In this document: one piece after another, positions 1-64,000 of the stretch | How the letters are laid out: each line of letters starts with the position of its first letter | Numbering within the stretch: position 1 is the stretch's first letter | NCBI GenBank assembly: GCA_030390025.1 | Contig: CM059432.1 | Span: 26,104,001-26,168,000 of the forward strand | DNA from: Squalus acanthias | Lineage: Eukaryota | Direction: 5' to 3' | DNA: 64,000 bases | Notes under the pieces: model-generated | The model's input: the letters and a program-made list of their open reading frames with translations, nothing else | Told to the model about the DNA's origin: nothing | Database searches by the model: none | Program-made: the position numbers and the translations under genes

Positions 1-146
1 CCCCTAGATCCCTTTGCACCTCTACCCATTTAGATTCTTATTTTCCAAGGAGTAGGTTGCCTCCTTATTCCTCCTACCAAAATGTACCACCTCACACTTA
101 TCTATATTGAAATTCATTTGTCATTTACATGCCCATTCTGCAAGTT
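1..146 (-). mobile_element. CR1 LINE ORF2 fragment (degenerate)
   Basis: Resembles the reverse complement of the 'FNIDKCEVVHFGRRN' region seen in the other CR1 copies. Confidence 0.6.
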
Positions 147-1147
147 TGTTTATGGTAGAATTAATCATGTACAAATTCTATTAAAAAAATACTTGTTAGA
201 AATGACTGTGATCTTAAAGAACTGCATAATAATGCATTAACACTTCAGAAACATCTCTCAGTTACAAGGGTTATGCATCGACAAACAATCCAAAAGCCCA
301 AGGGGAGCTGAAAGAAGCATATCTATTTGTGCAATTAGTATTAATTTTAAACTTTACAATGTATTAGCCCATCCCTCATGTCACTATAGCAATGGCTGCA
401 CAAGCAGCAGGAGCAGAGGCTTTCCTATGGCGCTGACGTGCTGTACGTCCACATAAGTAATTAGAATATTAATCACAATGCAACCAGACAACCAACAAAT
501 ATAAAATGCTGTAGTTCTTTAGTTAACAGTGTTAAAAAGAATTGAACAATTGAACAAGAACGGGTATCCATGTTTTCAACTTCAGTCACTTCCTTTAATA
601 AACGTGGGGGAAAAAAATTCATCCCCATAGCGCCTCCTGTTAGGGATGGGGCGCTAGAGCAGTATCACCAGGGCGAGGCGAATCCAGCACCACACGCCAA
701 ATCCGGCCCCACCGTAGTGCCGCCGGTAAGAGGTATCACCACGATCGTCAATGCCAGTGAGTCTGCAATGCTCACTGACTGCCCGATTTGCTAAATTGAT
801 TGTCGCCACCTACCTCAGCGCCTGGAGTAAACACCAATAGGGAGAGCTGGCATGCAGCACTAGGAAGCCTGCTCCAGGGACGTTATTTAAATGGATCATC
901 AGTAATCACTCGCAGCTGTCAGGTTCGTGCAGTTTCAGCGGTTTCTTGTCAATTTCACCCACTGCAACAGGTTAATTCAGTATTTTGAAGGTTCTTTTTG
1001 ATCAGGAGTCTTCTGGCAACTAAAAAGTAGTTAAATTTATTCTTCAAAGATTCAAACGGCTACACTTGGTGGTGGCTGTACTGGCATGCCACCTCGCCCT
1101 CCAGGATCTACAGCGGAGGGAGTGTAGGCAGCCAGAAATACAGGAAC

Positions 1148-1345
1148 ATGTGCCGCAGAGAGATGAGGAGGGACATCGGGGCTCTCAGCAGGAGGCCTTA
1201 CCCTCTGAGGGTATTCCGAGAGCACTTCTACTTTCAATTAAGCGAGGAGCAGTGTATTAGATGGCTCCGCCTCACCAAGAAGGTGGTCACAGAACTCTGC
1301 CACCTCCTCCAAACAGACCTCCAGCCTCACACTAGGATGACTTAA
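1148..1345 (+). pseudogene. Harbinger (HARBI1-like) transposase N-terminal fragment
   Basis: RRPYPLRVFREH..LSEEQCIRWLRLTKKVVTELCHLLQTDLQP is typical of Harbinger transposase N-termini. The DDE core is deleted. Confidence 0.7.
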
Positions 1346-1505
1346 AGCCCAGATCCCCTTTGCTCACCACATCCCCATCATTCCATCCCTCTTGCAGGCC
1401 GTATCACGCCGCAAAACTGAAATGACAGACACCACAAAAGAATGGTAAGTGAATTAATAAATTTATCAAAAATCAGTGAACACATATTTACAACAAAAAT
1501 ATTAA

Positions 1506-3410
1506 CTATTCACCCATGTGCAATCCCTTAGTGCCTCTCGTTACTGTGCCTTTGTCTACTCTAGTGATCCTACAAAATGTTGGCCCAGTGGCTGCAGCAC
1601 GGCTGGTGGAAGGCTGTTGAGTGTCCGTGCGAGAGACTTCAGATGGCCTTGCAGGACGTCCTCGACCAGTTCTGGACCTGGAAGGCCTGGCTGTAGGCTG
1701 CACCACCTCAGCATGGGCAGCAGCAGTCTGGGCTGGCTGGATGATAGGCAGTGACAAAGGCAATGGAGGAGTGGCAGTGGTGGGAGCAGGAACGCTGTCA
1801 TCCTGAGAGAGGACAGCAGGTTCCTGCTCCACTGACCCACTGCCACTCGCCCAGGGCAGCACCTCAGCATTCCTAGCAATCTGTTGGAGCACAGATTGCT
1901 GGCCTGCTGTGACACCGTAAAAGTCCCGGTCAACAGTGGTAGACCCAGCCACAATGACAGCAGTCAGCGCTTGCGTGGAATCACACTGAGACTGCGTGAG
2001 AGCAATCGGAGATTGGATGCCACCAAGCATAGGCTGCATTACAGCACAAAGTCGTTGCGTCGCTTCTGCCTGTGCTGCAATGTAAGCTGTCAGATCGCGC
2101 ATGACACGCGGCATCAGGTCTGGGCCGCCACAGTCTCTCTGGGAGTCTACCATACTTTGCAGACTGGAAATTATGGGCTCCATGGTGTGCGCAGAGCCTT
2201 GTGCAATGTTGGAGGTGGACTCCTCCACGCTCCTTACCATTGCCGAGACTCTCTCGGACACCCTTGCCATTGCACCTATCATCTCCGTGTGTATGCCCAT
2301 CACCCTTCTAAACGCCTCCCCATTGAGGTCCTCATTGAGTCCTGTGCAGCAAAGCTCATGCGCGAACTCACCCTCCAAGGAGCTGGCCCCCCGAGCTACC
2401 CTTTCCTCCTGGCCTTGCTGCAGCCCACTCGTCCCCGGTGTGTCACCCTGTGCAGCTCCCACTACTATACTAGCCTCTAAAGAATGCGTAGTGCCAGTAT
2501 CTGAGCTGGTGTCTGCGGGTGAGAGATGCAGTGATGCGGTGTGTGCTTCCTCCTCCTCTTCTCCCGCATCGCTCTCTACAGTGCCTTCAGGGACAGGCTG
2601 CTCAGGTGCTTGCTCATTATCAGAAAGCATAAAGGCACAAGAGTCGGGTTAAGGTGAGGGGAGGGGGGCAGGAAGGGATAAATGCATGCACGCAGCATGA
2701 TTAGCTGGAAAGTGCGAAACGCTTGTGGGGTGAGGGGGAAGTGGGATGTGAGAAGAAGGAGTAGGGATGAACATACCGTTGTTATCCCCAAGGGGGGTCA
2801 ACGTCTCTGGTGGCCACAGTGCCCACCACCTGGCGCTCAATGATCTGCAGCACTCGATTCTCCGGTACAGACAGTGGTTGGGTGTCGGCTTGTCCCCCGT
2901 CTGTGCGCTCCTGCTCCCTCCTGTTGTGGGCCACCTTGACCTGCAAGATAAAGGAAAGTGTGTGAGTGAGTGCGGAGCAATGTGTTTGGGTGATGTGCCT
3001 GTCATAGTTGAATAGCTGTCAGTGTGTGCAAGGCGTAAGATGTGGGTGTGAGTGTTGGTAGATAGAGATTGTTGGTGGGTGAGTGCTGGGAATGTGATGC
3101 TTTGGGCAGTGTGTGAAGATTGTGGTTCAGATGGTGGTATGTAGCATTTGGTGAAGCCTTCACTCACCCTGACCACCCAAGTGAGGCTGTTACATTTCTT
3201 CCTGCACTGTGTGTGAGTCCTGGAGACCACACTGCTGCCAGAGATGTGCTGCACTACCTCTCTCCTCATGGTACAGAAGACTTGTGGTGAGGGCCTCCTG
3301 CCACTTGCCGGGTAGAGCACCTCCCTCCATCTCTTCACAGCGAAAACCAATGCCTCCAATGCTTCATCAGAGAATCTGCGGGCTCTCTCCCTGGGGCGTG
3401 GATCTGCCAT
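1506..3410 (-). pseudogene. Harbinger Myb/SANT-like DNA-binding gene, three exons (3168-3410, 2777-2940, 1506-2620), disabled
   Basis: Exon 1: MADPRPRERARRFSDEALEALV...RTHTQCRKKCNSL with GTGAGT donor. Exon 2: VKVAHNRREQERTDGGQ with AG acceptor and GTATGT donor, plus a 1-nt frameshift in the G6 run at 2792-2797. Exon 3 is an acidic/coiled-coil ORF whose acceptor appears mutated (ctttCTG). Confidence 0.75.
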
Positions 3411-4182
3411 TTGTACAGCTGCTTCAGTCCTCCGGTTCCTTGTCCTGCTTCTGCTTCCTGAGGCAGCTGCGCACAATGCTGAGAATGAGGTGCTGCAGCA
3501 TCAATGAACCTCCCCTTTAAGTAATGAAAAAAGCCTGTGGCAATCATGACTTATGATTAGACTGCACTTGCTATTGGTCCACCCTTTAAGTCTAACACCA
3601 ATGAGCTTGGGTTTTAAGACTTGATTTAGGACTCCAATCATTTTATTGAGCAGTGAGCACGAATTTTGCATGCAGTCTAAAGCATTTGCGCCTGGCGCTA
3701 ATTCTCCAACTTTTCTACTGACACCGCCCATTCCTTGGCTATAACACATTTTTTCTAGCCCGTGGTCTTCTTAAAGCAGCACACTCCCCATGTAATATGT
3801 CAGAAATGTAACACTTCTTCACAAGTACAGAAAAACAAAAAGCAGGAAAAGCTATGATTTAACAAAAATAAACATTCATCTTTCTTCCAGGATAGGAGAA
3901 CCAATCAGACTGACTTGGAAATGTTTACTAATATGGTGACATAAAGATGCTAATTTATGAATTTTGCTTCTAATTTTTTTCTCGCAAACATTCTTACTAA
4001 TCCCTGCTCTTATCACGAAAAGCGTTGCATTATTTTAGGTACTTCGTAATTAAATAGTGGGAACCAAAGTTCATTGTACTCTCAATTTTTAATCTCCTAT
4101 TTCAAACATTTATACCAAATCGAAATTGTACATTATCAATTTAATCGAAGTATAATCAAAGTATTTCTTCAGTAGAATACAT

Positions 4183-5458
4183 AGACAGGCTGGTGGAATG
4201 GGCGGACACGTGGCAGATGAAATTTAACGCAGAAAAGTGCAAAGTGATACATTTTTGTAGGAAGACCGAGGAGAGGCAATATAAACTAAAGGTACAACTC
4301 TAAAGGGTTTGCATGAACAGAGAGACTTGGGGGTATATGTGCACAAATTGTTGAAGGTGGCAGGCAGGTTGAGATAGAGGTTAAAAAAAGCATATGGGAT
4401 CCTGAGTTTCATAATTAGAGGCATAGGGCTGGATTTTACTTACCGAGACGAGTTGGGGGCGGGACTGCTGCCTTCTGGGTTCTAGTCCCGCCCCCCAGGG
4501 ACGTCCGACGCACAGACGCTATTTTCCCCTGATTGGTCTTGTTAAGCCCGCCCTGCTGACTAATTAAGGGAAAGCCGGTGTCTGATGACGTCAGTTGATT
4601 ACGCTTCATCTGCCGGTTTTCTTAAAAGGGACATGAAACATTTATTTTTGACAGATGATTTGACAGTGTTTGACAGCATTGAGGTGCTGTCAAACACTGA
4701 CAATCACTGTACAAAGGTGAGCCCTTGCACCTAGGCTCTCCAATGACTCTCTCCTTCGGATAAAACAGATGGCAGCTGCAGGTGAGGGTACAGAAGCGAT
4801 CTGTCACGTCTCCCAATGAGGTGAGGCCACACAAACACTTCAAAGCTTGTCACCTACAGAAAAATCTAAACACATTAAAAATGACTTTCCCAACATTTCC
4901 TTACCTCTTATACTCACCAGTGTCCCATTGCATCCTTCACACCACTCCTGCAGCTGTCATCTATACACAAACATTACAACAGACCCACAGCATGCCTCAC
5001 TTATCCTGGCGGGGTTTACCGACGTCGGGAAGCCCGCAGCAGAAGTTGCAAAATGGGAAAAAGCCTCTTAACTGCCTGTTAACAGGCAGTTAAGTGGCTA
5101 TAATCCTCTTCCTGCCACTAGGAGTCGGGTCCCTGCGCAAATTGGGGACCTGACCCCCGGGAAGATTGGTTGGAGGCGGGTTGGGAGCGGGTTGGGGACA
5201 CGCTTCCATTCTTATTGATTTTCCCAGCAGTCCCGCCTCCAACCCTGCCTCCTCAGGGCTGGTAAAATCCAGCCTATAGAGTACAAAAGCAAGGAAGTTA
5301 TGAACCACCTTTATAAAATACTGGTTCGGCCTCAACTGGAGTATTGTGTCCAATTCTGGGCACCGCACTTTAGGAAGGATGTGACGGCCTTAGAGAGGGT
5401 GCAGAAAAGATTTACAAGAATGGTTCCAGGGATGAGGAACTTCAGTTATGTGGGTAGA
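4183..5458 (+). mobile_element. CR1 LINE RT C-terminal fragment, split by a MITE
   Basis: Encodes 'LYKILVRPQLEYCVQFWAPH'. Removing the MITE restores ggcATAgagtacaaaagc. Confidence 0.85.
4426..5275 (-). mobile_element. Harbinger-type MITE (family A, reverse orientation)
   Basis: TIR gggctggattttac / gtaaaatccagcct. 3-bp TSD ATA at 4423-4425 and 5276-5278. Confidence 0.88.
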
Positions 5459-6504
5459 CATTTATATTATTCCTGGGACTTGTTCGGACAATAGAACGAC
5501 AGACAAAATAAAATGGTTTGTGTTTTTCCCCTTTCTTGGTTCTCTTCCTAAACGTCTTAATGATATATTTTTTTTAAAGTCAATAAAACGTAATATGTAA
5601 CTCCTACAAATCCTCCCCTGCCCTCCCCCTCCTCAACAGCATGGTTGCATGTTTGTGCAAAGCTACTCACTTTAGTCAATCATTGAAAATCAAATATTGA
5701 GAAATTTCCATTTAAAAACATTTTAAGCAATTCGGAGCTTCTTTAAAAGCGTTTGGACTTCAAGACCTGGTTGAAACTTGTTTAGATGAGGGGAAAATTG
5801 ATTTTAGCTCGTATCTTCCAAAATTAGGGGGGGGGGGGGGGGGGGGAAGAAAAAGTGTTTTTAACACTCATTTTTAGTGAAAAGTTCATTAAAAATCTTT
5901 AAATTCTTTCAAGTCTCATTGCAGCTTTGACAGAAGAAGTTGCTCCAAGGTTTTCTTTCCCTCTTCAATGCTGTCGTTAAACGTACAACAAAAAATAATA
6001 AAATAAACTCCAATTCCAAACAGAGCTCAAATAAGAAAGTGAATAAAGTGGTTAAACTTCCTTAGAAGGCGGTGAGGTTATCTATCCCTAGCCTTGGCGA
6101 TGAGTTGGGATCAGTTTTGGAGAAGTTGTTTCCTTTTTTTCTGATGCCGTTCCCTCCGTCGCTCACAGACTGAGGTACAAACGGGGGCACAAACTTTTTA
6201 CCCTCTCATAACATGATTTAAATAACCCTAATAAATTAAAAGGGGACATGTGGCAAAATTTAACTGGAACTTACTGTGGGACATTCAGCATCACTTTCTC
6301 GTATTTTTTTCCCGCTTTAAACAATTTTTCGAATTAAAAAAAAAAATTTCACCGCGGGCCTAAAAATTGTTTGCTTTCGCCTCCTTCCAGCGGCCATTGT
6401 AAATGTGCTGTGCCTCCATCTGTGTTGTTCCAAAGTGCGGCCGCTGCTCAGTCCCCGGGAACGGACTACACGCGCCCGCCTGAACTCACTCTCTCTCTCT
6501 CTCT

Positions 6505-6960
6505 GCTCAGTGGGTAGCACGCTCGCCTCTGAGTCAGATGGTTGAGGGTTCAAATCCCACTCCAGAGACTTGACCACAAAAATCTAGGCCGACACTCCAG
6601 TGCAGCACTGAGTGAGTGCTGCACTGTCGGAGGTGCCGTCTTTCGATTGAGACATTAAACCGAGGCCCTGTCTGCTCAGGGGGATGTAAAAGATCCCATG
6701 GCACTATTTCAAAGAAGAGCAGGGGAGTTATTCCCAGTCTCCTGGCCAATATTTATCTCTCAATCAACATCACTAAAACAGGTTATTTGGTCATTATCAC
6801 ATTGCTGTTTGTGGGAGATTGCTGTGTGCAAATTGACTGCCACGTTTCCTACACTGTGACTACACTGGAAAAGAAAAGTACTTAATTGGCTGTAAAGCAC
6901 TTTGGGACATCTGGTGGTCGTGAAAAGCGCTATATAAATACAAGTCTTTCTTTCTTTTCT
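6505..6960 (+). mobile_element. tRNA-derived SINE with L2-type tail (DeuSINE/SacSINE1-like)
   Basis: A-box-like gctcagtggg, B-box ggttcaaatcc, 3' end aaagcgctatataaatacaag(tctt)n resembling the L2 3' end at about 8555-8590. Confidence 0.75.
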
Positions 6961-7517
6961 TTCTGTCTGTCTCTGTCCCTGTCTCTCTCTGCAAAGAACA
7001 TCGGAGCAAAAGGAGAAGCAGAATCAGTGACGATTCAGGAGACAGCTTTCCTCCCATTTTAAAAAAATATTTGAAATCCTATCAATGTTGATAAATGAGT
7101 AGAATTCTTTCCCTCTATGGGGAAACACTTCTTGACAAGGCTTTCCTATTCGTGCTCTTGTGATAATGAAGGTGCTCATATCAGACACCAGCTCCACTAA
7201 CCTGTTCGCAATTAATTGAATGCCCTTAGGGTCCCAGCTCAGTGTAATCCTGAGCGATAACTGCCTGCAGGTTTTAGAAGAGACAATTAAATGAGGCCCT
7301 ATTGGTGGATGCTAAAATACTTTTTTTTTACTGCTTTGTAAGAAGCGCAGGGAATTCCTCTCCCCCCAGTCTCTCTCTCTCCCCCCCGTCTCTCTCTCCC
7401 CACGTCTCTCTCACCCTCCCCAAAGTCTCTCTCACCCTCCCCAATCTATCTTTCTCTCTCTCCCCCCAGTCTCTCTCTCCCCCCTTCTCTCTCTCCCCCC
7501 TTCTCTCTCCCCGCCCC

Positions 7518-8590
7518 CCAAGGATCTATCCTTGGCCCCCTCCTATTTCACATCTACATGTTGCCCGTTGGTGACATCATCCGAAAACACAGCGCAGTTT
7601 CCACATGTACGCTGACGACACCCAGCTCTACCTCACTACTTCTTCTCTCGACCCCTCCGCGGTATCTAAATTGTCAAGACTGCTTCTCCGACATACAGTT
7701 CTGGATGAGCAAAAATTTTCTCCAATTAAATATTGGGAAGACCAAAGCCATTGTTTTCGGTCCCCGCCACAAACTCCGTTCCCTAGCCACTGACTCCATC
7801 CCTCTCCCTAACATCTGTCTGAGGCTGAACCACACTGTTCGCAACCTTGGTGTCATATTTGACCCTGAAATGAGCTTCCGACCACATATCCGCAGCATAA
7901 CAAAGACCGCCTACTTCCACCTCCGTAACATCGCCCGTCTCCGCCCTTGCCTCAGCTCATCCGCTGCTGAAACCCGCATCCATGCCTTTGTTACCTCTAG
8001 ACTTGACTATTCCAATGCACTCCTGGCTGGCCTCCCACATTCCACCATACGTAAACTTGAGGTCATCCAAAACTCGGCTGCCCCTGTCCTAACTCGCACT
8101 AAGTCCCGTTCGCCCATCACTCCTGTGCTCGCTGACCTATATTGGCTCCCGGCTAAGCAGCGCCTCGATTTCAAAATTCTCATCCTTGTTTTCAAATCCC
8201 TCCATGGCCTCGCCCCTTCCTATCTCTGTAATCTCCTTCAGCCCCACAACCCGCCCCCACCTCCCCCCCGAGATATCTGCGCTCCTCCAATTCTGCCCTC
8301 TTGAGGATCCCTGATTATAATCGCTCAAGCTTTGGTGGCCGTGCCTTCTGTTGCCTAGGCCCTAAGCTCTGAAATTCCCTGCCTTAACCTGTCCGCCTCG
8401 CTACCTCTCTTTCCTCCTTTAAGACGCTCCTTAAAACCTACCTCTTTGACCAAGCTTTTGGTCACCTGCCCTAATTTATCCTTATGTGGATCGGTGTCAA
8501 ATTTTGTGTCTTAAAATACTCCTGTGCAGCGCCTTAGGACGTTTTACTATGTTAAAGGTGCTATATAAATAAAAGTAGTTGTTGTTGTTG
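7518..8590 (+). mobile_element. L2-clade LINE 3' fragment
   Basis: YADDTQLY motif, 'HAFVTSRLDYSNALL', (gtt)n tail. Confidence 0.88.
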
Positions 8591-9495
8591 TCTCTCTCTC
8601 TCCCCCCCTCCCCCCAGTCTCTCTCTCCCCGTCTCTCTCTCTCTCCTCCCGTCTTTGTCTCCCTCTCCCAGTCTCTCTCTCCTCCAGTGTCTTTCTCTCC
8701 CCAGTCTTTCTCTTTCCGTCTCTCTCTCTCTCCCCCAGTCTCTCTCGCTCCCCAGTTTCTCTGCCTCTCTCTCCCCCAAGTCTCTCACTCTCTCCCCCAA
8801 GTCTCTCACTCTCTCTCTCCCCCAAGTCTCTCACTCTCTCTCCCCCAAGTCTCGCTCCCCAGTCTCTCTCTCGCTCTTTCCCCCATTGCGCTCCCTCTCT
8901 CCCCAGTCTCTCGCTCCCTCTCTCCCCAGTCTCTCTCTCCCTCTCTCCCTCTCTCCCCAGTCTCTCTCTCCCTCTCCCCAGTCTCTCTCTCCCTCTCTCC
9001 CCAGTCTCTCTCTCCCTCTCTCCCCAGTCTCTCTCTCCCTCTCTCCCCAGTCTCTCTCTCCCTCTCTCCCCAGTCTCTCTCTCCCTCTCTCCCCAGTCTC
9101 TCTCTCCCTCTCTCCCCAGTCTCTCTCTCTCCCTCTCTCCCCAGTCTCTCTCTCCCCAGTCTCTCTCTCCCTCTCTCCCCAGTCTCTCTCTCCCTCTCTC
9201 CCCAGTCTCTCTCTCCCTCTCTCCCCAGTCTCTCTCTCCCTCTCTCCCCAGTCTCTCTCTCCCTCTCTCCCCAGTCTCTCTCTCCCTCTCTCCCCAGTCT
9301 CTCTCTCCCTCTCTCCCCAGTCTCTCTCTCCCCAGTCTCTCTCTCCCTCTCTCCCCAGTCTCTCTCTCTCCCTCTCTCCCCAGTCTCTCTCTCTCCCTCT
9401 CTCCCCAGTCTCTCTCTCTCCCTCTCTCCCCAGTCTCTCTCTCTCCCTCTCTCCCCAGTCTCTCTCTCTCCCTCTCTCCCCAGTCTCTCTCTCCC
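8591..9495. repeat. CT-rich minisatellite, unit about ccagtctctctctccctctctcc (about 23-25 bp)
   Basis: Direct reading. A similar tract at about 7358-7515 lies on the other side of the L2. Confidence 0.95.
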
Positions 9496-9867
9496 CTTTC
9501 GATCCTCTCTTCGCCCCCAGCCACCAACAGATCCAGTTCTCCCACAGAGCTGAAGACAATGTGGCCACGCTGTAAGGCCGCAACTGTTTTAATGCGCATG
9601 CGCGGCCTCAGTAAACAGCCTGCATGCGCAGAAGGGGATCGGGTGCGCATGCACAGCTCTGGGACACCGCGCGCATGCGCAGAAAGCCGCAAAAATGGTC
9701 GTATGGATAATCACAGTGTTCACATTCAGTACTTCAGGGCCAGGCATGTAGCAGGCATGCGTCGAAATCTGTTCCAGCGCGCAGTCGCCGAAGCCCGCTT
9801 CTGAGTGCCTAAAGAACGAGCCTATAGGACGCGATTAAAAAGAGTGCCTGTGCGCTGGAGCCTGCTT

Positions 9868-11035
9868 GTACCATTTAGTTTTTATTGTCTCTCCTCATTC
9901 TTCCTTCCAAAATCCATCACTTCACACTTCTGTACATTAAATTTCATCTGTCATGTGTCTGACCATGTCCTCCTGAACTCTGCTACTATCCTCCTCTCTC
10001 TTCACTACATTTCCGGGTTTTGTGTCGTCAGTAAACTTTGAAATTATGCCCTGTATAGATAAGTCCAGGTCATTAATATATATCAAAAAGAACAGTGGTT
10101 CAAATACCGAACCATACAGGATGCCACTGAACTTCCCTCCAGTCTGAAATACAACTGTTCATCACTATGTGCTTACGTCTCATTCCTTCAAAGTTAAATT
10201 AAAGGTTGTGTGTGATCTTTCTCCTTCTCAAACTTAATGTCAAACTCTACCATGTTATAGTCACTGTTTGCAAGATGCTTCCTTACAGTCAGATTATTCA
10301 TTAATTCTGGCTCGTTACTCATTACTAAATCTAGTATGGCATGTTCCCATGTCACTTCTAAAACATATTGAGGGGAAAATGGAGTTGCGCCCCTTTTGGG
10401 GCGCTAACTTCGCCGGGGCACTACTTTTAACCCCCTGAAAAAATTAGCGCCACCGCGGCCAAAATTCATCGGTAGTGCCCCAAGAGGGAAGCGCCCCCAA
10501 CTCCTCTCGGTACTTTATCAAACGCCTTTTGAAAGTCCATATACACAACTTCAACTGCACTGCCCTCATCCACCCTCTCGGTTACCTCATCAAAAAACTC
10601 ATTTAAGTTAGTCAAACATGATTTGCCCTTAACAAATCCATGCTGTCTCTGCTTTATTAGTCCATACTTATCAAAGTGCCTGTTAATTTTCTCCCGGATT
10701 ACTGTTTCTAAAAGCTTCCCACCACCAACATTAAACTGACTGGCCTGTAATTGCCAGTTTTATCCCTCTCCCTTTTTTGAACAAGGGTGTAACATTTGCA
10801 ATCCTGCAGTCCTCTGGTACCACCACTGTGCCTGAGGAGGATTGGAAGATTGTGCCCAGCACCTCCATAATTTCTACCCTTACTTCCCTCAGCAACCTAG
10901 GATGCATCCCATCCGGACCGAGTGACTTATTCACTTTAAGTACTGCCAGTCTTGCTAATATCTCCTCTTTTTATCTCATCCAGTATTCAGACAACCTCCT
11001 TGTTTACCGTAGCTTTGGTAAAGTCCTCTTCCTTG
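9868..11035 (-). mobile_element. Composite of CR1 fragments, with a GC-rich MITE-end fragment at about 10371-10505
   Basis: 'KSLGPDGMHPRLLREV...NVTPLFKKG' and related RT motifs. Confidence 0.7.
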
Positions 11036-11482
11036 GTAAGAATTGTCTGAAAAACTTCCCAAAAATTCCTTCATAGTCAATATCTTAAGATCTTGGTTGA
11101 TAATTTAAACTTTCAAAGCTCAATTTCACGCCATGTATCATGTTATATTTATTCAGTTCCATCTCCTTCACAATAATCATGCAGAATCTTATTGACCAGT
11201 AGAAAAAAAATATTGAATACAAACTGAGATGACCCTATTTTAGGGGCACAAATCAACTTATCTTATATTATATGCACTATTTCAGTTTGATAAATTCATG
11301 GTTAAAATACAGCTTTTACATTCAAAATTTCATTTTAGATCTTTTAACTTGTTCTTGCAATTAGATGAGGAAAACATTTAACTACAGCAATGGCAAGGGA
11401 TCAAATCAGGACTGCCCTGGTCTGTACAGATCAGTACCACACCACAGCCTGCATTTAGCCATTGGAGGAGCTCCAGCTTGTG

Positions 11483-12330
11483 AGTACTCTCACTCTTTGG
11501 GGGGAATTTTAACTTTTGGATCAGGATTGGCTTCCAGTCAGCCGGGGAACGCTGGAGAAGAGGCCGCAGCCCCAGGTACATCCGATCCCTGAGGGAGGTG
11601 GTGGGGGAGGGGGGGGGGGGGGAGATCTGGGAGGAAACACTCCTGCTCCTCCTGGCCCACAAGGAGTGCTCCCCGAGGCTGTCCTCGCCTTGCTGTAGCT
11701 GCTGGGATTTCCGAGGCCTGGGAACACCAGCCGGCCACAGTTTAACTTGAAAAGCAGGTTAAATCCGAGGCTTCCAGCCTCATTATCATATTTAAAGTGT
11801 CAAAACGCCTCCTGGGAGCAAGTTGGTTGCCTCCCCCCCACCCTGTTCCGCCTCCATTAAAACCGGAAGTGAACTGGTTGGGGTTGGGATTCAGATTTTT
11901 AACATTTTAACCTCCCGTCCATCTCAAACCCGCCCATTTTCTGGAGTTAAAATTCCCCCCTTTGAGTCAGAAGTAGATTCAAGCCCCATGACAGACATAA
12001 TCTAGGATGACATTTCAATGCAATATTAAGGCAGCTGGGCTTGTTGGAGGTGCCAATTTTTCAGGTGAGAAATTAAACCAAGGCCTGCTCAGGTGGACGA
12101 AGAGTAGGAAATTCTCCCCATATCCTAGCTAATACTACTTCTTCAGCCATCATCACAAATTAAAAACATTCAATTTGCTGTTGTGGGATCTAGTTGTGCA
12201 CAAATTGGCTGTTGTTTTTACCTAATAAACAATGACTGTACTTTAAAAGTAACCCATTAGTTGCCAAGTGGTTTGGGAAGTCCTGAGAGCACATTAGGGC
12301 ACTATATAAATCTAAATTCTTTCTTTCTTT
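11483..12330 (+). mobile_element. Degenerate DeuSINE-like SINE interrupted by a MITE
   Basis: 'actctcactc|tttgagtcagaag..attcaagccc' and the 3' 'gggcactatataaatctaaa(ttct)n' parallel the SINE at 6505. Confidence 0.65.
11499..11960. mobile_element. Short Harbinger-type MITE
   Basis: TIR ggggggaattttaact / agttaaaattcccccc. TSD TTT at 11496-11498 and 11961-11963. Confidence 0.88.
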
Positions 12331-12939
12331 CATTCCAACTGTAATACTATTATTGGAGTATTTCTCTGTTAAAATATGTATGAGAAACCTGCTTTTAATT
12401 CTTATGGCTTGAGGCTACTGGTGATACCCAATCCAATTCCAAATATGTTAAAATTTATTAAAGCTCAAATGAGAAGTAGAATTCTCATTTCCTGAAGCTA
12501 ACAGGGATGTATGATGCAATTCCAACTAACAACTTAATATTTATGAAACATGTAATGAGAAGCAGGAAAATCTACTGTATTCTGAATTAGTTCCATTCAC
12601 GTCTCCCATTTTGACTTCGGACAAATGTTCTACGTATTAAACCAGTTGCTTGAGGCATCGTATGATGCTGGATTTACTTATATACTTTAAAACCAATTTC
12701 TGCTCAGTCTATAAATATTAAGCTGTAGTGCTCAGATTTCTATGCATTAAAAAAAATGGCAGAATATACAAAATTTAGTGATAATTTGTAATTTAAATTT
12801 CATCAGAAAGACGATTGAAAAAGATTGATTCAGAAGAGGTGTAGATCAAGCGTCCTTGGGATTTAGTCACCAAATTTTTGGAGTCTCAGGACCCAAAATC
12901 ATTAGCAAGTGTCTCAGAGAGGAAAAAAAATAGAAAGTG

Positions 12940-13610
12940 ATAGAAACACTCAGCAGGTCTGTCAGCCTTTGTGGGGAAAACAAATAAGTTAATGGTTCAG
13001 GTGTAGACCCTTTGGGTGATTTTAATCCACTGAGAATGGGGCGGCTGTACAGTTAAAATCGTCGACGGAAAAATTCCTGCCCACCCCCTCTTCAACTGGG
13101 CCCATATTTTTAGGCACTCAAGGCACCAGTCTGACTCAGGCAGGAGCCTCATTAATACATGCAAATCGGGTCCTATGGGGGATCAAGAGGTGCGGGAGTG
13201 CTTCTCCGGGTCCCCCCAAGGAAAGTCTGGGCCTATGCTGCCCCAGACTCTCCCCCATCTCACTTGAGACACTACTGAATCTCCCTTTTCCATGACTTAC
13301 CCGAGTGCCGGACTGCAGCCTATTGGCAGCAAGACAGCTGTTCTTTCCACTGTTTGGGTGGACAGCTGGCTAGCAGCATACAAATGAGGCCCAGGAGTTA
13401 AAATATCCCAGGCCTCAAACTGATGACATCAGGGGTGGGGTGTTGACATCTGCCCTAACTCCCCCCACCACCACCCCACTCCCCCATTCTGAAACCCGCT
13501 TCCAGTTAAAATTTCCCCCTCTGCGTGTCTGGACTCGTCTGTTCTCTATAGATGTTTCCAGCATCTTCTGATTTGTTTCAGATTTCCAGCATCTGCAGCT
13601 TTTTGTCTCC
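12940..13610. mobile_element. Degenerate Penelope terminal-repeat remnant (inverted halves), interrupted by a MITE
   Basis: 'aaacactcagcaggtctgtcagc' and 'tttcagatttccagcatctgcag' match the Penelope end at 55535-55610 in opposite orientations. Confidence 0.55.
13014..13519. mobile_element. Short Harbinger-type MITE
   Basis: Ends gggtgattttaa / ttaaaatttcccc. Flanks TTT/TCT (imperfect TSD). Confidence 0.65.
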
Positions 13611-13784
13611 AGAAAATTGTCAAATCCATAAAACACCACTTCTACACTAGAAAAGGACAGTAACTGCACTAGTCAAGCATCAAATAAAACTATAGTGCAT
13701 AACAAGGATTGCCAGAAGAATACCAGTATGTTTTTATTATTGGCTCTTGCTCTTTGGATCTGAATTAAGCACTAAATATCTCAT

Positions 13785-15210
13785 GCGAGGAGTCGGCGGC
13801 AGAGAATAAAGAGAGCGGGACCCGGGGATAGTGCGGACCTGCGAGGAGTGGGTACCAGAGGCGGCAGAGAATAAAGAGAGCGGGACCCGAGGGCAGCACG
13901 GCCCTGCGAGGAGTCGGCGGTAGGGGCGGCAGAGAATAAAGAGAGCGGGACCCGGGGACAGTGCGGACCTGCGAGGAGTGCAGCGGGCACAGAGTTAACA
14001 ACTTGGAGTTTGAGCAGTGGCAGACCTAAGCGGGAGCAGACCGAGGCCCGAGAGCGGGGATAAAAGCAACAGCAGACCTACAACAAGACAAAACTGCAGT
14101 GTGACGTCACAGGTAAGTGATTGGTAGTGACTGTGGGCTAAGTTTTAAGTTAACATATAGGATATAACTAAATAAAAAAAACTAAACTTAATTGAATTAA
14201 TTTAATAAACGAGGTAAATAATTTGATTAACACTAAACTAATTAATTAAATAAATAAAATAATGGGAGAACAGGAGATGTGTTGCTGCTGCAATATGTGG
14301 GAGCTTGTAGACATTTTTGTCCAGGGTGACTACATCTGCCGTAAATGTCTGCGGCTCGAGGAACTTTGGCTCCGAGTTGAGGAGCTGGAGTCTGAGCTGC
14401 AGACATTGCGAGACATCAGGGAGGGAGAAAGTTACCTGGACCTTTTGCTCCAGGAGGCAGCCACACCCCTTAGTTTAAATACTTTAGAATTGACACGTGG
14501 TCAGGGACAGGAGGCTGTGACTGCGAGTGAGGCAGATACGGGGATCCAGGAGGTAGTATTGCAGGAGCCTCAGTCCCTGCACTTGTCCAACAGATTCGAG
14601 GTTCTTGCAACACTTGTGGACAGGTGCGGGGACTGCGGGGAGGACAAGCAAACTGACCACGACACCGTGGTACAGGAAGCCGTTCAAGTGGGGGGAGTAA
14701 AAAGGAAGGTGGTTGTAGTAGGCGACAGTATAGTTAGGGCGATAGATACTGTTCTCTGCAGCCAGGAGCACGAGTCCCGAAGGCTGTGTTGCCAGGGTAA
14801 AGGACATCTCCTCCGGGCTGGAGAAGAACTTGGAGTGGGAGGGGGAGGATCCAGTTGTCGTGGTCCACGGAGGTACCAACGACATAGGTAGGACAAAGAA
14901 ACAGGTTCTGCTGAGAGAGTTTGAGCATCTAGGGACTAAATTAAAAAGCAGAACCACAAAAGTAATAATCTCTGGATTATTACCTGAGCCACGAGCAAAT
15001 TGGCATAGGGTCAATAGGATCAGGGAGATGAATGCGTGGCTCAAAGATTGGTGTAGGAGAAGTGGGTTTCGATTCGTGGGGCACTGGCACCAGTACTGGG
15101 GAAAGAGAGAGCTATTCCGTTGGGATGGACTACACCTGAACCATGCTGGGACCAGAGTTCTAGCGAATCGAATAACTAGGGAGGTAGATAGGGCTTTAAA
15201 CAAAAGAAGG

Positions 15211-15241
<31 letters not shown>

Positions 15242-18200
15242 CGGGGGTGGGGGTGGTGGGCAGGGTCCCAGTGGAGATAAATCTAGAATGCTAAAGAGAA
15301 AAGACAAGGAAGCAGTGCAGGAAAATGATTGGGGTAAGGATAACCAGATTGTGTCAGGAAGGGACAGAGCGTACAAACAAAAGAGTGCACTAACAAATAG
15401 GGTCTGGGTAAGAAAAAATGGTAATAAGACAAATGGGGTAAGGATAACCAGATTGTGTCAGGAAGGGACAGAGCGTACAAACAAAAGAGTGCACTAACAA
15501 ATAGGATCTGGGTAAGAAAAAATGGTAATAAGACAAATAGGGCCATAGTACAAAAAAATGTTCAGATATCTAAAAATGTTAAGACGACAAATCTAAAGGC
15601 ACTGTATCTGAATGCACGAAGTATTCGTAATAAGATAGATGAATTAACAGTGCAAATAGATGTAAACGGATATGATATAATTGCTATTACGGAGATTCGG
15701 CTGCAGGGTGACAAAGGCTGGGAGCTGAATATCCAAGGATATTCGATATTTAGGAAGGACAGGCAAAAAGGAAAAGGAGGTGGGGTGGCGTTGTTAGTAA
15801 AGGATGAAATCAGAGCAATAGTGAGGAAGGATATTGGCTCAGAAAATCAAGATGTAGAATCAGACTGGGTGGAGCGAAGAAGCACCAAGGGGCAGAAAAC
15901 ATTGGTGGGAGTTGTCAATAGGCCTCCAAACAGTAGTGGTAATGTAGGGGATGGCATCAAACAGGAAATTAGAGATGCATGTAACAAGGGTACTACAATA
16001 ATCATGGGTGACTTTAATCTACATATAGACTGGCCAAACCAAATTAGCAATAATACTGTGGAGGATGAATTCCTGGAGTGTGTACGAGATGGTTTTTTAG
16101 ACCAGTACGTTGAGGGGCTAACTAGGGAACAGGCTATCCTAGATTGGTATTGTGCAACGAGAAGGGGTTAATTAATAATCTTGTTGTGTGGGGTCCTTTC
16201 GGGAAGAGTGACCATAACATGATAGAATTCTTCATTAAAATGGAAAATGAAGTAGTCCAATCCGAAACTAGGGTCCTAAATCTAAACAAAGGAAACTATG
16301 AAGGTATGAGGAGTGAGTTGGCTATGATAGATTGGGGAGCTTCATTAAAAGGCATGACGGTGGATAGGCAATGGCTAACATTTAAGGAACGAATGCATGA
16401 ATTACAACAGTTATACATTCCTTTCTGGCGCAAAAACACAAAAGGAAAAGCGGCCCAACCATGGCTAACAAAAGAAATTAAGGGTAGTATTAGATCCAAA
16501 GAGGAGTCATATAAAGTTGCCAGAAAAAGTAGCAAGCCTGAGGATTGGGAGCAGTTTAGAATTCAGCAAAAAAGGACCAAGAGATTGATTAAGAGGGGAA
16601 AAATAGAGTATGAGAGTAAACTTGCAAGGAACATAAAAGTGGACTGTAAAAGCTTCTACAAGTATGTAAAAAGAAAAAGATTAGTGAAGACAAATGTAGG
16701 TCCCTTACAGTCAGAAATGGGAGAATTTATAATGGGGAACAAGGAAATGGCAAAGGAATTAAACAAATACTTTGGTTCTGTCTTCATGGAAGAGGACACA
16801 AATAACTTCCCAAAATGCTAGGGAACCAAGGGTCTCGTGAGAAGGAGAATTAAAGGAAATTAGTATTAGTAAAAAAATAGTGCTGAAGAAATTAATTGGA
16901 CTGAAAACTGATAAATCCCCAGGGCCTGATAATCTGCATCCCAGAGTACTAAAAGAGGTAGCCATGGAAATAGTGGATGCATTGGTTGTCATCTTCCAAC
17001 ATTCTATAGATTATGGAACAGTTCCTGCAGATTGGAGGGTGGCAAATGTAACCCCACTATTTAAAAAAGGAGGGAGAGAGAAAACAGGGAACTATCGACC
17101 GGTTAGCCTAACATCAGTAGTCGGGAAAATGCTAGAGTCTATTATAAAGGATGTGATAACAGGACACTTAGAAAATATCAACGGGATTAGACAAAGTCAA
17201 CATGGATTTATGAAAGGGAAATCGTGTTTGACAAACGTACTGGAGTTTTTTGAGGATGTAACTGGTAGAATAGATAAGGGAGAACCAGTGGATGTGGTGT
17301 ATTTGGATTTTTAGAAGGCCTTCAATAAAGTTCCACATAAGAGGTTAGTGTGCAAAATTAAAGCACATGGAATTTGGGTAATATACTGGCATGGATTGAA
17401 AATTGGTTAACAGACAGGAAACAGAGAGTAGGAATAATTGGGTCTTTTTCGGGGTGGCAGGCGGTGACTAGTGGGGTACCGCAGGGATCAGTGCTTGGGC
17501 CCCAGCTATTCACAATATATATCAATGATTTGGATGAGGGAACCAAATGTAATATTTCCAAGTTTGCTGACGACGCGAAACTAGGTGGTATTGAGAGTTG
17601 TGAGGAGGATGCAAAGAGGCTTCAAGGCGATTTAGACAAGTTGAGTGAGTGGGCAAATACATGGCAGATGCAGTATAACATGGATAAATGTGAAGTTATC
17701 CACTTCGGTAGGAAAAACAGAAAGGCAGAGTATTATTTAAATGGTGATAGATTGGGAAATGTTGATGTACAAAGGGACCTGGGGGTCCTTGTGCACCAGT
17801 CACTGAAAGCAAACATGCAGGTGCAGCAAGCAGTTAGGAAGGCAAATGGTACGTTGGCCTTCATTGCAAGAGGATTTGAGTACAGGAGCAAGGATATCTT
17901 ACTACAGTTATACAGGGCCTTGGTGAGACCACACCTGGAGTAGTGTGTGCAGTTTTGGTCTCCTTACTTAAGAAAAGGATATACTTGCCATAGAGGGATT
18001 GCAGTGAAGGTTCACCAGACTGATTCATGGGATGGCAGGACTGTCGTATGAGGAGAGATTGGGTCGACTAGGCCTGTATTCATTAGAGTTTCGAAGAATG
18101 AGAGGGGATCTCATTGAAACGTATAAAATTCTGACAGGGCTAGACAGACTGGATGCAGGGAGGATGTTTCCCCTGGCTGGGGGTTCTAGAATGAGGGGTC

Positions 18201-18475
18201 ACAGTCTCAGGATATGGGGTAGGACATTTAGGACTGAGATGAGGAGAAATTTCTTCACTCAGAGGGTGGTGAACCTGTGGAATTCTCTACCACAGAAGGC
18301 TGTGGAAGCCAAGTCACTGAATATATTTAAGAAGGAGATAGAAAGATTTCTGGAGGTATGGGGAGAGAGCGGGAATATGGTCTTGATCATATTGAATGGT
18401 GGAGCAGACTCGAAGGGCCGAATGGCCTACTCCTGCTCCTATTTTTCTATGTTTCTATTTTATTTATGATCTTAA
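13785..18475 (+). mobile_element. Near full-length CR1 LINE (5' tandem repeats, ORF1 with zinc finger, leucine zipper and SGNH esterase; ORF2 APE+RT), disabled
   Basis: ORF1: CxxC..CxxC, LRVEELESELQTL, VVVGDS, GTND, DGLHLN. ORF2: YLNARS, GDFN, SDH, QHGF, FADD. Several stops and frameshifts. Confidence 0.93.
15331..15538 (+). repeat. 104-bp tandem duplication in the CR1 inter-ORF region
   Basis: 15331-15434 and 15435-15538 differ by one substitution. Confidence 0.9.
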
Positions 18476-19384
18476 TAGTCAATGGAGACTTTCCCTCTGA
18501 AAAAAGCTTCTACCCAAACTGAGAGTCCATAGAATTTCAAGATCCATTTGGATACACATCGACTTTTTAAATTATATTAATATGAATATTTGTAACCTCT
18601 ATCTTTTGACTAAGTTGGCGGGCTGGGGAGAAGATCCACCTCATTATTTTTCAATAATCTTTAATCCTTACAAGTGAAGCATCCAAAATAGAATGCACCT
18701 TCATGCATGACATGGAATTATGTCATTTGATGATTACTTGATCGTGCAGTTGGCATCAATTTTCAAACTTGTAAAAATAGCTGTCCAGCATATGAGAATT
18801 AAATGGAAATACACTGAAGATACTGAATACCATCAAATGTTACCAAGGTGAACAAACCCAACCTATTGATGTTACCAGAAAATAAAAGTATGAACTATTT
18901 ACACACTTAGCTGAAGTTTCCCTGATGTACAGGTTCTGTCTTGTGCCCAATTATTTGGCATTAAAGTTTTGCTAAGACAAGAAGCTATTCCCTTCTAAAT
19001 GTTGCCTTTCCAATGAAATGCATGCAGTGATCTTGGACCCTTTTGTGCTAAGGGTTCACCATGAAGGTGAAGGGAAACAGATACTTTTTTCAGAATGCAG
19101 AACTAAGTAAAAGTACTACAAAAGTTCAGATAAATAGTTGCAAAAGTGAATACTACTTAGTCATATTCCTTAAAACTATAAAGGTCTCTAATTTCATGCT
19201 ATACTATAATTTTTGGCACAATTTTATTGAAACACCACCAACATTATGGCAATTATGTGACAAATTCTATTTAATCCAACAAAAAATGTATTTTCTGTAA
19301 TACAACGTAGCATTTTAAAATAGGTAGCTGTACCAACAAGAAAACAATAGCGTAAGTTACAAGTCACCAAATACAAACACATCG

Positions 19385-19805
19385 GGTTACATCGAGTCTA
19401 CAGCACAGAAACAGGGCATTCAGCCCAACTGGTCCATGCCGCCATATATGCCCATCCGAGCCTCCTCCAGCCCTCTCATCTAACCCTTTCAGCATACCCT
19501 TCTATTCCTTTCTCCCTCATGTGCTTATCTAGCTTCCCCTTAAATGCATCTATGCTATTTGCCTCAACTACTCCTTGTGTTCCACGCTCATCACTCTTTG
19601 GGTAAAGAAGTTTCTCCTGAATTGCCTGTTGGATTTATCAATGACTATCTTACATTTATGACCTCTAGTTTTGGTCTCCCCACACAAGTGGAAACTTTTT
19701 CCTCCACGTCTAACCTATCAAGGCCTTTCATTATCTTAAAGACCTCTATCAGGTCACCCCTCAGCATTCTGTTTTCAGAGAAAAGTAACCAAGCCTGTTC
19801 AATCT
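19385..19805 (-). mobile_element. CR1 3' fragment
   Basis: 'LRGDLIEVFKIMKGLD' and a CR1-type 3' UTR. Confidence 0.75.
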
Positions 19806-21787
19806 TTCTAGAATTGTACTCTACATCCCTGCAGTTTATGTACCACACAAACAATCCCCAGTGATGTAACTGCACCGGTGCCTATTATCATACAGTTTCT
19901 CTGCACAACGGCCTCTTAGCTTAGGATATCCAGCTGCCAGGCTTCATTCAACAGTACCGACTTAACAGTATCAACACAACAGTTCAAGTACTTTTAATAA
20001 AGAGGGCTTTTTGAACTCTACAATTATATAAAATTAATTTTATTCTAACTGGTTTTAAAAACAAATAATTAGCAACTCATTAAGGACAAGCAGACTCGAT
20101 GGGCCGAATGGCCTCCTTCTGTGCTGTACTATTCTATGAATTTATTCAAAAAAACACATCAGTTCAATTTACACAGTGAACTTCTAACAGCACATAATGA
20201 GAAAGCCTCCCATTTTAAAAGGGGCAATCAAAACTACTTTCTGTTAGCAGATGAAACTGGTCAGCACAGAGATGCTATCAAAACATGTTAAAAAAGAATG
20301 CTCGTGCACTAGACCTGTCATAGAGTCATAGTCATACAGCACAGAAAGAGGCCCTTCGGCCTATCGTGTCCGCGCCGGCCATCAAGCCCCATCTATTCTA
20401 ATCCCAATTTCCAGCACTTGGTCCGTAGCCTTGTATGCTATGGCATTTCAAGTGCTCATCTAAATGCTTCTTGAATGTTGTGAGGGTTCCTGCCTCTACC
20501 ACCCTTTCAGGCAGTGAGTTCCAGATACCAACCACCCTCTGGGTGAAAAAGTTTTTCTCCAATCCCCTCTAAACTTCCTGCCCCTTACCGTGAATCTATG
20601 CCCCCTGGTTATTGACCCCTCTACTAAGGGAAAAGTTCCTTTCTATCTACCCTATCTATGCCCCTCATAATTTTGTACACCTCAATCAGGTCCCCGCTCA
20701 GCCTTCTCTGCTCTAAGGAAAACAACCCCAGCCTGTCCAGTCTCTCTTCATAGCTGAAGCACTCCAGCCCAGGTAACATCCTGGTGAATCTCCTCTGCAC
20801 CCTCTCCAATGCAATCACATCCTTCCTATAGTGTGGCGACCAGAACTGCACACAGTATTCCAGCTGTGGCCTAACTAGCATTTTGTACAGCTCCATCATA
20901 ACCTCCCTGCTCTTATATTCTATGCCTCGGCTAATGAAGGCAAGTATCCCATATGCCTTTTTAACCACCTTATCTACCTGTCCTGCTGCCTTCAGGGATC
21001 TATGTACATGCACACCAAGGTCCCTCTGATCCTCTGTCCTTCCTAGGGTCCTACCATTCATTGTGTATTCCCTTGCCTTGTTAGTCCTCCCAAAATGCAT
21101 CACCTCACACATTTCAGGGTTAAATTCCATGTGCCACTGTTCTGCCCATCTGACCAACCCGTCTATATCGTCCTGTAGCCTGAGGCTTCCCTCCTCGCTA
21201 TTTACCACTCCACCAATTTTCGTGTCATCTGCGAATTTACTGATCATACCTCTTACATTCATATCTAAATCATTAATGTACACTACAAACAGAAAAGGAC
21301 CCAGCACCGATCCCTGCGGCACACCACTGGACACAGGCTTCCAGTCACAAAAACAACCTTCGACCATCATCCTCTGCCTCCTGCCACTAAGCCAATTTTG
21401 GATCCAATGTGCCAAATTGCCCTGGATCCCATGGGCTCTTACCTTCTTGACCAGTCTCCCATGCGGGACTTTGTCAAAAGCCTTACTGAAGTCCATGTAG
21501 ACTACATCAACTGCACTACCCTCATCCACACACCTAGTCACCCCCTCGAAAAATTCAATCAAATTGGTTAGACATGATCTCCCCCTGACAAAGCCATGCT
21601 GACTATCCTGGATTAATCCTTGCCTGTCCAAGTGGAGACTATTTCTGTCCTCAGAATTTTTTCCAATAATTTCCCTACCACTGATGTTAGGCTCACTGGC
21701 CTGTAATTCCCTGGTTTATCCCTACTACCCTTCTTGAATAATGGTACTACGTTAGCTGTCCTCCAGTCCTCTGGCACCTCCCCTATG

Positions 21788-22056
21788 ATGCGGAGAAGCC
21801 GGTGTTGGACTGGGGTGGACAAAATTGAGAGGTCGCACAACACCAGGTTATAGTCCAACAGTTTTATTTTAAATCACAAGCTTTCGGAGTTAAAACTCCT
21901 TCGTCGGGTGAAGTGAGGAGATACAGAATCGTCAAATGCTTTGACGATTCTGTATCTCCTCACTTCACCCGACGAAGGAGTTTTAACTCCGAAAGCTTGT
22001 GATTTAAAATAAAACTGTCGGACTATAACCTGGTGTTGTGCGACCTCTCAATTTTG
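21788..22056. mobile_element. Penelope-derived non-coding hairpin insertion carrying two hammerhead-like motifs
   Basis: 12-bp TSD acctcccctatg (21776-21787, 22057-22068). Arms 21820-21936 and 21940-22056. Same terminal sequence as the GIY-YIG-linked insert at 54340. Confidence 0.85.
21965..22002 (+). ncRNA. Minimal type I hammerhead ribozyme-like motif (core variant CCGACGA); mirror copy at 21874-21911 on the minus strand
   Basis: TCAC CCGACGA A GGAG ttttaa CTCC GAAA GCTT GTGA: stem I TCAC/GTGA, stem II GGAG/CTCC, palindromic AAGCTT at helix III. Confidence 0.65.
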
Positions 22057-24901
22057 ACCTCCCCTATGGCCAGAGAGGTTCTGAAAATTTGTGTCAGAGC
22101 CCCTGCAATCTCCTCCCTTGCCTCACACAGCAGCCTGGGATACATCTCGTCTGGGCCTGGGGATTTATCCACTTTTAAGCCCGCTAAAACCGCTAGTACC
22201 TCCTCCCTCTCAATACTAATTTGTTCAAGTATATCACAATCCCCCTGCCTGATTTCTATGCCTACATCGTCCTTCTCCATAGTGAACAGAGATGCAAAAT
22301 ATTAATTTAAAACCTCACCCACATCTTCCGGCTCTACACACAGATTGCCACTTTGGTCCCTAATGGGCCCTACTCTTTCCCTGGTTATCCTCTTGCCCTT
22401 AATATACTTATAAAACACCTTGGGATTTTCCTTTATTTTGCCCGCCAGTGTTTTTTCATGTCCCCTCTTCGCTCTCCTAATTTCTTTTTTAAGTACCCCC
22501 CTGCACTTTCTATACTCCTCTAGGGCTTCCACTGTTTTTAGTCCTTTGTATCTGCCAAAAGCCTCCCTTTTTTTCCTAATCCATTCTTGTATATCCCTTG
22601 ACAGCCAGGGTTCCCTGGGCTTGTTGGTCCCACACTTGACCTTTACGGGAACATGTTGGCATTGTACTCTCTCCATTTCCTTTCTGAAAGACTCCCACTG
22701 CTCTGATGTGGATTTTCCTACAAGTAGCTGATCCTAGTCCACTTTGGCCAGATCCTGCCTTTTCATATTAAAACCGGCCTTCCCCCAATTTAGAACCTTT
22801 ATTTCCAGTCCATCTTTGTCCTTTTCCATGACTACCTTAAATCTCACCGAATTATGGTCACAGTCAACAAAATGCTCTCCTACTGACACTTCTACCACTT
22901 GCCCGGCTACATTCCCTAGAATTAGGTCCAGTACCGCCCCCTCTCTTGTAGGACTTTCTACATGCTGGCTCAATAAGCTGTCCTGGATGCACTTTAAGAA
23001 TTCCGCACCCTCTAACCCTTTCACACTCTGACTATCCCCTACTATTATTACCCTATTATTTCTACACTTCTCTGAGATTTGCCTACATATCTGTTCCTCT
23101 ATCTCCCCCTGACTGTTTGGGGGCCTATAGTACACTCCCAGCAAAGTGCTTGCCCCCTTTTTGTTTTTAAGTTCTACCCATATGGCCTCATTAGAGGAAC
23201 CTGCTAAGATAGCATCCCTCCTTACAGCAGTAATTGACTCCTTGATTAATATTGCGACACCCCCTCCTCTTTTACAACCCCCTCAAGATTCCATACCCCG
23301 GAATATTGAGCTGCCAGTCCTACCCCTCCCTGAACCATGACTCTGTGATCGCAACAATATCATACTCCCATGTGTTCATCAACACCTTCAATTCATCTGC
23401 CTTACTCGCAAGACTCCTTGCATTAAAATAAATGCCATCAAGCCTTGCCATACTCCCTTGTGCCGTTACATATTTGCTCTGCCTTCCAGGCTGTCTTGTT
23501 TTTTCCTCTATATTTGGCTGTGCATCACCCCTACTATAGCTCCCCTCTGTATCCCATCCCCCTGCCAAGTTAGTTTAAACCCCCCCCCCCCAACAGCACT
23601 AGCAAACCTCCCCGCAAGGATGTTGGTCCCGTTCCGGTTCAGGTGCAACCCGTCCCACCTTCCCCAGAAGCAGACCCAATGATCCAGGAAACTAAAGTCC
23701 TCCCTTCTGCACCAACTCTTTAGCCACGCATTCATCTGCTCTATCTTCCTATTCCTATACTCACTAGCACGTGGCACCGGGAGTAATCCAGAGATTACAA
23801 CCTTTGAGGTCCTGCTTTTTAATCTGCTACCTAGCTCCCTAAATTCTTGTTGCAGGACCTCATCCCTCTTTCTACCCATGTCGTTGGTACCAATGTGAAC
23901 CACGACCTCTGACTGTTCGCCCTCCCCCTTCAGAATTCCCTGCAGCCGTTCAGTGACATCCAGATTAGAGCCATCTGAGACACACGCAGCAATTGTACAA
24001 TACTGCACTAGTTTCCCTCACTCTTGTATCTGTTAGAGTAAAGAGGTAACATACCCAAAGTTAAAAATTAGGGAGTTGGAACTAAAAAGTGAAGTCAATA
24101 GTTTTTTTTCAGCCTAAGAGCAATAAAGGATGTCTCTTAAAGGAGGCAAATGGGTTGAGGAAGAGTTTCTGGAGAGAAACAATTGAAGGATTTAGTTAGA
24201 AGTTGTGTAGATTTATTAAAAAGGAGACACGTTTGTTGAATGGAAAAGGAAAAGTTTTGTGGCTGACCCGAGTTCCACAGGTCTGGCCCTGTACAGGTGG
24301 GACATCTGGAAGTACTGAGGCAAAACATGGGTAAATTTCAATCACAAAACCAATTTAACATATTCACCCTTTATAATTGGGTAAGACATAAAAGCCCCTC
24401 TATGTACTACAATAACTACTTTAGGGATGTAACCATCCAGTCCACAAGTGCTCTCTGTGTGGATTGGTCTATAAATATTAGATTCTTGAGTTAGTTTGAT
24501 AGGATCTGCAAATCTGCTGACTGTCTCCATTTGTGAATACTGAAGTCATAGAATCATGGAAATTTACGGCTTAGAAGGAGGCCATTCGGCCCATCGTGTC
24601 TTTGCTGGAAAGGCACAGTGGAGAATTCATTTAGACACGCTTGCCATTTTCAGATCCTCCATATACAGTACTATTCTATTTCTTAAAAGGATCCATCTGG
24701 TTTAACATTGTTTGCTTTTCTGACAGCATTCTAATAATAAAATGATCTTTAACTGACTTTTCCTAGGGCTCCCAAGTCCTTGTTATGTTTTGATACCTAG
24801 TTTAAAAAAAAATGAAGCCATTTTTGAACTCCATATTAATATCATGCCATTATTACTCAAAATTATACTAATCACAAATCTAGAAACAGAAATTTACTTA
24901 C

Positions 24902-25085
24902 GTATTCACCATATGTAGTGTCTTGTACTGGGGGTGGTGGAGGTCTGTAACCTTGTGCTCCTCTTGCTCTTGGTGCTGGGACGCCACGTCCTCTAGCTCC
25001 AGGACCTCGACCTGGAGGTGCTCCTCTGGGGACTGGCCCTGCTCGTGGAACTGCAGATGTGGGGGGAGGAACTCCACCACGGCCT
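24902..25085 (-). CDS. KHDRBS3: KHDRBS3 exon, RG/proline-rich: (R)[61 protein letters not shown]
   Basis: 184 bp, phase 2/0. TTTACCAG acceptor, GTAAGT donor. Ends in [13 protein letters not shown] as in KHDRBS3. Confidence 0.92.
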
Positions 25086-26196
25086 CTGGTAAAGCACAAA
25101 AGGGAAGAGATAGAAAGGTTCACCACAGAACCTTTTCAAGTCAGATGCAATAACACAAGAAAGTAAGAATTGAGAAAAGGCCATCAAGCCACAGACCATC
25201 AATAAGTCACTATCTAAGCTATATCATCTTGAGGAAAGACTGCAAAGATTATTATTTTCTCCACCATTCCCCCACCACCTAAAAATGCAAATCCAGTGAA
25301 ATTCTACACGATATATTTAGTTTGCATCTGACATTATTTGTTTTTAACTTGTTGCCTTCCTTAGCATGACATTTCCATAGTGCCATCAGCAAAAGCAATA
25401 CTAAACTTCACACAATAACATTTCATTTCTCTCTCTATGGGGGAAATTTGGACTTTTGTCGATAGTATAAAACATGTAATATCAGCTCGGCCACCTGTTG
25501 AACATCTCTCCTGATTTTCATTACCATTGACTCAATGGGGAGAGGTGTTTGGCTTACTTTGCAGTAATATCTGGAACATTTAATATTTTACATGCTTCAA
25601 TTAAGTTCCCCCATCCTTAACTGCCTTCTTTTAGACTGTAAAGTTCACAGCTTATCCCCTTTACACCGTTTCAGTCTTGCTGCTCTTCTCTGTACCCCTT
25701 TCAATATGTATTCCTTTGTTCTGGTAAACAAAGTGAATTGTAACTTACAGAATATTCTAAACCCTGGCATTTTGAATTAATTCACATCTTCTAGAGTGAG
25801 TTATGATTCTGTATCTTAATTTGCTGTTGCTACATATGCCTACAACTCAATCATCTTATTCTGAACGCTTCTAGCATTCAGCTATAGGTACTTAATAAAT
25901 TCTCGCATGTTTAGGCCTTCGGCTTTGAGGTTTACTTTTCAAATATCAGTCGGAACAATAGATATTTGTGTGAAATTACTTCAACCTGTATTTTAAGCAG
26001 GGGAGTTAACCTATTTATTGTAAGTACTTACAAATTTAATATTGGCAAGTGGTATTTTAATTGTGATTTTTTCCATAACTGTGTTGATACATAATCATAT
26101 CTGTCAATGCAAAACGGATTCTAAAACCAAGTATAAAGCTTACCAGCCTGCAGCAGGCTAAACTACTGGACGCCATAAAAATACAAGTGCTTTCAC

Positions 26197-26333
26197 CTGG
26201 TTAGAGCTGGAGCAAGTGCTCCTCGACCCCTTACTGGCTTCCCTCGAACTGCTGGAGTTTCTGGACTCTCTGGTGTACCGTTCAAGTAGGACAATTCCTG
26301 AAGCTGTTGTTGTCTAATTTCATCATTGTAATC
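26197..26333 (-). CDS. KHDRBS3: KHDRBS3 exon, QUA2 and start of RG-rich region: [45 protein letters not shown](R)
   Basis: 137 bp, phase 0/2. TTTGCAG acceptor, GTGAAA donor. Translated by hand because it is not in the ORF track. Confidence 0.92.
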
Positions 26334-27096
26334 CTGCAAACACATACACACACATTACAAACATGATTGTAATCCAGTTATGAACTTGGGGGTCGGGGGG
26401 GTGGTGGTGGGGAAATAGCCCCTTGTGCTGGTATGATTAGGCCTTTTATCAGTTTGATTATAAGAACATAAGAAATAGGAGCAGGAATAGGCCACTTGGC
26501 CCCTTGAGCCTGCTCCGCCATTCAATAAGATCATGGCTGATCTTGGGCTCAAAGCCACTTCCCTGCCCGCTACCCATAACCCTTCACTCCCTTATCTTGC
26601 AAAAATCTGTCTGTCTCCACCTTAAATGTATTTAATGACCCAGCCTCCACAGCTCTCTGCGGCGGAGAATTCCACAGATTTACGACCCTCTGAGAGAAGA
26701 AATTCCTCCTATCATCTCAGTTCCCAAAAGGGCGACCCTTTATTCTGAAACTATGCCCCCGAGTTCCAGATTTCCCCACGAGGGGAAACATCCTCTGTGC
26801 ATCTACCTTGTTGAGCCCCCTCAGTATCTTGTATGTTTCAATAAGATCACCTCTCATTCTTCTAAAGTCCAATGAGTATAGGCCCAACCTGCTCAACCTT
26901 TCCTCATAAGTCAACCCCATCATCTCTGGAATTAACCTAGTGAATCGTCTCTGAACTGCCTCCAATGCAAGTATATCCTTCCTTAAATAAGGAGACCAAA
27001 ACTGTACGCAGTACTCAAGGTGTGGTCTCACCAATACCCTGTACAGTTGTAGCACTGCTTTTATACTCCAACCCCCTTGAAATAAAGGCCAACATT

Positions 27097-28156
27097 CATA
27101 GAGTCATAGGGCTCAATTTTCACCGGCCCGTGGAGGCGGGAGTGGTGTGAAAATAGCAGATTCGGGGGTCCCGAACCCATCCCGCCCCCAACCTGCCTCC
27201 ATGCCAGTTTCCCAGGAGGCGGGTACCCGACCTGTGCTGGGACCCGCCTCCCCGAGGCAGGAAGGGGATTAGTGCCAATAAACTGCCTGTTAACAGGTAG
27301 TTAACAGGCAGTTTTTTGCCTAATCCCTATTTTTAGCCCTGAAGTGTGGGCTTTCCGACAGGGCTGAACCATGCCGATTTAGCGAGGCGGACCGTCGGTA
27401 TGGAGGGCTTGGAGGGGTCGAGATGTCCGGTGTGCAGGTGAGTGATGGGTGCATGAGTGCAGAGGTAAGTGTGTTTGGTGTGTGTAAAGTGTTTTAAGAA
27501 CTTTTACTTACCTTAACTTTGTCCTGCAGGCTAGCTTCCTTAAGGTGTCGGGAGTCCCTCACATCCACGGCACAGAAAGCAGAATGGCTGCGGAGCTGTC
27601 AAAAGCTGCAGTCTCTGCTTTCTGTGCTGGATTGATTTCTAACTGAGTCTAAGTACAGGGACTCAAGTTAGAAATCATATTGTCAGTGTTTGACAGCTTC
27701 ACAGAGCTGTCAAACGCTGAAATTTCATCTGTCAAAAGCTCTTGACAGATGAAATTTCAATGGCTGACGTCACCTGTATCCAAGGGACCCTTGATTGGCC
27801 TGCTAAGCCCGCCCGGCGTGCTTAACAAGGTCAATCAAGGGAAAATACAGTGGGTTGGCCACAAGTTGATGGAGGCGGGACTACAACCCAAAAGTGGGAG
27901 TCCCGCCTCCATCATGTCCCCATTGACAAAATCCAGCCCATAGAGTTATACAGCACAGAAAGAGGCCCTTCGGCCCATCGTGTCCGCGCCGGCCATCAAG
28001 CCCTGTCAATTCTAATCCCATTTTCCAGCACTTGGTCCGTAGCCTTGTATGCTATGGCATTTCAAGTGCTCATCTAAATGCTTCTTGAATGTTGTGAGGG
28101 CTCCTGCCTCTACCACCCTTTCAGGCAGTGAGTTCCAGATTCCAACCACCCTCTGG
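27097..28156 (-). mobile_element. Short 5'-truncated CR1 3' end (same subfamily as the 20318 copy), split by a MITE
   Basis: 27943-28156 is nearly identical to about 20330-20542. Confidence 0.85.
27109..27939 (+). mobile_element. Harbinger-type MITE (family A)
   Basis: Ends gggctcaatttt / aaaatccagccc. TSD ATA at 27106-27108 and 27940-27942. Confidence 0.88.
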
Positions 28157-30794
28157 GCCTCTGTGGCCTTTTTGATTACTTGCTGTACCTGCGTGTTAAC
28201 TTTTTGTGTTTCATGCACAAGGACCCCCAGGTCCTTCTGAACTGTAGCATTTTGTAATCTCTCTCCATTTAAATAATAATTTGCTTTTTTATTTTTCCAG
28301 CCAAAGTAGATAACCTCGCACTTTCCCACATTATACTCCATCTGCCAAATGTTTGCCCACTCACTTGGCCTGTCTATATCCCTTTACAGATTCCTTGAGT
28401 CCACTGCACAACTTGCTTTCCCACCCATTTTTGTATCATCCACAAACTTGGCTACATTACACTCGGTCCCTTCATCCAAGTCATTAATGTAGATTGTAAA
28501 TAGTTGAGGCCCCAGCACCGATCCCTGTGGCACCCCACTAGTTACCGTTTGCCAACTGGAAAATAACCCATTTATCCCGACTCTCTGCTTTCTGTTAGTT
28601 AGCCAATTCTCTATCCATGCTAATATATTACCCCAACTCTGTGAGCTCTTATCTTATGCAGTAACCTTTTATGTGGCACCTTAGCGAATGCCTTCTGGAA
28701 ATCCAAATACACCACGTCCACTGGCTCACCTTTCTCCACCCTGCTCGTTACATCCTCAAAGAACTCCAGCAAATTTGTTAAACATGATTTCCCTTTCATA
28801 AAACCATGCTGACTCTGCTTGACTGCATTATGATTTTCCAAATGCCCTGCTACTGCTTCCTTAATGAAGGACTCCAGCATTTTCCCAACGACAGATGTTA
28901 GGCTAACTGGTCTATAGTTTCTTGCTTTCTTTCTCCCTCCTGTCTTAAATACGGGTGCTACAATTGCGGTTTTCCAATCCGCTGGGACCTCTCCAGAGTC
29001 CAGGGAATTTTGGTATATTGCAACCAATGCATCCACTATCTCTGCAGCCACTCCTTTAAGACCTGGGATGCAGGCCATCCGGTCCAGGGGACTTGTCGTC
29101 TTTTAGTCCCATTATTTTACCAAGTACTTTTTCCTTAGTGATAGTGATTGTCTTTAGTTCCCCCCTCCCTGTGGCCCCTTGATTATCCATTATTGGGATG
29201 TTGTTAGTGTCTTCTACCGTGAAGACAGATACAAAATATTTGTTCAGAGTCTCTGCCATTTCCCCGTTCCCCATTATTAATTCCCCAGTCTCATCCTCTA
29301 AGGGACCAATGTTTACTTTAGCTACTCTCTTCCTTTTTATATACCTGTGGAAGCTCTTACTATCTGTTTTACTATTCCTTGCCAGTTTACTCTCATAATT
29401 CATCTTCTCTCTCTATTATTTTTTTTAGTCATCCTTTGCTGGTTTTTAATTTATGTCTGTTAATATACTAAGTTTCACCTGTTCAATAATCGTTTCGCAC
29501 AACTCCGATACCGTCTGCAATAAAAATATTTTGCGGTCTTGGAAAGAAGACGGAACTGGTATTTTGGTGCTGCCTGCTAATTAACATAGAGTAGAGAATT
29601 TCTGGTGTAATGCGCTCTTTACAGCGCTAAGCTAAGCAGGAGGCCGAAGGTCGCGTCTGTGTCCTGCTTGCAGTGAAGGAGAACGGGAACAAACAAACAA
29701 ACCTGTAGGCCATGTATGGAACAGTTGCCGTACTTGTTAGAACAATATTACCTGCCACCCGATTATTAACTATGTTTGTTGATTTTTTAATAGTTCATGA
29801 AATGAATGCATCGGCGTTCTCTGCAACACTAATCTTTCCCAATGGTTACTCTTGAAAGTGTTTAAATGTGTAGTAATCGTGCCAGCTTTTAGTGGGTCTT
29901 GCATACTCGACACAAAATAATTATTTGATAAATAATTGGTTATGGAATTTTGAATAAATTAATTCTAATTCATTAAAATCTTAAGCAGTTGAGTCCAGAT
30001 TTGCTAGGGGGTTCTGGCGACACTATCATAAAGATAAAAGAGATCTTATCAGAGATGATCTTCAAATGTTGCAATGGTGTTCTAGGCAATCTGATGCTCT
30101 TTAGGAATTCGCTGTTTTTATTTACTGGGAATCCGACGAGGTATTTGACAGGTGTTCAATTCTGAACTAAAAGCTTGTTCTACAAGGTTTTACCCATTGA
30201 TTTACTGACCCACAAACACTGTAGGCCTCCTGGAAAGCCGCCAGAAAATGCAACCCCCGCCTCCACTGATGAAAGTATAAAAGAAGAACCTTGGCAAAGG
30301 AGGCGTTTGAAGTTCTGGCATCCATCTGAGTTGCTTTCCACTTGTCAGCCTCCATCTTCATCTAAAATCTGCCAATTCCTGCTGTCAGTTGAAGCGTCCT
30401 CATGGCTGTTAACGCTGCTGAAGCGCTTTTAGCGGCAGCACACACGGACGTGCTTTAGAGAGGGTGGCAAGAAGAGCAGCAATATCCAAAATGGATGAGC
30501 AGATGTCAACTCGGCGTCACGCTCCAGCTCATTACAATACTTTTGGCGAGCACAGGCAACGGCAGCACTGCCGACCTGCCGAAAATGGCGGCCGCAGCGG
30601 GAACCGCTGGCACTGAGGCGAAAGTGCGGTGGCTGCCATTTCCCCCCCGAATCGGGCGGTAACGGCCGGCGGTAAGATCTCGAATTTTTAGCCCTCAGTT
30701 TTTAAAGGGAGTTATTTCATTATCAGAGAACAACTAAATTTTAAAAAAGTATTATCACAGTTATTGTCTTGCAGTTTGTTTCTATTGAGTTTTA

Positions 30795-32370
30795 GGGGGG
30801 AATTTTCCAGGGGGTCAGCGGGCGCGATCGGTGGCGGGTCGGGTGGGAAAATTTTGTTTTTTGACAGCGGGTCGGGATTCCGCTGTCAACCCATCACCAC
30901 GCACCTTTCACAAATGTCGGGTCTGTCAGCGTTGAGCAGACCCGACACGCAGCGGCGGGGGAGGCAATTAAGGTCATTATGACTCTGTTAACACAGCATT
31001 AAGAACTATATTCAGCTCACCTTCCGTGTTTACCAGGTCGCCCACGGGGTCCACACTGCTCGGGGATCATGTCAGGTAAGCAGGGCCTGAGTTGAATAGC
31101 CATGGAATCAACTCAATGCCTGACAGCTGCAAATGTGCTATAAAAGCTCCCATCTCACAGCTGTTCACTTTCCAAGCTCAGAAGCTGTTGCTTACTGCAT
31201 TTGGAAGACAGATTGAGCTTTATGCAGATTACAAGTGTTTGGAGCAAACTCGCTATCCTTAGTCACCTCATTGGAACAACCTCTCTCACCACTGACAGAT
31301 TGCTTCTGTCATCTCAAGTTCACCTGCCATCTATTACATCAGAATGGGTACGGTTTATACTTGGTCCTCAGAATCCCACCACGATCATCCCCAACACCAG
31401 CAGCACCAGGCACACCAGCAACACCAACAACCTTCTCTGCAATCAACTGATGCTGCACAGGACATCAGCACCCGACCACATTGCTGCCTGGGAGGCCAGG
31501 GATGGCCTCATTATGGCCAGATTTACTGCACTTGAAGCTGGACACCCTAGCTGCCACATGATGTGCCAGGTTGGCAACACCCCACACCAACACCATAAAG
31601 CATCCCTATAATGCTCAAGCCATTCCTTTCACACTCATCACCATTGTGGGGGGTACCGTTATGTCTGACAATTCACTGCAATTCACTAAGCCACTTCCAA
31701 AGGTGCACACAAATCTGTCCAAGAACGCAAAGTGTTGAAAATAACGGTTTCAATGTTTGACAGCACCTTAACAGAAACTTTGCATGAACATTGCATAAAA
31801 CACCCACGTGCCTACCCTTGTGTGTTGTTAGTTGGTATGATTGTACGAGGATGAGAGTTAGTGTGAGGGGTGGCTAGTGAGATGGGGAAGTGATAATGTA
31901 GATAGAGAGGGATGGCTGGAGGTCCAAGGTAAGTTGGTGTGAGTAAGGATGTGCAGGAGTTGGGAAGGAGTGATGTGGATGTGATGAGTGGCACAGCAGG
32001 ATGAGGTTGAGTGTGGCTTTGTACTAATGTTTCGTGATCATTGAAAGGTTTGGGAGAGCCTGGGTGCAGCCATGCACCTTTGTGCAGTGCTTGTCAGTGT
32101 TTGCAGCACCTTAATGCTGTAGAGCACGGACAGCACAAATGTCAAAATAATTTTGCGCATGGTCCCTTTAAGGAAACTAGCTGATGACGCGTCATCAAAT
32201 GACGTCATCAGACCCGCTTCCTTCAATTGGCCGGCAAACGCGCTGGGCTGGCTTAACAAGCCCAATCGGGAAAAATCATTTTTGACAGCGGGCTGGAGCT
32301 GGCAGCGAGGCTGGGACCCGCCACCGACGTCGCCTGCCCCGGACCCGCCGAGATTAGTAAAATCCAGCCC
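30795..32370 (+). mobile_element. Longer non-autonomous Harbinger derivative (related to family A)
   Basis: Ends ggggggaatttt / aaaatccagccc. TSD TTA at 30792-30794 and 32371-32373. Confidence 0.82.
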
Positions 32371-34179
32371 TTAATGTTTCTCTTTAAATATTGGGCAAAC
32401 ATAAATGACTGCCTGCAGTAATGCTGTACATTTCACATTGGTTTAAGGCATTGCTTTCATTAGTCTTTATGCTTTGTGCTACTTGGTGTTAAAACAGCTT
32501 ACATCAATTTCTAAAGTTCTCTAACGTCTACACACCTGAATTCTACACTAGACATCGCTGAGATGAGACCTTACACATGATCATCGCAAACTACAAGAAT
32601 ATTTCTTCCTTGCTGTTAAATTGATCCTTTTCTTTCCTCAAGGATATTTCCCCATTAATGTATTATTTTTGAAAGCTGAACCAATACTCCACTGAGAAGT
32701 GGAGTATTACGTGTTAGTGGTTTCAGATGTATGGCAATTAAATAAAATAGAGCTAATGGCTCCCAAGTGCCACATTAATTTAACCTTGATCAGTACACCC
32801 ACTGTTAAATAGATGTGCTCCGAAATGTAATACAAACAGAGCATGTTATAGCCCAGTGAGTGCTGATAGCTACAGAAGATACTGCTTGTATGAAGGAGCT
32901 AAATTTACTTATACCTCTTAAAATCAGGCAGAGGAAGGCCAATAGACTGCCGAGAGATGCAAAGAGGGAACAAGAGTAATATAATGAAAAATGCGAATGA
33001 CAGCAATTCATTGTTTAAGTACATCAGGAACAAGAATGGAGTATAATTAGTGGTGGGAATCCACAGAATGGTTTATCCTGGGACTTGACTCTATGGTGAA
33101 GAGAAGAATGAGGTGTACTTGATAGAGGTCTTTTAAGGTTTTTATAAGTATGGATAATTTGAATCCAGGAAAATGTCATCCCCTTCCCCAGCCACTGCCT
33201 CAGGGTGAATCAGAACATTTGCAACTTTAGCATCCTATTCAACCCTAAACTGAGCACCAAGATTGCCTACTTTCACTTCTAACATTAGCCATCTTTGCCT
33301 CAACCTGAGCCAAGCTGCTGCTGAACCCTCATCTATGCCTCTGCCACATCCAGACTCATCTATTCCAATGCTCTCCTGGCTGGACTCTCCTCCTCTACCA
33401 TTCATAAACTTCAACTCATTTGATGCTCTACTGCCTTTATCCTATCCCACACCAAGGGGTGAATTTTAACCCCCAAAAACGGGTGGGTTGGGGTCGGGTG
33501 AGACGTTAAAATTAAAAAAAGATCTCAAACCTGACCCCAACCCACCTACTTCCAGGTTTAACACTCCTAGGGTTTGCCATTTAACTATTTGAATGAGGCT
33601 GCGTGCCTCAGATTTAACCTTTCCCAGGGCACGGGAAACCCGGCAGCTCAAGAAGGGCGAGGGCAACTTCAGGGAGAAGGTAAGTGCTTTTGCAGCACTG
33701 CTTATGGACCAGGAGGAGCAGGAGTGCTTCCCTCCAGCACCCCAAGCTTACCTGCTTCCCTTGGATCAGAACCCCCCCCCACCCCCAAAACCCATGAGCA
33801 GCTGCAGGCTCTTTACTTGCTGTGGCTGCTCTCGCCTGACAAGAAGCCAAGCCCGTCAATCAGGCGGGGATCCTGTTAAAAAAAAAGTTCAAACTCCACA
33901 GCATGTAACCCGAAACTCTGCCCAAATGAGTTCTGCTATTGTCCTGGCCAACATTCCTCCCTCCTCCACCACCACCAACTGCAGATTATTTGGTCATTCG
34001 ACCATTTGATGCTTGTGGAACATTGCTGTGGGCAATGGTTCTGTATTTGCATGTGTAACACTGACTGACGTTAAAAGTAATCAATTTATTGCAATCCACT
34101 TTGGGATGTGATGAGGTGCTCTATAATGCAAGATATTGCTTTTATTTATTTCTATTAAATCCAAAATCAAGGTAACCAA

Positions 34180-36680
34180 AAATGGCGGGGAGCCAAGGGT
34201 CTGATGAGGGTGAGGAACTTAACATAATTAATATAAGTAGAGAAAAAGTACTAGAGAAACTAATGGGACGAAAAGCCGACAAATCCCCTGGACCCGACGG
34301 CCTACATCCTAGGGTTCTAAAAGAAGCGGCTGAAGAGATAGTGGATGCATTGGTTTTGATCTTCCAAAATTCCCTAGATTCTAGAATGGTCCCACCGGAT
34401 TGAAAGGTCACAAATGTAACACCGCTATTCAAGAAAGGGAGAGAAAAAACAGGGAACTACAGGCCAGTTAGCCTGACATCAGTCATCGAGAAAATGCTGG
34501 AATCCATTGTTAAGGAAGTGGTATCAGGGCACTTAGAAAATCATAACATGATTAGGCAGAGTCAACATGGTTTTATGAAAGGGAAATCGTATTTGACAAA
34601 TTTATTAGAGTTTTTTGAGGATGTAACTAGCAGGGTAGATAAAGGGGAACCAGAGGATGCAATATATTTGGATTTCCAAAAGGCATTCAATAAGGTGCCA
34701 CATAAAAGGTTATTACACAAGATTAGGGATCACGGGGTTGGGGTAATATATTAGCATGGATAGAGGATTGGTTAACAGACAGAAAACAGAGAGTAGGGAT
34801 AAACGGATCTTTTCAGGTTGGCAGGCTGTAACTAGTGGGGTGCCGCAAGGATCAGTGTTGGGGCCTCAGTTATTTACAATTTATATTACTGACCTAGATA
34901 AAGGGGCCAAGTGTAATGTATCCAAGTTTGCTGATGATACAAAGCTAGGTGGGACAGTAAGCAGTGAGGAGAACACAAAGGCCGCGATTTTGCCGGCGCT
35001 CAGAGGGCAGGTTTGGAGGTGGGTCAAAAGGTTAAAATTGTTTTGATTGACGGCGGGTTGCCATCCCGCCATCAACCCGCCTCCAAACAACTTTCTCAAG
35101 TGTCGGGTCCCCGATTTGCGAATGGACCCGACACCTAGCGGCGGGAAGAGGATTAAAGGCAATTACCTGCCTATTAACAGGTAGTTGCCAGCCTATTTTT
35201 AATTTTGCCGCTTCTGGCTCGGGTTTCCCGACAACCGGACACCATGCCAGGTAAGTGTGGCGTGTTGTGAGTCTGCTGTAATGTTTCTGGATTGATGACA
35301 GCTGCAGAAGTGGTGTGGAGAATCCAATATTGCACATGGTGAGTCTCAGAGGAAAGAAAATGTTGGGAACTGCATTTTTAATACATTTACACTTTTCTTT
35401 AGGTTACAAGTTTTAAAATCCATGTCCAGTGCCACCTCATTGTGAGAACCTCTCTCACCAGTGAGAGATCGCTTCTGCCACCTCACTTGTAGCTGCCATC
35501 TATTCCAGCTCATTGGAGAGCCTGGGTGCAAGAGGTCACCTTTGTGCAGTGATTGTCAGTGTTTTCAGCACCTCAATGCTGTCAAACACTGAGAAATCAA
35601 CTGTCAAAATAAAATTGTGCATGGTCCCTTTAAGGAAACCGGCAGATGATGCGTCATTAATAGGCCGGCAAGCCTGCAGGGCGGGCTTAACAAGGTCAAT
35701 CAAGGCAAATTGACGTCTGTGGGCCGGATGCAGCTGGGGGCGGGACTGGAAGCCGGAAACCACCTGACCCGCACCCAACCCGCTTCCATTAATAAAATCG
35801 CAGCCAAAGAGTCTGCAAAGGGATATAGATAGACTAAGTGAGTGGGCAGTTAGGTGGCAGATGGAGTATAATGTAGGGAAATGTGAGGTTATTCACTTTG
35901 GTAGGAAGAATAGAAAAACAGAATATTTTTTAAATGGTGAGAAACTTTCAAATGTTGGTGTTCAGAGAGATGTGGGTGTCCTCGTGCAAGAAACACAGAA
36001 AGCTAGCATGCAGGTACAGCAAGCAATAAGGAAGGTAAATGGCATGTTGGTCTTTATTGCAAGGGGGTTGGAGTATAAGAGTAAGGAAGCCTTGCTACAA
36101 TTGTACAGGGCCTTGGTGAGACCACACCTGGAGTACTGTGCAGAGTTTTGTTCTCCTTATCTAAGGAAGGATATACTTGCCTTGGAGGTGGTGCAACAAA
36201 GGTTCACTAGATTGATTCCTGGGATGAGAGGGCTGTCCTATGATGAGAGATTGTGTAGAATGGGCCTATACTCTCTGGAGTATAGAAGAATGAGAGGTGA
36301 TCTCATTGAAACATACAAGATATTGATGGGGATTGACAGGGTAGATGCTGAGAGGTTGTTTCCCCTGGCTGGAGTGTCTAGAACTAGGGGGCATAGTCTC
36401 AGGATAAGGGGTAAGCCATTTAAGACTGAGATGAGGAGAAATTTCTTCACTCAGAGGGTTGTGAATCTTTGGAATTCTCTGCCCCAGAGGGCTGTGCATG
36501 CTGAGTCTTTGAGTATATTCAAGGCTGATAGATTTTTGGACTCTAGGGGAATCAAGGGATATGGAGATCGGGCGGGAAAGTGGAGTTGAGGTCGATGATC
36601 AGCCATGATCTTATTGAATGGCGGAGCAGGCTCGAGGGGTCGTATGGCCTATTCCTGCTCTTATTTCTTATGTTCTTATG
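34180..36680 (+). mobile_element. CR1 LINE ORF2 3' half, split by a MITE
   Basis: ORFs 34182-34403, 34494-34754, 34756-35046 and 35861-36589. Tail ttcttatgttcttatg. Confidence 0.92.
34980..35805 (+). mobile_element. Harbinger-type MITE (related to family A)
   Basis: TIR ggccgcgatttt / aaaatcgcagcc. TSD AAA. The empty site restores the CR1 sequence gaacacAAAgagtctgcaaag. Confidence 0.88.
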
Positions 36681-37514
36681 TAATGAAACTGATGCATCCT
36701 GACTGACTAACAGTTCATCAGTGTAAGTTCAGTTCCCTTAATCTATTGGACTCACTAACATCTACAATCACTTCTTCCAAAGATGAAATCTATAATATTG
36801 TTTAAACAACAGCAACTATTATGCGTTTAATGCCAGAAATCTTCCTAAGGCACTTCATACAAGAGAGGTGACTGAGCAAGGAGAGAATTTAGGAAGGACT
36901 GCCAAAGGCAGTCAACAAAATAGGTTTTGAGGAGGTTTTTGAAAGATGAGAAGCAGCAAGACAAAAAGATATAAGGAGGGAGTTCCAGAGAGCAAGCCCA
37001 AACAGCATCACCATTAACAAGCGTAAATTGAAAATAATTAAGCAGGAAAAATGGACTGAGATTGGACACGCCTAATTTGCACTCATTTACCAAGCCAGCC
37101 AATTTTTTGCTTGGGTTTTGTACTGGCCCATCAGTTCGCAGTTAATCATATTACAATTAATAATAACCCGATGACGTAGTTTAGATAAAGTAAGAAGGGA
37201 ACTAAGGTGGAATTTTCCCCAGAAAAAGGGCAATAGAATTGTGGAACAAGTTATCAGTGAAGAGGTCAGTGAATAGTATAAATGGGCTTGAGGTGATGAG
37301 ATGTGTTTCTGGAGAGAAGGCAAAGAGGTGAGGAGACAGACTGTAGGCCTATCTAGCTTGTTGGAGCTAATGGCATTTTTTTGTTCTTAAAAATTCTCAT
37401 TTCCTTATGTATTCTTAGAATTATTACATGTTCAAATTATAATTCACAAACAAAGCAAAACAAATGCATCTATATGAAACTTAAAAATGTGTGAAGAACA
37501 ATTTGAATACCGAC

Positions 37515-37661
37515 CGGTATGAGAAACTTCTTCACTTCCTCTAGAGCATGTCCCATTCTTGCGTAGGCCTCCGATGGTGGAGCAAATACTTCAATCAGTA
37601 CATGCAGGTCCTCATTAAGATGTGCATATTTAGATTCTCCACTCTTCCTTAGCTCCTCTTC
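37515..37661 (-). CDS. KHDRBS3: KHDRBS3 exon, KH domain C-terminal part: [49 protein letters not shown]
   Basis: 147 bp, phase 0/0. TTTTAAG acceptor, GTCGGT donor. Continues the frame of the previous exon. Confidence 0.93.
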
Positions 37662-40074
37662 CTTAAAAAGATGGGAAGGGGGAAAACAAAGAAGCCCATT
37701 AGCCAGCTTTTTAATCACCACACCAACATCAGATCCAGACCTTCAAAGTGACTGCTGACCGTACGTTCAACTGTACTTTTTTCATACACTCTTGTTTAGT
37801 ATATACTGCATTTGGTAAAATTTGTTATTTTAAGCTCTCTGTACTGCAGAAACGCTTCAAAAGAACAGATATCTGCAATAAAGCCGAAGGTTGGCAGTAC
37901 TGTAGAATCTATTACATTTCAGGTTGGATTTCAGAGCACTGGAAAACAGACAAATAAATTGGGATGTACAAACTTTCCAATATAGAGCTGTTTGAAAGCT
38001 ATGGCCAACAACCAATTTCTGACAGCAATATCTTTCCCAATGGTAGATAATTCGGACGGTCAGGAAAGATAATAGCCTCTGTGTCTGGTGGCAACCTCTA
38101 TATTTGCTATTATGACTACTGCTGCACCCAAGAGTGCAACACCAACTCATTTACTTTACAGCTCTGTCACTGATGTTACAGGAGCTCTAGAGGGATGTGG
38201 GCATTTAGCATTTATTAAATCTAAATGAGCATTTCCTCAAAACATTTTTAACTGCACAGAATGCAGATTCAGCCAGACAGCAGCAGTTTCCTTAATGCTA
38301 TGACGCCACGCTTGTCGAGCTGGTACTGCCAGTTAAAGTGGAATCCCAAGATTATGTGCTTTCAAGGTATAAAAAGTAAGCATTACAGACCCCAGGAGAA
38401 CAAAAGGAACAAACTTTCTCACACTATCAAAAGAACTCGCTTTTTCCTCTCCAGCTAGTATACAGTTCCACCGGTGTCCACAGCCTTCCATTATCTAACA
38501 CAAGTATCCAGTCTTAATTTGAGAATCTAGGTAATAAATTTACCTTGGAGGACTTAACAGTCAAGCCCAATCCCTTTCTCATCCAACGTCTACACTAGTG
38601 CACTTCTCAGCAGAAGTCATAGGTGCAAGCAATAGTGGGAACCTCGGCTGAATTTTCCACTCACTAATACTTGGGTGCTAAGGACAGATTTAGCGGCCAA
38701 CTGCTGTCCTGGCTGAGACTGCTTAACTCAGTACACCTGGTCTGTATGGATTAATAATACACAAGGCAGTGCCAATATCCACCACACTGTTGAATAAGTA
38801 ATCCGTAACTTTCCAATTTAAAAGAACCTTTTGCTATTGAAATTGTAGTCCAGTTAATATGCTATGAGATGGAAGTAACACGTTTTCAGAACAGCAACAC
38901 AAATCAAAACTCAAATTGTCATTTTAATTTCCCCAAGAAAACATTCCTTTTTTTCCCCATCGTTGGCTTGTTGCAGTCCTGTAGAATGAGAAATGAATCA
39001 ACATTTTCACTGGATGAAATTACTTCTTAAATTGTGCTGCATCCAATTTTATCGGCCTGCATATAGGTCTTTAAAGATGAATTTTGAAGAGTATTCTTTG
39101 AACAGAGCTGCTTTTTAAGCATGTTTGTGATTTTAAAAAAAATAACATTTCCATACTGGTGTGAGAAAATTTCAGGCCAGAACTAACATACTGTTCTATT
39201 CTTAGGATTCGGAGCCTCTGGCACTGCATGCATGCACAGAAACAAAGTTAATTTCATAGTTATCAAAATATAAATTAAAATAAACATTTAATATCACATT
39301 TGCTGGTGACTTCAATCACAATCTGCCTCTTGGATGAAAGTTTTTTAAAAATAGATGGAGAGATGCAGTGAAGGAGAATTTCCTTGGCAATAGGATACTA
39401 TTCAGTTTCCTTAATATTCCTGTTTTGCTATTGCCGTCTTAGAATGGCAAATCTGTAATTGCCAAAATCTATCCTCAAAGAAGTCTTTGCGGTTTTTATG
39501 CCACCAAAAATCTTGTAGACTACCAAAGAGATGTTAGGATGGCTCTCTGGCTAAATGCCTAGCTTGTATTAAAAAAAATTCTTAATACAAATAATACAAA
39601 AAAATTTCCATACTCCAAATAGTTAAGAACACTACAATTAGAACACAAATGTGCATATCCCCAAGGACACACTCAGGGTAGAATTTAAATGCCATTATTC
39701 TGTACATTCATTGGTTACTGTATTTGCAAAGTTACTTCTTTCATTGTAAAATCTGCTTCATAAGTTATACCTTTAACTAGGCTTCAGTGACTGGGGTGCC
39801 TCGGGTGCTAGAGGTTTAAGGTGCACTTACATTATAGCAGTGCAGCTGGTTGCAGATGTGCAGTTCTCCAGCCAGTGGACTCCCTCATAAGTTTAAATAG
39901 CTGAACGTGCAGGGAACAAGTGACAACACAGACCAACAAAAATGTAGGTCCACAAATTTAATGCGATGATCTTTACTCTACAGACTACATGATAGAAGTT
40001 ACATGCATAACTTTTAAACTAGTTTTATTATATTTATGATGTTTTTCCCCTATAAGTTCTGGTTGGGGGAAGGG

Positions 40075-41073
40075 GGGGTGCGCAATTTTAGCTCAACTGG
40101 CCAAGCGGGAAACTCAGGGAATCAAGTGAAACTTAGGGGGAATTTTCCCAGCCCTGGGGAGGCGGGACTGCTGGGAAAATGGCAGAAACTGGGAGCGGGT
40201 ACCAACCCGCCTCCGTGCTATCTTCCCGGGAGGCGGGTCCCCGACTCACGCAGGGACCCGTCTCCTCAAGGCGGGAAGAGGATTAGAGCCAATTAACTGC
40301 CTGTTAACATGTAGTTAACAGGCAGTTAAGAGGCTTATCCCCATTTTACGCCTGCAAGTGCGGGCTTCCCGATGGCTGCGAACCTCGCCAGGGTCAGCGA
40401 GGCGAGCAGTGGGTCTGCGGGGGTGAGAGGGGTCGAAAAGTCCGCTGTGGAGGCGAGTGATGGGTGCAAGTGTGGAGAGGTCAGTATGAGAGGTGAGTGT
40501 AAAGTGTTAGAAAAAGTTTACTTACCTTTGCTTCTTCCTGCAGGCTTCAACCCTTAGGGATCCGGAGGTTCCTCATCTCAACGGCAGAGATGACAGAATG
40601 GCTGCTGCATTCTCGATGCAGCAGCCATCTGCTTTCTGCTGAGAGAGAGTTTTGGTGAGCGTTCAGTACAAGGGCTCACCTTAGAACAGAGATTACCAGT
40701 GTTTGACAGCTTCTCAAAGCTGTCAAACGCTGACAATTCATCTGTCAAAAAATGACAGATGAAACGTTATACGTTGACGTCCTCTGTCACCGGCTTTCCC
40801 TTAATTGGCCGGCTAAGCCCGCAGGGCGGGTTTAACAAGGTCAATTAAGGGAAAATAGCGTGGGTTGGTCAGACGTCGTTGGGGCGGGACTGAAACCCGA
40901 AAACCAGCAGTCCCGCCCCCAACGACAAAATCCAGCCCTTAGTTTTACACCCCACCCAATATTACTCTCCAGTGGCTTCCAATGGAGAGTAAAATCGAGC
41001 GGGATGTAAAATCACCATTGTACCCGATCTGGTCAATGTACTGGCAGGCGGGTTAGGTTAAAATTGAGCCCCC
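40075..41073. mobile_element. Short MITE hosting a family-A MITE
   Basis: Ends gggtgcgcaatttta / taaaattgagccccc flank the inner element. No clear TSD. Confidence 0.5.
40136..40938 (+). mobile_element. Harbinger-type MITE (family A)
   Basis: Ends gggggaatttt / aaaatccagccc. TSD TTA at 40133-40135 and 40939-40941. Confidence 0.88.
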
Positions 41074-41859
41074 TATTCTACTGCACTTAGAAACATAGGC
41101 TTCAATTTTTACGGTTGGGGGTGGGGGGGGGTAGAGAAAGGGTGCGCAGGAGCTCGATAGCGAGTGTTGAACCCAGCAAGGTTGGGGCACGGCCTCATTT
41201 GAATAAATATTTGCAGAGTCCCGCCCAACACCCGGCCAGATTGACCACCTAGACGGCGAGCGGGAATGTGACTTCAGCCGGGAACCAGTGGCTGGTGGGG
41301 ATTCCCTCGCATCGTGTTGGGAGGAGAGGCCATTATATCAGAAATAACTAGAAAATTATGTACTTGACTGTATTCATGAATGGGTGAAATAAAAGGCTAT
41401 CAGGATACTTTAAAAAGACAGCCACAAACACTTTAATTATGATCCTTTTGTATTATTACAGATACCTCCGGTAACTAATTGAGTATTTTTGTTTAAATAC
41501 TGAGTGTCAGTGATATTATTGTGGGCACTGCTTTAGAAGGGGGTACTGATACCTGACTATGCAAGACTGAATTAGCCTACACAGTTGATGGCAAAGCAGA
41601 CCCCAGTTGTGACTACGGGCTAAATTTTCCTCCGCTATACTGTCCGACCTGGATTTCTTTTCCTTTCCCGCGCAGGAACCTGAACACAAACAACCACACT
41701 ACATGTAAATGACAGCAGGGAGGAGCTCTGGGTGCCTGCCTGGTATTAAATCAAAGACAAGTGCTAATAATCTTAATAGACAGCTGTAAGAAATTACTGT
41801 AAGAATGGTGTAAACTAATCTTCCATTCTATTTACTTCAACTAATATTTCAGAATAGTA

Positions 41860-43218
41860 TGTCAGACCTGTTAGCCTCACATCAGTAGTTGGGAAAATGC
41901 TGGAATCTATTATAAAGGATGCAATAACTGGGCACTTTGAAACTAATAGTAAGATTGGGCAGAGTCAACATGGATTTATGAAAGGGAAATCCTGTTTGAC
42001 AAACCTATTGGAGTTCTTTGAGGATGTAACTAGTGGAGTAGACAAAGGGGAACCGGTAGATGTGGTGTATCTGGATTTTCAGAAGGCCTTCGATAAGGTC
42101 CCACACAAGAGGTTGGTGAACAAAATTAGGGCACATGGAATTGGGGGTAATATACTAGCATGGATTGAGAATTGGTTAACAGACAGAAAACAAAGAGTAG
42201 GGATAAACGGGTCTTTTTCAGGATGGCAGGCTGTGACTAGTGGGGTACCGCAAGGATCGGTGCTTTGGGCCCCAGCTATTCACAATCCATATCAATGATT
42301 TGGATGAGGGGACTAAATGTAATATTTCCAAATTTGCTGATGATACAAAGCTAGGTGAAGAGGCTTCAAGGGGATCTCGACAGGCTCAGTGAGTGGGCGA
42401 GAACATGGCAGATGGAATATAATGTGGATAAATGTGAAGTTATCCACTTTGGTAGAAAAAACAGAAAGGCAGAGTATTTCCTAAATGGTGAAAGATTGGG
42501 GAATGCAGATGCTCAAAGGGATCTGGGTGTCCTTGTACATGAGTCACTGAAAGTGAATGTGCAGGTGCAGCAAGCCATTAGGAAGGCAAATGGTATGCTG
42601 GCCTACATTACAAGAGGATTTGAGTACAGGAGTAAAGAAGTCTTACTCCAATTATATAGGGCCTTGATGAGAACCACACCTGTAGTACTGTGTACAATTT
42701 TGGTCTCCTTACCTAAGGAAGGATATACTTGCCATAGAGGGAGTGCAACAAAGGTTCACGAGATTGATTCCTGGGATGGCAGGACTGTCGTATGAGATGA
42801 GATTAAGTAAACTAGGCCTGTATTCTCTTGAATTCAGATCTCATTGAAGCATACAAAATTATTACAGGGCTTGATAGGATGGATGCTGGGAGAATGTTTC
42901 CCTTGGTTGGGGAGTCTAGAACCAGGGGCCACAGCCTCAAGATAAAGGGTAGGCCATTCAGGACTGAGATGAGAAGAAATTTCTTAACAGAGGGTGGTGA
43001 ATCTTTGGAATTCTCTACCCCAGAGGGCTGTGGATTTCAGTCATTGGGTATATTCAAAACAGAAGTCGATAGATTTCTGACTAGTAAAGGCATCAAGTGA
43101 TATGGCGATAGGGCCGGTGAATGGGGTTGAGGCAGAAGATCAGCCATGATCTCATTGAATGGCGGAGCAGGCTCGAAGGGCCGAATGGCTTACTCCTGCT
43201 CCTATTTCTTATGTTCTT
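41860..43218 (+). mobile_element. CR1 LINE RT/3' fragment ending about 100 bp from a KHDRBS3 splice donor
   Basis: ORFs 41897-42298, 42355-42795 and 42828-43100. CR1 tail. Confidence 0.92.
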
Positions 43219-43321
43219 AGAAACAATTTGAGATAACAGATGGGTAAGGGGAGGAGCAAAGAGGGAAAAAAAGGGCACTGATAAACTGTCCTTTTGAGCT
43301 ACAAATGTTACCAAACCTTAC

Positions 43322-43438
43322 CTTTGCTTTGTCCCGCATGGATCCTTTACCCAAAATGGACATTTTTGTCAGCGTTTCTTCCTGTAACCTCTTCAAAGAA
43401 TTACCACGTGGGCCCAACAGTTTACCGACAAAGTTAAA
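43322..43438 (-). CDS. KHDRBS3: KHDRBS3 (SLM2/T-STAR) internal exon, start of KH domain: [39 protein letters not shown]
   Basis: 117 bp, phase 0/0. AG acceptor at 43439-43440, GTAAG donor at 43317-43321. STAR-family KH GxxG loop (GPRG). The 'EETLTKMS' motif matches KHDRBS3 as I recall it, rather than KHDRBS1/2 (EETGAK). Confidence 0.93.
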
Positions 43439-44284
43439 CTACAATGAGGAAAAAAAAATCGTATTACTTCACAGATATAATTATTAGAAAAAGAATATCC
43501 TGGAGTTCAGTGAGTTATCAGTATAGTTAGTGCAAGATTCTCTTCAAAAAAAAAATCAAGTGCCAACCAGAAGCCCCAAACTTTCCTCACTCAAGAAATA
43601 GCTGCCTGCTATTTTTGGTTCTATTTCAACCGGTGCCAATAAGTTTTATCTCCAAATAGCACATATTTGAAAAAGAAACTAATAGGTAGGGAGGGGAGCT
43701 CCAGACATGCATTTCTATTGATAGTGACATTTTTTCAGAAGTAGAGAAACATTTTAGAATCACTTCAAAGTAAAGTTTTTCCCATTTTATTGTACTGTAC
43801 TGTAATGTATTCTTGGCTCTCATTATGGTTTGTAACTCATCAAAAACGCCAACCCTAGATTATGCATGGTATAAGCAAGGACTGGACTTGAGGCTGAAAG
43901 ACCATTTCTCATTCTCATGCAGTCTTATGTCTTATATCTTTTACATGACAGGTTTTAAATTTCACACCTCCAGATCTGTGCCTGACATTACACCTAATGA
44001 CAACACCTGTATTATGCTAACATTTGCAGGCTGTGGTTGCACCTTTATCTGACAAAATAAGTGAGAGTGCAGCCAAATCACACTCTAATTTGGCTGCTTG
44101 TTTCTCCTGCATTGGAGTCCCACCCAAATAGGTGGCTAAGTGCTGTAGGATTGCTCGGTTGGCTCCCATGCAACATTGGAGCTGACAAAGCATTTCAACA
44201 ACCAGAAAGTGCAAGGAATGATGCTATTAAAAAAAATAAACCCCACCTAATGGCACAAGTTCAAATGCCCTACAAGATGTGGAC

Positions 44285-47200
44285 AATACTGGCAAGGCCA
44301 CATTTATTGCTCATCCGTAGTTGTCCTAAGATGCTGGTGGTGACCCTTCCTCTTGAACCACTGCACTCTTTATAGTGATGATGCTCTGACGATAGATTAC
44401 TTAGGGAATTCCATGATTTTGACCCAAAAATGGTGAAGTAATGGTGATGTGTCTGGCAGAACAGTCTGTGACTTGGAGCGGAACTTGGAAGTGATGGTGT
44501 TCCCACAACGTTGTTGTTCTTGTCCTTCTCAGTAGTGGCGGTCACGGGACTGACGGGTGCCATCAAAGCAAGCTTGACAAATAGTATGGAACATCCTGTA
44601 GGTAGCATATATGTAACCATAGTTCCTTGAATGAGGAGGGGTGGACCACTGGCAGGGGCACTAATTAAACAAACTGCTTTATTTTGAAAGTTTTTTTTTA
44701 AAGTTTTATCTCAGGATGTGGGCGTCACTGGCATTTATTGCCCTGTGAAGATGATGGTTGGCCTCTCCTTAAACCGTTGCATTCCTTGTGGTGATAGTGC
44801 CCCCACGATGGCAGGATTTTAATCCAGCGATGATGTCCAAGTCAGGATGGTTTATGGGTTGGAGGGGAAGGTGTTCCCATGACGTCGCTCCCACCTTGGC
44901 CTTCTTGGTGGCAGAGGTTACGGGACTGGGAGATGCTGTCGAAGTAAGCTTGGTGAGTTGCTGAAGTGCACCAGTGCTGGAGGAGGTGGATAATCAATCC
45001 AGTGCCAGGGGCACTGATCAAATTGACTGCTCTGTCCAGAATGGTGTCAAGCCTCGAATGCTTTTGCAGCTGCGCCAATCCAGACTAGTGGTAAGTATCC
45101 CATTGCATTCCTGACATGAGCCTTGTAGATGGTGGCGAGGCTTTGATGGGGTTGAGATGTGAACAATCCATCAGAGTATCCAGTCTCTGCCCTGCTCTTG
45201 TAGCCACAATGTTAATATGGCTGGTCCAGTTCAATTTCTGGTCAATGATGTTGGTGGAGAATTGTGTGTGGTCGGGTTGCTGAAGGTCAGGCAGAAGAGC
45301 TAGTCTCTTTCTTGCTCTAAATGGTTATTGCCTGGCACGGTGCAAATGTTACCTACATTTGTCAAGCCTAGCCTGGATGTTATGGGCTGCTTCATTATCA
45401 GAGCAATTGTGAATGGAGCTTAACACTGTAAAATCATCAGCAGACAGCTGCACTCCCGATCTTTATAATGGAGGAAATTTCAGGTTTTTTATTTGTTCCT
45501 GGGAGTTGGGGTATTGCCCATCCCTAATTGCCCTCGAGAAGGTGGTGGTGAGCCGCCTTCTTGAATGGCTGCAGTCCATGCGGTGAAGGTACTCCCATAG
45601 TGCTGTTAGGGAGGGAGTTCCAGGATTTTGACCCAGCGACGATGAAGGAACAGCGATATATTTTCAAGTCAGGATGTTGTGTAACTTGAAGAGAAACTTG
45701 GAGGTGATGGTGTGCCCATGCGGCTGCTCCCCTTGTCCTTCTAGGTGGCAGAGATTGCGGGTTTGGGAGGTGCTGTTGAAGAAGCCTTGGAGAGTTGCTA
45801 CAGTGCATCTTGTAGATGGTACACACTGCAGACACGGTGTGCCGGTGGTGGAGGGAGTGAATGTTTAAGGTGGTGGATGGGGTGCCAATTAAGCAGGCTG
45901 CTTTGTCCTGGATGGTGTCGAGCTTCTTGAGTGTTGTTGGAGCTGCACTCATCCAGGCAAGTGGAAAGTATTCCATCACACTCCTGACTTGTGCCTTGTA
46001 GATAGTGGAAAGGCTTTGGGGAGTCAGGAGATGAGACACTTGCCGCAGAATGCACAGCCTCTGACCTGCTCTTGTAGCCACAGTATTTATGTGGCTGGTC
46101 CAGTTAGGTTTCTGGTCAATAGTAACCCCCCAGAATGTTGATGGTGGGGGATTCGGCGATGGCAATACTGTTAAGTTCCAAGGGAGGTGGTTAGACTCTC
46201 ACTTGTTGGAGATAGTCATTGTTTGGCACTTGTGTGGCGCAAATGTTACTCGCCACTTATCAGCCCAAGCCTGAATGTCGTCAAGGTCTTGCTGCATGCA
46301 GCCATGGACTGCTTCATTATCTGAGGAGTTGCGAATGGAACTGAACACTGTGCAATTATCAGTGAACATCCCCACTTCTGACCTTATGATGGAGGGGAGG
46401 TCATTGATGAAGCAGCTGAAGACAGTTGGGCCTAGGACACTGCTCTGAGGAACTCCTGCTGCAATGTCCTGGGCTGTGATGATTGACCTCCAACAACCAC
46501 ATCCATCTTCCTTTGTACTAGGTATGACTCCAGCCAGTGGAGCATTTTCCCCCTTGATTCTCATTGACTTCGATTTTACTAGGGCTCCTTGATGCCATAC
46601 TTGGTGAAATGCTGCCTTGATGTCAAGGGCAGTCACTCTCACCTCACCTCTGTAATTCAGCTCTTTTGTCCAGCTTTGGACCAAGGCTGTAATGAGGTCT
46701 GGAGCCGGGTGGTCCTGGCGGACCCCAAACTGAGCATCGGCGAGCAGGTTATTGGTCAGAAAGTGCCGCTTGATAGCACTGTCAACAACACCTTCCATCA
46801 CTTTGCTGATGATGAGTAGACTGATGGGGTGGTAATTGGCCGGATTGGATTTGTCCTGCTTTTTGTGGTCAGGACATACCTGGGCAGTTTTCCTCACGAT
46901 GAAGTCGTTGCAGATAGGAACTCCTGCAGTGATGTCCTACAGCTTCAATGACTGGGCTTCGACAACCACAACCATCTTACTTTGTGTGAAGTATGACTCC
47001 AGCCACTTAAGGGATTTGCTGTTGAACTTCATTGATCTCAGTTTTGCTGGGACTCCTTAAAACCATAATCAGACAAATATTGTCTTTATGTTGAGGCAGT
47101 TAATCTCACCTCTCCTGATACTTAGCTCTTGGTCCATCTCTGTATTAAAGCAGCAAGTGGTTCTGGAAGGATCCGAACTGAGTGTCAGTGAGTAAGTGTC

Positions 47201-47460
47201 ACTTTATGGCACTATTGATAACTCCTTCCATCACTTTACTGATGATTGGGAGGAGGATAATAGGACAGTAATTGTCTGGGTTTGATTTGTCCTTTTTTGT
47301 GGATAGGGCATACTTGGGCAATATTCCACATTGTCAGCTAGATGCCAGCATCAGACTTGCACTGGAACTGCTTGACTAGGGTGAGGCTAACTTTACTGTG
47401 CACTACAGTCAAAATGTTGTCATGCTTCATAGCCTTTGTATTCTTGGCTGCTTCTTAATG
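44285..47460 (-). mobile_element. Stack of fragments of a second non-LTR retrotransposon lineage (clade not determined); best-preserved copy at about 45490-46895
   Basis: RT motifs 'NPANYHPISLL', 'ALDIKAAF..VWH', 'GVPQSSVLGP', 'YKAQVRSVMEY', with similar degenerate copies on both sides. Confidence 0.8.
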
Positions 47461-50400
47461 TCATGTAGAATAAACCAAATTGTCACCAAGTACAAAACGG
47501 TTTAACTATATAATCCTCAATGGCTGCACCGACAAGTACTCTGTGTCAAACCATGACCTGAAAATGTGTGCAAAGTACTTGAATAGAAGATAGACCATAT
47601 TAGGAGGGGGGGGGGGGGGGAACTTCTACTGGTTTAAAAAGTAACAATTGTACTCTTCAAGTGTTGTTTTTATACTGCAGCCAGGTCTTAGGAGAGTGGT
47701 CCAAATCCAAGTGTACTGGTCTATTGCATTTACTTTTCAATTGTGCAGCTAGTTTTCATGTGAACCTGCTGTAAAGTGGCTTCTAATATATAAAAGGTGC
47801 AGATTGGCCATGGCAATTTGGCTTATGTGTAGGCACAAACTTCTGAATTTAGCATCAGCAACAGGTGACATCATTATGCCAAAAATATTCACGGCATAAA
47901 GGGATGTATGCACGCTGATATCATAATGTCACTACAGGGATCATGCTACTATCGGAACGACGAGTTAACTGAAGGCAATTAAGACTTATAGGCAGTCAGA
48001 CAAATTCAGGAAAAAAAAAGTGTGCTTAGCTTGATCTTGCCACTGGCTGTGACCTGGGTAGCCAGTGGTACAAGATTAATATAAAAGTAGCTAACTTATA
48101 TACGAGACAAAAGCATGTTTGAGAAGCTGTAATTTCCCTGCATTCACCAGGTCATCAGCATTCTATGCAATAATTCCTACTATTGTGTCTTTAAGCATAG
48201 GTGCTTGATACCTCTGACTTCAGAGAATAAGCATTGGTAAATTCTCCCTTAGTCTTCAGTTTTAGCAAAAGATCTAAACTTTATGGATGAACTGAGATTT
48301 GCATAGTTAACTTGCAACATTGCATTTAGAAGATCGATCAAGACAAGCCTGACTATTTCATCCAAAAGTCTTGTTGCTGATCAGGCTCTTAAAAAGTACA
48401 TTCTAAAAGAACTATTTTAATCCATTATCAACTGTATAATTATCTCTTCTTCCTTTTCTAGTTGCAAAGGCGGAACCATTTGTGAATGTAACTGTACAGT
48501 AGTGAAGAACATATATCAATTTTGCTTGCGAACACTGCTCTACAAATATGATAGAATAAAGCCATTTTATTCTATTTTACCTGTAATAAATTCCTTTAAA
48601 CATAAAAAACACAACACTCGGGGTCATTGCTAGGATTTTGGTAAAGCATAATGGTAGATGCAACCAAAAGACACTGAAACAACTTCCTATAAATGCTGCA
48701 GGACCACTAGCTGAACAACACTGGTCTGCAAACATATGAAAACAACATGTAAAAAGATTAAACCACACAAACATAATAAAACACATGTGGAAGGGAAATT
48801 TAATGACTCATTTAGCATTTACTGATCCATTGGATTAGTAACATTACCACAATCACCAATTTAGTTAACAAACCTCTACAACTAAACAATCCAATTCTTT
48901 GTTTTGAACATGGCCTTTTAGAAAGTGAGCCCTATTGCATTCACTAAAAGCGCCTTTGCACTAGAGTGTGCCCAATGACCAATGTGCAGTTCTCCCTTCA
49001 GCTGTGTGCGTAAATGTAAATGGTCCAATTTCCAGGAACCATTGATAATGCTGGTCTACAATCTGTTATCAGGTTACGCCTCCTGCTACAGCAAAATAAA
49101 CAGGGGGAGCCTGTTCATTTGCATATTTGTTCCAAACATTCAACTTTAAGATTTGTATTTAAATCAAATAAAAAAAAATTTTTTAAACATATTATCGCTT
49201 TCTCTAGTGTGACAAGTGAAGCTTTAATCATTGACTGTTAGCAGTTGGACATGGTAGAATTTAACTCGATTACCTGGATAAAAACTACATTTCTTCTCTG
49301 TAATTTAAAGGACAACAGTTGGTAACTAAGAACTTTAATTAGCACTCTCCACTCTGAACCATCTTACTGGAAATTAAGAAAAGACATCTATGGGGGTTGA
49401 GGGAATTAAGAAAGCTCAAAAATGTACTTAGGAGATAAAACATAAATGGATAAAGAGTGAAGAATGCAAAAATTCTGGGCAGAAGGGTAATAATACATAG
49501 GATGTCTAAACATTCAGTTGACATTCATATATTATTTTTCAAACAAGAAGTAAATGCGTTTTCTAAATAGTGAAATGTAAGTTGGTAAATCTCCCCCTGT
49601 TAGTTATCTAAGGTGCACTTCCTTATGTCACCCAGTATATAATCCCCAGGCACCACATATGCTTCTGTGAGTTTTAACTGACCGATACTAGAAGATAGCT
49701 GGAAATGCGATTAGTCCCCAAACACACTAGAAATGCTGATATTAATGCCTGGCCCAGATCTATCCACTACCATCCCAACATTTAGCTCAATTTAGGAATA
49801 TTAATGCAAGCAGACACAAAAAATGAGTGTAAACAGTGTTTGAAGATAAAGGAAATTATTTATATCACACATAAAAAGACTGGCATGATTGCCGGACATA
49901 ATTTTCTACTATTTTCCCCCTAAATGTCTGCTTCCTGCTTTTTTGATCTCTCTACATGAAGTGTAGCAATTTTCTAAGAAAAAGAAACTCTGACGAAATT
50001 CACATTTCTTCCTCGCCTGAGAAATTAGTCATGTTAAAAAAGGACTCTTTCTCAGCAACAGCAGAAACGACACAACCATGGGTGATCAGCAGTGTTACCA
50101 CTGACGACATGATACATTCTGCACCATTGCATTCTGGATACAAGAGTCAGCTGAGTCTACTTGGTCAGGAGCTGTCAGCAAATGTGATTATCATTTTGGG
50201 GAAGTGAGGAGGAAACAGCCAGATTTATAGACAGTTTATCAAAATGACATGGCACCTACTCTATACAAATCCAATTATGTAGGGAACACTACTTTCATTA
50301 CTTTGGAACCTCCAGTACTCTGTTTTTCTTTTTTAATTTATTTATTATAATTAGATACCCAAGACAGCACAAAGGAATGATTCAATGTAGATTAGTGCAG

Positions 50401-50517
50401 CAACATTTACATTAATTCAAAGACATTCTAAGATGTTATTACTGGTTTCTCCAATAGCATCAACCCGTTAACCCATCTGAATTATATCAGTATGCTTTAT
50501 CTATGGCAAGTTTTATT

Positions 50518-51198
50518 GGCCCGTATTTTGCGACCATAAGGGCCGTACAAGTTCCAGGTTTTCACGCGCGAAATCTTCTTGACAGACCATAGCCATCCCT
50601 GGGAAAAGGGCCTCCGCGGGCGGAGAGTTGGGATATTTGTCCAGCTTCTGCCCAGCGAATGCCCGTGAAATTCTTACGCCTGGTAAAAGCAGGTGTAAGG
50701 CCTACTTTTACCAGCGTAAGAGTTTAAATTAATATAAAAATATTTTTTTTTCAATTATTTAAACATTAAAACAATAAAATAAGTTAAGGTTATTTTTAGC
50801 CCCTTTAAAACATTTAAATTTATTTTTCAAAAAATTAAATTTTTGTTTTAAATGTTTAAAATTATATTTTAATTAATTTTAAATGTGATTTTTTTAAATC
50901 TTATGTGTCATGTTAATGTGTTTTTTATGTGATCCCCATTCATGCTTATGGGGATTCCGTACGTACGGAATCACCATAAGCATAAATGGGGATCCCCCTT
51001 CTTTCATTGGTTGGGCCAGCCCAAGTGACCCCAGGGGTGCTTGCGAACCGCCTGCGCCCCTGGGATACGTGGGCCCCTACGCATAGAGGCCCAGGAGCAC
51101 GCGTCTCCGTGGGCCCAGGACCATCAGGTAGGTTCGTAGATTTTTTGCCGTTTGGAGGCATCCGCCCGCAGGAAGCTTCAGACCACAAATTCAAGCCC
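50518..51198. mobile_element. Harbinger-type MITE with AT-rich core
   Basis: Imperfect TIR ggcccgtattttgcgacc / gaccacaaattcaagccc. TSD ATT at 50515-50517 and 51199-51201. Confidence 0.65.
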
Positions 51199-53184
51199 AT
51201 TATTAAAAACGACATTCAAAATAGCTTTCACAGCTAAATCACTGCAGTCTTGACTATATTCAATTAATTTCCAGATACTTTCATTAAAGTTGAATTTGAT
51301 TTTTTAGGTAGTTTAATTTTGTAGCAGACAATTGTCAAAACTGCAATGTGCATGTGTCTGTGTGGATACATCTATTTGATGGGGTTCTGTTGTATAGATC
51401 AGATTAACAATACTAAATATCTTAATCATAACCCTGACTTTGTAGGATAACATACGAATGATTAACACGTTCATCTGAACTTTCCCTTTGTGCCAAAATC
51501 TATAGTTTCAGCATGGGAAATAATTTCACTCCAAGTTCCTTCTGACAAGAAGTTGTAAGATTCTTTCCCACGCTGAAACAATAGACTATGATAAGAGGTA
51601 CAGTACCATTAATCTGTTTGGAAAACAAAAACTGGCATCTTCTATTAGAATTCTTGCAGAGTGTCAATGCCCTGCCACTCCGTCTGCACATTTGTGCACC
51701 TACATAATCAAGGAAGAATTTCAGATAAAGGTACTTTGCCATCACGGGCCAAAGCAAATGTTGTAGAATGTGCAGTTAACTAGTTGGTGACAATATGCTC
51801 TGCTCACTGAAACTTTAACATTAGAGTTCAGTTCTAAATGTTTAAATTGAAACATGTTTAAAGGATCAGAGAGTAAAATACATGTTGAATGTAGAGTAAC
51901 TAGCTAGTGTTACATTCAGCAGTATACACTGCACATCACACCACTAGTTATATACAGGTATATTAAATGGAATAGCAAATTACAGCTTTGGATATAGTGA
52001 TTGATTAGTTATGATCAAATGTGGACCCACCCAAATCAGTTATAACACTGTACACTAATAAAACAGCACAAATTTTAAAAATTGCAAATACTGGAAATTT
52101 GATATACTTTTAAAATCTGTATTGGTACAATACCACATTGGGTATAATGGAAAAATATACAATTAGAAAAAATGAATGTTCAAAACCCACAGCAAATGAT
52201 GGGGAAAATATGGCGTGTGGTTAAAAAATAACACATGAACACATGAAACTGCAAAGCTTTTTCAAGGTTGTGGTGGCAACAGGAATGCACCTTCTGTGAA
52301 GGAGGGAAATGAAAGCCTGCCTCAAAGTAACCCTATTAGGGTAATCTTAAACTAACTCGCCAGGCGGGAAACTGGCAGGTTCCGTTCAGCTCTTTCTATT
52401 AAAGCATACCCAAAAGAAAGTTGAGAAACACCACAAAGCATTTTGATCAGAGGCACAAAGTTAACTTTTCAAATTTTCTTCAAATACCCAAACCTAAATC
52501 CATTATTTCATTTTAATTTGGATGATTGATATCAAATGAAGCATCGACAACACGCTTTGTTGAATCTGTAAGACCTTTGTTGCTTCCACCTTCCTGCATG
52601 AGAAACAGAACTTTATATCCGAATATGACCTTTCCAAACAAACTTGGTCAAAGCACCAGATGCAACTTTTACACTTCAAGTTATATTCTCTAAACACAAA
52701 ACAAAACAGTACCATGACAGTATGCTGAAAATGATCAGCACCTTCTGTAAAACAAACAGATAAATATTTGAACAATTGTCACGATTAATTCCCTAAAGAA
52801 AGAAATGGTCAAGTGGAGAAGAAACCATTGAATTACTGTCTTGCTGCAAGGGTCCAGTATAAATTCACTCTTCATTAGTTCCTCCTAGTTCTAACTATTC
52901 AGAGAAGTGCTGACAAAATGAGTTTGAGCCAGCCCCATTAAAAAATAGAAAACCATGTAATTCAGTTGGGAAAAAATGCCTAGGGCAAAGCTAGAGCCAG
53001 AGAATATATTTCAGTATATGGAAACCTAAACTCTATCGCCCACTTGGTGTTTGGATCTCTTGGGCCTCGCACTCTTTTTTCTAGCTTCTCGTCAAAATAG
53101 TGAGAAAAACTATACTGACTGAGGTTCACGGCAAATTCAGTAAAGAATCACAAAAGCTTAACTTATTGAATCCTGTTTAAATCA

Positions 53185-53540
53185 CTTCAAGCCCTCACAT
53201 CTCCCTATCTTTGCAACCTTCTCCAGCCCTACAACCCTAAAGAGAACTCTGCATTCCTCCAACTCTGGCTTCTAGTGCATTCCCCACTCTATTAGCCCCA
53301 CCATTGGCATGCTTTTAATTGTCTAGGCCCCAAGCTCTGAAATTCTGTCCCATAACCTCTCCACATCCCTCTCCTCCTTTAAGACCCTCCTTAAAACCCA
53401 CTTATTCGACTAAGCTCTTAGTCACCCCTGCTAATATCAAATTCTTTGGCTTGTTCAAACTTTTTGTTTGATTACAATTCTGTGAAGTGCCTTGGGACCT
53501 TTTTTATGTTAAAGGTGCTATGTAAATACAAGTTGTTGTT
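53185..53540 (+). mobile_element. L2 LINE 3' fragment
   Basis: Parallels 8190-8590, including the tail aaaggtgctatgtaaatacaagttgttg. Confidence 0.78.
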
Positions 53541-54339
53541 GAATAGCATGCTGTTAAAGACTTCAAAATGCTAGTTGCACCAAATTAATACCATGTGCAA
53601 ATACAAATAAAGCACAGACCACTTAAGGTGGTATATTCATCAGCCATCAAAAGAATATGTTTTATAAATCACTTTAGGCACAGATTTCAACTTCAGTGCT
53701 GTATTATATATTTTGTCTGAGTGCATTACCAGGTAACATTCAAAACTTTCAAAATCAGCATAATTCTTGATCTAAGTCACATCAAGTGAGAAGAGAGAGC
53801 AGGGGGAGGCAATGGTTAAGCATAGGATACAGCATCTTCCTGCAGAAGAAGGAAAAGTCAGAGGGGAAGTCATGAAATGTGGCCAACACTTGCTATTCCA
53901 TCAGTAATTGAGCACAGTTCTTTTAATACGTGCAATTCACAACAACAAAAAAAGAACCTTCATCAACATATAGCATCTTATCACAGCCTCAGGATATCAC
54001 AAAATGCTTCTCAATGATGAATAATGTGTGAAATGCTGTTATTGGTATGTAGGTAAATGAAGGATGGAGGCAGGGCAAGAAAGAGACAGACAGATAGAGT
54101 GAAGAGAGAGAAAGAAAATGATAAAGCAAAAGAAAAATCTAATTCAACAACAACAACTTGTATTTATATAGCGCCATTAACGTAGTAAAACGTCCCAAGG
54201 TGCTTCACAGGAGCACTGTGACCAAGCTGTCACCTGCCTTCATTTCTCCTTATATGGCTCGGTGTCAAATTTTTTGTCTTATAATAACAAGATAGATGAG
54301 TTGACGACACAAATAGAAATAAATGGGTATGATCTGATA

Positions 54340-54898
54340 AAATTGAGAGGTCGCACAACACCAGGTTATAGTCCAACAGTTTTATTTGAAATCACAAGCT
54401 TTCGGAGCTATCGATTTGCTCCTTCCTCAGGTGAAGTAAATTAGATACAGAATCTCCAAAGCATATATAGATGGAAAACAAAGCATGTGTATTTTACAAT
54501 TGCAGACCAATAAATTAAATCATCCTGACTATCTGCCGAGGTGTGATAAAGTTAATTAAGTCAGCCAGGAAGGTACCACATCAAAGACATAGCAAGATAC
54601 AACTGAGACAATGAGGTGTAGTCGCAGGGGTTCTAACGTGTCAAAAGCTGCCGTCTGTATGTAAAACGAAAAGCTTTAACATTTTTTTACTTTTTTACTG
54701 GGAAAATTTTTACTTTTTTACTGGGAATCACATCTAACGACTCGAGTCCGGATCACGTCATGTATCGTGACATAAACCCAAGATCCCGATTGAGACCGTC
54801 TTCATGAGTGCGGAACTTGGCTATCAGTTTCTGCTCGATGATTTTGCATTGTCGTGTGTTTCTAAGGTTGCCTTGGCATCTCTAAGGCATCTCCGCAT
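54340..54898 (-). mobile_element. Penelope-like 3' end (GIY-YIG C-terminus, UTR and hammerhead) with inverted terminal piece
   Basis: 12-bp TSD tatgatctgata (54328-54339, 54899-54910). The minus strand near 54755-54875 reads QGNLRNTRQCKIIEQKLIAKFRTHEDGLNRDLGFMSRY. Confidence 0.82.
54392..54434 (-). ncRNA. Minimal type I hammerhead ribozyme motif with intact core
   Basis: TCAC CTGAGGA A GGAGC aaatcgata GCTCC GAAA GCTT GTGA. Confidence 0.75.
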
Positions 54899-55367
54899 TA
54901 TGATCTGATAGCCATTAGAGAGACGTGGTTGCAAGGTGACCAAGGCTGGGAACTGAATATTCAGGGGTATTTGACATTTCGGAAGGATAGGCAGAAAGGA
55001 AAAGGAGGTGGGGTAGCTCTGTTAATAAAGGATGAGATCAGTGCAGTGGTGAGAAATTATATTGGCTCAGAAGATCAAGATGTAGAATCAGTTTGGGTGG
55101 AGATAAGAAACAGTAAGGGAAAGAAGTCACTGGCGAGAGTAGTCTATGGACCCCCTAACAGTAGCTACACTGTAGGACAGAGTATAAATCAAGAAATAAT
55201 AGTGGCTTGTAAGAAAGGTACTGAGATAATCATGGGTGATTTTAATCTTCATATAGATTGGACAAATCAAATTGGCAAGGGTAGCTTTGAGGACGAGTTC
55301 ATAGAATGTATTCGGGATGGTTTCTTAGAACAATACGTTGTGGAACCAACCAGGGAGAAGGCTATTT

Positions 55368-55489
55368 TGAGGAAGGAGCAATCGATAGCTCCGAAAGCTT
55401 GTGATTTCAAATAAAACTGTTGGACTATAACCTGGTGTTGTGCGACCTCTCAATTTTGTCCACCCCAGTCCAACACCGGCATCTCCGCA
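55368..55489 (+). mobile_element. Very short Penelope terminal insert starting inside the hammerhead core
   Basis: tgaggaaggagc...gctccgaaagcttgtga...ggcatctccgca. No TSD; a small target deletion is apparent. Confidence 0.78.
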
Positions 55490-55521
55490 ATGTGTAATGA
55501 GACAGGATTAATTAATGATCT

Positions 55522-56319
55522 ACAAAAGCAAAATACTGCGGATGCTGGAAATCTGAAATAAAAACAGAAAATGCTGGAAATACTCAGCAGGTCAGGCAGC
55601 ATCTGTGGAGACAGAAACAGAGTTTAACGTTTCAGGTCGATGACCCTTCGTCAGAACTGGAAAAAGATGCAGATAGAACAGGTTTTTAAGCAAGTGTAGG
55701 GGCAGGAAAAGGGGGAAGGGGAGGAAAGAACAAAAGGGAAGGTCTGTGATAGGATGGAAGGCAGGAGAGATTAAGAGACAAAAGGGATAATGGTGCAAGG
55801 CAAAAGGAGATGGTAATGGGACAAGTTAAGAAACAAAAGATGGCTCTAGATGAAGTGTAAATGGCACTGGCAGAATTAAAGACAGCTGCCATGTGAGCGA
55901 GAGAAAAAAAATGGAAAAAAAAGCTAGGGGCAGAGGTTATGGTCTGAAATTGTTGAACTCTATGTTGAGGCCAGAAGGCTGTAAAGTGCCTAATCGAAAG
56001 ATGAGGTGCTGTTCCTCGAGCTTACGTCGAGCTTCATTGCAACAGTGTAAGAGGCCGAGGATGGTGAGGTCAGAGTGGGAGTGGAGCGGAAAATTAAAGT
56101 GACAGGCGACCGGAAGCTCGGGGTCCCCCTTACGGACTGAATGGAGGTGTTCCGCTAAGCGGTCACCCAATCTGCGTTTGGTCTCCCCTATGTAGGGGAG
56201 ACCGCATCGTGAGCAGCGAATACAGTATACTAAATTGCAAGAAATACAAGTAAATCGCTGTTTCACCTGGAAGGAGTGTTTGGGGCCCTGTTCCGCGGGA
56301 AGGGAGGAGGTAAAAGGGC
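55522..56319 (-). mobile_element. Penelope-like element, second family: GIY-YIG endonuclease and 3' terminal repeat
   Basis: ORF 55937-56266: NLVYCIRCSRCGLPYIGETKRRLGDRLAEH...EQHLIFRLGTLQPSGLN. Confidence 0.88.
55621..55658 (-). ncRNA. Minimal hammerhead ribozyme motif of the second Penelope family
   Basis: AGTT CTGACGA AGGGTC atc GACCT GAAA CGTTA AACT: stem I AGTT/AACT, stem II GGTC/GACC, palindromic AACGTT at helix III. Confidence 0.7.
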
Positions 56320-59300
56320 TTATCGGGGTAAGGCAGCAGCAACCAACTTCCTGGCACTATGGGTGGTTCTGCTGCACAGGAGGGGAGGAAAAAGAGCAGG
56401 AGAGCTATCGTGATAGGGGATCCTTTGTAAGGGGAATAGATAGGCGTTTCTGCGGCCGCAAACGAGACTCCAGGATGGTATGTTGCCTCCCTGGTGCAAG
56501 GGTCAAGGATGTCTCGGAGCGGCTGCAGGGCATTCTGGAGGGGGAGGGTGAACAGCCAGTTGTCGTGGTGCATATAGGTACCAACGATATAGGTAAAACA
56601 CGGGGTGCGGTCCTAAAGGCTGAATAAAGGGAGTTAGGAGGTAAATTAAAAAATAGGACCTCAAAAGGTAGTAATCTCAGGACTGCTACCAGTGCCACGT
56701 AATAGTCAGAGTAGAAATAGAAGGATATTTCAGAAGAATGGTGCAAGGGGGAGGGATTCAAATTCCTGGGACATTGGAACCGGTTCTGGGGGAGGTGGGA
56801 CCAGTACAAACTGGACGGTTTGCACCTGGGCAGGACCGGGACCGATGTCCTAGGGGGAGTGTTTGCTAGTGCTGTTGGGGAGGGTTTAAACTAAAATGGC
56901 CGGGGGTTGGGAACCTGTGCAGGGAGACAGAGGAAAGGAAAGCAAGGATAGAAGAAAAAGACAGGAAGTAGAAAAGCAAAAGTGGAAATCAGAGAATTCA
57001 AGGGTGTAAATCAAACATGGCCACAGTAAACAATAATTCTAAATGGTCTAAGAGTGTTAAAAAGACAAGCCTGAAGGCTTTGTGTCTTAATGCGAGGAGG
57101 AATCGTAATAAGGTGGATGAATTAGCTGTGCAAATAGAGGTAAACGGATATGATATAATTGGGCTTACGGAGACTTGGCTCCAAGGTGACCAAGGCTGGG
57201 AATTCAACATCCAGGGGTGTTCAATATTCAGGAAGGACAGGCAAAAAGGAAAAGGAGGTGGTGTAGCATTGCTGGTTAAAGATGAGATTAACACATTAGT
57301 AAGGAAGGATATTAGCTCTGATGATGTGGAATCTGTATGGGTAGAGCTGAGAAATACCATGGGGCAGAAAACGTTAGTGGGAGTTGTATACAGACCCCCT
57401 AAACAGGAAATTAGAGACGCGTGCAATAAGGGCACAGCAGTTATCGTGGGTGACTTTAATCTACATATAGATTGGGCTAACCAAATTAGTAACAATACTG
57501 TGGAGGAGGAATTCCTAGCGTATATACGGGATGATTTCCTGGACCAATATGTCGAGGAACCAACTAGAGATCAGGCCATCGTAGACTGGGTATTATGTAA
57601 TGAGAAAGGATTAATGAGCAACCTTGTTGTGCGTGGCCCCTTGGGGAGGAGCGATCATAATATGATAGAATTCTTCATTAAGATGGAGAGTGAAGTAGTT
57701 GACTCAGAGACTAGGGTCCTGAATTTAAATAAAGGAAACTACGATGGTATGAGGCGCGAGTTGGCTAGGATGGATTGGGGAACTTTTCTTAAAGGGTTGA
57801 CGGTAGATAGGCAGTGGCAAACATTTAAAGATCACCTGGATGAACTACAGAATTTGTTCATCCCTGTTTGGCATAAAAATAAAACAAAAAAGGTGACTCA
57901 ACCGTGGCTAACAAGGGAAATTAGGGATAGCATAAGATCCAAGGAGAGCACATATAAATTGGCCAGAAAAAGCAGCAAACCTGAGGATTGGGAGCAGTTT
58001 AGGATTCAGCAAAGGAGGACAAAGGGATTAATTAAGAGGGGGAAAATAGAATATGAGAGTAAGCTTGCAGTGAACATAAAAACTGACTGTAAAAGCTTCT
58101 ATAGATATGTGAAGAGAAAAAGATTGGTGAAGTCAAGCGTAGGTCCCTTGCAGTCAGAATCAGGGGAATTTAGAATGGGGAACAAAGAAATGGCAAACCA
58201 AATAAATACATACTTTGGTTCTGTCTTCACAAAGGAGGACACAAATAACCTCCCAGAGATGTCGGGGAACATAGAGTCTAATGAGAGGGAGGAACTGAAT
58301 GAAATCAGTATTTGTAGGGAAATGGTGTTAGGGAAATTGACGGGATTGAAGGCCGATAAATCCCCAGGGCCTGATAATCTACATCCTAGGGTACTTAAGG
58401 AAGTGGCCCTAGAAATAGTAGATGCATTGCTGGTCATCTTCCAAAATTCTATGAACTCTGGAACAGTTCCCATGGATTGGAGGGTGGCTAATGTAACCCC
58501 ACTATTTAATAAAGATGGTAGAGAGAAAACGGGGAATTATAGACCGGTAAGCCTGACATCGGTAGTGGGGAAAATGCTAGAGTCCATTATAAAAGATGTA
58601 ATAGCAGAGCACTTGGAAAACAGTGACAGGATCGGACAAAGTCAACATGGATTTACAAATGGTAAATTATGCATGACTAATCTACTGGAAATATTTGAGG
58701 ATGTAACTGGTAGAATAGATAAGAGGGAACCAGTGGATGTGGTGTATTTGGACTTTCAGAAGGCTTTCGATAAGCTCCCGCATAAGAGATTAGCGTGCAA
58801 AGTTAAAGCACATGGGATTGGGGGTAAGGTACTGACTTGGATAGAAAACTGGTTGGCAGACAGGAAGCAAAGAGTTGGAATAAACGGGTCTTTTTCCGAG
58901 TGGCAGGCAGTGACTAGTGGGGTACCACAGGGATCGGTCCTTGGACCCCAGTTATTCACTATATATATTAATGATCGAGACAAGGGAACTAGATGTAATA
59001 TCTCCAAGTTTGCAGACGACACAAAGCTGGGTGGGTGTGTGTGCTGTGAGGAGGATGCAGAGAAACTCCAGTATGATTTGGACAGGTTGGGTGATTGGGC
59101 AGATGCATGGCAGATGCAGTATAATGTGGATAAATGCGAGGTTATCCACTTTGGTGGCAAAAACATGAAGGCAGATTATTATCTGAACGGCAATAGATTG
59201 GGAAAAGGGGAAGTGCAACGAGACCTGGGTGTCCTTGTGCACCAGTCGCTGAAGGTAAGCATGCAGGTGCAGCAGCCGGTTAAGAAGGCAAATGGTATGT

Positions 59301-59940
59301 TGGCCTTCATAGCGAGAGGATTCGAGTACAGGAGCAAGGAGGTCTTGCTGCAGTTGTACAGGGTTTTGGTGAGGCCACACCTTGAGTATTGTGTGCCGTT
59401 TTGGTCGCCTTATCTGAGGAAGGATGTTCTTGCTATGGAGAGAGTGCAGCGAAGATTCACCAGACTGATATCTGGGATGGCAGGAATGACGTATGAAGAG
59501 AGATTGGGTCGATTGGGCTTGTATTCGCTAGAGTTTAGAAGAATGAGAGGGGATCTCATTGAAACTTATAAAATTCTAACAGGACTAGACAGACTAGATG
59601 CAGGAAGGATGTTCCCGATGGCGGCGGAGTCCAGAACCAGGGGTCACAGTCTAAGGGCAAGGGGTAAGCCATTTAGGACTGAGATGAGGAGGAATTTCTT
59701 TACCCAGAGAGTGGTGAACCTGTGGAATTCTCTACCACAGAAGACAGTTGAGTCCAATTCATTAAATATATTCAAGAAGGAGTTAGATATATTTCTTAAG
59801 GCTAAGGGGATCAAGGAATATGGGGAGAAAGCAGGGACAGGGTACTGAATTTGGATGATCAGCCATGATCGCATTGAATGGCGGAGCAGGCTCAAGGGGA
59901 CGAATGGCCTATCCTGCTCCTATCTTCTATGTTTCTATGT
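56320..59940 (+). mobile_element. CR1 LINE (disrupted partial ORF1 esterase plus complete ORF2) inserted into the Penelope element
   Basis: HIGTND esterase motif, 943-aa ORF2, tail ctatgtttctatgt. Penelope sequence resumes immediately after it. Confidence 0.93.
57017..59848 (+). CDS. CR1 ORF2: AP-endonuclease plus reverse transcriptase, open over 943 aa
   Basis: ETW, GDFN, SDH endonuclease motifs; QHGF, DFQKAFD, GVPQGSVLGP, FADD RT motifs. Confidence 0.9.
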   Translation: MATVNNNSKWSKSVKKTSLKALCLNARRNRNKVDELAVQIEVNGYDIIGLTETWLQGDQGWEFNIQGCSIFRKDRQKGKGGGVALLVKDEINTLVRKDISSDDVESVWVELRNTMGQKTLVGVVYRPPKQEIRDACNKGTAVIVGDFNLHIDWANQISNNTVEEEFLAYIRDDFLDQYVEEPTRDQAIVDWVLCNEKGLMSNLVVRGPLGRSDHNMIEFFIKMESEVVDSETRVLNLNKGNYDGMRRELARMDWGTFLKGLTVDRQWQTFKDHLDELQNLFIPVWHKNKTKKVTQPWLTREIRDSIRSKESTYKLARKSSKPEDWEQFRIQQRRTKGLIKRGKIEYESKLAVNIKTDCKSFYRYVKRKRLVKSSVGPLQSESGEFRMGNKEMANQINTYFGSVFTKEDTNNLPEMSGNIESNEREELNEISICREMVLGKLTGLKADKSPGPDNLHPRVLKEVALEIVDALLVIFQNSMNSGTVPMDWRVANVTPLFNKDGREKTGNYRPVSLTSVVGKMLESIIKDVIAEHLENSDRIGQSQHGFTNGKLCMTNLLEIFEDVTGRIDKREPVDVVYLDFQKAFDKLPHKRLACKVKAHGIGGKVLTWIENWLADRKQRVGINGSFSEWQAVTSGVPQGSVLGPQLFTIYINDRDKGTRCNISKFADDTKLGGCVCCEEDAEKLQYDLDRLGDWADAWQMQYNVDKCEVIHFGGKNMKADYYLNGNRLGKGEVQRDLGVLVHQSLKVSMQVQQPVKKANGMLAFIARGFEYRSKEVLLQLYRVLVRPHLEYCVPFWSPYLRKDVLAMERVQRRFTRLISGMAGMTYEERLGRLGLYSLEFRRMRGDLIETYKILTGLDRLDAGRMFPMAAESRTRGHSLRARGKPFRTEMRRNFFTQRVVNLWNSLPQKTVESNSLNIFKKELDIFLKAKGIKEYGEKAGTGY

Positions 59941-60082
59941 GTTGCATCTCCTGCGCTTGCACGGGAAGGTGCCGGGTGAAAGGGAAAGGGTGTTGGGGTG
60001 ATAGAGGAGTGGATCAGGGTGTCGCGGAGGGAGCGGTCCCTTCGGAATGCTGAAAGGGGAGGTGAGGGGAAGATGTGTTTGG
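59941..60082 (-). mobile_element. Upstream continuation of the Penelope ORF (RT-EN linker)
   Basis: IFPSPPLSAFRRDRSLRDTL...GTFPCKRRRCNT joins to CPFTS at 56319 across the CR1. Confidence 0.8.
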
Positions 60083-60697
60083 TTCGCAAATATGGCAGGC
60101 TTGCCAATGGTGCAGGGTGTCATAGACTGCACACGTGGCCCTTAGGGCACCCCATCACAACCCAGTTATTTTTGTCAACCGCAAGGGCTTCCACTCTCTC
60201 AACGTACAGCTGGTGTGTAATCACAAGGAGGAGATTTTGCATGTTTCCGCCATGTACTGTGGCAGTTGCCATGACTCATTCATCCTGCGGCAGTCTAGTG
60301 TGTCTCCGGTCTTCAATCTGCCAAACCAACTTAACGGATGGCTACTTGGAGACAAGAGCTACCCCCTGAAGACGTGGCTAATGACGCCGATCAGGAGGCC
60401 ATCAAACAAAGTTGAGGAGTGCTACAACGTCAGCCACATTTCGACCAGGTCCATCATCGAACAAACCATCGGCTTGCTGAAGATGCGATTCAGATGCCTT
60501 GACAGATCAGGTGGAGCCCTACAGTACTCAGCAGCCAGGGTCTCCAGAATGGTCGTGGTCTGCTGTGCGTTGCACAACATTGCACAGCATCATGGCTTGC
60601 AGCTTCCTGAGGAGCAAGTGGCTCAGTACATAGCCTCCTCAGATGAAGAGGAGGAGGAGAATGATGACTGAGCGGTGGTGCATCAACCAGCAGCTGT
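60083..60697 (+). pseudogene. Harbinger (HARBI1-like) DDE transposase catalytic-core fragment
   Basis: [62 protein letters not shown]. No N-terminus or TIRs. Confidence 0.88.
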
Positions 60698-60702
60698 ACT
60701 GT

Positions 60703-61632
60703 AGCCAAATTTGCTGATGATACAAAGATAGGTGGGAAAGCAAGTTGTGAGGAGGACAGAGTTTGCAAAGGGATATAGATAGGTTAAGTGAGTGGGCAAA
60801 AATTGGCAGATGGAATATAATGTGGGAAAATGTGAGGTTATCCACTTTGGTAGGAAAAATAAAAAATCAAATTACTTAAATGGAGAGAGACTACAAAATG
60901 CTGCGGTACAGAGGAATCTGGGGGTCCTCGTACATGAAGCACAAAAAGTTAGCATGCAGGTACAGCAAGTAATTTGGAAGGCAAATGGTATGTTATTGCA
61001 AGGGGGATAAGTATAAAGTATAAAAGTCGGGAAGTTTTGCTACAACTGTACAGGGCGTTGGTGAGACCACACCTGGAGTACTGCGTGCCGTTTTGGTCTC
61101 CTTATTTAAGGAGGGATATACTTGGATTGGAGGCAGTTCAGAGAAGGTTCACTAGGTTAATTCCTGAGATGAAGGAGTTGTCTTATGAAGAAAGGTTGAG
61201 CAGGTTGGGCCTATACTCATTGGAGTTTAGAAGAATGAGAGGTGAACTTTTTGAAACATATAAGATTCTGAGGGGGCTTGACAGGGTAGATGCAGGGAGG
61301 ATGTTTCCCCTCATGGGGGAATCTAGAACTAGGGGGCAAAGTTTCAGGATAAGGGGTCGCCCATTTAAAACGGAGATGTTAGGAATTTCTTCTCTCAGAG
61401 GGTCGTGAATCTTTGGAATTCTCTACCCCAGAGAGCTATGGAGGTGGAGTCATTGAATATATTTAAGGCGGAGATAGACATATATTTGAGCTACAGGGTA
61501 GTGAAGGTTTATGGGGAGCAGGCAGGAAAGTGGAGTTGAGACCAAGATCAGATCAGCCATGATCTTATTGAATGGCGAGGCAGGCTCGAGGGGCCGAATG
61601 GCCTACTCCTGCTCCTATTTCTTATGTTCTTA
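60703..61632 (+). mobile_element. CR1 RT/3' fragment, followed by a short L2 tail (about 61633-61708)
   Basis: Starts at KFADDTK; ORFs 60792-61010 and 60974-61408. Confidence 0.88.
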
Positions 61633-61711
61633 TAATACTCCTATGAAGCGCCTTGGGACGTTTTACTATGTTAAAGTTGCTATATAAATACAAGTTGTTA
61701 TTGTTGTTTTA

Positions 61712-62760
61712 ATCCCTCATCCCTGGAACCATTCTAGTAAATCTCTTTTGTATCCTCTCCAAAGCCTTCACGTCCTTCCTAAAGTGTGGTGCCCAGAATT
61801 GGACACAATACTCCATCAGAGGCTGAACTAGTGTTTTATATATGTTTAGCATAACTTCTTGACTCTTGTACTCTATGCCTCTATTTAGAACGCCCAGGAG
61901 CCCATATGCTTTATTAACTACTTTGTTAACCTGTCCTGCCACCTTCAAAGATTTGTTTACATACACACCCAGGTCTCTCTGTTCCTGCACCCCCTTTAAA
62001 ATAGTGTAATTTAGTTTATATTGTCTCTCCTCATTCTTCCTACCAAAATGTAACACTTCACATTTCTCTGCATTAAATATGCGTCTTCCCAGTTCACCAG
62101 TCTGTCTATATTCTCCTGAAGTCTGTTACTAGCATCCTCATTATTTACTACATTTCTGCGTTTCATGTCGTCTGCAAACTTTGAAATTATGCCGTGTACC
62201 CAAGTTCAGGTCGTAAATATATAACCAAAAAGAGCAGTGGTCCTTATTCCGACCCCCTCCAATCTGAAAAACAACCACGCACCACTACTCTCTGCTTTCT
62301 GTCCCTTAAGCAATTTTGTATTCACACTGCCACTGTCCCTTTAATCCTATGGGCTTTCATTTTGCTAACAAGTCTATAATGTGGTACTTTGTCAAACACC
62401 TTTTGAAAGTCCACATACACAACATCAACTGCACTATCCTCATCAATCCTCTCCATCACTTCAAAGAACTCAATCAAGTTAGTCAAACATGATTTGCCTT
62501 TAACAAATCCGTGCTGACTTTCATTTATTAGCCCATACTTTCCCAAATGCCAATTAATTTTTGTCCAGGATTAGTGTCTCTAAAAGTTTCCCCACCACTG
62601 ACGTTAGGCTGACTGGCCTGTAGTTGCTGGGTTTATCCCTCTCCTTTTTTTAAACAGGGGTGTAAGATTTGCAATCCTCTAGTCCTCTGGAACCACCCCC
62701 ATATCTAAGGAGGATTAGAAGTTTGTGGCCAGAGCCGCCACAATTTCCACCCTTACTCCC
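61712..62760 (-). mobile_element. CR1 RT fragment
   Basis: ORFs 62322-62546 and 61709-62056. Confidence 0.85.
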
Positions 62761-62824
62761 TCATTCATTCCAACTCATTGAATTGTGTGCATTAAAACAA
62801 TAGCTCAAAATCATATTAAGCAAA

Positions 62825-63680
62825 AACATAGGATCACGAATAGGGTATTCTGCCCCTCGAGCATGTTCTGCCATTCAACTAGATCATGAGTGATCTGTAC
62901 CTCAACCCCTTTTGCCCATCTTTGTTCCATATCCCTTGATACGCATACTTAACAAAAATCTATTGATCTTGAAATTTTAAATTGACCCAGCATCCACAGC
63001 AATTTCGGGGACAGAGTTCCAGATATCTACCACATTTTGTGTGAAGAAGTGCGTTCTGATTTCACTCCTGAATGACATGATTCTAATTGACAATTATGCT
63101 CCCTTGTTCTGGAATCCCCACCAGAGGAAATAGTTTCTCTGTATCTAACTTATTGAATCCCTTTATCATTTAAATATCCTCAATCCTCGATATTCAAGAG
63201 AATACAAGAGCCCTGGGATCATTCTGATGAATCTGCACTGCACCCCCTCCAAGGCCAATATATCCTTCCTGAGATGCAGTGTCCAAACTGAACACAGTAT
63301 TCCAGATGGGGTCTGACCAAGGCTCTATACAACTGAAGCATAACTTCCTCCCCTTTGTATTCCGGCCCCCTTGAGATAAAAGCCAACGTTCCATTATCCT
63401 TTCTGATTGCTTTTTGTACCTGTCCACTAGCTTTTAGAGATTTGTGTACATGAACACTCAAATCTCTTTGCTCCTCCACATTCCTAGTTTCTCACCATTT
63501 GGAAAATTTGTCTTTCTGGGATCCAAAGTGCATGACCTCACACTTCCCTACATTGAACTCCATCTGCCATTGTTTTGCCCGCTCACTTAATCTATGTCCC
63601 TTTGTAACTTCCTGCTGCCATGTGCACTACTTACTGTACCTCACAACTTAGTACCATCTGCAAACTTTGATATACAACTC
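62825..63680 (-). mobile_element. CR1 RT/3' fragment
   Basis: ORF 63219-63479 'LYRALVRPHLEYCVQF' and a degenerate 3' UTR. Confidence 0.8.
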
Positions 63681-64000
63681 TATTCCTAACTACTAATGCT
63701 GTGATCAATAGCGCTGCCTAGTAGGTGTCAGCAAGAGTTTGGAGTAAACCAACTGCCCATTCTTTTAGCAGCTAAGCTGTTATGTTCAGACTGACAGAAG
63801 ATAATACCAGTTGGGAACAAGAAATGCCACAAAGTATACTCCGAATGTTGCAAAAAGTTTACTTAAACCCAAATCTTCACTCGTCCTCCTCCAAGAGAAA
63901 AAAATCAGCATATGTAAACTTTGGCACTACAATGCAATTAGCTGTTGTAGGTTTGTGCCTTTTTCACTACACTGAACATGAGAAAAAACCACACACAACA

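Follow-up and report, generated by a model that had tools for sequence, protein, structure and literature searches.

By its sequence, the 269-bp hairpin at positions 21788 to 22056 of the window (the whole stretch of 64,000 nucleotides of Squalus acanthias DNA that was analysed) is a dead-end insertion that derives from a young Penelope-like element (PLE) and is truncated in both of its arms, and this identity is far surer than the mechanism that produced it. In the mechanism that we favor, with a probability of roughly 0.7, two 5'-truncated copies of the 3' end of the element would have been placed head to head by priming from both target strands. The window locus is an ordinary one among hundreds of truncated PLE copies, and the rules followed by the family matter more than this particular member. 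The rules for the target site and for the element ends are well supported by held-out counts. A target site shared with sister copies, together with the strict pairing of ends, likely records how PLEs insert.

The window insertion and its surroundings

An earlier note on this DNA had described an insert of 269 bp between exact 12-bp TSD copies, and direct re-reading of the sequence bore out both the coordinates and the counts. The features of the insertion and its surroundings are as follows, in window coordinates.

20624..24017, minus strand: host CR1-type LINE, with an esterase ORF1 piece, endonuclease and RT; its ORF2 is interrupted by the insertion
21769..21775, plus strand: CTCTGGC, left half of the palindromic target, with the conserved TG at 21772-21773; exact reverse complement of 22069-22075
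21776-21787, plus strand: left TSD copy ACCTCCCCTATG, exact over 12 bp; its last 3 nt (ATG) are the microhomology next to the element start codon
21788..21819, minus strand: PLE tail, the segment from the pLTR end to the ORF start codon in full-length units; private substitution at 21797
21820..21936, minus strand: tailed arm, the final 117 nt of the pLTR (element positions -117 to -1)
21874..21911, minus strand: minimal type I hammerhead motif, mirror of 21965-22002, sense in KHDRBS3 pre-mRNA
21937..22056, plus strand: tail-less arm, the final 120 nt of the pLTR (-120 to -1), native TGC included; private substitution at 22019
21960..21966, plus strand: initiator-like TCACTTC, a predicted start site; its A is at 21962, element position -95
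21965..22002, plus strand: minimal type I hammerhead motif, with a predicted cut between 21998 and 21999
22057-22068, plus strand: right TSD copy ACCTCCCCTATG, an exact match to the left copy
22069..22075, plus strand: GCCAGAG, right half of the palindromic target, with the conserved CA at 22071-22072
24902..25085, minus strand: presumed KHDRBS3 exon, the nearest upstream of the hairpin; its donor opens the hairpin-bearing intron, with the hairpin 2.8 kb downstream

The 117-bp inverted repeat with a single mismatch that had been described is present, with arms at 21820-21936 and 21940-22056, a differing pair at 21857/22019 and TGC between the arms. The hairpin folds at -242.6 kcal/mol (z = -35.9), a stability equalled by none of 100 shuffles. 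Two parts of the insert are now read differently. The segment that had been called a 32-nt leader is the PLE tail in reverse-complement orientation, as full-length units show: in tandem units the sequence that follows the arm is the reverse complement of this segment and runs into the start codon. The TGC that had been called a 3-nt loop is native right-arm sequence, so that the right arm is 120 nt long. Because the last 3 nt of the left TSD also match the element, the left boundary is ambiguous by 3 nt. The window copy and one sister copy (L004) differ at 2 of 269 positions, which indicates that the window insertion is very young.

The host sequence is indeed a CR1 element, as had been proposed. 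It is a CR1-type LINE on the minus strand with an RT (PF00078) and a GDSL esterase, the endonuclease falling under the Pfam cut-off, and the insertion point lies in ORF2, just upstream of the RT core. In contigs of three of four public runs position 21775 is joined directly to 22057; these contigs are short and CR1 flanks are multicopy, and the joins therefore indicate that other CR1 copies hold the target site once. The same CR1 site was struck independently at three other loci (L013, L089 and L118), and a different CR1 site is the location of a cluster of 10 of 40 insertions. The window also holds an apparently intact LINE ORF2 (56972-59848, plus strand) that is open over 958 aa and includes endonuclease and RT, and short near-perfect palindromes unrelated to the PLE arm at 50931-50994, 27718-27759, 5062-5099 and 27265-27327. 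A 39-nt inverted pair (20090-20128 / 20335-20373), 87% complementary and 206 nt apart, probably represents the ends of a common shark repeat.

The surrounding gene is KHDRBS3, on the minus strand, since the exon at 43325-43438 (minus strand) encodes 38 of 38 residues identical to T-STAR in PDB. Pfam searches for the N- and C-terminal exons of KHDRBS3 gave matches on other contigs alone, and these exons were located by translation. We take the exon at 24902-25085 and the one after it, a tyrosine-rich exon about 11 kb outside the window (L263), to belong to KHDRBS3 on the basis of their translations and of sequence motifs. Given the position of the hairpin in the intron, a long stem would be expected in KHDRBS3 pre-mRNA. 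The many near-perfect intronic hairpins of this kind are a possible, predicted source of double-stranded RNA in shark transcripts.

The parent element and its hammerhead motif

One of two alternatives in the earlier note, an inverted and truncated Penelope insertion, finds support in the arms, in the tail and in the RT and GIY-YIG-like continuation of longer copies. The window arm has 43 matches at 97-100% identity (40 of 716 candidates were scored), and a 43-nt motif within it has 371 exact matches genome-wide, compared with 2462 for a sister subfamily. Upstream of the arm, longer copies go on into an ORF that encodes RT and a GIY-YIG-like domain. Sister subfamilies contain tandem head-to-tail units of 3138 bp with an open ORF of 892 aa, and these tandem units form the pLTRs; no tandem source carrying the exact motif of the window was found. 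Such 3138-bp head-to-tail arrays (L220, L221 and L219; G000:C2:211.21-211.22 Mb and C1:117.17 Mb) have open 892-aa ORFs of identical length and are candidate active sources; one intact ORF spans 4081-6759 of L220. In the L219 and L221 arrays the outer end is tail-less.

The RT of the 892-aa ORF matches PF00078 with E 2.7e-08. PF01541 is reached on ORF fragments at E 3e-04 and 6e-04, just under the cut-off, with no match on the full protein, and it is carried by homologues of the ORF. The closest named proteins are from sharks, at 80-94% identity. Read by eye, the ORF contains GLKF, DKG, YIDD, C-X4-C-X2-C, a VVY...YIG variant of GIY-YIG and a CCHH pattern. PMC8557442 gives a CX2-5CxxC linker for Neptune and Nematis and not for Penelope/Poseidon; a linker of this form precedes the GIY-YIG domain in the shark protein (CHGKLCKTC in P0122), as in Neptune, and the absence of such a linker that would mark Penelope/Poseidon is not observed. 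By its linker and by the motifs read by eye, we would classify the parent PLE as Neptune-type; a Poseidon-type label, used previously, was dropped when the linker was found. The element has the further properties of an EN+ PLE, namely a single ORF with RT and C-terminal GIY-YIG and a hammerhead motif in the pLTR, and its insertion unit has an inverted 5'-truncated copy, a 30-40-bp tail at one end and a TSD.

The subfamilies that exist side by side have an almost identical ORF and are told apart chiefly by hammerhead loop II, of 5-11 nt, and by U or C at core position 4; the lineage with U4C has expanded to several hundred copies. A second PLE insertion in the window (54328-54910) belongs to a sister subfamily with the core CTGAGGA and consists of a long inverted tail-less arm and a short tail piece. 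Its 12-bp TSD, TATGATCTGATA, lies inside TG-N16-CA, and L028 and L064 have independent insertions at this CR1 site. A third PLE piece (55371-55490), located in a LINE endonuclease fragment, consists of one tailed arm; inspection by eye showed no TSD.

Each arm of the window hairpin was said to carry a hammerhead motif. The motif does read as described at 21965-22002 (plus strand), with its mirror at 21874-21911 (minus strand), but this arrangement means one motif per strand; the associated claim that a transcript would include a sense motif stands, with one motif per transcript in either direction. The motif comprises helix I (TCAC/GTGA), the core CCGACGA, an extra A, helix II (GGAG/CTCC), GAAA, a palindromic GC and UU. 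It has helices I and II, the extra base after A9 and the palindromic helix III of the minimal type I class, and it departs from the canonical core C3 U4 G5 A6 N7 G8 A9 by U4C at 21970. U4C is found throughout the subfamily of the window, and sister subfamilies keep U4. Among 35 distinct hammerhead variants helix II is mostly kept, loop II varies from 5 to 11 nt and compensatory changes are few. The isolated 43-nt motif folds into helices I and II at -9.6 kcal/mol, and a search of Rfam returned no hammerhead at E up to 10, with chance miRNA-like stem matches alone. U4C is described as a natural hammerhead variant with much lower activity in vitro (PMC3088659), and minimal motifs are described as cleaving weakly, probably as dimers (PMC4209133).

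In transcripts of either direction the antisense arm is made first, and for the fold of the host-sense hairpin a probability of about 2e-15 was computed for the first base pair of helix II. Since U4 is replaced by C, the antisense arm comes first and helix II hardly pairs in the hairpin, hammerhead activity at the window locus appears unlikely, and the motif, a passenger of the pLTR, is predicted to be locked in the stem.

Ends, target sites and fold-back points across the family

To what extent does the window insertion resemble its relatives? A script with a tail threshold of +19 classified 93 of 101 candidate head-to-head pairs as one tailed and one tail-less end. The other 8 had stopped at an older-subfamily difference; by eye, 6 of these are also tailed plus tail-less, and 2 were mis-paired with a neighbor and were dropped. 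All 99 true pairs therefore have one tailed and one tail-less end, with no tailed-tailed pair, in a sample that is non-random (short hairpins were sought and the first contigs favored, with 9 of the 40 loci of the third set unresolved) and in which one tailed end is resolved only to +19. The TSD is exact in 84 of 93 pairs and measures 12-14 bp in 75 of these 84. The outer ends vary copy by copy, from +26 to +47 on the tail side and from -13 to +3 on the tail-less side. Single-arm copies are also numerous, and two of them (L082 and L118) keep a 12-13-nt inverted scrap of the tail.

The target sites share a spaced palindrome. In the first set, TG-N16/17-CA centred on the TSD occurs at 27 of 30 distinct sites, compared with 3.1% of random positions, and each of the other spacings from N10 to N23 occurs at 0-4 of the 30. 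With the motif fixed beforehand, a held-out sister subfamily gave 21/24 (14/16 for new distinct sites; background 2.6%) and a third set gave 23/28 (9/11 for new distinct sites). Pooled, 49 of 56 distinct sites have the motif against a background of about 2.5%, and 7 of 56 lack it in its strict form. The pooled half-site is (C/A)TG(G/T)C, with the edge of the TSD mostly 2 nt inside the conserved dinucleotide. The motif is less frequent in two weaker sets, occurring in 3 of the 6 older pairs and in 8 of the 12 copies with one arm; background in the host LINE is 2.4%. In the literature that was searched we found no report of a spaced palindromic target, an obligate pairing of ends or a primer microhomology for any PLE, and the available part of PMC12910113 holds nothing on Penelope targets. 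The novelty of the target motif is provisional, the search having covered freely accessible papers.

Target and element also share microhomology at both ends. Its mean is 1.88 nt on the tail side and 1.74 nt on the tail-less side, compared with 0.45 and 0.70 nt in shuffles, and the observed means were never reached in 2000 of these; repeated CR1 targets are included in this test. The window copy has 3 nt on the tail side and 0 nt on the tail-less side. The two arms of an insertion agree in subfamily: the subfamily loop is common to both arms in all 37 distinct insertions found via one arm (40 rows, with 3 duplicates), and in 4 of these a single core transition separates the arms. Activity of the subfamilies at different times could account for the absence of mixed-subfamily arms. 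In 45 pairs the longer arm is the tailed one in 8 and the tail-less one in 15, with 22 near equal, and the fold-back is symmetric in 7 of 27 longer insertions.

Where the TSD is exact, head-to-head insertions measure between 207 and 5164 bp, and two tighter hairpin cores have 71 and 505 matches. A hand count of 23 head-to-head pairs, from the first 100 matches listed, found gaps of at most 10 nt in 8, of 11-62 nt in 7 and of more than 100 nt in 8. One locus (L003) has 749 nt extra between its arms, and another (L014) has an internal jump. The second alternative in the earlier note was a hairpin family with a shared fold-back point. Instead, fold-back points are spread over about 3 kb, and the check that it had suggested, a genome-wide count of copies with the same fold-back point, found the window junction once among 17 comparable loci. 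The 31 resolved short copies have 29 distinct junctions, which argues that the short hairpins are separate events.

The tight class folds at about -92 to -98, around the predicted initiator A at -95, values at -98 being lower bounds for about 9 loci. This A lies in TCACTTC, which resembles the initiator (Inr) consensus, and sits 31 nt downstream of a TATA-like box that the truncated window copy lacks. Many fold-backs stop at the predicted transcription start. Examined for a cap-derived G, arms that end at -95 do so with G in 17 cases and A in 7, where by construction just these letters are possible, many of them from the partner arm. One raw-read RNA run contained 0 reads on the element. The window arms end at -117 and -120, that is 22-25 nt upstream of the predicted start, so that run-off from a promoter transcript would be insufficient and the window copy would need a read-through RNA.

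Proposed mechanism of insertion and comparison with known systems

The mechanism that we favor may be set out as a series of steps, all read from finished insertions. The element protein, probably a dimer, would bind (C/A)TG-N16/17-CA(G/T) and introduce one nick per strand, two bases inward of the conserved dinucleotide, so that 3' overhangs of 12-13 nt remain. The RNA at the end of the tail, beside the start codon, would then pair over 1-3 nt with one of these 3' ends, and the second 3' end would pair about 35-45 nt farther upstream, probably with that same RNA. Both cDNAs would be extended toward the 5' end of the RNA, stop (at -117 and -120 in the window copy) and be end-joined head to head, and filling of the overhangs would yield the TSD. 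Failure of the second priming would give single-arm copies with TSDs. A more specific version, which in our judgement is about as apt to be wrong as right, holds that a dimeric RT-GIY-YIG protein reads the spaced palindrome, breaks the target with a stagger of 12-13 nt and, with one subunit at each target end, makes two copies of a single RNA from two fixed starts; the mini-hairpins would then be run-off products that map the 5' end of the transcript. If this is true, the inverted repeats, the one-sided tail and the TSD, which have been without a mechanism since Penelope was first described, all follow from one rule.

A different route to a hairpin would be fold-back self-priming. A single target-primed cDNA, or else an antisense template, would fold over at a short palindrome and be copied from its own end, and the second nick would do no more than resolve the intermediate and trim the tail. 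This scheme has already been proposed in print (PMC3846280), and several features of the shark copies are in keeping with it: palindromes and overlaps of 1-10 nt are frequent at junctions, near symmetry is seen in 22 of 45 pairs and the arms never mix subfamilies. On the other hand, the tail-less arm is the longer one in 15 of 45 pairs; such an arm cannot be a copy of the tailed arm, nor can the tail be copied from a tail-less arm. Since the longer arm may be of either kind, one folded-back cDNA cannot account for all of the insertions. Both target ends show more microhomology to the RNA than shuffles do, the window junction lacks a clear overlap, and we consider self-priming an unlikely origin for the window hairpin.

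We regard it as very improbable that the hairpins are a non-autonomous family, MITE-like or retrozyme-like, that moves as a unit. Hairpins of 210-290 bp with TSDs do number in the hundreds, and a few junction strings recur, one of them three times among 31, but the uniqueness of the window junction and the diversity of junctions among short copies, described above, speak against it, as do the variable outer ends, the continuum of lengths up to 5164 bp and the lack of tandem hairpins. The copies do not share the length, ends and internal junction of a MITE-like family. We give equally little weight to a long inverted insertion that was later shortened by a central deletion, or to an artefact of assembly. 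Long palindromes are unstable, and no public contig spans the whole insert; against this may be set the exact TSD and target motif, the private substitution in each arm and the existence of hundreds of similar hairpins, whose fold-back points peak at the predicted start. The least probable reading, which we hardly credit at all, is a hairpin with a host role as a double-stranded stem or ribozyme on KHDRBS3 pre-mRNA. The hairpin is intronic, lies 2.8 kb from the donor and would form a 117-bp stem, but it is very recent, and its U4C core occurs as one motif per transcript, buried in the stem. Priming from both target strands remains our preferred explanation.

Priming from both strands has a counterpart in L1 twin priming, where both target nicks prime cDNA and an inversion arises inside the TSD, as proposed here for the shark PLE. 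The cDNAs of L1 are made from neighboring segments of the RNA, whereas both shark cDNAs would copy the same 3' region, from starts about 35-45 nt apart. Among PLEs, the Anolis protein (Poseidon, PAc) nicks and extends both target strands in vitro and is predicted to be a dimer; two internal RT start sites bound the tail, and the hammerhead is dispensable for insertion (PMC11167929). According to the same source, PAc prefers AT-rich DNA and ATT, whereas the shark PLE uses TG-N16/17-CA; PAc initiates without homology to the cut DNA, whereas the shark PLE has 1-3 nt of microhomology; and the PAc ORF starts inside the hammerhead, whereas the shark ORF starts after the tail. In this sole in vitro PLE system the target is defined, in the available text, no further than AT richness (PMC11167929), and the PLE targets described so far in the parts of the literature at hand are AT-rich DNA (PMC11167929) or microsatellites (PMC8557442). 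The shark PLE shares with Neptune the C-terminal GIY-YIG, the CX2-5CxxC linker and CCHH; PMC8557442 proposes that the Neptune linker mediates a microsatellite bias, whereas the shark target is a spaced palindrome in non-repetitive DNA.

The hammerhead motif resembles the minimal motifs of metazoan PLEs, as given in PMC4209133, in its short helix I, the extra base between 9 and 10.1, G10.1-C11.1, the palindromic 15.2-16.2 and the variable loop II; the subfamily of the window differs in U4C and in a U at position 17. Non-LTR retrozymes (bioRxiv 10.64898/2026.07.22.740005) are likewise non-coding, pLTR-derived and hammerhead-bearing. They form head-to-tail arrays with at least 2 sense motifs, whereas the window holds one head-to-head pair with one sense motif per strand, and the head-to-tail repeats with at least 2 sense hammerheads that define retrozymes are not seen.

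The origin of the inverted repeats and of the one-sided tail of PLEs is named an open question in PMC8557442 and PMC3846280. With a palindromic target, predicted nicks, two start sites and intact 892-aa ORFs, the question of PLE insertion should be testable with a short synthetic substrate. Head-to-head inverted pLTRs with a 30-40-bp tail and a TSD are known from Adineta Pen2a (PMC3846280), from a general scheme (PMC8557442) and from Penelope of D. virilis (PMC2377424). The EN+ PLE insertions described there are like those of the shark in that the tail reaches up to or into the ORF start, the TSD measures about 9-14 bp, TATA and Inr-like motifs lie in the pLTR and full-length units occur in tandem. 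Compared with these complex insertions, the window copy holds just the last 117-120 nt of each arm. Where these papers place the tail at one end as "optional" or "often", the shark family has it at exactly one end in 99 of 99 pairs. The inverted pLTR with tail and TSD was known previously; the symmetric target site and the strict pairing of two different ends have apparently not been described before.

Follow-up and report, generated by a model that had tools for sequence, protein, structure and literature searches.

Local palindromes in a Harbinger-derived MITE of Squalus acanthias: probably inverted DNA motifs and template-switch copies rather than one structured RNA

Non-autonomous PIF/Harbinger elements such as rice mPing (from Ping), the short variants of Harbinger-Snek and the Harbinger-1M derivatives of C. 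inopinata are characterized by short terminal inverted repeats (TIRs), a 3-bp A/T target-site duplication (TSD), the absence of an open reading frame (ORF), and an origin by deletion from a two-gene parent (PMC9921582, PMC8437027, PMC13668399; the papers cited here and below are represented by their accessible parts). The element described here shares all of these traits. It differs in having eleven local stems and in the strengthening of stems from a longer relative to the short copies; nothing similar is described in the accessible parts of those reports. Zebrafish Harbinger3_DR and Harbinger3N_DR prefer a palindromic target (PMC3016246), and the Myb-like protein of Harbinger3_DR binds a 9-bp subterminal motif (PMC9710019). 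Repeated subterminal motifs, GC-rich and at both ends, and a palindromic target preference occur here, but the target consensus is different, an internal TGACAG palindrome lies beside the start of the Myb-like gene, and protein binding is putative.

Fold-back and long-TIR MITEs, exemplified by Goblin of Aedes aegypti, likewise contain inverted duplications, which are thought to come from template switching in gap repair, a process also proposed for MITE formation (PMC3814204). Goblin-type elements fold end to end or have long TIRs, whereas in the present element the stems are many, short and local and the TIR measures 12 bp. Template switching can create, extend or repair a stem in one step, introduce multi-base two-sided changes, and copy a loop into a stem, as Mönttinen and Löytynoja (2022; PMC8794818) describe for RNA genes. 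One-step stem change and loop-to-stem copying are proposed here for a DNA transposon, in which no loop inversion was seen. General background is given in PMC5753468 and PMC2836001. No description of internal hairpin arrays in shark Harbinger MITEs was found in the open literature, taken apart from Repbase, Dfam and supplementary files, and the family may already be catalogued in repeat databases. The element is of a known kind, a Harbinger MITE, with an unusual amount of local palindromy.

The window analyzed is a 64,000-nucleotide stretch of the Squalus acanthias assembly GCA_030390025.1 (contig CM059432.1, 26,104,001 to 26,168,000, forward strand); it is eukaryotic and rich in CR1 LINE fragments. 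The element, hereafter c1, occupies 27109..27939 (831 bp), and none of the 74 ORFs of at least 100 amino acids in the window lies inside it. Homology places c1 among the non-autonomous PIF/Harbinger transposons of cartilaginous fish, derived, as judged from its relatives, by internal deletion of a two-gene parent. Its left TIR (27109..27120, + strand) matches the right one (27928..27939, − strand) at 10 of 12 bases, and the flanking ATA (27106..27108, +) is repeated at 27940..27942 (+). Five copies, c1 to c5, all have 12-bp TIRs ending in ATTTT and a 3-bp A/T duplication (ATA, TTA, TAT, AAA and TTA, respectively), although only two show a strict TWA. The insertion context A-N-N-Y-[WWW]-R-N-N-T is common to six of six elements, namely c1 to c5 and the unrelated element at 11499-11960. 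Three copies, c1, c3 and c4 (27106-27108, 4423-4425 and 34977-34979), appear to be inserted in CR1-type sequence, and c1 seems to lie in a short tail repeat spelling the target motif.

The short copies number four in 64 kb. Besides c1, these are c2 (40136..40938, +; 75% identical to c1 over shared columns, 10 stems), c3 (4426..5275, −; 62% identical, 7 stems), which keeps the codons for APRLSNDSL, and c4 (34980..35805, +; 56% identical, 5 stems). Pairwise identities form a ladder: 0.75 for c1-c2, 0.72 for c2-c3, 0.77 for c3-c4, and 0.66 for c4-c5. In one sequencing run, 12,234 contigs match a 951-bp stretch that includes the CR1 flanks of c1. The earlier classification as a MITE-type family, made in a first-pass annotation, is borne out by the TIRs, the duplication, the non-coding short copies, and the Harbinger descent.

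The long relative c5 (30795..32370, +), an internally deleted Harbinger, is collinear with the MITE from end to end apart from one internal block of some 690 columns. This block holds Harbinger transposase C-terminal sequence (31468-31608; E 3.7e-14 to homologue P0031). It starts with an ATG encoding MG, as in many of 45 homologue N-termini (putative transposase ATG at 31344), and at its other edge the minus strand reads MAAPRLS (putative Myb-like ATG at 32073-32071). Homologues of the Myb-like protein were absent from the results of an initial search, and a search of representative proteins returned 15. Against a profile of 13 Myb-like N-termini, LAPRLSNDSL of c3, a short motif, ranks second of 127,918 six-frame positions, with the window's own Myb gene first; tblastn with 27 Myb-like proteins gave no significant match in c1 to c5. 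On this alignment the MITE consists of the left end and the transposase promoter and leader, joined to the start of the Myb-like gene, its leader and promoter, and the right end. By analogy with the PIF/Harbinger MITE class, mobilization in trans by a transposase plus a Myb-like protein is a candidate trait of the family.

The deletion point, placed at approximately 27628..27641 by the five-copy alignment, joins the transposase side to the Myb side and separates stem 1, which lies in the transposase leader (+ strand), from stems 2-4, which lie at and upstream of the Myb-gene start (− strand). The stems derive from the leaders of two genes transcribed in opposite directions and brought together by deletion, so that their ordered array was no single unit in the parent.

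From left to right, c1 opens with a terminal stem (27116..27154), in which the inner half of the TIR is inversely repeated 23 nt inside; 95% of its cells are paired across the copies, and its arms differ between families and co-vary. Motifs of the GG(A/G)GGCGGG type, whose orientation alternates, form a left subterminal array (27131..27261) that includes the stem 27215-27251. By analogy with Harbinger3_DR (PMC9710019), these motifs are candidate sites for a Myb-like protein. They are followed by a perfect 15-bp palindromic stem (27280..27314) upstream of the transposase leader and by a middle region (27324..27563, +) homologous to the 5′ leader of the transposase gene and its putative intron. 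This middle, local positions 216-455, is unstructured (z −0.8 to +1.0 in four of four copies folded). Splice-like signals occur in it: donor-like sites at 27435-27443 and 27463-27470, ACTTACCT at 27506-27513, and an acceptor-like CAG at 27527-27529. The donor-like CAGGTAAG that c4 (35248) and c5 (31073) keep is missing from c1 and c2, which at 27435-27530 have other donor-like sites, a strong acceptor-like site, and a ACTTACCT able to pair with AGGTAAGT (27463-27513).

Stem 1 (27570..27627) is homologous to the sequence directly before the transposase ATG of c5. It spans 58 nt with about 26 pairs, 14 perfect base pairs forming the outer part and an imperfect stem the inner one, and its loop contains, at 27593-27603, a direct 11-nt copy of the right arm of stem 3 (27704-27714). 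Stem 2 (27633..27677), of 12 plus 5 bp, overlies the dead first codons of the Myb-like gene, where the minus strand (27656-27642) reads VLRLS in c1 and APRLS in three relatives. Stem 3 (27684..27719; 15 pairs, one of them T·G) is a palindrome split in two, each arm containing TGACAG, and lies upstream of the start of the Myb-like gene on the minus strand. Stem 4 (27718..27759), also upstream of that start, formed where c1 and c2 lost a segment of 25-28 nt in which three relatives have a TATA-like T/A run. Beyond the four stems lie a promoter-like region of the Myb-like gene (27765..27841) with a stem at 27788-27841, and a right subterminal stem (27867..27914) of 16 perfect bp with two inverted GGAGGCGGGACT motifs. 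The promoter-like region, whose function is presumed, includes TGACGTCA at 27765 and ATTGG at 27794.

All four consecutive stems that the first-pass annotation reported in c1 are thus present, stem 4 with 18 perfect base pairs where 14 had been given. The stem quoted for the copy at 40136 (40598-40628) exists as a homologue of the inner part of stem 1, but not of the outer arms quoted for c1. The reported swap of the innermost pair of stem 3 was recovered, with T-A in two and A-T in three of the five copies. Stem 3 is present at 35557-35591 as stated, except that one base is lost and pairing is imperfect; the loops of the copies at 4664 and 35557, described as different, are identical in element orientation.

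A strand-symmetric finder returned 11 stems in c1, the four included, whereas 60 dinucleotide shuffles gave 0.85 on average and 5 at most; a chance origin was rejected on this comparison. The other seven lie at both element ends, which likewise eliminates any structure special to the four. The five copies, 4,886 bp in all, contain 23 perfect arms of at least 10 bp, against 17 in the remaining 59,114 bp, a 16-fold excess; two CR1 copies, each about 3 kb long, have none. The whole element folds with z −20.6 on the + strand and −24.0 on the − strand (20 shuffles per strand). All stems are local, with loops of 5-38 nt; given these, the unstructured middle 240 nt, and the lack of a whole-element or long-end palindrome, a fold-back MITE was rejected.

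Arms do change together. In the right part 13 of 85 pairs carry two-sided changes, as do 17 of 63 on the left (30 of 148 in total), and 0 of 500 per-pair shuffles reach either value; the count comes from five related copies with the structure taken from c1, and the shuffles ignore relatedness, so the figure is not a probability. The earlier claim of covarying arms therefore stands as far as these shuffles go. For the right part, RNAalifold returns an unfavorable covariation term (+9.04). Two-sided changes are just as clear outside the four, in the TIR-linked and subterminal stems. Of the four, only stem 3 is conserved in all five copies (97.3% of cells paired), and it is conserved by sequence: 9 of its 15 pairs are invariant and one is two-sided. 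Pairing in the c1 register across the five copies amounts to 52-61% for stem 1, 63% for stem 2 and 69% for stem 4, so that no single structure is conserved across the family. These values, and the descent of its stems from two opposite gene leaders, do not support a reading of the ordered array as a unit.

Stems 1, 2 and 4 were gained within lineages. All three are weak in c3-c5, and the parts that are perfect differ between c1 and c2. From c1 to c5, stem 2 has 19, 11, 11, 8 and 6 Watson-Crick pairs, and stem 4 has 18, 11, 12, 7 and 11. The four-stem fold on the + strand strengthens from c4 to c1 (z −4.3, −5.2, −10.5 and −15.3), and the CpG observed/expected ratios (0.52 and 0.61 in c3 and c4 versus 0.50 in c1) do not mark c3 and c4 as more decayed. 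This ladder is drawn from five copies with the root assumed at c5.

Parts of the stretch occur in 20 of 24 listed sequencing runs with several organism codes, and 12 runs contain at least half of its words. None of these runs is listed as RNA, which is no evidence on expression. The contigs of four of these runs were aligned to the stretch, three being RNA by guess only, with detail available for 40 of 96 variants and 32 of 14,426 pieces. Those of all four runs cover all 30 element bins, and depth across bins correlates between the RNA-guess runs and the DNA run (Spearman 0.76-0.85), contig depth being no measure of copy number or of the ranking of parts. Over 86-127 nt, contigs from organisms A and H differ from c1 by 0-1 letters, which implies that the c1 subfamily is young or well kept. 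Of the 40 listed variants (96 in total), 10 fall in stems, against an expected share of 320/831 (p 0.10), and two pairs have both sides among the 40 listed, with phase not given; one of them is a CpG decay pattern. Among the 12 listed joints, none has GT..AG ends, and seven leave the element at 27701-27737 and resume at 27788-27826, with loss of part of stem 3, stem 4 or both. Since one of these occurs in two organisms, there are variants that lack stem 4 and part of stem 3. No begin or end places within the element were listed, and contigs would not show them. Two contigs of 710 and 643 nt, both from RNA-guess runs, extend past the right end into other sequence. One DNA contig joins the right end (27940) to the left end (27115) with 32 letters between, which suggests tandem neighboring copies in a genome.

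Several motifs recur in the element family. GGCGGG (46 in the window versus 9.8 expected) and TGACAG (63 versus 39) cluster in these elements in alternating orientation, and TGACA/TGTCA occurs seven times in c1 (8.4 per kb versus 2.6 in the window). Because the core of stem 3, TTGACAGC, is found within the c5 subterminal motif, a host TALE-class factor or the element's own Myb-like protein could read it. TGIF1, a TALE-class factor, binds TGACA, and stem 3 equals the palindrome reported for it, split by a 6-nt spacer (PMC6158717); the spacer alters the geometry, and the element's own Myb-like protein is an equal candidate.

Taken together, these observations are best explained, with a probability of about 0.6, by inverted DNA binding motifs combined with arm-to-arm template-switch copying, not by one structured RNA. 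The stems would be DNA palindromes of two origins. Some would be inherited pairs of inverted protein-binding motifs (GC-rich subterminal, T/A derived from the TIR, and TGACAG beside the Myb-gene start), kept at the sequence level and probably read on duplex DNA by a Myb-like protein or a host TALE-class factor. Others would have arisen by lineage-specific arm-to-arm copying through template switching, probably during gap repair of excision sites, a process that would perfect or extend any quasi-palindrome and leave two-sided changes that look compensatory. The ordered array would then be a by-product of the deletion junction. The suggestion of a protein-binding scaffold is plausible for DNA, and its structured-RNA half is unlikely.

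This combination fits the perfection of stems 1, 2 and 4 in different parts of c1 and c2, the mostly invariant stem 3, the two-sided changes outside the four stems, and the rise in folding with no matching sign of decay in c3 and c4. The alignment of c5, with its transposase remnant and Myb-like start motif, and the seven joints that trim stems 3 and 4 agree with it as well. The stem 2 that overwrote dead codons, the segment loss at stem 4, and the stem-3 copy in the loop of stem 1 correspond to patterns listed for template switching (PMC8794818). Since template switching during DNA synthesis makes and repairs stems in one step, two-sided changes do not imply the conclusion originally drawn from them, that pairing has been selected. 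Loop inversion, a hallmark of the process, was not seen by eye in the five-copy alignment, which counts against it, as does the reliance of the ladder on five copies and an assumed root. The CR1 copies lack such arms, so this copying would have to act on DNA transposons specifically or depend on quasi-palindromes already present.

Strand asymmetry bears most directly on the RNA alternative, namely that a + strand transcript from the retained transposase promoter folds its four stems into a scaffold or decoy for the Myb-like protein or the transposase. Because an RNA fold should favor G·U on one strand, G·T and A·C mismatches were compared. The whole element folds alike on both strands, the count in the c1 register is 18:16 (left 8:7, right 10:9), and there is no bias over all stems in each copy's own register (15:9, p 0.31; 8:8 outside the four). 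Within the four stems, the own-register count is 7:1 on the + strand (p 0.07; register-dependent and a second look), which is the main result against the preferred DNA-level reading, would also fit single-stranded DNA, and, if real, concerns the strand opposite to the Myb mRNA that originally held stems 2-4. The 15-pair core of stem 3 has four one-sided G·U and no A·C, three of the four c1 stems and stem 3 of c5 fold better on +, and the four-stem segment does so in four of four copies folded, which are not independent. Further points on the RNA side, some of them also against the DNA-level reading, are the splice-like signals just upstream of stem 1, the two-sided changes above shuffles, and the full coverage of the 30 bins by contigs of runs guessed to be RNA. 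Yet three of the four stems are lineage-specific, the array joins two opposite transcription units, no listed joint resembles a spliced one, and the 710- and 643-nt contigs leave the right end as read-through or DNA would. Rfam gave no match at the gathering score in the window (nine sub-threshold), which also excluded a tRNA, a SINE or another Rfam RNA, and the RNAalifold term is unfavorable. Cut-and-paste transposition has no RNA intermediate. Such a transcript is decidedly unlikely. Lower still, and hardly credible, is stem 1 as a nascent microRNA or siRNA precursor formed when copies are read through in host transcripts: its fold on + is strong (−42 kcal/mol, z −7.8), but the matches to miRNA models are weak and far below gathering scores (best 27.8 bits versus 70), the stem sequence is subfamily-specific, and stems 2-4 have 17-18 pairs, which is short for miRNA precursors.

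Selection could instead have acted on DNA folding itself, if hairpin-rich MITE lineages were excised, synapsed or gap-repaired better and hairpins accumulated with miniaturization. This is unlikely. The monotonic gain from c4 to c1, the 16-fold arm excess, the local stems of the window's other Harbinger-like families, and the new, perfect stems 1 and 2 on dead leader and coding sequence with no recurring motif are all in its favor, but neutral template switching predicts the same pattern, and variants without stem 4 and part of stem 3 persist in two organisms. Internal sequences affect mPing mobility, an effect that the accessible part of that report credits to GC content without mention of hairpins (PMC9921582). 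Inverted protein-binding sites alone, co-evolving with family-specific Myb-like proteins and with no arm-to-arm copying, would account for the motif arrays at both ends and for TTGACAGC in the c5 subterminal motif. Their sufficiency is very improbable: the 12-18 bp perfect arms include spacer sequence, and the outer part of stem 1 and stem 2 have no recurring motif and overlie dead codons.

A broader and rather unlikely conjecture is that in Harbinger MITE lineages of sharks new hairpins arise on the remains of dead genes and are selected because a folded single strand raises the copying rate; that strand may be DNA during excision or the repair of gaps, or else + strand RNA made from the transposase promoter that was kept. 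Were the hairpins selected, a cut-and-paste element would show a structure-level replication advantage, visible as a hairpin ladder from parent to youngest MITE, and this would help explain why some MITEs out-copy their parents, a long-standing question. If instead template switching on inverted binding motifs is correct, the family would be a clean case of false compensatory change, in which a DNA transposon passes a covariation count with no RNA function, and a natural high-copy record of template-switch mutation. Candidate binding sites for the Myb-like proteins of shark Harbingers follow from the alignment of the MITE with the two gene leaders, and the apparent abundance of the family across several species makes the selection question testable by computation alone.

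Other Harbinger-related sequences lie in the same window. A DDE_Tnp_4 transposase fragment occupies 60126..60668 (+; E 6.1e-34), and a two-gene remnant of another family (1154..3410; termini undefined) shows a convergent layout of its transposase piece (1154-1342, +) and its Myb/SANT-like gene (3410-1506, −). The top named relatives of the window's Harbinger transposase and Myb-like proteins are from sharks and rays. The Myb-like gene has two introns and a stop-free last stretch of 380 codons, and it shares 37-47% identity with proteins of sharks; the transposase paired with it breaks off after about 1342. Other MITE-like elements, which differ in sequence and have local stems of their own, are found at 11499-11960, 33457-33890 and 50672-51064, the first two with a TIR-linked terminal stem.

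Pattern scans of viral contigs gave 0, 1 and 0 stretches, the single match (L001) being a chance match in a phage-like gene. Scans of metagenome contigs gave 0 and 1; the one hit, L002, has no Harbinger protein match and is not clearly a family member. This unrelated contig of 36%-GC-like composition contains, at 720-935, a stem-3-like palindrome (901-929) and TGACA/TGTCA sites (about 855-900), preceded by ACTTACCT twice, a pyrimidine tract and CAG, in the order seen in c1 and c2. Its likeness to c1 and c2 may reflect chance, convergence or distant kinship. The region lies between 15-bp inverted ends (133-147 and 1386-1400), presumably hAT-like.

Three further repeats were noted in the window: a perfect palindrome of 79 bp (3-nt loop) within a larger inverted repeat of 125 nt (21858-22018), an array of about 1 kb with a 23-nt pyrimidine-rich unit (8560-9560), and a 958-codon stop-free CR1 endonuclease and reverse-transcriptase frame (56972-59848), which marks a young LINE copy.
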